DNA of 64,000 nt, taken from positions 37,388,001-37,452,000 of the forward strand of contig CM059432.1 in the NCBI GenBank assembly GCA_030390025.1, written 5' to 3'. Position 1 is the stretch's first letter. Every line of letters begins with the position of its first letter. Below, piece by piece: positions 1 to 64,000 of this stretch. This DNA is from Squalus acanthias. Taxonomy: Eukaryota. A program made the translations under genes and the position numbers. The notes beneath the pieces were generated by a model. That model searched no databases, was not told the DNA's origin, and saw only the letters and a list, made by a program, of their open reading frames with translations.

Positions 1-748
1 GCAAGGGAATACACAATTAATGGGAGGATACTGAGAGGTGTGGAGGAACAGAGGGACCTTGGAGTGTATGTCCACAGATCCTTAAAGGTAGCAGGACAGG
101 TCGATAAAGTAGTTAAAAAGGCATACGGAATGCTTTCCTTTATTAGCTGAGGCATAGAATATAAGAGTAGGGAAGTTATGTTAGAACTGTATACAACACT
201 GGTTAGGCCACAGCTTGAGTACTGCGTGCAGTTCTGGTCACCACATTACAGGGAGGATGTGATTGCACTGGAGAGGGTGCAGAGGAGATTTACGAGGATG
301 TTGCCAGGACTGGAAAACTTTAGCTATGAGTAAAGATTGGATAGGCTGGGGTTGTTTTCCTTGGAACAGAGGAGGCTGAGAGGAAATTTAATTGAGATGT
401 ATAAAATTATGAGGGGCCTAGATAGAGTGGATATGAAGGACAAGGGGTCAAGAACTAGGGGGCATAGATTTAAAGTAGTTGGTAGAAGGATTAGAGGGGA
501 GATGAGGAAAAAAAATTTCACCCAGAGGGTGGTGGGGGTTTGGAACTCACTGCCCGAAAGGGTGGTAGAGGCAGAAACCCTCATCACATTTAAAAATTGC
601 TTGGATGTGCACTTGAAGAGCCATAATCTACAGGGCTATGACATGGTGCTGGAAGGTGGGATTAGGCTGGGTAGCTCTTTTCAGAGCGGCACGGACACGA
701 TGGGCCGAATGGCCTCCTTCTGTGTTGTAATTTTTCTATGATTCTATG
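1..748 (+). mobile_element. CR1 LINE 3' fragment (ORF2 C-terminus and tail)
   Basis: ORF 337-741 contains LGLFSLEQRRLRG and FTQRVVGVWNSLP, typical CR1 ORF2 C-terminal motifs; ends in a TTCTATGATTCTATG tail; in-frame stops upstream. Confidence 0.9.
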
Positions 749-884
749 AAACTGCCACGGTAAAATTAGAACTCATGTTCTACACCGAATTATTAGTCCG
801 GGACTCTGAATTACTAGTTCAGTAACATAACCACTACACTACTGTACTCACATATGCATGAAGTGTTCCCCTGAAGCATGCAGT

Positions 885-1046
885 ATTGACACATTTAAGG
901 AGTGGCTTCATGCATATATTAGGGAGAATGGAATAGAGGGAGGGTGCGAAGAGGTAATTGGAGTGGGAGGAGGCTCGTGTGGAGTATAAACACCATCATA
1001 GCCTCGTTAGGCCGAATGGCCTCTTTCTGTGCTGTAGATTCTATGT
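885..1046 (+). mobile_element. Short CR1 3' end fragment
   Basis: GGCCGAATGGCCT...CTGTGCTGTAGATTCTATG CR1-type 3' terminus. Confidence 0.6.
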
Positions 1047-1064
1047 AGAAGAGCCGTGGAAATT

Positions 1065-1225
1065 ACCTAGAATTTACAGCACAGAAGTAGGCCATTCAGC
1101 CCACCTGGTCTATGCCGGTGTATATGCGCTATACGAGCCTCCTCCCACTCTACTTCATTTAACCCTATCAGCATATCCTTCTATTCCTTCCTCCCTCATG
1201 TACTTACCTAGCTTCCCCTTAAATT
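1065..1225 (-). mobile_element. Short CR1 3' end fragment
   Basis: Reverse-complement 3' terminus ACAGCACAGAAGTAGGCCATTCAGCCC, similar to 885-1046 in opposite orientation. Confidence 0.6.
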
Positions 1226-1344
1226 CTGAAAGATTGGTGTTCACACCATTTTCCCAGAGTTTCCACATCTCTTTCACAGAAGTTATCGTGCATGAGTGGG
1301 AAAACCTTCATGGAAATTCAACCTCTGTGTTTCAGGGCAGAGTC

Positions 1345-1535
1345 ATTCATAGAATCATACGGCACAGGAGGCTGCCATTTAGCCCATCATGCCTGTGCCG
1401 GCTCTTTGGCAGAGCTATCCAAATAGTCCCACTCCCCTGCTCTTTCCCCATAGCCCTGCAAATGTTTCTTTTTCAAGTAAATAGCCAATTCTCCTTTGCA
1501 AGTTACGATTGAATCTGCTTCTACCACCCTTTCAG
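1345..1535 (-). mobile_element. Short CR1 3' end fragment
   Basis: CATAGAATCATA tail followed by GCCATTTAGCCCATC and CR1 3' UTR-like sequence. Confidence 0.65.
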
Positions 1536-2035
1536 TGGATGGATTACAGGGTATGGAGCGAGGTTGGGTTGGTCAATGCAGCATATCTCGGAGAAGGGGA
1601 AGGGCCTTTCTTTGTAAAATATATCTTCCATTTTGAAAGCTTAGTGGCTCGCCAAGTCTCTTCCTGGTCTCTGGCACTAATTTCCTGTCACAAATTCCGA
1701 GTATGCTGCCCAGAAGGTCCTAGGCACATTTTCTCCAAAAGGCACCTGAAAATGGCCAGGGATATCCTGCTCGGTCCGATTTTCTATCCTCAGCTTGCAA
1801 CGGGCTGACTCGTTTTAGGAACAGGCTGTGTGGGGGATGTGGAGTGGGTACCCGTGTGGTGGTACAAGTAAGCTACAAGTTGGATAGAAGTTGGTCCATT
1901 TGCCAGCAGGCTTCAACCTAATAACACTAAAGTAGAACAGGAGAGTGCAGTTAGGCCAGTGCTCAGAAACATACACCGTGACCCACCAATTAAGCATTGA
2001 TTGTCAATCTGACCCATCAATAGCTGAATTATACT

Positions 2036-2373
2036 GGATATGGTGGCCTAGTGGTTATGCTACTGGACTAGCAGCTCAGTCATGAGTTCAAATTCCACCT
2101 GGGAAACTTGTGAAATTGAATTCAATGAATCTGATAATTTCTGGGCTGGCACCAGAAAATGATCGTGATAGCTGCTGTATTGTTGTAAAAACCCAATTGG
2201 TTCATTTATGTGCTTCCAGGAAGGGAGCCTGCTACCCTTACCTGGAATGACCTACATGTGATTCCAGTCCTACACTATGTGGTTGACTCTTAATGTCCTC
2301 AGGGTCACGAGTGATGGGCAATAAATGTGGCCTTGCCAGGATCACCCTCATCCGGAGAACAAATTATAAAAAA
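2036..2373 (+). mobile_element. tRNA-derived SINE
   Basis: A-box-like TGGCCTAGTGG, B-box-like GAGTTCAAATTCC, GGGCAATAAATG 3' segment and A-rich tail. Confidence 0.6.
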
Positions 2374-3059
2374 GATGCACCATCAGGTTCAATAATGAAC
2401 TAAGTAGCCCAGAAGGTCCTCGGTACAAATCCTAATTTACGTTGAGTGGATGAATCCCAGCTAGGGTGATGGGGGTGGTGCTGCAATTTGCTCAGCATCC
2501 CATGGCCAGAGAAGGAGACAAATTTTACCACAGTACTTGCTTATGATCCGTGACCCCTCCTCCCCGCCCAAAAGCACGTTTGTGGATGTTGGGTGAGACC
2601 AGGATTGGGTTTGATTCCCTCCATGGTTGAATTGCCTGCCAACACTCAAAGCTAAATGGAGAATGAGAGAAAAAAATTGAACAAGGGAGAGAAAACAAAA
2701 TCAGATGTTCCGAAGTGCAAGCTTCTGAATTTGATGAATAGATATTCATCTTTCAGAGGACAGCGTCACATCTAAAGGCAGCTGGTATTGGCCTACAGAA
2801 TGTTGCAGCCTGCAGCCTGGCGAAATGACTCATATTGAGCTGTGTTTGTTCTTCTCTAATGGAACAGAATAGTCATTGGATGTTAAATATTTCTAAAATT
2901 GCAGTAAATTAAAAATTGGCCAAAATGAAAAGGGGTCGATGCCTTACCCGTTATAGAGGACTGAAAATAATAAGATCTGTTTGCTCATCTTGCCCTGTAG
3001 TCACATAAACAGATTAGCTGCTGCTACAGTCCAGATAAACACATATCCCGACACAAATC

Positions 3060-3560
3060 CCACCTTGTTCTCCCCCACTGCATAGAATCCCAATGCAATA
3101 AACCCCTTCCCATTCACTCCCATTCTGTAGAATCTCAATGGAGCAAACCCATTCCCATTCACTCCCATTGTGTAGAATCACAATGTACTAAACCCCTTAC
3201 CATTCACTCCCATTGTGTAGAATCACAATGGATCAAACCCCTTCTCATCCAATCCCATTGCGTAGAATCACAATGGAACAAACCCCTTCCCATTCACACA
3301 TAGGAACACACTCCCATTATGTAGAATCACAATGGAACAAACACTTTCCATCCACTCCCATTGCATGAATTCCCAGTGGAACAAACCCCTTCCCATTCCC
3401 GTCCATTGAATAAAATTGTAATTGACTAACCTCTTCCCAGTCCCTCGCGGTGTATAGAATTATAACTGACTAACCCCCTTCCCATTCACTCTCATTGCAT
3501 GAAATTCCAATGGACAGGATGACATCCCATTGACCTTGGGTATGTGGAATCCCAGTGTAA
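3060..3560. repeat. 45-bp minisatellite, about 11 degenerate copies, each with an internal hairpin
   Basis: AACCCCTTCCCATTCACTCCCATTGTGTAGAATCACAATGGAACA recurs at about 3101, 3146, 3191, 3236 and 3281. Confidence 0.85.
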
Positions 3561-4049
3561 AAATTCCCTTTCCTTTCCTACCCTACAGAATATGAAGCAT
3601 CTTGGGAAATGGGAGAGGCATTTATCAGAGTTTGACTGTACTGCTTTAATATAGAACATCTAGAGAAATCCAGCTGAGTAGTGACATCAGTGGGACATCA
3701 CATCCTCATGAGGTGGTCTCACCTTCATCTTCATGTTAAGGCTTCAACCCACAGGCTTAAAGATTGGGGATGAGTTGGGGATGTGATTCTCATGTTCATT
3801 CCCTCTGGATTTTATCGCTTAATCATCCCACGGCTTTTAAAATATAGAATGTTATTCTTAAAGGGGTATTTTCTCCACGTAAAAGCATTTGGGCAAACCC
3901 CTTTTTTTTAGGGGGGGAGGGAGAGGAGCTAGATGATGTTATGCGAAATGACGCATTGAAGTTCTCGACATGATTTACATTGTTGAGTAGTGCGCTTGTG
4001 AATGAATGATGCCACCATCAAGAGGTTGCAGTAATGAAGAAAAATGAGG

Positions 4050-4523
4050 GCTGTTTTTACGGAACAGCGAAGGTTAAGGGGAGAACTAATAGAGTTTTTT
4101 TTAATTTATGAAAGGTTTCAGATGGGTAAATAGTGAAAGGTTGTATCCAATGGTTGGTGAATCAGTGACAAGAACAGTAGAACAACAAAGAGGGAGGTGA
4201 GAAGAAATATTTTCACACCGAGGGCCACTAGAACATGGAGGGGGTAATTTTAACTTTTGGTGATAGTGTAAACTGGGCGATATCAGATCAGCCATCCGTT
4301 ATACACCTCTCCTGATTTTCACTTCAATTGAACATTTTATCACGGGAGGCTATTGAGATTGATCATTTAAAGGGAATGGGAGAAAGATTTCAAATGGAAG
4401 AATATAAAAGATTACGGGGAATGGACAGTGAAATGGGATTCGAGCAGACTGCTCCAGTTCAAAAGCCAGCACTGGTGTGATGGGCCAAATGGCCTCCGGT
4501 GCTTAATTTTGATGATTCTATGA
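4050..4523 (+). mobile_element. Old degraded CR1 3' fragment
   Basis: Decayed ORF2 end, GGGCCAAATGGCCTCC motif and GATTCTATG tail. Confidence 0.55.
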
Positions 4524-5398
4524 ACTGAAACAAAGCTTTCCCAAATGCTTTGCCTTGAAGAGAGTGTCTCTTTAGTGAATTGCTCGTCATGGTTCGAAAT
4601 GTTTGTCACTGATGTTTCTAGAAGGGCGCAAGTAACGCCATCGGCAATGCGATGATATCATCACAGAGCACGTGCTGACACGTTGATCAATTTACATTCA
4701 ATGAAATGACCACATGTCCACTCAGAGAGTCAGCAGATGTTGTTCTGTACTCTTCATCGCCTTGTGAGTGATCTGTGTGGTGTTATCTGTACAGATGCAT
4801 TTGACTGTTTCAGCCACGGAACAGAGGGCAAGTGGGCTGAGGGACAAGCAGGAAGGCTCCAGGGTTGAATCCTGGTCTGTGCTGATAGTTTGGTCTCAGC
4901 CAGGACTGTGGTGGGGTGGCAGGCGATATGATGGAACCAGGAGCCCCTGGGTGAGGCAGGGTTCCTCTTCCTGATCAATAATACTAACTTCTCCCAGTCA
5001 GCATCCTCCATTGAAGACTGTATCGCTACTAATGTGTACCCACTCCCTCACATGGTCACTCAGTAACCATTCCCATCTGGCAGCCAATTGAGGTCATCGG
5101 TTCAATTATTTTCAGTTAGTTAATCATTAGGAATGGCGGTAACCGTACACAGGCTCTTGGGCCCCACTAAAATGTGCTCAATTTCCCTCCCGGATTATAA
5201 CATAATTTTCCAAATGTGTTGTGATTGGCAGCAGATGCTTCTCGTTCTCAAACCCTATCTGAGGGACTGCTGTGACTGTGCATCACTCTCAGGAACAACG
5301 CACCCATTTATTACCTTCTCTTCTCTTTTCTTCTTCCCCCATGTGTGTACGTGTGTGTGTGGGGTTTGTTTTTTGTTTTGAAACAATTCTATCTCCAG

Positions 5399-5554
5399 GA
5401 TGATGCGAACGGACAAAATAAAACCCAAGATTCATTAAAAACCTGCCCGAAAGACGAAGACTCACTCAACGTGCAAAACAACTGGACGCCAAAACACGAC
5501 AACAAGGACAGCGCGAGTGCTGAGGTAAACTCGCTACAGAACAACATGATGTAA
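5399..5554 (+). CDS. Probable terminal coding exon of an unidentified host gene (51 aa, DDANGQNK...VNSLQNNMM*)
   Basis: T-rich tract and CAG acceptor at 5396-5398; phase-0 open frame to TAA; CpG-containing composition unlike the flanks; followed by an AT-rich UTR. Confidence 0.55.
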   Translation, partial: DDANGQNKTQDSLKTCPKDEDSLNVQNNWTPKHDNKDSASAEVNSLQNNMM

Positions 5555-5913
5555 ATCAGTCGCAACAAATGTGTACATTTTTTTTTAAATTACATTTTTC
5601 CCCCTGCCTTATGGAACGCTTAGCATGCTTTGATGTATTTTATATAAAAAAATATATAAAGAGAGATAATTATGAGAAATCCTTTGTTATTCGTTTGACA
5701 AAAAAGACAGAAAACAGCAAAAAAATAATCCCCCTCCCTCGAACTGAATTGTGACCCCTCCTCGCTTTGATTGACCATAAGTTGCAGTTTGATGGAGTGA
5801 TTTACATTTGCTGCTGAGTTTTTGTACTTAGCCTATCTGGCTATATTTTTCTCTCTCTTCTGGATTTTCCGTTTTGACCTGAGACTCAGAAAACAAAAAA
5901 TGTTGATTATTGA

Positions 5914-5955
5914 AATAAATCTTTTTAAATTTAAGTGTAGTGTGTGTGTGTGTTT
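5914..5955 (+). terminator. Polyadenylation signal and GT-rich downstream element
   Basis: AATAAA at 5914-5919 followed about 20 nt later by a (TG)n tract. Confidence 0.5.
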
Positions 5956-6074
5956 ATGTTTCCTCCATCACTTTGTGACTGGGAAATTTCTGTATGGTTT
6001 TCACCCCTGACCTTTACCCAGGGTATGCAAGTGTAAGGTTGCAAAAAGAAGGGCACAGAAGACAGACTGGATCT

Positions 6075-6209
6075 TGGTTTAATGTCTCATCCAAAGGACA
6101 GCACCTCCAACAGTGCAGCACTCCCTCAGTACTGCACTGGAGTGTTAGCCAGAATTAGGGGCTCAAGCCCTGGAGTGGGACTCAAACCCACAACCATTGA
6201 GCCAAGCTA
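6075..6209 (-). mobile_element. SINE fragment (Deu-domain/SacSINE1-like)
   Basis: CAGTGCAGCACTCCCTCAGTACTGCACTG core and reverse-complement tRNA-like head; family assignment from memory. Confidence 0.55.
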
Positions 6210-6438
6210 GTACTCAGGTACTCGCCTGAAATAAACTAACCACAGAACAGAACGATTGAAGCATCAAGAAGATTCTCTCCCTGCAACAAAAACAAATGTA
6301 AGCGTGTGGAATAGAGCTCCAGAAACAACAGTTAATGCTGTCCAGTTAGGAATGGGATTGAGGATTATAAGGATAAATGTAGATGCTTCAAATCAGATTC
6401 TATTTAACCTGACACCACTGCCCGCTTGCATGGCAAGT

Positions 6439-6511
6439 GCCTTCTCAGCGCAGCAGGCAGCGTGTCAGTCTCCTAATCTGAAGGTCCTGAGTTGAATCTT
6501 CAGAGAAGGCG
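6439..6511 (+). pseudogene. Elongator tRNA-Met-derived gene with CCT anticodon (probable pseudogene)
   Basis: GCCTTCT CA GCGC...TCAGT CTCCTAA TCTGA AGGTC CTGAG TTGAATC TTCAG AGAAGGC G: Met body with T8C, C56G, C61T and G73. Confidence 0.85.
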
Positions 6512-6690
6512 TCAGTGCTGGCAAAGTAGTTTTTTTGGCTTCTCTCACCTTTGCTGGATGCGAAAATCAAGAAATCTTGCTGACGACATGGCAGAAAAAG
6601 ATTTGCTGTCCTTTGGCGCGTCTGACAGGGGTTCAGTGACACGTGAGAGCCCGTTTCTTTTGGAAGAAATGCTCTAAGCCAAAAGGGCAG

Positions 6691-6763
6691 TGGAGAATGC
6701 GGGCATCGATCCCGCTACCTCTCACATGCTAAGCGAGCGCTCTACCATTTGAGCTAATTCCCC
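6691..6763 (-). tRNA. tRNA-Ala(AGC)
   Basis: GGGGAATTAGCTCAAATGGTAGAGCGCTCGCTTAGCATGTGAGAGGTAGCGGGATCGATGCCCGCATTCTCCA; full cloverleaf, G3:U70, TTTT terminator. Confidence 0.97.
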
Positions 6764-7306
6764 GGTCGCTTCTTGCGAGATACCTTAGTTTGCTTCTCAG
6801 TAGCCTCTTCGCACTCGCCTCCAAGCTGCTCCATGACCGGCAGAGAAATCCTGCTTGAGGATTGGCCCACTCCTTGGATCCATTATATACTTTGCTCCAA
6901 TCGGCGTTGCCGAGCAGCAGCAGGACGCGAAGCCACGGCAGCGATGAAAGAAGCCGAGAAGAGCCCGAGACTGCGGCAGGGAAGCGAGGTGACGGGAAAG
7001 TGGCGGCCGTCCCGAGCGTGAGGGAGCAGGCGAGAGCGCTGTCTGACTGATAGACGATTTCTTTTGCCTGAAAGTGAGTGCTGAGTGTTTAGAAGTGTTG
7101 CTGCTCAATGGCACTCCCTGCTGGTGAGCAGACACAAATGCTCAAGCAAAACAGCTGTGTGCTGGTGGACGCAGAGAGCATTAAAGTTTGAGACAAGAAA
7201 AAGAGGTGTCCTGTGCCTTAGTGGCAACATGATGCACTATAAAGTGAAGAGAGGCACTTTGAGCGAATTGCTGCTTACCACCTGCTTACTCCAAAAGCAC
7301 GCCAGC

Positions 7307-7344
7307 TCCTTCGAGCCTGAATTAAACCAGCGACCTAAGGATGA
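7307..7344 (-). pseudogene. 3' exon of a tRNA-Tyr split by the CR1 nest
   Basis: Matches the Tyr 3' exon with two substitutions; the rest of the gene is at 18988-19032. Confidence 0.9.
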
Positions 7345-8763
7345 GTCATAGAGTTATAGAGTCATAATGACACAGAAGGAGGCCATTCAGCCCATCGAGT
7401 CCGTGCCTGCTCTCTGTAGAACAATCCAGTCAGTCCCATTCCCCCGCTCTATCCCCGTAGCCCTGCAAGTTTATTTCCCTCAAGTGCCGATCCAGTCTCC
7501 CCTTGAAAACATTGAGTGTCTCCGCTTCCACCACTTCCGGCAGCAGCGAGTTCCAGGTCCTCACCACTCGCTGTGTAAAAAAGTTTTTCCTCACATTCCC
7601 CCTGTATCTCTTGGTCAAAACCTTAAATCTGTGTCCCCTCGTCCTGGTACCATCAACTAGTGGGAACAGCCTTTCCCCGTCTAGCCTATCCAAACCCATC
7701 ATAATCTTGTACACCTCTATCAAATCACCCCTCAACCTCCTTTGCTCTAATGAAAACAAATCCAGCTTCTCCAACCTGCCCTTGTAGCTAAGATCCCCCA
7801 TCCCTGGAACCATTCTGGTAAATCTCCTCTGCACCCTCTCAAGGGCCTTCACATCCTTCCTAAAGTGTGGTGACCAGAACTGGACGCAATACTCCAGTTG
7901 TGGCCTAACCAGCGCTTTATAAAGGTTCACCATAACTTCTCTACTTTTGTACTCAATACCTCTATTTATGAAGCCAAAGATCCCATATGCTTTGTTAACC
8001 ACTCTCTCAATATGTCCCGCCACCTTCAGGGACCTATGCACATTAACTCCCAGGTCCCTCTGTCCCTGCACACTCTTTAAAACTGTGCCATTAAGTGTAT
8101 ATTGCCTCTCCCTGTTCCTTCTACCAAAATGCATCACCTCACACTTCTCTATTAAATTCCATCTGCCACTTGTCTGCCCATTCTGCTAGCCTTTCTATGT
8201 CCTGTTGTAGTCAATTGGTATCATCTTCACTGTTTGCCACACTCCCAAGTTTGGTGTCATCGGCAAATTTAGAAATTCTACTCTATTCCAATATCCAGGT
8301 CATTTATACGTATCAAAAAAAGCAGTGGCCCCAGCATTGACCCTTGGGGAACACCACTGTCTACCATCCTCCAGTCTGAAAAACAGCCATTTATCACAAC
8401 TCACTATTTTCTGTCCTTAAGCCAATTCCTTATCCAAGCTGCCACCTATTCCATGAGCCTCAATTTTGTTAACCAGCCTTCTATGTGGTACTTTGTCAAA
8501 CGCCTTCCTAAAATCCATGTAGACAACATCCATTGCATTCCCTTTATCAATCCTCCCTGTTACTTCATCAAAAAATCCAATTAGATTAGTCAAACATGAT
8601 CTGCGTTTTACAAATCTGTGTTGGCTCTCCTTAATTAGCTTAAACCTCTCCAAGTGCCCATTAATTTTTTCCTTGATTATTGTTTCTAAAACTTTACCCA
8701 CCACTGATGTTAAACTGACCGGCCTGTAGTTACTAGGATTGTCCTTATACCCTTTCTTGAACA
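7345..8763 (-). mobile_element. CR1 family A copy 1, 3' part (continues at 15712-16159)
   Basis: (GTCATAGA)n-type tail at 7345; ORFs 7430-8137 and 8417-8824 encode RT fragments. Confidence 0.95.
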
Positions 8764-9848
8764 TAGAAACATAGAAGATAGGAGCAGGAGTAGGCCATTC
8801 GGCCCCTCGAGCCTGCTCCGCCATTCGATGAGATCATGGCTGATCATCCAAACTCAGTACCCTGTCCCTGCCTTCTCCCCATATCCCTTGATACCTTTAG
8901 CTTTAAGAAATATATCTAACTCATTCTTGAATATATTTAATGACTTGGCCTCAACTACCTTCTGTGGTAGAGAATTCCACAGGTTCACCACTCTCTGAGT
9001 GAAGAAATTCTTCCTCATTTCTGTCCTGAATGGCTTACCCGTTATCCTTAGATTATGACCCCTGGTTCTGGACTCTCCGACATCGGGAACATTCTTCCTG
9101 CATCTAGTTTGTCCAGACCTGTCAGAATTTTATATGTTTTGATGAGATCCCCTCTCATTCTTCTATACTCCGGCGAGTATAAGCCCAATCGACCCAATCT
9201 CTCCTCATATGTCATTCCTGCCATCCCAGGTATCAGCCTTGTGAATCTTCACTGAACTCCTTCCATGGCAAGAACATCCTTCCTCAGATAAGGCGACCAA
9301 AACTGCACACAGTACTCAAGGTGTGGTCTCACCAAGGCCCTGTACAACTGCAGCAGGACATCCCTGTTCCTATACTCAAACCCTTTCGCTATGAAGGCCA
9401 ACATACCATTTGCCTTCTTCACCGCCTGCTGCACCTGCATGCTTACTTTCAGCGACTGGTGCACAAGGACACCCAGGTCTCGTTGCACTTCCCCTTCTCC
9501 CAATCTATTGCCATTCAGATAATAGTCTGCCTTTCTGTTTTTGACACCAAAGTGGATAACCTCGCATTTATCCACGTTATATTGCATCTGCCACGCTTCT
9601 GCCCACTCACCCAACCTGTCCAAATCATCCTGGAGTTTCTCGGTATCCTCCTCGCAGCACAAACTCCCACCCAGCTTTGTGTCATCTGCAAACTTGGAGA
9701 TATTACATTTAGTTCCCTTATCTAGATCATTAATGTATATTGTGAATAGCTGGGGTCCAAGGACCGATCCCTGCGGTACCCCACTAGTCACTGCTTGCCA
9801 CTCGGAAAAAGACCAATTAATTCCTACTCTCTGCTTTCTGTCCGCCAA
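8764..9848 (-). mobile_element. CR1 family B host copy, 3' part
   Basis: (CATAGAAA)n tail; RT motifs GVPQGSVLGP and FADD. Confidence 0.95.
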
Positions 9849-12796
9849 TAATTCATATAGGTCTGAGAGCGTTAAAAAAACAAGCCTGAAGGCTTTGTGT
9901 CTTAATGCAAGGAGCATTCGGAACAAGGTGGATGAATTAGCTGTGCAAATAGAGGTAAATGAATACGATTTGATTGGGATTACAGAAACATGGCTCCAGG
10001 GTGGCCAAGGCTGGGAACTCAACATCCAGGGTTATTCAATATTTAGGAAAGATAGGCAAAAAAGAAAGGGAGGTGGGGTAGCATTGCTGGTTAAAGAGGG
10101 GATTAACACGATTGAAAGGAAGGATATTAGCTCTGATGATGCGGAATCTGTATGGGTAGAACTGAGAAATAACATGGGGCAGAAAACATTAGTGGGAGTG
10201 GTATATAGACCTCCAAACAGTAATACGGAGGTTGGGGACGGCATTAAAAGGGAAATTAGAGAAGCATGCAGTAAGGGCACAGCAGTCATCATGGGTGACT
10301 TTAATTTACATATAGATTGGGCTAACCAAATTAGTAAAAATACTGTGAAGGAGGAATTCCTAGAATGTTTACGAGATGGTTTTCTGGAACAATATGTCGA
10401 GGAACCAACCAGAGATCAGGCCATCTTAGGCTGGGTATTATGTAACGAGAAAGGATTAATTAGCAATCTTGTTGTACGAGGCCCCTTGGGTCAGAGTGAT
10501 CATAATATGATAGAATTCTTCATTAGGATGGAGAGTGAAGTGGTTGAATCAGAGACTAGGGTCCTGAATTTAAATAAAGGAAACTACGATGGTATGAGGC
10601 GCAAATTGGGTAGGATTGATTGGGGAATGTCACTCAAGGGGTTGACGGTGGATAGGCAATGGCAAACATTCAAAGACTGCATGGATGAACTACAGAATTT
10701 GTTCATCCTAGTGTGGCATAAGAATAAAACAAAAAGGGTGACTCAACCGTGGCTAACAAGAGAAATTAGGGATAGCATAAGATCCAAGGAGAGGGCATAT
10801 AAATTGGCCAGAAAAAGCGGTAGCCCTGAGGATTGGGAGCAGTTTAGGATTCAACAAAGGAGGACAAAGGGATTAATTAAGAAGGGGAAAATAGAATATG
10901 AAAGTAAGCTTGCTGGGAACATAAAAACTGAGTGTAAGAGCTTTTATAGATATGTGAAGAGAAAAAGATTAGTGAAATCAAGTGTAGGTCCCTTGCAGTC
11001 AGAAGCGGGGGAAGTTATAATGGGGAACAAAGAAATGGCAGACCAATTAAATGCATATTTTGGTTCTGTCTTCACAAAGGAGGACACAAATAACCTCCCA
11101 GAGATGTTGGAGAACATAGGGTCTGATGAAAGGGAGGAACTGAAAGAAATCAGTATTTGCAGGGAAATGGTGTTAGGGAAATTGACGGGATTGAAGGCCG
11201 ATAAATCCCGAGGGCCTGATAATCTACATCCTAGGGTACTTAAGGAAGTGGCCCTAGAAATAGTAGTTGCATTGCTGATCATCTTCCAACATTTGATGGA
11301 ATCTGGAACAGTACCCATGGATTGGAGGGTAGCTAATGTTACCCCACTATTCAAAAAGGGTGGTAGAGAGAAAGCGGGGAATTACAGACTGGTAAGCCTG
11401 CCATCAGTATTGGGGAAAATGCTAGGGTCCATTATAAAGGATGTAATAGCTGAGCACTTGAAAAACAGTGACAGGATCGGACAAAGTCAACATGGATTTA
11501 CAAAAGGTAAATCGTGCTTGACTAATCTACTGGAATTTTTTGAGGATGTAACTGGGAAAATAGATAAGGGAGAACCAGTAGATGTGGTGTATTTGGACTT
11601 TCAAAAGGCTTTCGATAAGGTCCTGCATAAGAGATTAGCGTGTAAAGTTAAGGCACATGGGATTGGGGGCAAGGTATTGACTTGGATAGAGAACTGGTTG
11701 GCGGACAGAAAGCAGAGAGTAGGAATTAATGGGTCTTTTTCCGAGTGGCAAGCAGTGACTAGTGGGGTACCGCAGGGATCGGTCCTTGGACCCCAGCTAT
11801 TCACAATATACATTAATGATCTAGATAAGGGAACTAAATGTAATATCTCCAAGTTTGCAGATGACACAAAGCTGGGTGGGAGTGTGTGCTGCAAGGAGGA
11901 TACCGAGAAACTCCAGGATGATTTGGACAGGTTGGGTGAGTGGGCAGAAGCGTGGCAGATGCAATATAACGTGGATAAGTGCGAGGTTATCCACTTTGGT
12001 GTCAAAAACAGAAAGGCAGATTATTATCTGAATGGCAATAGATTGGGATAAGGGGAAGTGCAACGAGACCTGGGTGTCCTTGTGCACCAGTCGCTGAAAG
12101 TAAGCATGCAGGTGCAGCAGGCGGTGAAGAAGGCAAATGGTATGTTGGCCTTCATAGCGAAAGGGTTTGAGTATAGGAACAGGGATGTCCTGCTGCAGTT
12201 GTACAGGGCCTTGGTGAGACCACACCTTGAGTACTGTGTGCAGTTTTGGTCGCCTTATCTGAGGAAGGATGTTCTTGCCATGGAAGGAGTTCAGCGAAGA
12301 TTCACAAGGCTGATACCTGGGATGGCAGGAATGACATATGAGGAGAGATTGGGTCGATTGGGCTTATACTCGCTGGAGTATAGAAGAATGAGAGGGGATG
12401 TCATCGAAACATATAAAATTCTGACAGGTCTGGACAAACTAGATGCAGGAAGAATGTTCCCGATGGTCGGAGAGTCCAGAACCAGGGGTCATAATCTAAG
12501 GATAACGGGTAAGCCATTTAGGACAGAAATTAGGAAGAATTTCTTCACCCAGAGAGTGGTGAACCTGTGGAATTCTCTACCACAGAAGGTAGTTGAGGCT
12601 AAGTCATTAAATATATTCAAGAATGAGTTAGATATATTTCTTAAAGCTAAAGGTATCAAGGGATATGGGGAGAAGGCAGGGACAGGGTACTGAGTTTGGA
12701 TGATCAGCCATGATCTCATCGAATGGCGGAGCAGGCTCGAGGGGCCGAATGGCCTACTCCTGCTCCTATCTTCTATGTTTCTATGTTTCTATATGT
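9847..12796 (+). mobile_element. CR1 family B copy (nearly full ORF2: APE endonuclease and RT) inserted antisense into its sibling
   Basis: NARSIRNK, ITETW, GDFN, SDH endonuclease motifs; FADD; one nonsense codon at 12049-12051; (TTTCTATG)n tail. Confidence 0.95.
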
Positions 12797-15711
12797 AACC
12801 AGTTCTCTATCCAAGTCAATACCTTGCCCCCAATCCCATGTGCCTTAACTTTACATGCTAATCTCTTATGCGGGACCTTATCGAAAGCCTTTTGAAAGTC
12901 CAAATACACTACATCTACTGGTTCTCCCTGATCTATTTTCCCAGTTACATCCTCAAAAAATTCCAGTAGATCAGTCAAGCACGATTTACCTTTTGTAAAT
13001 CCATGTTGACTTTGTCCGATCCTGTCACTGTTTTTCAAGTGCTCAGCTATTACATCCTTTATAATGGACCCTAGCATTTTCCCCAATACTGATGGCAGGC
13101 TTACCAGTCTGTAATTCCCCGCTTTCTCTCTACCACCCTTTTTGAATAGTGGGGTAACATTAGCTACCCTCCAATCCATGGGTACACTTCCAGATTCCAT
13201 CGAATGTTGGAAGATGATCAGCAATGCATCTACTATTTCTAGGGCCACTTCCTTAAGTACCCTAGGATGTAGATTATCAGGCCCTGGGGATTTATCGGCC
13301 TTCAATCCCGTCAATTTCCCTAACACCATTTCCCTGCAAATACTGATTTCTTTCAGTTCCTCCCTTTCATCAGACCCTATGTTCTCCAACATCTCTGGGA
13401 GGTTATTTGTGTCCTCCTTTGTGAAGACAGAACCAAAATATGCATTTAATTGGTCTGCCATTTCTTTGTTCCCCATTATAACTTCCCCCGCTTCTGACTG
13501 CAAGGGACCTACACTTGATTTCACTAATCTTTTTCTCTTCACATATCTATAAAAGCTCTTACACTCAGTTTTTATGTTCCCAGCAAGCTTACTTTCATAT
13601 TCTATTTTCCCCTTCTTAATTAATCCCTTTGTCCTCCTTTGTTGAATCCTAAACTGCTCCCAATCCTCAGGGCTACCGCTTTTTCTGGCCAATTTATATG
13701 CCCTCTCCTTGAATCTTATGCTATCCCTAATTTCCCTTGTTAGCCACGGTTGAGTCACCCTTTTTGTTTTATTCTTATGACACACTGGGATGAACAAATT
13801 CTGTAGTTCATCCATGCAGTCTTTGAATGTTTGCCATTGCCTATCCACCGTCAACCCCTTGAGTGACATTCCCCAATCAATCCTACCCAATTCGCGCCTC
13901 ATACCATCGTAGTTTCCTTTATTTAAATTCAGGACCCTAGTCTCTGATTCAACTACTTCACTCTCCATCCTAATGAAAAATTCTATCATATTATGATCAC
14001 TCTGACCCAAGGGGCCTCGTACAACAAGATTGCTAATTAAGCCTTTCTCATTACATAATACCCAGTCTAAGATGGCCTGATCTCTGGTTGGTTCCTCGAC
14101 ATATTGTTCCAGAAAACCATCCCGTAAACATTCTAGGAATTCCTCCTCCACAGTATTTTTACTAATTTGGTTAGCCCAATCTATATTTAAATTAAAGTCA
14201 CCCATGATGACTGCTGTGCCCTTACTGCATGCTTCTCTAATTTCCCTTTTAATGCCGTCCCCAACCTCCGTATTACTGTTTGGAGGTCTATATACCACTC
14301 CCACTAACGTTTTCAGCCCTTGTTATTTCTCATTTCTACCCATACAGATTCCGCATCATCAGAGCTAATATCCTTCCTTTCAATTATGTTAATCCCCTCT
14401 TTAACCAGCAATGCTACCCCACCTCCCTTTCTTTTTTGCCTATCTTTCCTAAATATTGAATAACCCTGGATGTTGAGTTCCCAGCCTTGGCCACCCTGGA
14501 GCCATGTTTCTGTAATCCCAATTAAATCGTATTCATTTACCTCTATTTGCGCAGCTAATTCATCCACCTTGTTCCGAATGCTCCTTGCATTAAGACACAA
14601 AGCCTTCAGGCTTGTTTTTTTAACGCTCTCAGACCTATATGAATTATTATTTACTGTGACCATGTTTGATTTAGACCGTTGAGTTCTTTGCCTTCTACTT
14701 TTGTTTTTCTCCTTCCTGTCTAGCTTTTATCCTTGTTTCTCTTTCCTCTGTCTCCCTGATCAGGTTCCCAACCCCCTGCCACTTTAGTTTAAACCCTCCC
14801 CAACAGCACTAGCAAACACTCCCCCTAGGACATCGGTCCCTGCCCTGCCCAGGTGCAGACCGTCCTGTTTGTACTGGTCCCACCTCCCCCAGAACCGGTT
14901 CCAATGTCCAAGGAATTTGAATCCCCTCCCCTTGCACCATTCCTCTAGCCACGTATTCATTTGAAATATCCTCCTATTTCTACTCTGACTAGCACATGGC
15001 ACTGGTAGCAATCCTGAGATTACTACATTTGAGGTCCTATTTTTTAATTTACCTCCTAACTCCCTATATTCTGCTTTTAGGACCTCATCCCGTTTTTTAC
15101 CTATATCGTTGATGCCTATGTGCACCACGACAACTGGCTGTTCGCCCTCCCCCTCCAAAATGTTCTGTAGCCGCTCCGAGACGTCCTTGACCCTTGCACC
15201 AGGGAGGCAACACACCATCCTGGAGTCTCGTTTGCGGCCGCAGAAATGCCTATCTATTCCCCTTACAATTGAATCCCCTATCACTATAGCTCTTCCACAC
15301 TTTTTCCTCCCAGCCTGTGCAGCAGAGCCACCCATGGTGCCAGGAAGTTGGCTGCTGCCGCCTTCCCCTGATAAGTCATCCCCCCCAAAAGCATCCAAAG
15401 TGGTATATCTGTTTGAGAGGGGGATGGCCACAGGGGACCCCTGCACTACCTGCCTGCACCTCTTACTCTGCCTGGCGGTCACCCATTCACTTCCTGCCTG
15501 TATACCCTTTACCTGCGGTGTGACCAACTCACTAAACGTGTTATCCACGACGTTCTCAGCGTCGCGAATGCTCCAATATGCATCCATCCGCAGCTCCAGC
15601 GCCGCAATGCGGTCCGTCAGTAGCTGCAGCTGGATACATTTCCCACACACATGGTCGTCAGGGACACAGGAAGCATCCCTGATTTCCCACATATAGCAGG
15701 AGGAGCATATC
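12797..15711 (-). mobile_element. CR1 family B host copy, 5' part (ORF2 N-terminal half and ORF1)
   Basis: Resumes where 8764-9848 stops; ORF2 has a stop at 14313. Confidence 0.95.
14784..15711 (-). CDS. CR1 ORF1 (zinc finger/leucine zipper and SGNH esterase), 5'-truncated
   Basis: CxxC...CxxC, then GDS, GxND and DGLH blocks of an SGNH hydrolase. Confidence 0.9.
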
Positions 15712-16159
15712 ACAATGGTGTCACATTTGCCACTTTCCAATCCTCAGGCACCACCCCTGCATCTAGGGAAGATTGGAAAGTTATGGCAAGCCCTTCTGCT
15801 ATCTCCTCCCCGAATTCCCTTAGCAACCTGGGATGCAAGCCATCTGGACCAGGCGACTTATCCACTCCAAGCATACCCAGCCTTTCTCATATATCCTGTC
15901 TGTCAATTTTCACCCCTTCCATTGCTTTTGCCTTTTCCACTTCTACCGATATTTTGTCAGCATCCACCTCCTCAGTAAACATCGATACAAAGTACTCATT
16001 GAGTATTCTAGCCTTGCCCTGCGCCTCTAAGCATATATCACCTTCTTTGTCCCTAATAGGCCCCACCTCGTCTCTTACTACCAGCTTACTATTTACATGC
16101 CGGTAGAAGATTTTTGGGTTCCCTTTTACGTTAACCGCCATTCTACTCTCATATTCTCT
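15712..16159 (-). mobile_element. CR1 family A copy 1, 5' part
   Basis: Colinear with copy 2 from 18424; joins 8763 once the nested CR1-B is removed. Confidence 0.9.
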
Positions 16160-16171
16160 GTTAGAGTCATA

Positions 16172-17016
16172 GGCTGCGATTTTCTGCTACAAGGCGGCTT
16201 GGGAGTGGGTCAGATGCCTTCTGGGTTCAAGTCCCGTCCTCAACTACATCTGGCCCACAGACGTAATTTTAGGTCAATTGGCCTTGTTAAGCCCGCCCTC
16301 CGGGCTTGCCGGCCAATTAAGAGGAAGCTGGTGTCAGATTACATCATTTGATGACGCGTCATCTGCCGGTTTTCTTAAAGGGACCACGCGCAATTTTTTT
16401 TGACAGTTGATTTTTCAGTGTTTGACAGCATTGAGGTGCTGCAAACACTGACAATCACTGTACAAAGGTGAGCTCTTGCAACCAGGCTCTCCAGTGACTC
16501 CCTCCTTAGGCTAGAACAGATGGCAGCTGCAGGTGAGGTTACAGAAGCGATCTGTCACTGGTGAGAGAGGTTCTCCCAATGAGGTGGGACTACACATACA
16601 ATTCAAAACTTGTCACCTACAGAAAAGTGTAAATGCATTAAAAATGAATTTCCCAATCTTTTCTTACCTCTGAAACTCACCAGTGCACCATTGGATCCTT
16701 CACACCACTTCTACAGCTGTCATCAATGCATAAACATTATAGCGGACTCACAACATGCCACACCTTACCTGGCGTGGTGTCCGGACGTCGGGAAGCCTGC
16801 AGTAAAAGTGTCAAAATTGGAAAAAGCCTGTTAAGTGGCTATAATCCGCATCCCGCCGCTAGGTGTTGGGTCCCTGCGCAAATCAGGGACCCGACACTTG
16901 GGAAGATTGATTGGAGGCGGGTTGACAGCAGGTTTCTGACCCGCTGTCAAACTTTGCGATTTTGCCGGATATCCCGCCTCCAAACCCGCCCCCTGAGCGC
17001 CGGCAAAATTCCGGTC
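16172..17016. mobile_element. Probable non-autonomous DNA transposon (PIF/Harbinger-like MITE)
   Basis: Imperfect TIRs GGCTGCGATTTT / AAAATTCCGGTC with similar G-rich subterminals; ATA on both sides; no coding capacity. Confidence 0.5.
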
Positions 17017-18987
17017 ATAGAGTCATAAGGGCACAGAAGGAGGCCATTCAGCCCATCGAGTACATGCCGGCTCTCTGTAGAGCAATCCAGTCAGTCCCAT
17101 TCCCCTGCTCTATTCCCGTAACCCTGCAAGTTTATTTCCCTCAAGTGCCTATCCCGTCTCCCCTTGAAAACATTGAGTGTCTCTGCTTCCACCACTTCCG
17201 TCGGCAGCGAGTTTCAGGTCCTCACCACTCGCTGCGTAAAAAAGTTTTTCCTCACATCCCCCCTGTATCTCTTGCCCAAAACCTTAAATCGGTGTCCCCT
17301 AGTCCTTGAACCATCAACTAGTGGGAACAGCCTTTCCCCGTCTAGCCTATCCAAACCCATCATAATCTTGTATACCTCTATCAAATCACCCTTCAACCTC
17401 CTTTGCTCTAATGAAAACAAACCCAGCTTCTCCAACCTGTCCTTGTAGCTAAGATCCCTCATCCCCGGAACCATTCTGGTAAATCTCCCCTGCATCCTCT
17501 CAAGTGCCTTCACATCCTTTCGAAAGAGTGGTGACCAGAACTGGACGCAATACTCCAGTTGTGGCCTAACCAGCGCTTTATAAAGGTTCAGCATAACTTC
17601 TCTACTTTTGTACTCAATACCCCTATTTATGTAGCCCAAGATCCCATATGCTTTGCTAACCACTCTCTCAATATGTCCCGCCACCTTCAGGGACCTATGC
17701 ATATTAACTCCCAGGTCCCTCTGTCCCTGCACACTCTTTAAAACTGTGCCATTAAGTGTATATTGCCTCTCCCTGTTCCTTCTGCCAAAATGCATCACCT
17801 CACATTTCTCTGTATTAAATTCCGTCTGCCCATTCTGCTAGCCTTTCTATGTCCTGTTGCTATTCGATTGGTATCATCCTTATTGTTTGCCACACCCCCA
17901 AGTTTGGTGTCATCGGCAAATTTTGAAATTCTACTCTGTATCCCAATATCCAGGTCATTTATATACATCAAAAAAAGCAGTGGCCCCAGCATTGACCCTT
18001 GGGAAACATGACTGTCTACCATCTTTGAGTCTGAAAAACAGCCATTTACCACAACTCACTGTTTTCTGTCCTTAAGCCAATTCCTTATCCAAGCTGCCAC
18101 TGACCCACCTATTCCATGAGCCTCAATTTTGTTAACCAGCCTTCTATGTGGTACTTTGTCAAGTGCCTTCCAAAAATCCATGCAGACAACATCCATTGCA
18201 TTCCCTTCATCAATCCTCCCTGTTACTTCATAAAAAAATTCAATTAGATTAGTCAAACATGATCTGCCTTTTACAAATCTGTGTTGGCTATCCTTAATTA
18301 GCTTAAACCTCTCCAAGAGCCCGTTAATATTTTCCTTGATTATACTTTTGAAAACTGTACCCACCACTGATGTTTAACTGACTGGCCTGTAGTTACTAGG
18401 ATTGTCCTCACACCCTTTCTTGAACAATGGTGTCACATTTGCCACTTTCCAATCCTCAGGCACCTCACCTGCATCTGGGGAAGATTGGAAAATTATGGCA
18501 AGCCCTTCCGCTATCTCCTCCCCGAATTCCCTTGGCAACCTGGGATGCAAGCCATCTCGACCAGGTGACTTGTCCACTCTAAGCACACCCAGCCTTTCTA
18601 ATACATCTAGTCTATCAATTTTCACCCCTTCCATTGCTTCAAACTTTTCCACTTCTACCGATATTTTGCCAGCATCCACCTCCTAAGTAAACATCGATAC
18701 AAAGTATTCATTGAGTATTCTAGCCTTGCCCTGCGCCTCTAAGCATATATCACCTTCTTTGTCCCTAATAGGCCCCACCCCGGCTCTTACTACCAGCTTA
18801 CTATTTACATGCTGGTAGAGGATTTTTGGATTTCCCTTTTATGCTAACTGCCATTCTACTCTCATATTCTCTCTTTGCCAATCTTATTTTCATCTTCACT
18901 TCCCCTCAAAATTTATTATATTTGGTCTGGTTCTCCCTTGAAGAATTCACCTGACATGCATCATACACACTCTTTTTTTGTTTCATC
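17017..18987 (-). mobile_element. CR1 family A copy 2, 5'-truncated and frameshifted
   Basis: Tail at 17017; RT fragments in ORFs 17214-18679. Confidence 0.95.
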
Positions 18988-19032
18988 ATGACTTTGCTTT
19001 GCATTCCACTACAGTCCTCCGCTCTACCAGCT
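18988..19032 (-). pseudogene. Intron and partial 5' exon of the split tRNA-Tyr
   Basis: ATGACTTTGCTTTGCATTCCACTACAGTCCTCCGCTCTACCAGCT, followed by a deletion junction. Confidence 0.9.
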
Positions 19033-19442
19033 CCAATCGGCGTTGCCGAGCAGCAGCAGGACGCGAAGCCACGGCAGCGATGAAAGAAGCCGAGAAGAGC
19101 CCGAGACTGCGGCAGGGAAGCGATGTGACGGGAAAGTGGCGGCCGTCCCGAGCGTGAGGGAGCAGGCGAGAGCGCTGTCTGACTGATGGACGATTTCTTT
19201 TGCCTGAAAGTGAGTGCTGAGTGTTTAGAAGTGTTGCTGCTCAATGGCACTCCCTGCTGGTGAGCAGACACAAATGCTCAAGCAAAATAGCTGTGTGCTG
19301 GTGGACGCAGAGAGCATTAAAGTTTGAGACAAGAAAAAGAGGTGTCCTGTGCCTTAGTGGCAACATGATGCACTATAAAGTGAAGAGAGGAGCTTTGGGC
19401 GAAATGCTGCTTCCCAGCCGCTTACTCCAAAAGCACGCCAGC

Positions 19443-19535
19443 TCCTTCGAGCCGGAATTGAACCAGCGACCTAAGGATGACTTTGACTTTGCATTCCACT
19501 ACAGTCCTCCGCTCTACCAGCTGAGCTATCGAAGG
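19443..19535 (-). tRNA. tRNA-Tyr(GTA), 20-nt intron
   Basis: CCTTCGATAGCTCAGCTGGTAGAGCGGAGGACTGTAG-[intron]-ATCCTTAGGTCGCTGGTTCAATTCCGGCTCGAAGGA; TTTT downstream. Confidence 0.97.
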
Positions 19536-19647
19536 GAAGCGGCAAACGTGCCTCTGTTTGCCGCGCGCATTTTGACACATCTGGCCTGGCGGAGTCACGT
19601 GCGCGTCATCGGTACCTGCTGGTGCCGCAGCGTTGTGGGACTGTGAG

Positions 19648-19727
19648 CTGCCAGCTACTCTCCACAGCCTGGATAACGCTTCTGACTACGAATCAGAAGA
19701 TTGTAGCTTTGACTCCTATCTGGCTGG
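19648..19727 (+). pseudogene. tRNA-Arg(ACG) pseudogene (one per unit, 205 or 216 bp after each Tyr start coordinate)
   Basis: TGGATAACGCTTCTGACTACGAATCAGAAGATTGTAGCTTTGACTCCTATCTGGCTGG resembles the vertebrate Arg-ACG 3' three-quarters; 5' arm scrambled; T7 follows. Confidence 0.8.
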
Positions 19728-19816
19728 GAGTTTTTTTGCAAACAGCGCGTTATAAATTTAAACACCTTGCAAGATGCCCTACATGGTAGTGCTGCCTGGC
19801 CGCTTGCATGGCAAGT

Positions 19817-19889
19817 GCCTTCTCAGCGCAGCAGGCAGCGCGTCAGTCTCCTAATCCGAAGATCCTGAGTTGAATCTTCAGAGAAGGCG
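19817..19889 (+). pseudogene. tRNA-Met-derived pseudogene, CCT anticodon
   Basis: As 6439, with an additional anticodon-stem mismatch. Confidence 0.85.
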
Positions 19890-20068
19890 TCAGTGCTGGA
19901 AAAGTTGTTTCTTTGGCTTCTCTCACCTTTGCTGGATGTGAAAATCAAGAAATCTTGCTGACGACATGGCAGAAAAAGATTTGCTGTCCTTTGGCGCGTC
20001 TGACAGGGGTTCAGTGACACTTGAGAGCCCGTTTCTTTCGGAAGAAATGCTCTAAGCCAAAAGGGCAG

Positions 20069-20141
20069 TGGAGAATGGGGGCATCGATCCCGCTACCTCT
20101 CACATGCTAAGCGAGCGCTCTACCATTTGAGCTAATTCCCC
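20069..20141 (-). tRNA. tRNA-Ala(AGC), T-stem mismatch variant
   Basis: Array copy, G64C. Confidence 0.85.
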
Positions 20142-20684
20142 GGTCGCTTCTTGCGAGATACCTTAGTTTGCTTCTCAGTAGCCTCTTCGCACTCGCCTCC
20201 AAGCTGCTCCACGACCGGCAGAGAAATCCTGCTTGAGGATTGGCCCACTCCTTGACTTCATTAAATACTTTGCTCCAATAGGCGTTGCCGAGCAGCAGCA
20301 GGACGCGAAGCCACGGCAGCGATGAAAGAAGCCGAGAAGAGCCCGAGACTGCGGCAGGGAAGCGAGGTGACGGGAAAGTGGCGGCCGTCCCGAGCGTGAG
20401 GGAGCAGGCGAGAGCGCTGTCTGACTGATGGACGATTTCTTTTGCCTGAAAGTGAGTGCTGAGTGTTTAGAAGTGTTGCTGCTCAATGGTACTCCCTGCT
20501 GGTGAGCAGACACAAATGCTCAAGCAAAACAGCTGTGTGCTGGTGGACGCAGAGAGCATTAAAGTTTGAGACAAGAAAAAGAGGTGTCCTGTGCGTTAGT
20601 GGCAACATGATGCACTATAAAGTGAAGAGAGGAGCTTTGGGCGAAATGCTGCTTACCAGCCGCTTACTCCAAAAGCACGCCAGC

Positions 20685-20777
20685 TCCTTCGAGCCGGAAT
20701 TGAACCAGCGACCTAAGGATGACTTTGACTTGGTATTCCACTACAGTCCTCCGCTCTACCAGCTGAGCTATCGAAGG
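20685..20777 (-). tRNA. tRNA-Tyr(GTA), intron
   Basis: Array copy. Confidence 0.97.
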
Positions 20778-20900
20778 GAAGCGGCAAATGTGCCTCTGTT
20801 TGCCGATTGTTTGCCGTGCGCATTTTGACACTTCTGGCCTGGCGGAGTCACGTGCGCGTCATCGGTACCTGCTGGTGCCGCAGCGTTGTGGGACTGTGAG

Positions 20901-20980
20901 CTGCCAGCTACTCTCCACAGCCTGGATAACGCTTCTGACGACGAATCAGAAGATTGTAGCTTTGACTCCTATCTGGCTGG
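20901..20980 (+). pseudogene. tRNA-Arg(ACG) pseudogene
   Basis: Array copy, T33G. Confidence 0.75.
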
Positions 20981-21069
20981 GAGTTTTTTTGCAAACAGCG
21001 CGTTATAAATTTAAACACCTTGCAAGATGCCCTACATGGTAGTGCTGCCTGGCCGCTTGCATGGCAGGT

Positions 21070-21142
21070 GCCTTCTCAGCGCAGCAGGCAGCGCGTCAGT
21101 CTCCTAATCCGAAGATCCTGAGTTGAATCTTCAGAGAAGGCG
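21070..21142 (+). pseudogene. tRNA-Met-derived pseudogene, CCT anticodon
   Basis: Array copy. Confidence 0.85.
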
Positions 21143-21321
21143 TCAGTGCTGGAAAAGTTGTTTCTTTGGCTTCTCTCACCTTTGCTGGATGTGAAAATCA
21201 AGAAATCTTGCTGACGACATGGCAGAAAAAGATTTGCTGTCCTTTGGCGCGTCTGACAGGGGTTCAGTGACATGTGAGAGCCCGTTTCTTTCGGAAGAAA
21301 TGCTCTAAGCCAAAAGGGCAG

Positions 21322-21394
21322 TGGAGAATGCGGGCATCGATCCCGCTACCTCTCACATGCTAAGCGAGCACTCTACCATTTGAGCTAATTCCCC
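21322..21394 (-). tRNA. tRNA-Ala(AGC)
   Basis: Array copy, C25T. Confidence 0.9.
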
Positions 21395-21701
21395 GGTCGC
21401 TTCTTGTGAGATACCTTAGTTTGCTTCTCAGTAGCCTCTTCGCACTCGCCTCCAAGCTGCGCCACGACCGGCAGAGAAATCCTGCTTGAGGATTGGCCCA
21501 CTCCTTGACTTCATTAAATACTTTGCTCCAATCGGCGTTGCCGAGCAGCAGCAGGACGCGAAGCCACGGCAGCGATGAAAGAAGCCGAGAAGAGCCCGAG
21601 ACTGCGGCAGGGAAGCGAGGTGACGGGAAAGTGGCGGCCGTCCCGAGCGTGAGGGAGCAGGCCAGAGCGCTGTCTGACTGATAGACGATTTCTTTTGCCT
21701 G

Positions 21702-22452
21702 CAATGTGATCTCAATGGTGTAACTATAAAGGGAGTGCAGGAACAGAGGGACCTAGGCATGTATGTACACTAATCTTTGAATGCGGCCGGACAATTTGAG
21801 CAGTATGTTAATAAAGCATACGGGATCATTCGCTTTATTAATAAGCAGTAGAGTACAAAAGCAATGAACTTATGCGAAAACATTATAAAGCACTGATTAG
21901 GCTTCAGCTGGAGCATTGTGTCCAATTCTGGACACCACACTTTAGGAAAATGTCAAGGGCTTGGAGCGTGTGCAGAAGAGATTTACTAGAATGGTACCAG
22001 AGACAAGGGACTTCAGTTATGTGGAGAGACTGGAGAAGCTGGGGTTGTTCTGATTAGAGCAGAGAAGGTTAAGAGGAGATTTGATAGAGGTGTTCTAAAG
22101 ACTACATAGATTTAATAGAGTAATTAAGGAGCAACTGTTTCCAGTGGCAGTGGGGTCGGTAACCAGATGACACAGATTTAATGTGATTGGCAAAAGAACC
22201 CGAGACAACATGAGGAAGCTTTTGTTTTACACAGCGAGTTGTTGTGATCTGGAATGCGCTGCCTGAAAGGGCGGTGGAAGCAGATTCAATAGTAACTTTC
22301 AAGGGGGATTTGGTAAAAATACTTGAGATAAAATAAAATACTGTGGAAAGAGCAGAGGAGTGGAATTAATTGGACAGCTCTACCAAAGAGCCGGCACAGA
22401 TACGGTGGGCCGAATGGCCTCCTTCTGTGCTGTATCATTCCATGATTCTATA
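21702..22452 (+). mobile_element. Degraded CR1 3' fragment
   Basis: LEHCVQFWTPH motif, many stops and frameshifts, CATGATTCTA tail. Confidence 0.85.
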
Positions 22453-22629
22453 ATCACCGATACCTTAGAAAATAAGAAACTGAACGTGGCAGAAGAGAAA
22501 AGGGCTCTCGGGATAAAGGTGAACAAATAATTAAAAGCAGTATCACTGGACAGCAAAGCAATTAAAATTTTAACAATGAATTGGGGTTTATTTCTAAGGC
22601 AATAGAATTCAAAAGAAGTCAACACACTT

Positions 22630-24603
22630 GTCCGTCATTCAAAACAAGTCTTCAAAGGGTTAAACAGCTTTTAGCTCTCTGTACAAAAGAGTGGGTGGAG
22701 CTAAAACATAAATGACAGACACTTTTTTAAAGACAGACTTTCAGACAAAAGAAATACTGCAACTCCTTAAACATTCACAGTGAGGAAAACTTTCACTCAA
22801 ACTTAGATCCCAGCATTCCTTTTAAGATTCCTTTACCCTCGATTCTAATTTCTTAATGTTGTGCTTGTCTTCGTTCCACTTTTTAGTGGAAGCGGCTACT
22901 TGTCCCATTAGTCCAGCTAATTGATGTACTAATAATACCCCTGCCTTTTTTGTCTTGTCTTTCTTTTCCCCATCTACCCACTTTCTCTGTTGTTCTAAGC
23001 TCTGGGAAACATCCCAGCCATCCTTTTGCATCTTCTTAATCAACGAGTGTCTGTCTTTCATATATTTATCAATAAGGGAACGCGCAGGTTGCCACTTAGT
23101 TTCCCCATCTGTCAGGCTTTTAATCCCCCTCGTTGGGGTTTCTGTTTATACTCACGGCCACGATTACCGTCTCAGCAACGTGTTTCCTCCACCGGAGTCC
23201 GGCTCTAGGTCAGGGTGATCAGCTCCTTACCGCACCGCTTAAAACTACAGACAGTACACACTCGCGAATTCTTATACTTTATGTACCTCTGCGTTTGTTT
23301 GCCACTACAGAGTTTGATGCCGAATGGTCCTTACTACTTGTGCTTCACCATCCTAAGTGCCTTGGTGCCTCTACGCCCACTTTATGGTCCTGACCATCGC
23401 GTGGGGGATTTCCCCTCTTAACAACTGGTCTAAGGCTGCGCGTTTGAGACAGGCACTTCCTTGTCCTTAGTCGATCAGCACAAGCAATCAATTCCCGTTT
23501 CTATCCGATAGTCCCATAAATTCCCCTAATTTTTACCCGTTTTTAACTGCATTGTTGGCTCAGTCTGACTTCCACAGTTCAATAGTCTCTACTCCAGTTC
23601 GCCGATCGAGGCCAACCGATCAACTCACCAGCAGTGAGACCCTGCTCGCAGCGCCAATTTGTTGTGGGAAATCACCACTCGGAGTCAGACTTAAAGATTC
23701 AACATGCAGTTTATTGAACAAAGCTTTGGGAGAAGTGCTTGGCACTCCGCAGTGCACGCAGTCACCTTCTCAATTTTAAAATGGCTGTTGTGCTTCTTTT
23801 TATACATTCCACAAGCACAGCAGTCTTGGTTAGTTACACTTTAGCCAATTATTCCCCCCTAGCAACAATGACCTCCAATTACATTCCTTTAAGAACAACC
23901 GTTATCTGGACCTTGGTGGTCTGGCTTTTGTCTATTCTGTAGTTTCAGTAAATGACAGGATGTAGCTCAAGGTTAGTTAGCACATTTTAATGTCTTTTCA
24001 CAGAGTCCCTTTGTTTCACAGAGTCCCTTTTATTCCACAGACTCCATTTTATTCCACAGAGTCCATTTTGTTTCAGGTAACCATCTCACTTTTACTCCAA
24101 CAGGCTGGGTGGAATTTGTATAATTGTCTCCTCAACTGGTTTCGGGATCACTCGAAACTGGCCCAACCACCCGTTAATGTTTTTCCCATTGTTGAGCTGG
24201 GTGGAATTTGTATAATGATGTGTCTGGATGGGCCCCGACCGTCCGGTGCAACGACTCCTCACCGTGCATTTAAAACAAGTCAAGCACTTAGTTTATTGTT
24301 CTGTCCAAAACGCAAATGGGTTGCATCCTGCCTTCCCAATCTGTACTGTGCATGATCTCATTATAAATGTATTTTCAGCGCCTTCTTGTCTGAGCCACTA
24401 CGACTTGGTTTTCGCGGGTTTTTTTATTACTGCAGTGTCTGAGTGCTCACCATGTTCTGGAAAGCCTGTCACGATGCTCGGCGGCCATTTTACAAGGCTG
24501 CTATACCTTTTTTTTGAAGTAGCAGCCTTTCGTTCAATAAAATGTTCAATTAAACTTGCTTCTCTCCTTATTATTAAAATCGTGATAATTGCAAAAATCT
24601 ACA
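22630..24603 (-). mobile_element. Truncated LTR element: 5' LTR (23660-24603), tRNA-Ser PBS, leader and gag-like remnant
   Basis: TGTAGA...CA termini; minus-strand TATAAAA near 23800 and AATAAA at 23710-23715; LTR start homologous to the LTRs ending at 55743 and 63395; left boundary approximate. Confidence 0.8.
23639..23656 (-). promoter_or_regulatory. Primer-binding site, tRNA-Ser type
   Basis: TGGCGCTGCGAGCAGGGT 3 nt from the LTR end; resembles the complement of Ser-TGA/CGA 3' ends. Confidence 0.75.
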
Positions 24604-24839
24604 CCCTTTTACCAAATATGGTTTCAAGGTGAGGCTGGACGGGTCAAACCGTGACATCACAGAGCAAGCCTCACCCTCACACTGCGCATCACAATGAGAT
24701 GAGACATCACAATAGCTTTATACACTTGATAAAAATTTGATGCAAGAGGCGATACAATCAGTTTACATGAAGGAAAGGCAGCAGCATTGAGTGAACATCT
24801 GAACAGCTTTGCTTTGTGAAGAGAGCACGAACAATGAAA

Positions 24840-26484
24840 ACATCAGGGATAGTCAACACGGATTCGTGAAGGGTAAGTCTTGCCTAACAAATTTGATTGA
24901 ATTCTTTGAGGAGGTAACTAAGTGTGTAGATGAAGGTAGAGCAGTTGATGTCATATACATGGATTTTAGTAAGGCGTTTGATAAGGTTCCCCATGGTCGT
25001 CTCATGAAGAAAGTAAGGAGTTGTGGGATAGAGGGAAATTTGGCCGATTGGATAAGTAACTGGCTATCTCATAGAAGGCAGAGGGTGGTGGTGGATGGAA
25101 CATTTTCGGACTGGAAACCAGTTACCAGCGGTGTGCCACAGGGGTCGGTGCTGGGTCCTCTGCTGTTTGTGATTTTTATCAATGACTTGGAGGAGGGGAC
25201 TGAAGGGTGGATCAGTAAATTTGCTGATGACACCAAGATTGGTGGAGTAGTGGATGAGGTGGAGGGCAGTTGTAGGCTGCAAAGAGACATTGATAGGATG
25301 CAGAGCTGGGCCGAAAAATGGCAGATGGAATTTAACCCTGATAAGTGCGAGGTGATTCATTTTGGTAGGGCAAATTTGAATAAGGATTACAGGGTCAACG
25401 GCAGGGTTCTGAGGAACGTGGAGGAGCAGAGGGATCTGGGGGTTCATAATTTACATTAATGACCTGGATCAGGGAGTCGGATGCAGCATTTCCAAATTTG
25501 CAGACGACACTAAACTAGGAGGGGGGGTGGGCTCAGAGGAGGAGACCAGGAAGCTCCAGAGCGATTTGGACAGACTGGGTGATTGGGCGGATAAATGGCA
25601 GATGCACTATAATGTGGACAAGTGCGAAGTTATCCACCTTGGGTGCAGGAACGGGAGGGCAAATTATTATTTAAATGGCAATATATTGGGAGAGGGGGAA
25701 GTACAGAGAGACCTGGGTGTTCTTGTACACCAGTCACTGAAGGCGAGCATGCAGGTGCAACAGGCGGTCAAGAAGGCAAACGGTATGCTGGCCTTCATAG
25801 CAAAAGGGTTGGAATACAGGAACAGGGATACCTTGCTGCAGCTGTACAGGGCACTGGTAAGACCACACCTCGAGTACTGTGTACAGTTTTGGTCGCCTCA
25901 TCTGAGGAAACATGTTCTTGCCATGGAGGGGGTGCAGCGGCGATTCACCAGGCTGATACCAGGAATGGCGGGATTGACCTATGAGGAGAGACTATGTAGT
26001 TTAGGGATGTACACACTGGAGTTTAGAAGATTGAGAGGGGACCTCATAGAAGTGTATAAAATTCTGACAGGTCTAGACAGACTAGATGCAGAAGGAATGT
26101 TTCCCTTGGCGGGTGAGAACAGAACTAGAGGACATAATTTAAGGATAAGGGCTAAACCATTTAGGACAGAAATGAGGGGGAATTTCTTCACTCAGAGGGT
26201 GGTGAACCTGTGGAACTCATTGCCACAGAGGGCAGTGTACGCCAGCTCATTAAATATATTTAAGAGGGAATTAGATATATTTCTACAGGCAAAAGGGGTT
26301 AAGGGTTACGGAGAGAAGTCGGACACTTTAGGCACTTTCAAGCGGTTATTGGATAAGCACATGGAGCACACCAGAGTGATAGGGAGTGTGATAGCTTGAT
26401 CTTGGTCTCGGACAATGCTCGGCACAACATCGAGGGCCGAAGGGCCTGTACTGTGCTGTACTGTTCTATGTTCTATGTTCTATG
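24840..26484 (+). mobile_element. Chimeric CR1 3' portion (two subfamilies) with (TTCTATG)n tail
   Basis: The IND...FADDTK...RDLGV RT block occurs twice in different sequence versions (ORFs 24809 and 25527). Confidence 0.9.
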
Positions 26485-26720
26485 AAAGTGAGTGCTGAGT
26501 GTTTAGAAGTGTTGCTGCTCAATGGCACTCCCTGCTGGTGAGCAGACACAAATGCTCAAGCAAAATAGCTGTGTGCTGGTGGACGCAGAGAGCATTAAAG
26601 TTTGAGACAAGAAAAAGAGGTGTCCTGTGCCTTAGTGGCAACATGATGCACTACAAAGTGAAGAGAGGAGCTTTGGGCGAAATGCTGCTTACCAGCCGCT
26701 TACTCCAAAAGCACGCCAGC

Positions 26721-26813
26721 TCCTTCGAGCCGGAATTGAACCAGCGACCTAAGGATGACTTTGACTTTACATTCCACTACAGTCCTCCGCTCTACCAGCT
26801 GAGCTATCGAAGG
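26721..26813 (-). tRNA. tRNA-Tyr(GTA), intron
   Basis: Array copy. Confidence 0.97.
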
Positions 26814-26925
26814 GAAGCAGCAAACGTGCCTCTGTTTGCCGTGCGCATTTTGACACTTCTGGCCTGGCGGAGTCACGTGCGCGTCATCGGTACCTGCTGG
26901 TGCCGCAGCGTTGTGGGACTGTGAG

Positions 26926-27005
26926 CTGCCAGCTACTCTCCACAGCCTGGATAACGCTTCTGACGACGAATCAGAAGATTGTAGCTTTGACTCCTATCTG
27001 GCTGG
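26926..27005 (+). pseudogene. tRNA-Arg(ACG) pseudogene (representative of main-array copies)
   Basis: Present in every unit. Confidence 0.75.
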
Positions 27006-27094
27006 GAGTTTTTTTGCAAACAGCGCGTTATAAATTTAAACACCTTGCAAGATGCCCTACATGGTAGTGCTGCCTGGCCGCTTGCATGGCAAGT

Positions 27095-27167
27095 GCCTTC
27101 TCAGCGCAGCAGGCAGCGCGTGAGTCTCCTAATCCGAAGATCCTGAGTTGAATCTTCAGAGAAGGCG
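27095..27167 (+). pseudogene. tRNA-Met-derived CCT pseudogene (representative)
   Basis: Further copies start at 28348, 29601, 30854, 32107, 33360, 34602, 35855, 37097, 38350, 39603, 40856, 42109, 43362, 44615, 45868, 47121, 48374, 49629, 50891, 52123, 53380. Confidence 0.85.
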
Positions 27168-27346
27168 TCAGTGCTGGAAAAGTTGTTTCTTTGGCTTCTC
27201 TCACCTTTGCTGGATGTGAAAATCAAGAAATCTTGCTGACGACATGGCAGAAAAAGATTTGCTGTCCTTTGGCGCGTCTGACAGGGGTTCAGTGACACGT
27301 GAGAGCCCGTTTCTTTCGGAAGAAATGCTCTAAGCCAAAAGGGCAG

Positions 27347-27419
27347 TGGAGAATGCGGGCATCGATCCCGCTACCTCTCACATGCTAAGCGAGCGCTCTA
27401 CCATTTGAGCTAATTCCCC
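27347..27419 (-). tRNA. tRNA-Ala(AGC)
   Basis: Array copy. Confidence 0.96.
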
Positions 27420-27962
27420 GGTCGCTTCTTGCGAGATACCTTAGTTTGCTTCTCAGTAGCCTCTTCGCACTCGCCTCCAAGCTGCGCCACGACCGGCAGA
27501 GAAATCCTGCTTGAGGATTGGCCCACTCCTTGACTTCATTGAATACTTTGCTCCAATCGGCGTTGCCGAGCAGCAGCAGGACGCGAAGCCACGGCAGCGA
27601 TGAAAGAAGCCGAGAAGAGCCCGAGACTGCGGCAGGGAAGCGAGGTGACGGGAAAGTGGCGGCCGTCCCGAGCGTGAGGGAGCAGGCCAGAGCGCTGTCT
27701 GACTGATAGACGATTTCTTTTGCCTGAAAGTGAGTGCTGAGTGTTTAGAAGTGTTGCTGCTCAATGGCACTCCCTGCTGGTGAGCAGACACAAATGCTCA
27801 AGCAAAACAGCTGTGTGCTGGTGGACGCAGAGAGCATTAAAGTTTGAGACAAGAAAAAGAGGTGTCCTGTGCCTTAGTGGCAACATGATGCACTACAAAG
27901 TGAAGAGAGGAGCTTTGGGCGAAATGCTGCTTACCAGCCGCTTACTCCAAAAGCACGCCAGC

Positions 27963-28055
27963 TCCTTCGAGCCGGAATTGAACCAGCGACCTAAGGATGA
28001 CTTTGACTTGGCATTCCACTACAGTCCTCCGCTCTACCAGCTGAGCTATCGAAGG
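27963..28055 (-). tRNA. tRNA-Tyr(GTA), intron
   Basis: Array copy. Confidence 0.96.
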
Positions 28056-28599
28056 GAAGCTGCAAGTGGGCCTCTGTTTGCCGATTGTTTGCCGTGCGCA
28101 TTTTGACACTTCTGGCCTGGCGGAGTCACGTGCGCGTCATCGGTACCTGCTGGTGCAGCAGCGTTGTGGGACTGTGAGCTGCCAGCTACTCTCCACAGCC
28201 TGGATAACGCTTCTGACTACGAATCAGAAGATTGTAGCTTTGACTTCTATCTGGCTGGGAGTTTTTTTGTAAACAGCGCGTTATAAATTTAAACACCTTG
28301 CAAGATGCCCTACATGGTAGTGCTGCCTGGCCGCTTGCATGGCAAGTGCCTTCTCAGCGCAGCAGGCAGCGCGTCAGTCTCCTAATCCGAAGATCCTGAG
28401 TTGAATCTTCAGAGAAGGCGTCAGTGCTGGAAAAGTTGTTTCTTTGTCTTCTCTCACCTTTGCTGGATGTGAAAATCAAGAAATCTTGCTGACGACATGG
28501 CAGAAAAAGATTTGCTGTCCTTTGGCGCGTCTGACAGGGGTTCAGTGACACGTGAGAGCCCGTTTCTTTCGGAAGAAATGCTCTAAGCCAAAAGGGCAG

Positions 28600-28672
28600 T
28601 GGAGAATGCGGGCATCGATCCCGCTACCTCTCACATGCTAAGCGAGCGCTCTACCATTTGAGCTAATTCCCC
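28600..28672 (-). tRNA. tRNA-Ala(AGC)
   Basis: Array copy. Confidence 0.96.
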
Positions 28673-29215
28673 GGTCGCTTCTTGCGAGATACCTTAGTTT
28701 GCTTCTCAGTAGCCTCTTCGCACTCGCCTCCAAGCTGCGCCACGACCGGCAGAGAAATCCTGCTTGAGGATTGGCCCACTCCTTGACTTCACTGAATACT
28801 TTGCTCCAATCGGCGTTGCCGAGCAGCAGCAGGACGCGAAGCCACGGCAGCGATGAAAGAAGCCGAGAAGAGCCCGAGACTGCGGCAGGGAAGCGAGGTG
28901 ACGGGAAAGTGGCGGCCGTCCCGAGCGTGAGGGAGCAGGCCAGAGCGCTGTCTGACTGATAGACGATTTCTTTTGCCTGAAAGTGAGTGCTGAGTGTTTA
29001 GAAGTGTTGCTGCTCAATGGCACTCCCTGCTGGTGAGCAGACACAAATGCTCAAGCAAAACAGCTGTGTGCTGGTGGACGCAGAGAGCATTAAAGTTTGA
29101 GACAAGAAAAAGAGGTGTCCTGTGCCTTAGTGGCAACATGATGCACTACAAAGTGAAGAGAGGAGCTTTGGGCGAAATGCTGCTTACCAGCCGCTTACTC
29201 CAAAAGCACGCCAGC

Positions 29216-29308
29216 TCCTTCGAGCCGGAATTGAACCAGCGACCTAAGGATGACTTTGACTTGGCATTCCACTACAGTCCTCCGCTCTACCAGCTGAGCT
29301 ATCGAAGG
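29216..29308 (-). tRNA. tRNA-Tyr(GTA), intron
   Basis: Array copy. Confidence 0.96.
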
Positions 29309-29852
29309 GAAGCGGCAAACGGGCCTCTGTTTGCCGATTGTTTGCCGTGCGCATTTTGACACTTCTGGCCTGGCGGAGTCACGTGCGCGTCATCGGTACC
29401 TGCTGGTGCCGCAGCGTTGTGGGACTGTGAGCTGCCAGCTACTCTCCACAGCCTGGATAACGCTTCTGACGACGAATCAGAAGATTGTAGCTTTGACTCC
29501 TATCTGGCTGGGAGTTTTTTTGCAAACAGCGCGTTATAAATTTAAACACCTTGCAAGATGCCCTACATGGTAGTGCTGCCTGGCCGCTTGCATGGCAAGT
29601 GCCTTCTCAGCGCAGCAGGCAGCGCGTCAGTCTCCTAATCCGAAGATCCTGAGTTGAATCTTCAGAGAAGGCGTCAGTGCTGGAAAAGTTGTTTCTTTGT
29701 CTTCTCTCACCTTTGCTGGATGTGAAAATCAAGAAATCTTGCTGACGACATGGCAGAAAAAGATTTGCTGTCCTTTGGCGCGTCTGACAGGGGTTCAGTG
29801 ACACGTGAGAGCCCGTTTCTTTCGGAAGAAATGCTCTAAGCCAAAAGGGCAG

Positions 29853-29925
29853 TGGAGAATGCGGGCATCGATCCCGCTACCTCTCACATGCTAAGCGAGC
29901 GCTCTACCATTTGAGCTAATTCCCC
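29853..29925 (-). tRNA. tRNA-Ala(AGC)
   Basis: Array copy. Confidence 0.96.
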
Positions 29926-30468
29926 GGTCGCTTCTTGCGAGATACCTTAGTTTGCTTCTCAGTAGCCTCTTCGCACTCGCCTCCAAGCTGCGCCACGACC
30001 GGCAGAGAAATCCTGCTTGAGGATTGGCCCACTCCTTGACTTCATTGAATACTTTGCTCCAATCGGCGTTGCCGAGCAGCAGCAGGACGCGAAGCCACGG
30101 CAGCGATGAAAGAAGCCGAGAAGAGCCCGAGACTGCGGCAGGGAAGCGAGGTGACGGGAAAGTGGCGGCCGTCCCGAGCGTGAGGGAGCAGGCCAGAGCG
30201 CTGTCTGACTGATAGACGATTTCTTTTGCCTGAAAGTGAGTGCTGAGTGTTTAGAAGTGTTGCTGCTCAATGGCACTCCCTGCTGGTGAGCAGACACAAA
30301 TGCTCAAGCAAAACAGCTGTGTGCTGGTGGACGCAGAGAGCATTAAAGTTTGAGACAAGAAAAAGAGGTGTCCTGTGCCTTAGTGGCAACATGATGCACT
30401 ACAAAGTGAAGAGAGGAGCTTTGGGCGAAATGCTGCTTACCAGCCGCTTACTCCAAAAGCACGCCAGC

Positions 30469-30561
30469 TCCTTCGAGCCGGAATTGAACCAGCGACCTAA
30501 GGATGACTTTGACTTGGCATTCCACTACAGTCCTCCGCTCTACCAGCTGAGCTATCGAAGG
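30469..30561 (-). tRNA. tRNA-Tyr(GTA), intron
   Basis: Array copy. Confidence 0.96.
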
Positions 30562-31105
30562 GAAGTGGCAAACTTGCCTCTGTTTGCCGATTGTTTGCCG
30601 TGCGCATTTTGACACTTCTGGCCTGGCGGAGTCACGTGCGCGTCATCGGTACCTGCTGGTGCCGCAGCGTTGTGGGACTGTGAGCTGCCAGCTACTCTCC
30701 ACAGCCTGGATAACGCTTCTGACGACGAATCAGAAGATTGTAGCTTTGACTCCTATCTGGCTGGGAGTTTTTTTGCAAACAGCGCGTTATAAATTTAAAC
30801 ACCTTGCAAGATGCCCTACATGGTAGTGCTGCCTGGCCGCTTGCATGGCAAGTGCCTTCTCAGCGCAGCAGGCAGCGCGTCAGTCTCCTAATCCGAAGAT
30901 CCTGAGTTGAATCTTCAGAGAAGGCGTCAGTGCTGGAAAAGTTGTTTCTTTGGCTTCTCTCACCTTTGCTGGATGTGAAAATCAAGAAATCTTGCTGACG
31001 ACATGGCAGAAAAAGATTTGCTGTCCTTTGGCGCGTCTGACAGGGGTTCAGTGACACGTGAGAGCCCGTTTCTTTCGGAAGAAATGCTCTAAGCCAAAAG
31101 GGCAG

Positions 31106-31178
31106 TGGAGAATGCGGGCATCGATCCCGCTACCTCTCACATGCTAAGCGAGCGCTCTACCATTTGAGCTAATTCCCC
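31106..31178 (-). tRNA. tRNA-Ala(AGC)
   Basis: Array copy. Confidence 0.96.
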
Positions 31179-31721
31179 GGTCGCTTCTTGCGAGATACCT
31201 TAGTTTGCTTCTCAGTAGCCTCTTCGCACTCGCCTCCAAGCTGCGCCACGACCGGCAGAGAAATCCTGCTTGAGGATTGGCCCACTCCTTGACTTCATTG
31301 AATACTTTGCTCCAATCGGCGTTGCCGAGCAGCAGCAGGACGCGAAGCCACGGCAGCGATGAAAGAAGCCGAGAAGAGCCCGAGACTGCGGCAGGGAAGC
31401 GAGGTGACGGGAAAGTGGCGGCCGTCCCGAGCGTGAGGGAGCAGGCCAGAGCGCTGTCTGACTGATAGACGATTTCTTTTGCCTGAAAGTGAGTGCTGAG
31501 TGTTTAGAAGTGTTGCTGCTCAATGGCACTCCCTGCTGGTGAGCAGACACAAATGCTCAAGCAAAACAGCTGTGTGCTGGTGGACGCAGAGAGCATTAAA
31601 GTTTGAGACAAGAAAAAGAGGTGTCCTGTGCCTTAGTGGCAACATGATGCACTACAAAGTGAAGAGAGGAGCTTTGGGCGAAATGCTGCTTACCAGCCGC
31701 TTACTCCAAAAGCACGCCAGC

Positions 31722-31814
31722 TCCTTCGAGCCGGAATTGAACCAGCGACCTAAGGATGACTTTGACTTGGCATTCCACTACAGTCCTCCGCTCTACCAGC
31801 TGAGCTATCGAAGG
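31722..31814 (-). tRNA. tRNA-Tyr(GTA), intron
   Basis: Array copy. Confidence 0.96.
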
Positions 31815-32358
31815 GAAGCTGCAAATGGGCCTCTGTTTGCCGATTGTTTGCCGTGCGCATTTTGACACTTCTGGCCTGGCGGAGTCACGTGCGCGTCATC
31901 GGTACCTGCTGGTGCCGCAGCGTTGTGGGACTGTGAGCTGCCAGCTACTCTCCACAGCCTGGATAACGCTTCTGACGACGAATCAGAAGATTGTAGCTTT
32001 GACTCCTATCTGGCTGGGAGTTTTATTGCAAACAGCGCGTTATAAATTTAAACACCTTGCAAGATGCCCTACATGGTAGTGCTGCCTGGCCGCTTGCATG
32101 GCAAGTGCCTTCTCAGCGCAGCAGGCAGCGCGTCAGTCTCCTAATCCGAAGATCCTGAGTTGAATCTTCAGAGAAGGCGTCAGTGCTGGAAAAGTTGTTT
32201 CTTTGGCTTCTCTCACCTTTGCTGGATGTGAAAATCAAGAAATCTTGCTGACGACATGGCAGAAAAAGATTTGCTGTCCTTTGGCGCGTCTGACAGGGGT
32301 TCAGTGACACGTGAGAGCCCGTTTCTTTCGGAAGAAATGCTCTAAGCCAAAAGGGCAG

Positions 32359-32431
32359 TGGAGAATGCGGGCATCGATCCCGCTACCTCTCACATGCTAA
32401 GCGAGCGCTCTACCATTTGAGCTAATTCCCC
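32359..32431 (-). tRNA. tRNA-Ala(AGC)
   Basis: Array copy. Confidence 0.96.
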
Positions 32432-32974
32432 GGTCGCTTCTTGTGAGATACCTTAGTTTGCTTCTCAGTAGCCTCTTCGCACTCGCCTCCAAGCTGCGCC
32501 ACGACCGGCAGAGAAATCCTGCTTGAGGATTGGCCCACTCCTTGACTTCATTGAATACTTTGCTCCAATCGGCGTTGCCGAGCAGCAGCAGGACGCGAAG
32601 CCACGGCAGCGATGAAAGAAGCCGAGAAGAGCCCGAGACTGCGGCAGGGAAGCGAGGTGACGGGAAAGTGGCGGCCGTCCCGAGCGTGAGGGAGCAGGCC
32701 AGAGCGCTGTCTGACTGATGGACGATTTCTTTTGCCTGAAAGTGAGTGCTGAGTGTTTAGAAGTGTTGCTGCTCAATGGCACTCCCTGCTGGTGAGCAGA
32801 CACAAATGCTCAAGCAAAACAGCTGTGTGCTGGTGGACGCAGAGAGCATTAAAGTTTGAGACAAGAAAAAGAGGTGTCCTGTGCCTTAGTGGCAACATGA
32901 TGCACTACAAAGTGAAGAGAGGAGCTTTGGGCGAAATGCTGCTTACCAGCCGCTTACTCCAAAAGCACGCCAGC

Positions 32975-33067
32975 TCCTTCGAGCCGGAATTGAACCAGCG
33001 ACCTAAGGATGACTTTGACTTGGCATTCCACTACAGTCCTCCGCTCTACCAGCTGAGCTATCGAAGG
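32975..33067 (-). tRNA. tRNA-Tyr(GTA), intron
   Basis: Array copy. Confidence 0.96.
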
Positions 33068-33611
33068 GAAGCGGCAAACGTGCCTCTGTTTGCCGATTGT
33101 TTGCCGTGCGCATTTTGACACTTCTGGCCTGGCGGAGTCACGTGCGCGTCATCGGTACCTGCTGGTGCCGCAGCGTTGTGGGACTGTGAGCTGCCAGCTA
33201 CTCTCCACAGCCTGGATAACGCTTCTGACGACGAATCAGAAGATTGTAGCTTTGACTCCTATCTGGCTGGGAGTTTTTTTGCAAACAGCGCGTTATAAAT
33301 TTAAACACCTTGCAAGATGCCCTACATGGTAGTGCTGCCTGGCCGCTTGCATGGCAAGTGCCTTCTCAGCGCAGCAGGCAGCGCGTCAGTCTCCTAATCC
33401 GAAGATCCTGAGTTGAATCTTCAGAGAAGGCGTCAGTGCTGGAAAAGTTGTTTCTTTGGCTTCTCTCACCTTTGCTGGATGTGAAAATCAAGAAATCTTG
33501 CTGACGACATGGCAGAAAAAGATTTGCTGTCCTTTGGCGCGTCTGACAGGGGTTCAGTGACACGTGAGAGCCCGTTTCTTTCGGAAGAAATGCTCTAAGC
33601 CAAAAGGGCAG

Positions 33612-33684
33612 TGGAGAATGCGGGCATCGATCCCGCTACCTCTCACATGCTAAGCGAGCGCTCTACCATTTGAGCTAATTCCCC
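33612..33684 (-). tRNA. tRNA-Ala(AGC)
   Basis: Array copy. Confidence 0.96.
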
Positions 33685-34227
33685 GGTCGCTTCTTGCGAG
33701 ATACCTTAGTTTGCTTCTCAGTAGCCTCTTCGCACTCGCCTCCAAGCTGCGCCACGACCGGCAGAGAAATCCTGCTTGAGGATTGGCCCACTCCTTGACT
33801 TCATTGAATACTTTGCTCCAATCGGCGTTGCCGAGCAGCAGCAGGACGCGAAGCCACGGCAGCGATGAAAGAAGCCGAGAAGAGCCCGAGACTGCGGCAG
33901 GGAAGCGAGGTGACGGGAAAGTGGCGGCCGTCCCGAGCGTGAGGGAGCAGGCCAGAGCGCTGTCTGACTGATAGACGATTTCTTTTGCCTGAAAGTGAGT
34001 GCTGAGTGTTTAGAAGTGTTGCTGCTCAATGGCACTCCCTGCTGGTGAGCAGACACAAATGCTCAAGCAAAACAGCTGTGTGCTGGTGGACGCAGAGAGC
34101 ATTAAAGTTTGAGACAAGAAAAAGAGGTGTCCTGTGCCTTAGTGGCAACATGATGCACTACAAAGTGAAGAGAGGAGCTTTGGGCGAAATGCTGCTTACC
34201 AGCCGCTTACTCCAAAAGCATGCCAGC

Positions 34228-34320
34228 TCCTTCGAGCCGGAATTGAACCAGCGACCTAAGGATGACTTTGACTTGGCATTCCACTACAGTCCTCCGCTCT
34301 ACCAGCTGAGCTATCGAAGG
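34228..34320 (-). tRNA. tRNA-Tyr(GTA), intron
   Basis: Array copy. Confidence 0.96.
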
Positions 34321-34853
34321 GAAGCGGCAAACGTGCCTCTGTTTGCCGTGCGCATTTTGACACTTCTGGCCTGGCGGAGTCACGTGCGCGTCATCGGTAC
34401 CTGCTGGTGCCGCAGCGTTGTGGGACTGTGAGCTGCCAGCTACTCTCCACAGCCTGGATAACGCTTCTGACGACGAATCAGAAGATTGTAGCTTTGACTC
34501 CTATCTGGCTGGGAGTTTTATTGCAAACAGCGCGTTATAAATTTAAACACCTTGCAAGATGCCCTACATGGTAGTGCTGCCTGGCCGCTTGCATGGCAAG
34601 TGCCTTCTCAGCGCAGCAGGCAGCGCGTCAGTCTCCTAATCCGAAGATCCTGAGTTGAATCTTCAGAGAAGGCGTCAGTGCTGGAAAAGTTGTTTCTTTG
34701 GCTTCTCTCACCTTTGCTGGATGTGAAAATCAAGAAATCTTGCTGACGACATGGCAGAAAAAGATTTGCTGTCCTTTGGCGCGTCTGACAGGGGTTCAGT
34801 GACACGTGAGAGCCCGTTTCTTTCGGAAGAAATGCTCTAAGCCAAAAGGGCAG

Positions 34854-34926
34854 TGGAGAATGCGGGCATCGATCCCGCTACCTCTCACATGCTAAGCGAG
34901 CGCTCTACCATTTGAGCTAATTCCCC
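34854..34926 (-). tRNA. tRNA-Ala(AGC)
   Basis: Array copy. Confidence 0.96.
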
Positions 34927-35469
34927 GGTCGCTTCTTGTGAGATACCTTAGTTTGCTTCTCAGTAGCCTCTTCGCACTCGCCTCCAAGCTGCGCCACGAC
35001 CGGCAGAGAAATCCTGCTTGAGGATTGGCCCACTCCTTGACTTCATTGAATACTTTGCTCCAATCGGCGTTGCCGAGCAGCAGCAGGACGCGAAGCCACG
35101 GCAGCGATGAAAGAAGCCGAGAAGAGCCCGAGACTGCGGCAGGGAAGCGAGGTGACGGGAAAGTGGCGGCCGTCCCGAGCGTGAGGGAGCAGGCCAGAGC
35201 GCTGTCTGACTGATGGACGATTTCTTTTGCCTGAAAGTGAGTGCTGAGTGTTTAGAAGTGTTGCTGCTCAATGGCACTCCCTGCTGGTGAGCAGACACAA
35301 ATGCTCAAGCAAAACAGCTGTGTGCTGGTGGACGCAGAGAGCATTAAAGTTTGAGACAAGAAAAAGAGGTGTCCTGTGCCTTAGTGGCAACATGATGCAC
35401 TACAAAGTGAAGAGAGGAGCTTTGGGCGAAATGCTGCTTACCAGCCGCTTACTCCAAAAGCACGCCAGC

Positions 35470-35562
35470 TCCTTCGAGCCGGAATTGAACCAGCGACCTA
35501 AGGATGACTTTGACTTGGCATTCCACTACAGTCCTCCGCTCTACCAGCTGAGCTATCGAAGG
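35470..35562 (-). tRNA. tRNA-Tyr(GTA), intron
   Basis: Array copy. Confidence 0.96.
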
Positions 35563-36106
35563 GAAGCGGCAAACGTGCCTCTGTTTGCCGATTGTTTGCC
35601 GTGCGCATTTTGACACTTCTGGCCTGGCGGAGTCACGTGCGCGTCATCGGTACCTGCTGGTGCCGCAGCGTTGTGGGACTGTGAGCTGCCAGCTACTCTC
35701 CACAGCCTGGATAACGCTTCTGACGACGAATCAGAAGATTGTAGCTTTGACTCCTATCTGGCTGGGAGTTTTTTTGCAAACAGCGCGTTATAAATTTAAA
35801 CACCTTGCAAGATGCCCTACATGGTAGTGCTGCCTGGCCGCTTGCATGGCAAGTGCCTTCTCAGCGCAGCAGGCAGCGCGTCAGTCTCCTAATCCGAAGA
35901 TCCTGAGTTGAATCTTCAGAGAAGGCGTCAGTGCTGGAAAAGTTGTTTCTTTGGCTTCTCTCACCTTTGCTGGATGTGAAAATCAAGAAATCTTGCTGAC
36001 GACATGGCAGAAAAAGATTTGCTGTCCTTTGGCGCGTCTGACAGGGGTTCAGTGACACGTGAGAGCCCGTTTCTTTCGGAAGAAATGCTCTAAGCCAAAA
36101 GGGCAG

Positions 36107-36179
36107 CGGAGAATGCGGGCATCGATCCCGCTACCTCTCACATGCTAAGCGAGCGCTCTACCATTTGAGCTAATTCCCC
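36107..36179 (-). tRNA. tRNA-Ala(AGC), discriminator variant A73G
   Basis: Array copy, C at 36107. Confidence 0.88.
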
Positions 36180-36722
36180 GGTCGCTTCTTGCGAGATACC
36201 TTAGTTTGCTTCTCAGTAGCCTCTTCGCACTCGCCTCCAAGCTGCGCCACGACCGGCAGAGAAATCCTGCTTGAGGATTGGCCCACTCCTTGACTTCATT
36301 GAATACTTTGCTCCAATCGGCGTTGCCGAGCAGCAGCAGGACGCGAAGCCACGGCAGCGATGAAAGAAGCCGAGAAGAGCCCGAGACTGCGGCAGGGAAG
36401 CGAGGTGACGGGAAAGTGGCGGCCGTCCCGAGCGTGAGGGAGCAGGCCAGAGCGCTGTCTGACTGATGGACGATTTCTTTTGCCTGAAAGTGAGTGCTGA
36501 GTGTTTAGAAGTGTTGCTGCTCAATGGCACTCCCTGCTGGTGAGCAGACACAAATGCTCAAGCAAAACAGCTGTGTGCTGGTGGACGCAGAGAGCATTAA
36601 AGTTTGAGACAAGAAAAAGAGGTGTCCTGTGCCTTAGTGGCAACATGATGCACTACAAAGTGAAGAGAGGAGCTTTGGGCGAAATGCTGCTTACCAGCCG
36701 CTTACTCCAAAAGCACGCCAGC

Positions 36723-36815
36723 TCCTTCGAGCCGGAATTGAACCAGCGACCTAAGGATGACTTTGACTTGGCATTCCACTACAGTCCTCCGCTCTACCAG
36801 CTGAGCTATCGAAGG
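36723..36815 (-). tRNA. tRNA-Tyr(GTA), intron
   Basis: Array copy. Confidence 0.96.
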
Positions 36816-37348
36816 GAAGCGGCAAACGTGCCTCTGTTTGCCGTGCGCATTTTGACACTTCTGGCCTGGCGGAGTCACGTGCGCGTCATCGGTACCTGCT
36901 GGTGCCGCAGCGTTGTGGGACTGTGAGCTGCCAGCTACTCTCCACAGCCTGGATAACGCTTCTGACGACGAATCAGAAGATTGTAGCTTTGACTCCTATC
37001 TGGCTGGGAGTTTTTTTGCAAACAGCGCGTTATAAATTTAAACACCTTGCAAGATGCCCTACATGGTAGTGCTGCCTGGCCGCTTGCATGGCAAGTGCCT
37101 TCTCAGCGCAGCAGGCAGCGCGTCAGTCTCCTAATCCGAAGATCCTGAGTTGAATCTTCAGAGAAGGCGTCAGTGCTGGAAAAGTTGTTTCTTTGGCTTC
37201 TCTCACCTTTGCTGGATGTGAAAATCAAGAAATCTTGCTGACGACATGGCAGAAAAAGATTTGCTGTCTTTTGGCGCGTCTGACAGGGGTTCAGTGACAC
37301 TTGAGAGCCCGTTTCTTTCGGAAGAAATGCTCTAAGCCAAAAGGGCAG

Positions 37349-37421
37349 TGGAGAATGCGGGCATCTATCCCGCTACCTCTCACATGCTAAGCGAGCGCTC
37401 TACCATTTGAGCTAATTCCCC
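37349..37421 (-). tRNA. tRNA-Ala(AGC), B-box variant C56A
   Basis: T at 37366; probably impaired. Confidence 0.8.
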
Positions 37422-37964
37422 GGTCGCTTCTTGCGAGATACCTTAGTTTGCTTCTCAGTAGCCTCTTCGCACTCGCCTCCAAGCTGCGCCACGACCGGCA
37501 GAGAAATCCTGCTTGAGGATTGGCCCACTCCTTGACTTCATTGAATACTTTTCTCCAATCGGCGTTGCCGAGCAGCAGCAGGACGCGAAGCCACGGCAGC
37601 GATGAAAGAAGCCGAGAAGAGCCCGAGACTGCGGCAGGGAAGCGAGGTGACGGGAAAGTGGCGGCCGTCCCGAGCGTGAGGGAGCAGGCCAGAGCGCTGT
37701 CTGACTGATGGACGATTTCTTTTGCCTGAAAGTGAGTGCTGAGTGTTTAGAAGTGTTGCTGCTCAATGGCACTCCCTGCTGGTGAGCAGACACAAATGCT
37801 CAAGCAAAACAGCTGTGTGCTGGTGGACGCAGAGAGCATTAAAGTTTGAGACAAGAAAAAGAGGTGTCCTGTGCCTTAGTGGCAACATGATGCACTACAA
37901 AGTGAAGAGAGGAGCTTTGGGCGAAATGCTGCTTACCAGCCGCTTATTCCAAAAGCACGCCAGC

Positions 37965-38057
37965 TCCTTCGAGCCGGAATTGAACCAGCGACCTAAGGAT
38001 GACTTTGACTTGGCATTCCACTACAGTCCTCCGCTCTACCAGCTGAGCTATCGAAGG
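37965..38057 (-). tRNA. tRNA-Tyr(GTA), intron
   Basis: Array copy. Confidence 0.96.
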
Positions 38058-38601
38058 GAAGCGGCAAACGTGCCTCTGTTTGCCGATTGTTTGCCGTGCG
38101 CATTTTGACACTTCTGGCCTGGCGGAGTCACGTGCGCGTCATCGGTACCTGCTGGTGCCGCAGCGTTGTGGGACTGTGAGCTGCCAGCTACTCTCCACAG
38201 CCTGGATAACGCTTCTGACGACGAATCAGAAGATTGTAGCTTTGACTCCTATCTGGCTGGGAGTTTTTTTGCAAACAGCGCGTTATAAATTTAAACACCT
38301 TGCAAGATGCCCTACATGGTAGTGCTGCCTGGCCGCTTGCATGGCAAGTGCCTTCTCAGCGCAGCAGGCAGCGCGTCAGTCTCCTAATCCGAAGATCCTG
38401 AGTTGAATCTTCAGAGAAGGCGTCAGTGCTGGAAAAGTTGTTTCTTTGGCTTCTCTCACCTTTGCTGGATGTGAAAATCAAGAAATCTTGCTGACGACAT
38501 GGCAGAAAAAGATTTGCTGTCTTTTGGCGCGTCTGACAGGGGTTCAGTGACACTTGAGAGCCCGTTTCTTTCGGAAGAAATGCTCTAAGCCAAAAGGGCA
38601 G

Positions 38602-38674
38602 TGGAGAATGCGGGCATCGATCCCGCTACCTCTCACATGCTAAGCGAGCGCTCAACCATTTGAGCTAATTCCCC
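38602..38674 (-). tRNA. tRNA-Ala(AGC), A21T variant
   Basis: A at 38654. Confidence 0.85.
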
Positions 38675-39217
38675 GGTCGCTTCTTGTGAGATACCTTAGT
38701 TTGCTTCTCAGTAGCCTCTTCGCACTCGCCTCCAAGCTGCGCCACGACCGGCAGAGAAATCCTGCTTGAGGATTGGCCCACTCCTTGACTTCATTGAATA
38801 CTTTGCTCCAATCGGCGTTGCCGAGCAGCAGCAGGACGCGAAGCCACGGCAGCGATGAAAGAAGCCGAGAAGAGCCCGAGACTGCGGCAGGGAAGCGAGG
38901 TGACGGGAAAGTGGCGGCCGTCCCGAGCGTGAGGGAGCAGGCCAGAGCGCTGTCTGACTGATGGACGATTTCTTTTGCCTGAAAGTGAGTGCTGAGTGTT
39001 TAGAAGTGTTGCTGCTCAATGGCACTCCCTGCTGGTGAGCAGACACAAATGCTCAAGCAAAACAGCTGTGTGCTGGTGGACGCAGAGAGCATTAAAGTTT
39101 GAGACAAGAAAAAGAGGTGTCCTGTGCCTTAGTGGCAACATGATGCACTACAAAGTGAAGAGAGGAGCTTTGGGCGAAATGCTGCTTACCAGCCGCTTAC
39201 TCCAAAAGCACGCCAGC

Positions 39218-39310
39218 TCCTTCGAGCCGGAATTGAACCAGCGACCTAAGGATGACTTTGACTTGGCATTCCACTACAGTCCTCCGCTCTACCAGCTGAG
39301 CTATCGAAGG
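39218..39310 (-). tRNA. tRNA-Tyr(GTA), intron
   Basis: Array copy. Confidence 0.96.
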
Positions 39311-39854
39311 GAAGCGGCAAACGGGCCTCTGTTTGCCGATTGTTTGCCGTGCGCATTTTGACACTTCTGGCCTGGCGGAGTCACGTGCGCGTCATCGGTA
39401 CCTGCTGGTGCCGCAGCGTTGTGGGACTGTGAGCTGCCAGCTACTCTCCACAGCCTGGATAACGCTTCTGACGACGAATCAGAAGATTGTAGCTTTGACT
39501 CCTATCTGGCTGGGAGTTTTTTTGCAAACAGCGCGTTATAAATTTAAACACCTTGCAAGATGCCCTACATGGTAGTGCTGCCTGGCCGCTTGCATGGCAA
39601 GTGCCTTCTCAGCGCAGCAGGCAGCGCGTCAGTCTCCTAATCCGAAGATCCTGAGTTGAATCTTCAGAGAAGGCGTCAGTGCTGGAAAAGTTGTTTCTTT
39701 GGTTTCTCTCACCTTTGCTGGATGTGAAAATCAAGAAATCTTGCTGACGACATGGCAGAAAAAGATTTGCTGTCCTTTGGCGCGTCTGACAGGAGTTCAG
39801 TGACACGTGAGAGCCCGTTTCTTTCGGAAGAAATGCTCTAAGCCAAAAGGGCAG

Positions 39855-39927
39855 TGGAGAATGCGGGCATCGATCCCGCTACCTCTCACATGCTAAGCGA
39901 GCTCTCTACCATTTGAGCTAATTCCCC
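39855..39927 (-). tRNA. tRNA-Ala(AGC), C25A variant
   Basis: T at 39903 breaks G10-C25. Confidence 0.85.
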
Positions 39928-40470
39928 GGTCGCTTCTTGCAAGATACCTTAGTTTGCTTCTCAGTAGCCTCTTCGCACTCGCCTCCAAGCTGCTCCACGA
40001 CCGGCAGAGAAATCCTGCTTGAGGATTGGCCCACTCCTTGACTTCATTGAATACTTTGCTCCAATCGGCGTTGCCGAGCAGCAGCAGGACGCGAAGCCAC
40101 GGCAGCGATGAAAGAAGCCGAGAAGAGCCCGAGACTGCGGCAGGGAAGCGAGGTGACGGGAAAGTGGCGGCCGTCCCGAGCGTGAGGGAGCAGGCCAGAG
40201 CGCTGTCTGACTGATGGACGATTTCTTTTGCCTGAAAGTGAGTGCTGAGTGTTTAGAAGTGTTGCTGCTCAATGGCACTCCCTGCTGGTGAGCAGACACA
40301 AATGCTCAAGCAAAACAGCTGTGTGCTGGTGGACGCAGAGAGCATTAAAGTTTGAGACAAGAAAAAGAGGTGTCCTGTGCCTTAGTGGCAACATGATGCA
40401 CTACAAAGTGAAGAGAGGAGCTTTGGGCGAAATGCTGCTTACCAGCCGCTTACTCCAAAAGCACGCCAGC

Positions 40471-40563
40471 TCCTTCGAGCCGGAATTGAACCAGCGACCT
40501 AAGGATGACTTTGACTTGGCATTCCACTACAGTCCTCCGCTCTACCAGCTGAGCTATCGAAGG
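40471..40563 (-). tRNA. tRNA-Tyr(GTA), intron
   Basis: Array copy. Confidence 0.96.
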
Positions 40564-41107
40564 GAAGCGGCAAAAGGGCTTCTGTTTGCCGATTGTTTGC
40601 CGTGCGCATTTTGACACTTCTGGCCTGGCGGAGTCACGTGCGCGTCATCGGTACCTGCTGGTGCCGCAGCGTTGTGGGACTGTGAGCTGCCAGCTACTCT
40701 CCACAGCCTGGATAACGCTTCTGACGACGAATCAGAAGATTGTAGCTTTGACTCCTATCTGGCTGGGAGTTTTATTGCAAACAGCGCGTTATAAATTTAA
40801 ACACCTTGCAAGATGCCCTACATGGTAGTGCTGCCTGGCCGCTTGCATGGCAAGTGCCTTCTCAGCGCAGCAGGCAGCGCGTCAGTCTCCTAATCCGAAG
40901 ATCCTGAGTTGAATCTTCAGAGAAGGCGTCAGTGCTGGAAAAGTTGTTTCTTTGGCTTCTCTCACCTTTGCTGGATGTGAAAATCAAGAAATCTTGCTGA
41001 CGACATGGCAGAAAAAGATTTGCTGTCCTTTGGCGCGTCTGACAGGGGTTCAGTGACACGTGAGAGCCCGTTTCTTTCGGAAGAAATGCTCTAAGCCAAA
41101 AGGGCAG

Positions 41108-41180
41108 TGGAGAATGCGGGCATCGATCCCGCTACCTCTCACATGCTAAGCGAGCGCTCTACCATTTGAGCTAATTCCCC
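41108..41180 (-). tRNA. tRNA-Ala(AGC)
   Basis: Array copy. Confidence 0.96.
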
Positions 41181-41723
41181 GGTCGCTTCTTGTGAGATAC
41201 CTTAGTTTGCTTCTCAGTAGCCTCTTCGCACTCGCCTCCAAGCTGCGCCACGACCGGCAGAGAAATCCTGCTTGAGGATTGGCCCACTCCTTGACTTCAT
41301 TGAATACTTTGCTCCAATCGGCGTTGCCGAGCAGCAGCAGGACGCGAAGCCACGGCAGCGATGAAAGAAGCCGAGAAGAGCCCGAGACTGCGGCAGGGAA
41401 GCGAGGTGACGGGAAAGTGGCGGCCGTCCCGAGCGTGAGGGAGCAGGCCAGAGCGCTGTCTGACTGATGGACGATTTCTTTTGCCTGAAAGTGAGTGCTG
41501 AGTGTTTAGAAGTGTTGCTGCTCAATGGCACTCCCTGCTGGTGAGCAGACACAAATGCTCAAGCAAAACAGCTGTGTGCTGGTGGACGCAGAGAGCATTA
41601 AAGTTTGAGACAAGAAAAAGAGGTGTCCTGTGCCTTAGTGGCAACATGATGCACTACAAAGTGAAGAGAGGAGCTTTGGGCGAAATGCTGCTTACCAGCC
41701 GCTTACTCCAAAAGCACGCCAGC

Positions 41724-41816
41724 TCCTTCGAGCCGGAATTGAACCAGCGACCTAAGGATGACTTTGACTTGGCATTCCACTACAGTCCTCCGCTCTACCA
41801 GCTGAGCTATCGAAGG
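41724..41816 (-). tRNA. tRNA-Tyr(GTA), intron
   Basis: Array copy. Confidence 0.96.
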
Positions 41817-42360
41817 GAAGCGGCAAACGTGCCTCTGTTTGCCGATTGTTTGCCGTGCGCATTTTGACACTTCTGGCCTGGCGGAGTCACGTGCGCGTCA
41901 TCGGTACCTGCTGGTGCCGCAGCGTTGTGGGACTGTGAGCTGCCAGCTACTCTCCACAGCCTGGATAACGCTTCTGACGACGAATCAGAAGATTGTAGCT
42001 TTGACTCCTATCTGGCTGGGAGTTTTTTTGCAAACAGCGCGTTATAAATTTAAACACCTTGCAAGATGCCCTACATGGTAGTGCTGCCTGGCCGCTTGCA
42101 TGGCAAGTGCCTTCTCAGCGCAGCAGGCAGCGCGTCAGTCTCCTAATCCGAAGATCCTGAGTTGAATCTTCAGAGAAGGCGTCAGTGCTGGAAAAGTTGT
42201 TTCTTTGGCTTCTCTCACCTTTGCTGGATGTGAAAATCAAGAAATCTTGCTGACGACATGGCAGAAAAAGATTTGCTGTCCTTTGGCGCGTCTGACAGGG
42301 GTTCAGTGACACGTGAGAGCCCGTTTCTTTCGGAAGAAATGCTCTAAGCCAAAAGGGCAG

Positions 42361-42433
42361 TGGAGAATGCGGGCATCGATCCCGCTACCTCTCACATGCT
42401 AAGCGAGCGCTCTACCATTTGAGCTAATTCCCC
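42361..42433 (-). tRNA. tRNA-Ala(AGC)
   Basis: Array copy. Confidence 0.96.
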
Positions 42434-42976
42434 GGTCGCTTCTTGCGAGATACCTTAGTTTGCTTCTCAGTAGCCTCTTCGCACTCGCCTCCAAGCTGCG
42501 CCACGACCGGCAGAGAAATCCTGCTTGAGGATTGGCCCACTCCTTGACTTCATTGAATACTTTGCTCCAATCGGCGTTGCCGAGCAGCAGCAGGACGCGA
42601 AGCCACGGCAGCGATGAAAGAAGCCGAGAAGAGCCCGAGACTGCGGCAGGGAAGCGAGGTGACGGGAAAGTGGCGGCCGTCCCGAGCGTGAGGGAGCAGG
42701 CCAGAGCGCTGTCTGACTGATGGACGATTTCTTTTGCCTGAAAGTGAGTGCTGAGTGTTTAGAAGTGTTGCTGCTCAATGGCACTCCCTGCTGGTGAGCA
42801 GACACAAATGCTCAAGCAAAACAGCTGTGTGCTGGTGGACGCAGAGAGCATTAAAGTTTGAGACAAGAAAAAGAGGTGTCCTGTGCCTTAGTGGCAACAT
42901 GATGCACTACAAAGTGAAGAGAGGAGCTTTGGGCGAAATGCTGCTTACCAGCCGCTTACTCCAAAAGCACGCCAGC

Positions 42977-43069
42977 TCCTTCGAGCCGGAATTGAACCAG
43001 CGACCTAAGGATGACTTTGACTTGGCATTCCACTACAGTCCTCCGCTCTACCAGCTGAGCTATCGAAGG
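42977..43069 (-). tRNA. tRNA-Tyr(GTA), intron
   Basis: Array copy. Confidence 0.96.
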
Positions 43070-43613
43070 GAAGCGGCAAATGTGCCTCTGTTTGCCGATT
43101 GTTTGCCGTGCGCATTTTGACACTTCTGGCCTGGCGGAGTCACGTGCGCGTCATCGGTTCCTGCTGGTGCCGCAGCGTTGTGGGACTGTGAGCTGCCAGC
43201 TACTCTCCACAGCCTGGATAACGCTTCTGACGACGAATCAGAAGATTGTAGCTTTGACTCCTATCTGGCTGGGAGTTTTTTTGCAAACAGCGCGTTATAA
43301 ATTTAAACACCTTGCAAGATGCCCTACATGGTAGTGCTGCCTGGCCGCTTGCATGGCAAGTGCCTTCTCAGCGCAGCAGGCAGCGCGTCAGTCTCCTAAT
43401 CCGAAGATCCTGAGTTGAATCTTCAGAGAAGGCGTCAGTGCTGGAAAAGTTGTTTCTTTGGCTTCTCTCACCTTTGCTGGATGTGAAAATCAAGAAATCT
43501 TGCTGACGACATGGCAGAAAAAGATTTGCTGTCTTTTGGCGCGTCTGACAGGGGTTCAGTGACACTTGAGAGCCCGTTTCTTTCGGAAGAAATGCTCTAA
43601 GCCAAAAGGGCAG

Positions 43614-43686
43614 TGGAGAATGCGGGCATCTATCCCGCTACCTCTCACATGCTAAGCGAGCGCTCTACCATTTGAGCTAATTCCCC
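43614..43686 (-). tRNA. tRNA-Ala(AGC), C56A variant
   Basis: T at 43631. Confidence 0.8.
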
Positions 43687-44229
43687 GGTCGCTTCTTGCG
43701 AGATACCTTAGTTTGCTTCTCAGTAGCCTCTTCGCACTCGCCTCCAAGCTGCGCCACGACCGGCAGAGAAATCCTGCTTGAGGATTGGCCCACTCCTTGA
43801 CTTCATTGAATACTTTTCTCCAATCGGCGTTGCCGAGCAGCAGCAGGACGCGAAGCCACGGCAGCGATGAAAGAAGCCGAGAAGAGCCCGAGACTGCGGC
43901 AGGGAAGCGAGGTGACGGGAAAGTGGCGGCCGTCCCGAGCGTGAGGGAGCAGGCCAGAGCGCTGTCTGACTGATGGACGATTTCTTTTGCCTGAAAGTGA
44001 GTGCTGAGTGTTTAGAAGTGTTGCTGCTCAATGGCACTCCCTGCTGGTGAGCAGACACAAATGCTCAAGCAAAACAGCTGTGTGCTGGTGGACGCAGAGA
44101 GCATTAAAGTTTGAGACAAGAAAAAGAGGTGTCCTGTGCCTTAGTGGCAACATGATGCACTACAAAGTGAAGAGAGGAGCTTTGGGCGAAATGCTGCTTA
44201 CCAGCCGCTTACTCCAAAAGCACGCCAGC

Positions 44230-44322
44230 TCCTTCGAGCCGGAATTGAACCAGCGACCTAAGGATGACTTTGACTTGGCATTCCACTACAGTCCTCCGCT
44301 CTACCAGCTGAGCTATCGAAGG
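44230..44322 (-). tRNA. tRNA-Tyr(GTA), intron
   Basis: Array copy. Confidence 0.96.
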
Positions 44323-44866
44323 GAAGCGGCAAACGTGCCTCTGTTTGCCGATTGTTTGCCGTGCGCATTTTGACACTTCTGGCCTGGCGGAGTCACGTGC
44401 GCGTCATCGGTACCTGCTGGTGCCGCAGCGTTGTGGGACTGTGAGCTGCCAGCTACTCTCCACAGCCTGGATAACGCTTCTGACGACGAATCAGAAGATT
44501 GTAGCTTTGACTCCTATCTGGCTGGGAGTTTTTTTGCAAACAGCGCGTTATAAATTTAAACACCTTGCAAGATGCCCTACATGGTAGTGCTGCCTGGCCG
44601 CTTGCATGGCAAGTGCCTTCTCAGCGCAGCAGGCAGCGCGTCAGTCTCCTAATCCGAAGATCCTGAGTTGAATCTTCAGAGAAGGCGTCAGTGCTGGAAA
44701 AGTTGTTTCTTTGGCTTCTCTCACCTTTGCTGGATGTGAAAATCAAGAAATCTTGCTGACGACATGGCAGAAAAAGATTTGCTGTCTTTTGGCGCGTCTG
44801 ACAGGGGTTCAGTGACACTTGAGAGCCCGTTTCTTTCGGAAGAAATGCTCTAAGCCAAAAGGGCAG

Positions 44867-44939
44867 TGGAGAATGCGGGCATCGATCCCGCTACCTCTCA
44901 CATGCTAAGCGAGCGCTCAACCATTTGAGCTAATTCCCC
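44867..44939 (-). tRNA. tRNA-Ala(AGC), A21T variant
   Basis: A at 44919. Confidence 0.85.
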
Positions 44940-45482
44940 GGTCGCTTCTTGTGAGATACCTTAGTTTGCTTCTCAGTAGCCTCTTCGCACTCGCCTCCAA
45001 GCTGCGCCACGACCGGCAGAGAAATCCTGCTTGAGGATTGGCCCACTCCTTGACTTCATTGAATACTTTGCTCCAATCGGCGTTGCCGAGCAGCAGCAGG
45101 ACGCGAAGCCACGGCAGCGATGAAAGAAGCCGAGAAGAGCCCGAGACTGCGGCAGGGAAGCGAGGTGACGGGAAAGTGGCGGCCGTCCCGAGCGTGAGGG
45201 AGCAGGCCAGAGCGCTGTCTGACTGATGGACGATTTCTTTTGCCTGAAAGTGAGTGCTGAGTGTTTAGAAGTGTTGCTGCTCAATGGCACTCCCTGCTGG
45301 TGAGCAGACACAAATGCTCAAGCAAAACAGCTGTGTGCTGGTGGACGCAGAGAGCATTAAAGTTTGAGACAAGAAAAAGAGGTGTCCTGTGCCTTAGTGG
45401 CAACATGATGCACTACAAAGTGAAGAGAGGAGCTTTGGGCGAAATGCTGCTTACCAGCCGCTTACTCCAAAAGCACGCCAGC

Positions 45483-45575
45483 TCCTTCGAGCCGGAATTG
45501 AACCAGCGACCTAAGGATGACTTTGACTTGGCATTCCACTACAGTCCTCCGCTCTACCAGCTGAGCTATCGAAGG
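45483..45575 (-). tRNA. tRNA-Tyr(GTA), intron
   Basis: Array copy. Confidence 0.96.
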
Positions 45576-46119
45576 GAAGCGGCAAACGTGCCTCTGTTTG
45601 CCGATTGTTTGCCGTGCGCATTTTGACACTTCTGGCCTGGCGGAGTCACGTGCGCGTCATCGGTACCTGCTGGTGCCGCAGCGTTGTGGGACTGTGAGCT
45701 GCCAGCTACTCTCCACAGCCTGGATAACGCTTCTGACGACGAATCAGAAGATTGTAGCTTTGACTCCTATCTGGCTGGGAGTTTTTTTGCAAACAGCGCG
45801 TTATAAATTTAAACACCTTGCAAGATGCCCTACATGGTAGTGCTGCCTGGCCGCTTGCATGGCAAGTGCCTTCTCAGCGCAGCAGGCAGCGCGTCAGTCT
45901 CCTAATCCGAAGATCCTGAGTTGAATCTTCAGAGAAGGCGTCAGTGCTGGAAAAGTTGTTTCTTTGGTTTCTCTCACCTTTGCTGGATGTGAAAATCAAG
46001 AAATCTTGCTGACGACATGGCAGAAAAAGATTTGCTGTCCTTTGGCGCGTCTGACAGGAGTTCAGTGACACGTGAGAGCCCGTTTCTTTCGGAAGAAATG
46101 CTCTAAGCCAAAAGGGCAG

Positions 46120-46192
46120 TGGAGAATGCGGGCATCGATCCCGCTACCTCTCACATGCTAAGCGAGCTCTCTACCATTTGAGCTAATTCCCC
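46120..46192 (-). tRNA. tRNA-Ala(AGC), C25A variant
   Basis: T at 46168. Confidence 0.85.
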
Positions 46193-46735
46193 GGTCGCTT
46201 CTTGCAAGATACCTTAGTTTGCTTCTCAGTAGCCTCTTCGCACTCGCCTCCAAGCTGCTCCACGACCGGCAGAGAAATCCTGCTTGAGGATTGGCCCACT
46301 CCTTGACTTCATTGAATACTTTGCTCCAATCGGCGTTGCCGAGCAGCAGCAGGACGCGAAGCCACGGCAGCGATGAAAGAAGCCGAGAAGAGCCCGAGAC
46401 TGCGGCAGGGAAGCGAGGTGACGGGAAAGTGGCGGCCGTCCCGAGCGTGAGGGAGCAGGCCAGAGCGCTGTCTGACTGATGGACGATTTCTTTTGCCTGA
46501 AAGTGAGTGCTGAGTGTTTAGAAGTGTTGCTGCTCAATGGCACTCCCTGCTGGTGAGCAGACACAAATGCTCAAGCAAAACAGCTGTGTGCTGGTGGACA
46601 CAGAGAGCATTAAAGTTTGAGACAAGAAAAAGAGGTGTCCTGTGCCTTAGTGGCAACATGATGCACTACAAAGTGAAGAGAGGAGCTTTGGGCGAAATGC
46701 TGCTTACCAGCCGCTTACTCCAAAAGCACGCCAGC

Positions 46736-46828
46736 TCCTTCGAGCCGGAATTGAACCAGCGACCTAAGGATGACTTTGACTTGGCATTCCACTACAGTCC
46801 TCCGCTCTACCAGCTGAGCTATCGAAGG
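46736..46828 (-). tRNA. tRNA-Tyr(GTA), intron
   Basis: Array copy. Confidence 0.96.
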
Positions 46829-47372
46829 GAAGCGGCAAAAGGGCTTCTGTTTGCCGATTGTTTGCCGTGCGCATTTTGACACTTCTGGCCTGGCGGAGTC
46901 ACGTGCGCGTCATCGGTACCTGCTGGTGCCGCAGCGTTGTGGGACTGTGAGCTGCCAGCTACTCTCCACAGCCTGGATAACGCTTCTGACGACGAATCAG
47001 AAGATTGTAGCTTTGACTCCTATCTGGCTGGGAGTTTTTTTGCAAACAGCGCGTTATAAATTTAAACACCTTGCAAGATGCCCTACATGGTAGTGCTGCC
47101 TGGCCGCTTGCATGGCAAGTGCCTTCTCAGCGCAGCAGGCAGCGCGTCAGTCTCCTAATCCGAAGATCCTGAGTTGAATCTTCAGAGAAGGCGTCAGTGC
47201 TGGAAAAGTTGTTTCTTTGGCTTCTCTCACCTTTGCTGGATGTGAAAATCAAGAAATCTTGCTGACGACATGGCAGAAAAAGATTTGCTGTCTTTTGGCG
47301 CGTCTGACAGGGGTTCAGTGACACTTGAGAGCCCGTTTCTTTCGGAAGAAATGCTCTAAGCCAAAAGGGCAG

Positions 47373-47445
47373 TGGAGAATGCGGGCATCTATCCCGCTAC
47401 CTCTCACATGCTAAGCGAGCGCTCTACCATTTGAGCTAATTCCCC
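47373..47445 (-). tRNA. tRNA-Ala(AGC), C56A variant
   Basis: T at 47390. Confidence 0.8.
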
Positions 47446-47988
47446 GGTCGCTTCTTGCGAGATACCTTAGTTTGCTTCTCAGTAGCCTCTTCGCACTCGC
47501 CTCCAAGCTGCGCCACGACCGGCAGAGAAATCCTGCTTGAGGATTGGCCCACTCCTTGACTTCATTGAATACTTTTCTCCAATCGGCGTTGCCGAGCAGC
47601 AGCAGGACGCGAAGCCACGGCAGCGATGAAAGAAGCCGAGAAGAGCCCGAGACTGCGGCAGGGAAGCGAGGTGACGGGAAAGTGGCGGCCGTCCCGAGCG
47701 TGAGGGAGCAGGCCAGAGCGCTGTCTGACTGATGGACGATTTCTTTTGCCTGAAAGTGAGTGCTGAGTGTTTAGAAGTGTTGCTGCTCAATGGCACTCCC
47801 TGCTGGTGAGCAGACACAAATGCTCAAGCAAAACAGCTGTGTGCTGGTGGACGCAGAGAGCATTAAAGTTTGAGACAAGAAAAAGAGGTGTCCTGTGCCT
47901 TAGTGGCAACATGATGCACTACAAAGTGAAGAGAGGAGCTTTGGGCGAAATGCTGCTTACCAGCCGCTTACTCCAAAAGCACGCCAGC

Positions 47989-48081
47989 TCCTTCGAGCCG
48001 GAATTGAACCAGCGACCTAAGGATGACTTTGACTTGGCATTCCACTACAGTCCTCCGCTCTACCAGCTGAGCTATCGAAGG
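47989..48081 (-). tRNA. tRNA-Tyr(GTA), intron
   Basis: Array copy. Confidence 0.96.
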
Positions 48082-48625
48082 GAAGCGGCAAAAAGGCTTC
48101 TGTTTGCCGATTGTTTGCCGTGCGCATTTTGACACTTCTGGCCTGGCGGAGTCACGTGCGCGTCATCGGTACCTGCTGGTGCCGCAGCGTTGTGGGACTG
48201 TGAGCTGCCAGCTACTCTCCACAGCCTGGATAACGCTTCTGACGACGAATCAGAAGATTGTAGCTTTGACTCCTATCTGGCTGGGAGTTTTTTTGCAAAC
48301 AGCGCGTTATAAATTTAAACACCTTGCAAGATGCCCTACATGGTAGTGCTGCCTGGCCGCTTGCATGGCAAGTGCCTTCTCAGCGCAGCAGGCAGCGCGT
48401 CAGTCTCCTAATCCGAAGATCCTGAGTTGAATCTTCAGAGAAGGCGTCAGTGCTGGAAAAGTTGTTTCTTTGGCTTCTCTCACCTTTGCTGGATGTGAAA
48501 ATCAAGAAATCTTGCTGACGACATGGCAGAAAAAGATTTGCTGTCTTTTGGCGCGTCTGACAGGGGTTCAGTGACACTTGAGAGCCCGTTTCTTTCGGAA
48601 GAAATGCTCTAAGCCAAAAGGGCAG

Positions 48626-48698
48626 TGGAGAATGCGGGCATCTATCCCGCTACCTCTCACATGCTAAGCGAGCGCTCTACCATTTGAGCTAATTCCCC
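48626..48698 (-). tRNA. tRNA-Ala(AGC), C56A variant
   Basis: T at 48643. Confidence 0.8.
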
Positions 48699-49242
48699 GG
48701 TCGCTTCTTGCGAGATACCTTAGCTTTGCTTCTCAGTAGCCTCTTCGCACTCGCCTCCAAGCTGCGCCACGACCGGCAGAGAAATCCTGCTTGAGGATTG
48801 GCCCACTCCTTGACTTCATTGAATACTTTTCTCCAATCGGCGTTGCCGAGCAGCAGCAGGACGCGAAGCCACGGCAGCGATGAAAGAAGCCGAGAAGAGC
48901 CCGAGACTGCGGCAGGGAAGCGAGGTGACGGGAAAGTGGCGGCCGTCCCGAGCGTGAGGGAGCAGGCCAGAGCGCTGTCTGACTGATGGACGATTTCTTT
49001 TGCCTGAAAGTGAGTGCTGAGTGTTTAGAAGTGTTGCTGCTCAATGGCACTCCCTGCTGGTGAGCAGACACAAATGCTCAAGCAAAACAGCTGTGTGCTG
49101 GTGGACGCAGAGAGCATTAAAGTTTGAGACAAGAAAAAGAGGTGTCCTGTGCCTTAGTGGCAACATGATGCACTACAAAGTGAAGAGAGGAGCTTTGGGC
49201 GAAATGCTGCTTACCAGCCGCTTACTCCAAAAGCACGCCAGC

Positions 49243-49335
49243 TCCTTCGAGCCGGAATTGAACCAGCGACCTAAGGATGACTTTGACTTGGCATTCCACT
49301 ACAGTCCTCCGCTCTACCAGCTGAGCTATCGAAGG
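49243..49335 (-). tRNA. tRNA-Tyr(GTA), intron
   Basis: Array copy. Confidence 0.95.
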
Positions 49336-49880
49336 GAAGCTGCAAATGGGCCTCTGTTTGCCGATTGTTTGCCGTGCGCATTTTGACACTTCTGGCCTGG
49401 CGGAGTCACGTGCGCGTCATCGGTACCTGCTGGTGCCGCAGCGTTGTGGGACTGTGAGCTGCCAGCTACTCTCCACAGCCTGGATAACGCTTCTGACGAC
49501 GAATCAGAAGATTGTAGCTTTGACTCCTATCTGGCTGGGGAGTTTTATTGCAAACAGCGCGTTATAAATTTAAACACCTTGCAAGATGCCCTACATGGTA
49601 GTGCTGCCTGGCCGCTTGCATGGCAAGTGCCTTCTCAGCGCAGCAGGCAGCGCGTCAGTCTCCTAATCCGAAGATCCTGAGTTGAATCTTCAGAGAAGGC
49701 GTCAGTGCTGGAAAAGTTGTTTCTTTGCTTCTCTCACCTTTGCTGATGTGAAAATCAAGAAATCTTGCTGACGACATGGGCAGAAAAAGATTTGCTGTCC
49801 TTTGGCGCGTCTGACAGGGGTTCAGTGACACGTGAGAGCCCGTTTCTTTCGGAAGAAATTGCTCTAAGCCAAAAGGGCAG

Positions 49881-49953
49881 TGGAGAATGCGGGCATCGAT
49901 CCCGCTACCTCTCACATGCTAAGCGAGCGCTCTACCATTTGAGCTAATTCCCC
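49881..49953 (-). tRNA. tRNA-Ala(AGC)
   Basis: Array copy. Confidence 0.95.
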
Positions 49954-50508
49954 GGTCGCTTCTTGTGAGATACCTTAGTTTGCTTCTCAGTAGCCTCTTC
50001 GCACTCGCCTCCAAGCTGCGCCACGACCGGCAGAGAAATCCTGCTTGAGGATTGGCCCACTCCTTGACTTCATTGAATACTTTTTCTCCAATTCGGCGTT
50101 GCCGAGGGCAGCAGCAGGGACGCGAAGCCACGGCAGCGATGAAAGAAGCCGAGAAGAGCCCGAGGACTGCGGCAGGGAAGCGTGGGGTGACGGGGAAAGT
50201 GGCGGCCCGTTCCCCGAGCGTGAGGGGAGCAGGCCAGAGCGCTGTCTGACTGATGGACGATTTCTTTTGCCTGAAAGTGAGTGCTGAGGTGTTTAGAAGT
50301 GTTGCTGCTCAATGGCACTCCTGCTGGTGAGCAGACACAAATGCTCAAGCAAAACAGCTGTGTGCTGGTGGACGCAGAGAGCATTAAAGTTTGAGACAAG
50401 AAAAAGAGGTGCCGAGCCTTAGTGGCAACATGATGCACTACAAGTGAAGAGATGGAGCTTTGGGCGAAATGCTGGCTTACCAGCCGCTTACTCCAAAAGC
50501 ACGCCAGC

Positions 50509-50601
50509 TCCTTCGAGCCGGAATTGAACCAGCGACCTAAGGATGACTTTGACTTGGCATTCCACTACAGTCCTCCGCTCTACCAGCTGAGCTATCGAAG
50601 G
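50509..50601 (-). tRNA. tRNA-Tyr(GTA), intron
   Basis: Array copy. Confidence 0.95.
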
Positions 50602-51141
50602 GAAGCGGCAAACGTGCCTCTGTTTGCCGATTGTTTGCCGTGCGCATTTTGACACTTCTGGCCTGGCGGAGTCACGTGCGCGTCATCGGTACCTGCTGGT
50701 GCCGCAGCGTTGTGGGACTGTGAGCTGCCAGCTACTCTCCACAGCCTGGATAACGCTTCTGACGACGAATCAGAAGATTGTAGCTTTGACTCCTATCTGG
50801 CTGGAGTTTTTTGCAAACAGCGCGTTATAAATTTAACACCTTGCAAGATGCCCTACATGGTAGTGCTGCCTGGCCGCTTGCATGGCAAGTGCCTTCTCAG
50901 CGCAGCAGGCAGCGCGGTCAGTCTCCTAATCCGAAGATCTGAGTTGAATCTTCAGAGAAGGCGTCAGTGCTGGAAAAGTTGTTTCTTTGCTTCTCTCACC
51001 TTTGCTGGATGTGAAAATCAAGAAATCTTGCTGACGACATGGCAGAAAAAGATTTGCTGTCCTTTGGCGCGTCTGACAGGGGTTCAGTGACACGTGAGAG
51101 CCCGTTTCTTTCGGAAGAATGCTTCTAAGCCAAAAGGGCAG

Positions 51142-51214
51142 TGGAGAATGCGGGCATCGATCCCGCTACCTCTCACATGCTAAGCGAGCGCTCTACCATT
51201 TGAGCTAATTCCCC
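51142..51214 (-). tRNA. tRNA-Ala(AGC)
   Basis: Array copy. Confidence 0.95.
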
Positions 51215-51746
51215 CGGTCGCTTCTTGCGAGATACCTTAGTTTGCTTCTCAGTAGCCTCTTCGCACTTCGCCTCCAAGCTGCGCCACGACCGGCAGAGAA
51301 ATCCTGCTTGAGATTGGCCCACTCCTTGACTTCATTGAATACTTTGCTCCAATCGGCGTTGCCGAGCAGCAGCAGGACGCGAAGCCACGGCAGCGATGAA
51401 AGAAGCCGAGAAGAGCCCGAGACTGCGGCAGGGAAGCGAGGTGACGGGAAAGTGGCGGCCGTCCCGAGCGTGAGGGAGCAGGCCAGAGCGCTGTCTGACT
51501 GATAGACGATTTCTTTTGCCTGAAAGTGAGTGCTGAGTGTTTAGAAGTGTTGCTGCTCAATGGCACTCCCTGCTGGTGAGCAGACACAAATGCTCAAGCA
51601 AAACAGCTGTGTGCTGGTGACGCAGAGAGCATTAAAGTTTGAGACAAGAAAAAGAGGTGTCCTGTGCCTTAGTGGCAACATGATGCACTACAAAGTGAAG
51701 AGAGGAGCTTTGGGCGAAATGCTGCTTACCAGCCGCTTACTCCAGC

Positions 51747-51839
51747 TCCTTCGAGCCGGAATTGAACCAGCGACCTAAGGATGACTTTGACTTGGCATTC
51801 CACTACAGTCCTCCGCTCTACCAGCTGAGCTATCGAAGG
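51747..51839 (-). tRNA. tRNA-Tyr(GTA), intron; proximal terminator deleted
   Basis: Array copy lacking the 11-bp segment that carries the T4 terminator. Confidence 0.92.
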
Positions 51840-52374
51840 GAAGCGGCAAACGTGCCTCTGTTTGCCGTGCGCATTTTGACACTTCTGGCCTGGCGGGAGT
51901 CACGTGCGCGTCATCGGTAGCCTGCTGGTGCCGCTGCGTTGTGGGACTGTGAGCTGCCAGCTACTCTCCACAGCCTGGATAACGCTTCTGACGACGAATC
52001 AGAAGATTGTAGCTTTGACTCCTATCTGGCTGGGAGTTTTTTTGCAAACAGCGCGTTATAATTTAAAACACCTTGCAAGATGCCCTACATGGTAGTGCTG
52101 CCTGGCCGCTTGCATGGCAAGTGCCTTCTCAGCGCAGCAGGCAGCGCGTCAGTCTCCTAATCCGAAGATCCTGAGTTGAATCTTCAGAGAAGGCGTCAGT
52201 GCTGGAAAAGTTGTTTCTTTGGCTTCTCTCACCTTTGCTGGATGTGAAAATCAAGAAATCTTGCTGACGACATGGCAGAAAAAGATTTGCTGTCCTTTGG
52301 CGCGTCTGACAGGGGTTCAGTGACACTTGAGAGCCCGTTTCTTTCGGAAGAAATGCTCTAAGCCAAAAGGGCAG

Positions 52375-52448
52375 TGGAGAATGCGGGCATCGATCCCGCT
52401 ACCTCTCACATGCTAAGCGGAGCGCTCTACCATTTGAGCTAATTCCCC
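52375..52448 (-). tRNA. tRNA-Ala(AGC), 1-nt insertion (likely sequence error)
   Basis: Array copy. Confidence 0.85.
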
Positions 52449-52994
52449 CGCGTCGCTTCTTGTGAGATACCTTAGTTTGCTTCTCAGTAGCCTCTTCGCA
52501 CTCGCCTCCAAGCTGCGCCACGACCGGCAGAGAAATCCTGCTTGAGGATTGGCCCACTCCTTGACTTCATTGAATACTTTGCTCCAATCGGCGTTGCCGA
52601 GCAGCAGCAGGACGCGAAGCCACGGCAGCGATGAAAGAAGCCGAGAAGAGCCCGAGACTGCGGCAGGGAAGCGAGGTGACGGGAAAGTGGCGGCCGTCCC
52701 GAGCGTGAGGGAGCAGGCCGAGAGCGCTGTCTGACTGATGGACGATTTCTTTTGCCTGAAAGTGAGTGCTGAGTGTTTAGAAGTGTTGCTGCTCAATGGC
52801 ACTCCCTGCTGGTGAGCAGACACAAATGCTCAAGCAAAACAGCTGTGTGCTGGTGGACGCAGAGAGCATTAAAGTTTGAGACAAGAAAAAGAGGTGTCCT
52901 GTGCCTTAGTGGCAACATGATGCACTACAAAGTGAAGAGAGGAGCTTTGGGCGAAATGCTGCTTACCAGCCGCTTACTCCAAAAGCACGCCAGC

Positions 52995-53087
52995 TCCTTC
53001 GAGCCGGAATTGAACCAGCGACCTAAGGATGACTTTGACTTGGCATTCCACTACAGTCCTCCGCTCTACCAGCTGAGCTATCGAAGG
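52995..53087 (-). tRNA. tRNA-Tyr(GTA), intron
   Basis: Array copy. Confidence 0.95.
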
Positions 53088-53633
53088 GAAGCGGCAAACG
53101 TGCCTCTGTTTGCCGATTGTTTGCCGTGCGCATTTTGACACTTCTGGCCTGGCGGAGTCACGTGCGCGTCATCGGTAGCTGCTGGTGCCGCAGCGTTGTG
53201 GGACTGTGAGCTGCCAGCTACTCTCCACAGCCTGGATAACGCTTCTGACTACGAATCAGAAGATTGTAGCTTTGACTCCTATCTGGCTGGAGTTTTTTTT
53301 GCAAACAGCGCGTTATAAATTTAAACACCTTGCAAGATGCCCTACATGGTAGTGCTGCCTGGCCGCTTGCATGGCAAGTGCCTTCTCAGCGCAGCAGGCA
53401 GCGCGTCAGTCTCCTAATCCGAAGATCCTGAGTTGAATCTTCAGAGAAGGCGTCAGTGCTGGAAAAGTTGTTTCTTTGGCTTCTCTCACCTTTGCTGGAT
53501 GTGAAAATCAAGAAATCTTGCTGACGACATGGCAGAAAAAGATTTGCTGTCCTTTGGCGCGTCTGACAAGGGGTTCAGTGACACTTGAGAGCCCGTTTCT
53601 TTCAGAAGAAATGCTCCTAAGCCAAAAGGGCAG

Positions 53634-53705
53634 TGAGAATGCGGGCATCGATCCCGCTACCTCTCACATGCTAAGCGAGCGCTCTACCATTTGAGCTAAT
53701 TCCCC
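53634..53705 (-). tRNA. tRNA-Ala(AGC), 1-nt deletion (likely sequence error)
   Basis: Array copy. Confidence 0.85.
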
Positions 53706-54254
53706 GGTCGCTTCTTGCAGATACCTTAGTTTGCTTCTCAGTAGCCTCTTCGCACTCGCCTCCAAGCTGCGCCACGACCGGCAGAGAAATCCTGCTTGAG
53801 GATTGGCCCACTCCTTGACTTCATTAAATACTTTGCTCCAATCGGCGTTGCCGAGCAGCAGCAGGACGCGAAGCCACGGCAGCGATGAAAGAAGCCGAGA
53901 AGAGCCCGAGACTGCGGCAGGGAAGCGAGGTGACGGTGAAAGTGGCGGCCGTCCCGAGCGTGAGGGAGCAGGCCAGAGGCGCTGTCTGACTGGATGGACG
54001 ATTTCTTTTGCCTGAAAGTGAGTGCTGTAGTGTTTAGAAGTGTTGCTGCTCAATGGCACTCCCTGCTGGTGAGCAGACACAATGCTCAAGCAAAACAGCT
54101 GTTGTCTGTGGACGCAGAGAGCATTAAAGTTTGAGACAGAAAAAAGGAGGTGTCCTGTGCCTTAGTGGCGAACATGATGCACTACAAAGTGAAGAGAGGA
54201 GGCTGTTGGGCGAAATGCTGCTTACCACAGCCGCTTATCCAAAAGCACGCCAGC

Positions 54255-54346
54255 TCCTTCGAGCCGGAATTGAACCAGCGACCTAAGGATGACTTTGACT
54301 TGGCATTCACTACAGTCCTCCGCTCTACCAGCTGAGCTATCGAAGG
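54255..54346 (-). tRNA. tRNA-Tyr(GTA), intron
   Basis: Array copy, intron 1 nt shorter. Confidence 0.92.
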
Positions 54347-54510
54347 GAGCGGCAAAATGCCTCTGTTTGCCGATTGTTTGCCGTGCCATTTGACACTTCT
54401 GGCCTGGCGGAGTCACGTGCGCGTCATCGGTACCTGCTGGTGCCGCAGCGTTGTGGGACTGTGAGCTGCCATCTACTCTCCACAGCCTGGATAACGCTTC
54501 TGACTACGAA

Positions 54511-54710
54511 NNNNNNNNNNNNNNNNNNNNNNNNNNNNNNNNNNNNNNNNNNNNNNNNNNNNNNNNNNNNNNNNNNNNNNNNNNNNNNNNNNNNNNNNNN
54601 NNNNNNNNNNNNNNNNNNNNNNNNNNNNNNNNNNNNNNNNNNNNNNNNNNNNNNNNNNNNNNNNNNNNNNNNNNNNNNNNNNNNNNNNNNNNNNNNNNNN
54701 NNNNNNNNNN
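54511..54710. other. Assembly gap
   Basis: 200 N. Confidence 1.
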
Positions 54711-55743
54711 GGAGATCTCCTGGTCCCACTTGTTTACTGCTTCTGCTGCTCGGTCAGTCGGCTGGACCGTCCGCTGTAGTGAAGACCTCTGTTGGTTGGA
54801 TACAGGGTATGGTGGAGCACCGTTGTCAATATCGCTGATACGATGTGTTTGCACAGTCCAGTTATCGTCGATGCAATATGTCTTGTTAAAGAAGAAAACT
54901 TCCTGTCGAGAAGACTTGGCTGATCGACCTACAGGCGCGGTCGGGATTTACTGACCGTGGCGATGGATAAGGTCTTCTTCTCTTCTCCTCTCATCTCATC
55001 TCATCTCATCTCATCTCGGGCCTTTGGTTCCGCTGCCAGCTACCAACATAGGTCTTTGCAACAGTCTTTTACACAGGAGCAGCCACGAGGTTACGAATCG
55101 ACCGGATAAAACACAGGAGCAGCCACGATGATAACAGCAGCAAGCGGCAAGAGTCAAGAGCAAAAGAGCAAGAGCAAGAGAGCGAATGGACGGTTTGGGC
55201 CTGCAATTATAGTGCACAGTTCTTCCGTTTCCCGCCCAACTACAATGTCCATTCTTTTGTTTAAGGTTTGGCGCCCAAAAATGTCCTGTATGGGTGATCT
55301 CTGTCCTTAATGGGTTTCGGGGCTACTCCTGAATGTTTGAGTACCTGTTAATATTTCTCCCATTGTTAAATCGGTCGGTGTTCCCCCTGGAGGGGTTTGG
55401 GGCTTCCAAGTGTCCTGTCCTTTGGATGGGCCCTTGATGGCTTTCCTTTGTACCTGGGAGACCGATCCCAGTATCGATGTTTATACTGTAAACCCATAAT
55501 GTCCTGTGTATTGTCTTCACTGTGCTGAATCGTTATCGATCCTGCAAAAATATTTATTGGAACGCCATCTTGTCTGCCTGCCGAAAAGTCTCGAATGTTC
55601 TGTCACGCGGTGCGGCGGCCATTTTACAGGCTGCTTGTGTCCAATTTAAACCTGACAGCATTCCGCTGAAATAAAAGCTGTTTTGAACGAAACTTGTGTT
55701 TTCTCCTTATTAAAATGAAATCGCGATAATTGCGAATTCTACA
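54711..55743 (-). repeat. 3' LTR (truncated by the gap)
   Basis: Matches 62333-63395. Confidence 0.95.
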
Positions 55744-55755
55744 GTCCCTCCTGTT
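55744..55755 (-). promoter_or_regulatory. Polypurine tract
   Basis: AACAGGAGGGAC immediately before the TGTAG LTR start. Confidence 0.8.
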
Positions 55756-56167
55756 GATGCGAATAACTCCGCTTATCGTATCAAAAATCTCAGTGGTGAG
55801 CAATCTTATCTCGATTTCACTCCGAATCCAGTAAATTAATCCCATAAATTTTAACTTAACTAGGGTCTCTGTGTCGTCCTTATTTCCCAAGAAAATCACA
55901 TTTTATATCACCATAGGCATCATTTGCCCTTAAACTTACACCACTTGTCTTCCTTCCCGGCGTAACCAGGCCGATACCTCACGCATCACCTGTATATTTA
56001 TCTTTTATTCAGGGAAAGGAAAAACAAAACCCAAAAAACCAAACAATCAACACCATCACCAAAATAAACAAATCCCAACTCTTAAACATGTCGAGTTTCC
56101 AACGTATTTACACTGAGTACAAACTTCCGCGGCGCACGTGGCGAGCGGGAGTGACGCCATTTTCCCA

Positions 56168-58519
56168 TTACACTGCGCTCTCATCGTGCACGCGCACGTA
56201 ACGTTCTCGCCACTCTCCCGTGTTCTCATGCTTGGTGAGGCGCTTGTCTCTTTTACAATGTATGAACAAAAGGTATACTACAATAAACACTTGACAGACG
56301 ACTAAAATGTGGGAGGCTATTCTGACCCATGAGGGCACTTCAATATTCGTGAACAGATTCCACCACGGTGGAACCACTATGTCCAAAATGTCTGTACCTA
56401 TCTCGACGGTTTTCTGTTCTAATGTATAGAAATGCTTTTGTGACACCGCGACGGCTTTTAGAAGTTTGGTTAAATGCTCGGGGAGAGGGGGAATGAGGTA
56501 CCCAAAATGTGCGACAAATCGCTGCAAGTCGGTAAAATTCTCTTTTACTGTGAGATGAACAGTGGATGGTTCAGGGATTGGGATAATTCGCTGTTGTGCT
56601 ACTTGAACTTCAGCCCTGGGTTTAAAACAGAAACTGCTGTCACTCACCGGACACCGGCTACGGTTTCCATGCTGGTAGTGTTGCGCTGCAGTGGTAACAC
56701 AATATGTTCCACCCCCGATGTATGCTACCTGCGGAGGCACATGATCTTGTGCCATTGCCTCCATGGTGCAATTCATGGACTTGGCGCCAGCCGTTCTGAA
56801 CCCGCACTGTGGTGTTAAAAAGGCATTCAAGTGCTGGGGGAACAGTATTATGTGTGCTCCCCTGCCACGACAACCAGAGAGATCTGTACCTGTCATCGTT
56901 TGCTCCCAGCGGATGACGTAAGGTGGAACCGCTGCATAACGAATGTGGGCTCCCCCCTGAATGACACCGATGTTCTCTACCCGATACACCGGGGCGGGCT
57001 TTGCTGTGTTGCCCAAAACCGGCATGCGTAATACTATTCCCATAATAGTATGGTTTGAACGTCCGCAGTCCACGGGGACTGGGTAAGCTTCTGAAGCTAG
57101 CCTGAGCTGGCACGGACTTAATGCATTCTGAAAAGGGTGGAGCGCCCGCAGGTGTTTGTTACTTATCCAGGACGGGACCAAACCTTGTTTTAAATCCTCC
57201 AAATTACTGCGGCCCTCGCCCAGTAACCACGCCCCGTAAAGCACGCACACCTCGTTCTGCGCAGCTTGATCGGATGCATTCCGATCTTCCCTAATCAGGG
57301 CATTTACCGTACGCGCATGTTTCTCCAGCTCTGCTATAATCTCTTTTAAGTGTAGTGTCATGGCTTGGTCCTCGTGCAGACCCGACCCTACCACTTTATT
57401 CTCATCTGTAAGAATATCCTTTAACTGTGTTTTTAAACCATTAATCTGGGTCTGCAGCTCCACACTGTCTAGAGCGTTGACCACAGATGTCCCTGTGTTA
57501 AAAGCAGTGAACGCATCGTTCACCAAACCCCTTCTTTGCCTCCCTACTTGGTCCAAAACTTCCTGCGGTGCGGTGTATAAACTTGTCTTATCAATTTCTG
57601 CAAAATCAAACTCGTAAAATTGCCTGAACATCTTGGTCAACAGGATCTGGTACAACTGTTCCGTCTTTTTGGGGCACCACTCTGGTAACCGTACCTCAGT
57701 GAGATTTAAAATCACCGAGGCCACCGCGTAATGTACCCCCTGAAATAGTATCTGGTCTGTGGGGACCAGTACCAAACCGTTCCCGGGTCCCTTACTAGTT
57801 TTAGGGCACCCTTCTTCCTTAGTTAGAACTACCGGAATCGTGGGCGGGGCTTTGCGTGGGCGCGTAATGAGCTCAGTGGCATTTACTGGGATCGGAGAGT
57901 ATGGGGCTCCGCACCCCCGGGTGCTCGCATCCCACCTCATCCCCTGTCCGTTATCCTGCCACTGGTTAATAAAGAATATGGAGATGCCTTTGGGGCAAAC
58001 GTACTTTGACCCCCACATACAAACATAAATCCCCTCATCTGGTTCCCACCATTTGTCCCAACAGACTTTCACTTGTCCATCTGTCCCCGTAATTGTCCGA
58101 TGGGTATTATTACCCAGTCGTTCCCACTCGACCGAAGAGTTCCTCATAGTTTTGCTCAGCTTTCGCAGCCACCACCATCGGCTCAATGGGACATTCCCAC
58201 TGCAGGTCAAACAAATCCGTTTGCCGACGGTGACGCTGATCCTGGGTGCGATGATCCGTACTTTGGGGCACATTAAAGAAGTCTCTTTGTAGGCGAACCC
58301 CGATGTGCTGGAATACTCCGTTGAGTTCGTTCCCAGCCATCCTGGCCACCTTCCCTTGTGGAAATAGGTGCTGGTCCCTTCTGCCTTCCGTCTTCCGGTC
58401 CCATCCACCGCGATGGGGGCCGTGTCCCCGGAACATCCAAACACCACGACATCCTTGGTGAGGCCCCGATAGGCCAATCCACATCCGATTGCCACGAGCA
58501 AAACTAGAAGTCGTTCCAT
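56168..58519 (-). CDS. env: Envelope glycoprotein, 783 aa from MERLL (frame open to 58702)
   Basis: Signal peptide, Ig-like C...W...DEGIYVC, RQRR furin site at 57530-57541, hydrophobic fusion peptide, heptad repeats, Cys-rich region, TM and short tail. Confidence 0.88.
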   Translation of the reverse strand: MERLLVLLVAIGCGLAYRGLTKDVVVFGCSGDTAPIAVDGTGRRKAEGTSTYFHKGRWPGWLGTNSTEYSSTSGFAYKETSLMCPKVRIIAPRISVTVGKRICLTCSGNVPLSRWWWLRKLSKTMRNSSVEWERLGNNTHRTITGTDGQVKVCWDKWWEPDEGIYVCMWGSKYVCPKGISIFFINQWQDNGQGMRWDASTRGCGAPYSPIPVNATELITRPRKAPPTIPVVLTKEEGCPKTSKGPGNGLVLVPTDQILFQGVHYAVASVILNLTEVRLPEWCPKKTEQLYQILLTKMFRQFYEFDFAEIDKTSLYTAPQEVLDQVGRQRRGLVNDAFTAFNTGTSVVNALDSVELQTQINGLKTQLKDILTDENKVVGSGLHEDQAMTLHLKEIIAELEKHARTVNALIREDRNASDQAAQNEVCVLYGAWLLGEGRSNLEDLKQGLVPSWISNKHLRALHPFQNALSPCQLRLASEAYPVPVDCGRSNHTIMGIVLRMPVLGNTAKPAPVYRVENIGVIQGGAHIRYAAVPPYVIRWEQTMTGTDLSGCRGRGAHIILFPQHLNAFLTPQCGFRTAGAKSMNCTMEAMAQDHVPPQVAYIGGGTYCVTTAAQHYQHGNRSRCPVSDSSFCFKPRAEVQVAQQRIIPIPEPSTVHLTVKENFTDLQRFVAHFGYLIPPLPEHLTKLLKAVAVSQKHFYTLEQKTVEIGTDILDIVVPPWWNLFTNIEVPSWVRIASHILVVCQVFIVVYLLFIHCKRDKRLTKHENTGEWRERYVRVHDESAV

Positions 58520-58802
58520 CCTTCCTTGGTTCCTGCGATCAGATAAAATGCTGTAGCCAGCCTCCCAAGAGTCTCTGGCTTTTGTGAAGGGTGAGCGGGT
58601 CCCCTGACCTCGCCTCACGTAAACTTCAACGTTTGCTAAATAGACTTCCTCTAAACCTAGCCTTAAAACTCCCATCATTTTATCGTTATCTGTTAAAAAC
58701 ACTACAAACTTAACCTTATTAAAACTACTTAAAACTTTAAACTAAAACTTAAAACCTTAAACTAATAACTTTACAATGCCGCCCGTTCTCAGGGCGGCCC
58801 CT

Positions 58803-59984
58803 TTAAATCCTGAGAAGGCTGCTGCGAGCTCTTCCCGACGGTGGGAGGGCACTGACCCTTCCCTCTGATCTGCCGCAGCCTGTTGCTGCGCTGACCCTTT
58901 CCTCTGATCTGCCGCAGCCTGTTACTGCTTCGATGTGGCCTGTCTCTACCCGGGTTATCTTAACCTGAAACTTACGCCCTGGGGCAGCCTGGGGACCTGA
59001 CCACATCTTCCTGGGCTGGGGTACTCTGCTTGACCTACGGGGAATTGCTATGGGCGGGGGCTCCGTGACGGACGGACCGGGTCCCGAGACCTTCAACGGG
59101 ATGACCTGGGGTTCCATCACAGGCGCCAGCTCCGCCTCCGCTGACTCCGCCTCCCTAACCTCGGGGCTGGCAGTTCGTGGCCCCGCCCTGCTCGGCCCAG
59201 CAAACGGCCCTTCACCCGTGATCTCTGCCTCCCCTGAGGACTGGACGTTCAAAGCGGGCGGCCACCCCTCTGGGAACCACATTGGTACTCCCTGTGCTCC
59301 TATAGCGGCTGACCCTGCCTCCTCTAGCTCCTCCCTCCTGTTGTCGGGACCTGCAGCTTGTGTGTCCACCCCGTGTGGATCTCTACCTATCGGCCCCAAT
59401 CCTCCCAGACCGTTCCTCAGGAACCACCCGTCATCATCACTATGCTCATCTGCACTATCCTCATCTGACCAGGGTACCCTGGGGTCCTCGTCATCTAACC
59501 CCCAACTCCAGAAAAACGCTGCATGATCGTCCGGGATGTCCCTTCCTCTGATGCAAGCTGCTATGCCTGCCTGTGTGCCTTGTGGTCCTACCTGGGGCTG
59601 TGCTTTCCCATTCGCAGGTCTGGCCCCTCCCTTAAGACAGGCCACCGCCCCTGCTTGTTTCTGTGAAATCTCACCTGCTGGAGGCTGCAGATTTCTATCC
59701 TGTTTTAAATCCTCATACTCCCTGCTCCTGGCTACCCTGTAGGCTGTTTTTATCTCTCTAAGCTGCCCTTCTAGCCTGAGCACGTCTAACTTTCCCATTT
59801 CTCGGGCATTCTCCTCCCGCAGGGTCTGCTCTCTAAGCTGCCCTTCCAGCCCATCTAATTTCCCTACTAAGCGGGCGTTCTCCTCCCGCAAGGCCTGCTC
59901 TTTTAACCTGGCCTCCTCACCGCAGACCCCCTCCTGTGCGTGTCTTTTAAAAGGACACAGGTAGGCAGGCTGCGTGGGCTCTAG
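58803..59984 (-). CDS. ORFX: in-frame extension past the gag stop (coiled coil, acidic patch, Pro/Gly-rich tail), function unknown
   Basis: Open for 393 codons from the codon after the gag TGA; no ATG near its start. Confidence 0.7.
   Translation of the reverse strand, partial: LEPTQPAYLCPFKRHAQEGVCGEEARLKEQALREENARLVGKLDGLEGQLREQTLREENAREMGKLDVLRLEGQLREIKTAYRVARSREYEDLKQDRNLQPPAGEISQKQAGAVACLKGGARPANGKAQPQVGPQGTQAGIAACIRGRDIPDDHAAFFWSWGLDDEDPRVPWSDEDSADEHSDDDGWFLRNGLGGLGPIGRDPHGVDTQAAGPDNRREELEEAGSAAIGAQGVPMWFPEGWPPALNVQSSGEAEITGEGPFAGPSRAGPRTASPEVREAESAEAELAPVMEPQVIPLKVSGPGPSVTEPPPIAIPRRSSRVPQPRKMWSGPQAAPGRKFQVKITRVETGHIEAVTGCGRSEERVSAATGCGRSEGRVSALPPSGRARSSLLRI

Positions 59985-64000: not shown

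Follow-up and report, generated by a model that had tools for sequence, protein, structure and literature searches.

Locus and retroviral element

The window, meaning here the whole stretch of 64,000 nucleotides from Squalus acanthias that was analysed, contains on its reverse strand an endogenous retrovirus with an intact env gene (Table 1). The first ATG of gag overlaps the primer-binding site at its start, and the gag frame stays open upstream into the LTR. In the pol frame, a segment of ~340 bp encoding repeated coiled coil (59953-59612, reverse strand) stands in place of the enzyme domains, with an open reading frame that runs on into the pol tail; no match to this segment was found in the element's gag or in the loci examined later. 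A join of 62260 to 58532 over a GT...AG intron was present in one contig, from one of eight runs, and is taken only as a hint of env splicing, since its short side measures 23 nt and the RNA status of that run was guessed. A splice donor within the LTR and upstream of the primer-binding site is the layout of foamy viruses.

The element is inserted in a tandem tRNA gene array with units of 1253 bp. Arrays of this kind occupy about 19000-54500 and 63400-64000 of the window and positions 1-2360 of locus L040, with about 25 copies and three tRNA-like genes per unit. In the adjoining 10 kb there are a tRNA unit in duplicate, a related LTR in inverted orientation and a further copy of this retrovirus that includes env and pol sequence. 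Fragments of non-LTR retrotransposons (endonuclease-RT) lie at 9526-12693 (+), 12781-15743 (-) and 24803-26399 (+), one of them with an esterase-like (GDSL) ORF1.

Table 1 Features of the retroviral element and its Env in window coordinates.
Feature	Position	Strand	Remarks
5' LTR	61801..63395	-	1595 bp, TG...CA
Candidate splice donor inside LTR	62260/62259	-	upstream of PBS
Primer-binding site (PBS)	61778..61795	-	complementary to 3' end of host tRNA-Arg(TCG); begins 5 nt past LTR end; matches host tRNA-Arg(TCG) genes
gag	59985..61796	-	603 aa; coiled coil and one CCHC knuckle; TGA stop in frame with next ORF
pol-frame remnant	58803..59984	-	393 codons; only pol 3' tail kept; PR, RT, RNase H and IN replaced by unrelated coiled-coil segment
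Candidate env splice acceptor	58532..58540	-	intron ends AG at 58533; 13 nt 5' of env ATG; weak
env ORF, intact	56168..58519	-	783 aa; zero internal stops
Signal peptide, residues ~1-16	58472..58519	-	from sequence and hydropathy; cleavage point inferred
Conserved pre-Ig segment, residues 17-85	58265..58471	-	49-56% identity across 15 sibling-family copies; both models low in pLDDT
Probable Ig-like (V/I-set-type) domain, residues ~86-175	57995..58264	-	C106...W115-117...D161xGxYxC167 and extra Cys pairs
Post-Ig segment and Pro/Thr-rich linker, residues 176-237	57809..57994	-	most variable part of ectodomain, 45-58% identity
F2-like N-terminal part of fusogen core, residues 238-330	57530..57808	-	RQRR at end; F/foamy Env structural alignments begin at 238-245
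F1-like subunit, residues 331-783	56171..57529	-	fusion peptide, long helix, Cys-rich beta domains, second helix, TM, 26-aa tail
Env TM, residues about 730-757	~56332-56249	-	
Polypurine tract	55744..55755	-	
3' LTR	54711..55743	-	interrupted by assembly gap (N 54511-54710)

Copies in the genome

Copies of env were sought across the 3.7-Gb genome, where the 57 best of 12,896 candidates were scored, a top slice biased toward intact copies, and all 57 were full-length and stop-free. Compared with each of 19 other top copies, the window Env has two residue differences. Among 19 examined top copies, pol is present in 12 (uninterrupted in 11, split in one) and the other seven share the pol-less layout of the window. 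The LTR pairs of these seven are 99.9-100% identical over their comparable parts, which points to very recent insertion, and the one pol-less copy seen whole is flanked by a 4-bp target duplication. In the window's own LTR pair, identity is 99.4% across 328 bp and 92.8% across 709 bp, a mismatch which suggests that recombination or a mosaic assembly may lie behind this copy. Judged from these sequences, the endogenous retrovirus is young, present in many copies and recently multiplying.

A predicted F-type fusogen core

The original prediction had described Env as an Ig-like domain followed by a Pro/Thr linker, a furin site and a post-cleavage subunit of about 450 residues, resembling F-type rather than gamma-type fusogens. 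The RQRR furin site (residues 327-330), the heptad helices, the Cys-rich region and the TM were all located, and the post-cleavage subunit, at 453 residues, is close to the length given; CX6CC is absent and inspection gave no ISD, as had been stated. The linker is also there, short, at about residues 205-237, but the furin site does not adjoin it: a segment of ~93 residues (238-330) intervenes, which we assign to the fusogen because the structural matches to F and foamy Env begin at 238-245.

Across residues 238/245-650/716 the Env model aligns with F and foamy Env, with both cleavage products contributing to the three-domain F fold, and these structural matches bear out the F-type assignment. 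Of the sequence features of class Ib, Env has the signal peptide, the furin site, the two heptad helices, the TM and a fusion peptide, the last being only mildly hydrophobic. Residues 238-760 are thus predicted from the model to adopt the F2/F1 fold of a class Ib fusogen, a resemblance that goes beyond chance. A gamma-type Env was rejected on the missing CX6CC, the length of the post-cleavage chain and the Pfam search, in which no retroviral coat family was matched at E<=1.

Paramyxovirus and pneumovirus F proteins, baculovirus F and the F-type Env of errantiviruses share the F2/F1 fold, furin site and fusion peptide found here, as far as the accessible text describes them (bioRxiv 2023.10.26.564294). 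Identity between the Env core and these proteins is 10-14%. Paramyxovirus F has no front module, and attachment is carried out by a separate protein.

The Ig-like front module

The claim of an Ig domain at the front of Env held in part. The motif is real, running from I94 (58240) to C167 (58021) with C103, C106, W115-117 and D161, but it does not form a bare Ig domain: the Ig-like part has some 70 conserved residues before it and some 30 after it, and the whole is better described as a front module of ~220 residues. The B-strand Cys, the C-strand Trp and the DxGxYxC of V/I-set domains are all found (C106, W115-117, D161-C167), and the spacing of C106 to C167, 61 residues, is canonical, the expectation for Ig V/I-set domains being 55-75. 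In most sibling families of Env the D of DxGxYxC is replaced by E. Purifying selection acts on the domain, with pN at 0.21-0.23 against pS at 0.70-0.77.

The profile Ig_3 matches 19 of 25 family members with a best E of 9e-4, the window's module scoring 13.9 bits against a curated cut-off of 30, and the best sequence-level match of the Env front in the PDB is JAM, a host adhesion molecule, at E 0.98. For the Ig-like part there was no structural match at E<=0.001 and no match above a curated Pfam threshold, and AlphaFold confidence for the Env front is low in both models. These signals are weak but concordant across independent methods, and residues ~86-175 are probably an Ig beta-sandwich, as predicted from profile and model; the Ig-like resemblance is probably beyond chance.

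Distant homologues of Env

The nearest named homologues of Env come from skate and sawshark. The motif that opens the core is common to the full-length distant homologues and to SnRV, and what precedes it varies. Ig-like motifs stand before the core in a bamboo shark protein (named Ig-like domain-containing in UniRef), in two frog proteins, where the call was made by eye, and in one unnamed protein, whose front matches Pfam V-set at E 0.045 in the same place as the Ig-like part. Two shark homologues carry an unrelated Cys-rich domain at the front, and two others have only a signal peptide before the core. No homology was detected among the fronts of these homologues. In a core tree of 11 rows, a quick tree with long branches, the pair with the unrelated domain is sister to the window Env and lies inside the Ig-bearing group, which suggests replacement of the module.

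Pol and lineage

In a sibling copy, Pol carries PR, an RT with YVDD, a tether, RNase H and IN. The nearest RTs are an unnamed one at 90% identity and otherwise frog, coelacanth and unnamed Pols at 43-52%; several of the nearest Pol homologues bear the NCBI name NYNRIN-like. Among the characters of lokiretroviruses are an RT clade sister to the other retroviruses and an integrase whose closest relative is CGIN1/NYNRIN. The RT tree was a quick tree of 23 rows (22 of 35 matches plus the sibling Pol) with few references and no foamy RT, the references being assigned by eye against the supplement alignment of PMC7947760 (P0089 as SnRV, P0085 and P0100 as Loki-like). The element falls in a nine-row clade (SH-aLRT 94) separate from the Loki-like pair, to which its RT is 34-36% identical. 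Forced grouping with the lokiretroviruses was rejected (p-AU 0.017), in a test with two Loki-like references only and a group that was specified once a first tree had been inspected. An exclusive clade with SnRV, whose RT is 37.5% identical, was rejected as well (p=0.019), and a broad SnRV/ERV-L (Huo-like) clade was not rejected when forced (p=0.097) but was absent from the free tree. Scores from phmmer were similar for MLV-type (239 bits) and foamy (217 bits) RTs. Given the few references and the lack of a foamy RT in the tree, the safe statement from these alignments is that the element is a retrovirus outside Loki and probably class III-like.

Comparison with known retroviruses

The likeness to lokiretroviruses proposed in the original prediction therefore applies to the Env core and not to the virus: the RT clade with the two Loki-like references was rejected, and the Loki Envs differ at the front. 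Lokiretroviruses also have an F-like Env with a furin site, and their Env core opens with a GP-x-G motif that is similar, by eye, to that of the window Env, according to the accessible part of the source (PMC7947760). In 12 of its 23 Loki Env entries, 11 pass from the signal peptide straight into the core and the twelfth is truncated, whereas the window Env has a front module. Within the available part of PMC7947760, the asterisk that marks the Loki-bearing coelacanth in the genome table is missing from the three shark genomes and the one chimaera genome listed there, and the abstract names no cartilaginous fish among its groups. An F-like Env is not unique to Loki, a structural match being found in the Envs of walleye retroviruses and a homologous core in SnRV. 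The tether and second RNase H of lokiretroviruses recur in the sibling Pol, and are to our knowledge common to all retroviruses.

For SnRV (PMC6001957; PMC12193657 for class III/clade Huo, both as far as their accessible text goes), the Env core is homologous from the opening motif on, at an hhalign probability of 76% and E 2e-5. As here, gag, stop and pol lie in one frame, Gag combines a coiled coil with one CCHC knuckle, and the first six bases of the primer-binding site equal those of the window element. The SnRV primer is tRNA-Arg. The region in front of the SnRV core is ~500 aa against ~220 aa here; its first domain gives a faint V-set match (E 0.16), and homology of the SnRV front to the window Env front was not detected. 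The SnRV Env itself, at L071 6131-9535, has its F-type core behind this front.

The window element shares with foamy viruses a long LTR and a 4-bp target duplication, both of which are foamy virus traits, and differs from them in its CCHC Gag and read-through pol. Foamy Env, in the portion of the source available, has the same class Ib core fold and a separate receptor-binding module; the foamy RBD is a novel fold of ~330 aa inserted within the N-subunit, in contrast to the N-terminal, Ig-like module of the window Env (PMC11468914).

A likely role in attachment and its alternatives

We lean, by a small measure, towards reading this protein as the class Ib Env of a recently multiplying endogenous retrovirus in which the probable Ig-fold front is a built-in attachment (receptor-binding) domain. 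Env would be made from a spliced mRNA and cut by furin after RQRR. The only R-x-K/R-R site in the ectodomain is that at 327-330, so the module would stay on the F2-like chain, on the outside of the trimer. Binding of a host surface protein by the module would then loosen the prefusion trimer and free the fusion peptide, the same trigger that has been proposed for receptor-binding modules on foamy Env and on the coronavirus spike. There is no separate attachment gene in the element, which makes receptor binding that triggers F-type refolding the likeliest job for the module, and by analogy such binding is plausible. The F core of foamy Env is described, in the available text, as a scaffold that accepts binding modules N-terminally or internally (PMC11468914). 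The pol-less window copy could spread through complementation by its pol-bearing siblings.

The module might instead act as a structural cap or assist folding, stabilising or shielding the trimer in its prefusion state, with attachment left to the core or to glycans. The extra Cys pairs, the three N-glycan sites and a variability of the Ig part only moderately above that of F2 would suit such a part, and the Loki Envs and two of the homologues are without the module; the unrelated module in the closest sister Env lineage, on the other hand, is more easily understood if the domain sets specificity and can be exchanged than if it co-evolved as a clamp, and we regard the cap as rather unlikely. 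That the region is a Trp/Cys-rich viral beta domain outside the Ig superfamily, its Ig motif owed to convergence or chance, would agree with the low AlphaFold confidence and the shortfall against curated and structural thresholds, but seems improbable in view of the canonical Cys-Trp-DxGxYxC spacing, the concordance of independent methods and the Ig-like calls at the same place in two distant homologues (the UniRef name of one and the Pfam V-set match of the other). The immune role, raised originally as a decoy, is less likely than attachment and slightly more improbable again than a non-Ig fold: the nearest structural neighbours of the module do include V-set immune domains (antibody V, IgNAR, CD8, CD79b), as a module engaging host immune receptors with no part in entry might be expected to have, but the V-set ranking lies within noise and antibodies dominate the PDB. 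A zebrafish endogenous retroviral Env of another type is reported, in the accessible part of the source, to bind CD4 and MHC-II (PMC10072453); the present module is freed by no furin site and would stay on Env, and no close host counterpart of it was found.

Whether or not the module serves attachment, the question of its source is a separate one. Capture of an Ig domain from the host, as first suggested, found no backing in a profile search of 5.8 billion clustered proteins, which returned eight proteins and no recognisable host Ig protein among them. The chances appear about even that the module derives from the envelope of a different virus, such as an IgV-like gamma-type RBD, or has long been a viral domain, as against having been captured straight from a host Ig gene. 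Ig-like fronts are spread over shark and frog elements, and transfer of RBDs between retroviral Envs has been described; in the accessible text of that work, the gamma-type RBD-C and the SIRP-derived IgV RBD of an alpha-like Env are IgV-like N-terminal RBDs, used or proposed as such and exchangeable between Envs (Hotzel, bioRxiv 2024.03.17.585361). Those RBDs sit on gamma-type (class Ia) Envs, whereas that of the window sits on an F-type core devoid of CX6CC and has no identifiable host donor. Against a viral source stand the absence of a gamma-type RBD structure among the best 50 structural matches listed for the module, an absence that weighs little, and the host protein JAM as best sequence-level PDB match, itself at an E near 1.

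Significance

F-type retroviral envelopes were already known from foamy viruses (PMC11468914) and lokiretroviruses (PMC7947760), as the accessible parts of these sources state. In the literature searched, mostly papers open without subscription, neither an F-type retroviral Env bearing an Ig-like domain nor an F-type assignment of the SnRV Env was described. It appears that F-type retroviral Env and Ig-like RBD are known separately and that their combination, the module series and the lineage are new. The module bears on how F-type retroviral envelopes acquire cell specificity, foamy viruses being without a known receptor in the available text of PMC11468914. As a small, separable Ig-like unit on an intact and recently copied Env, it offers a tractable handle for a receptor search as soluble protein, and the homologue series (Ig-like, other fold, none) amounts to a natural experiment on the proposal that F is a scaffold.

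A wider reading, which we put forward only tentatively and would not yet expect to hold as a whole, is that of a still-invading lineage, distinct from Loki and from SnRV proper, with members in sharks, rays, frogs and coelacanth and an F-type Env serving as chassis for N-terminal attachment modules that can be swapped (several members having the Ig type, one sister lineage another fold, and others none). The retroviral envelope would then ancestrally have been of class Ib, and Ig receptor binding would have arisen on it independently of the gamma-type RBD-C. The ancestral part of this reading draws on the F-like Envs also found in SnRV, walleye retroviruses, foamy viruses and Loki. The F-type core in SnRV, together with the structural match to walleye retrovirus Envs, extends class Ib over fish retroviruses and bears on what the first retroviral envelope was.

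Truncated and fused forms of Env

In four older sibling copies (L059, L061, L065, L067), env skips from about residue 331-345 to about 674, so that the Ig-like front, F2 and the membrane anchor are kept and most of F1 is missing; a gap of this sort also lies within a skate protein (P0003). A common anchored, non-fusing form of Env could be a receptor-blocking or decoy variant. Three database gene models (P0004, P0005, P0038) join pieces of the Env family to host-like domains (Niban-like, zinc fingers and, judged by eye, F-box-like), and these fusions may be annotation chimeras or exonised env.
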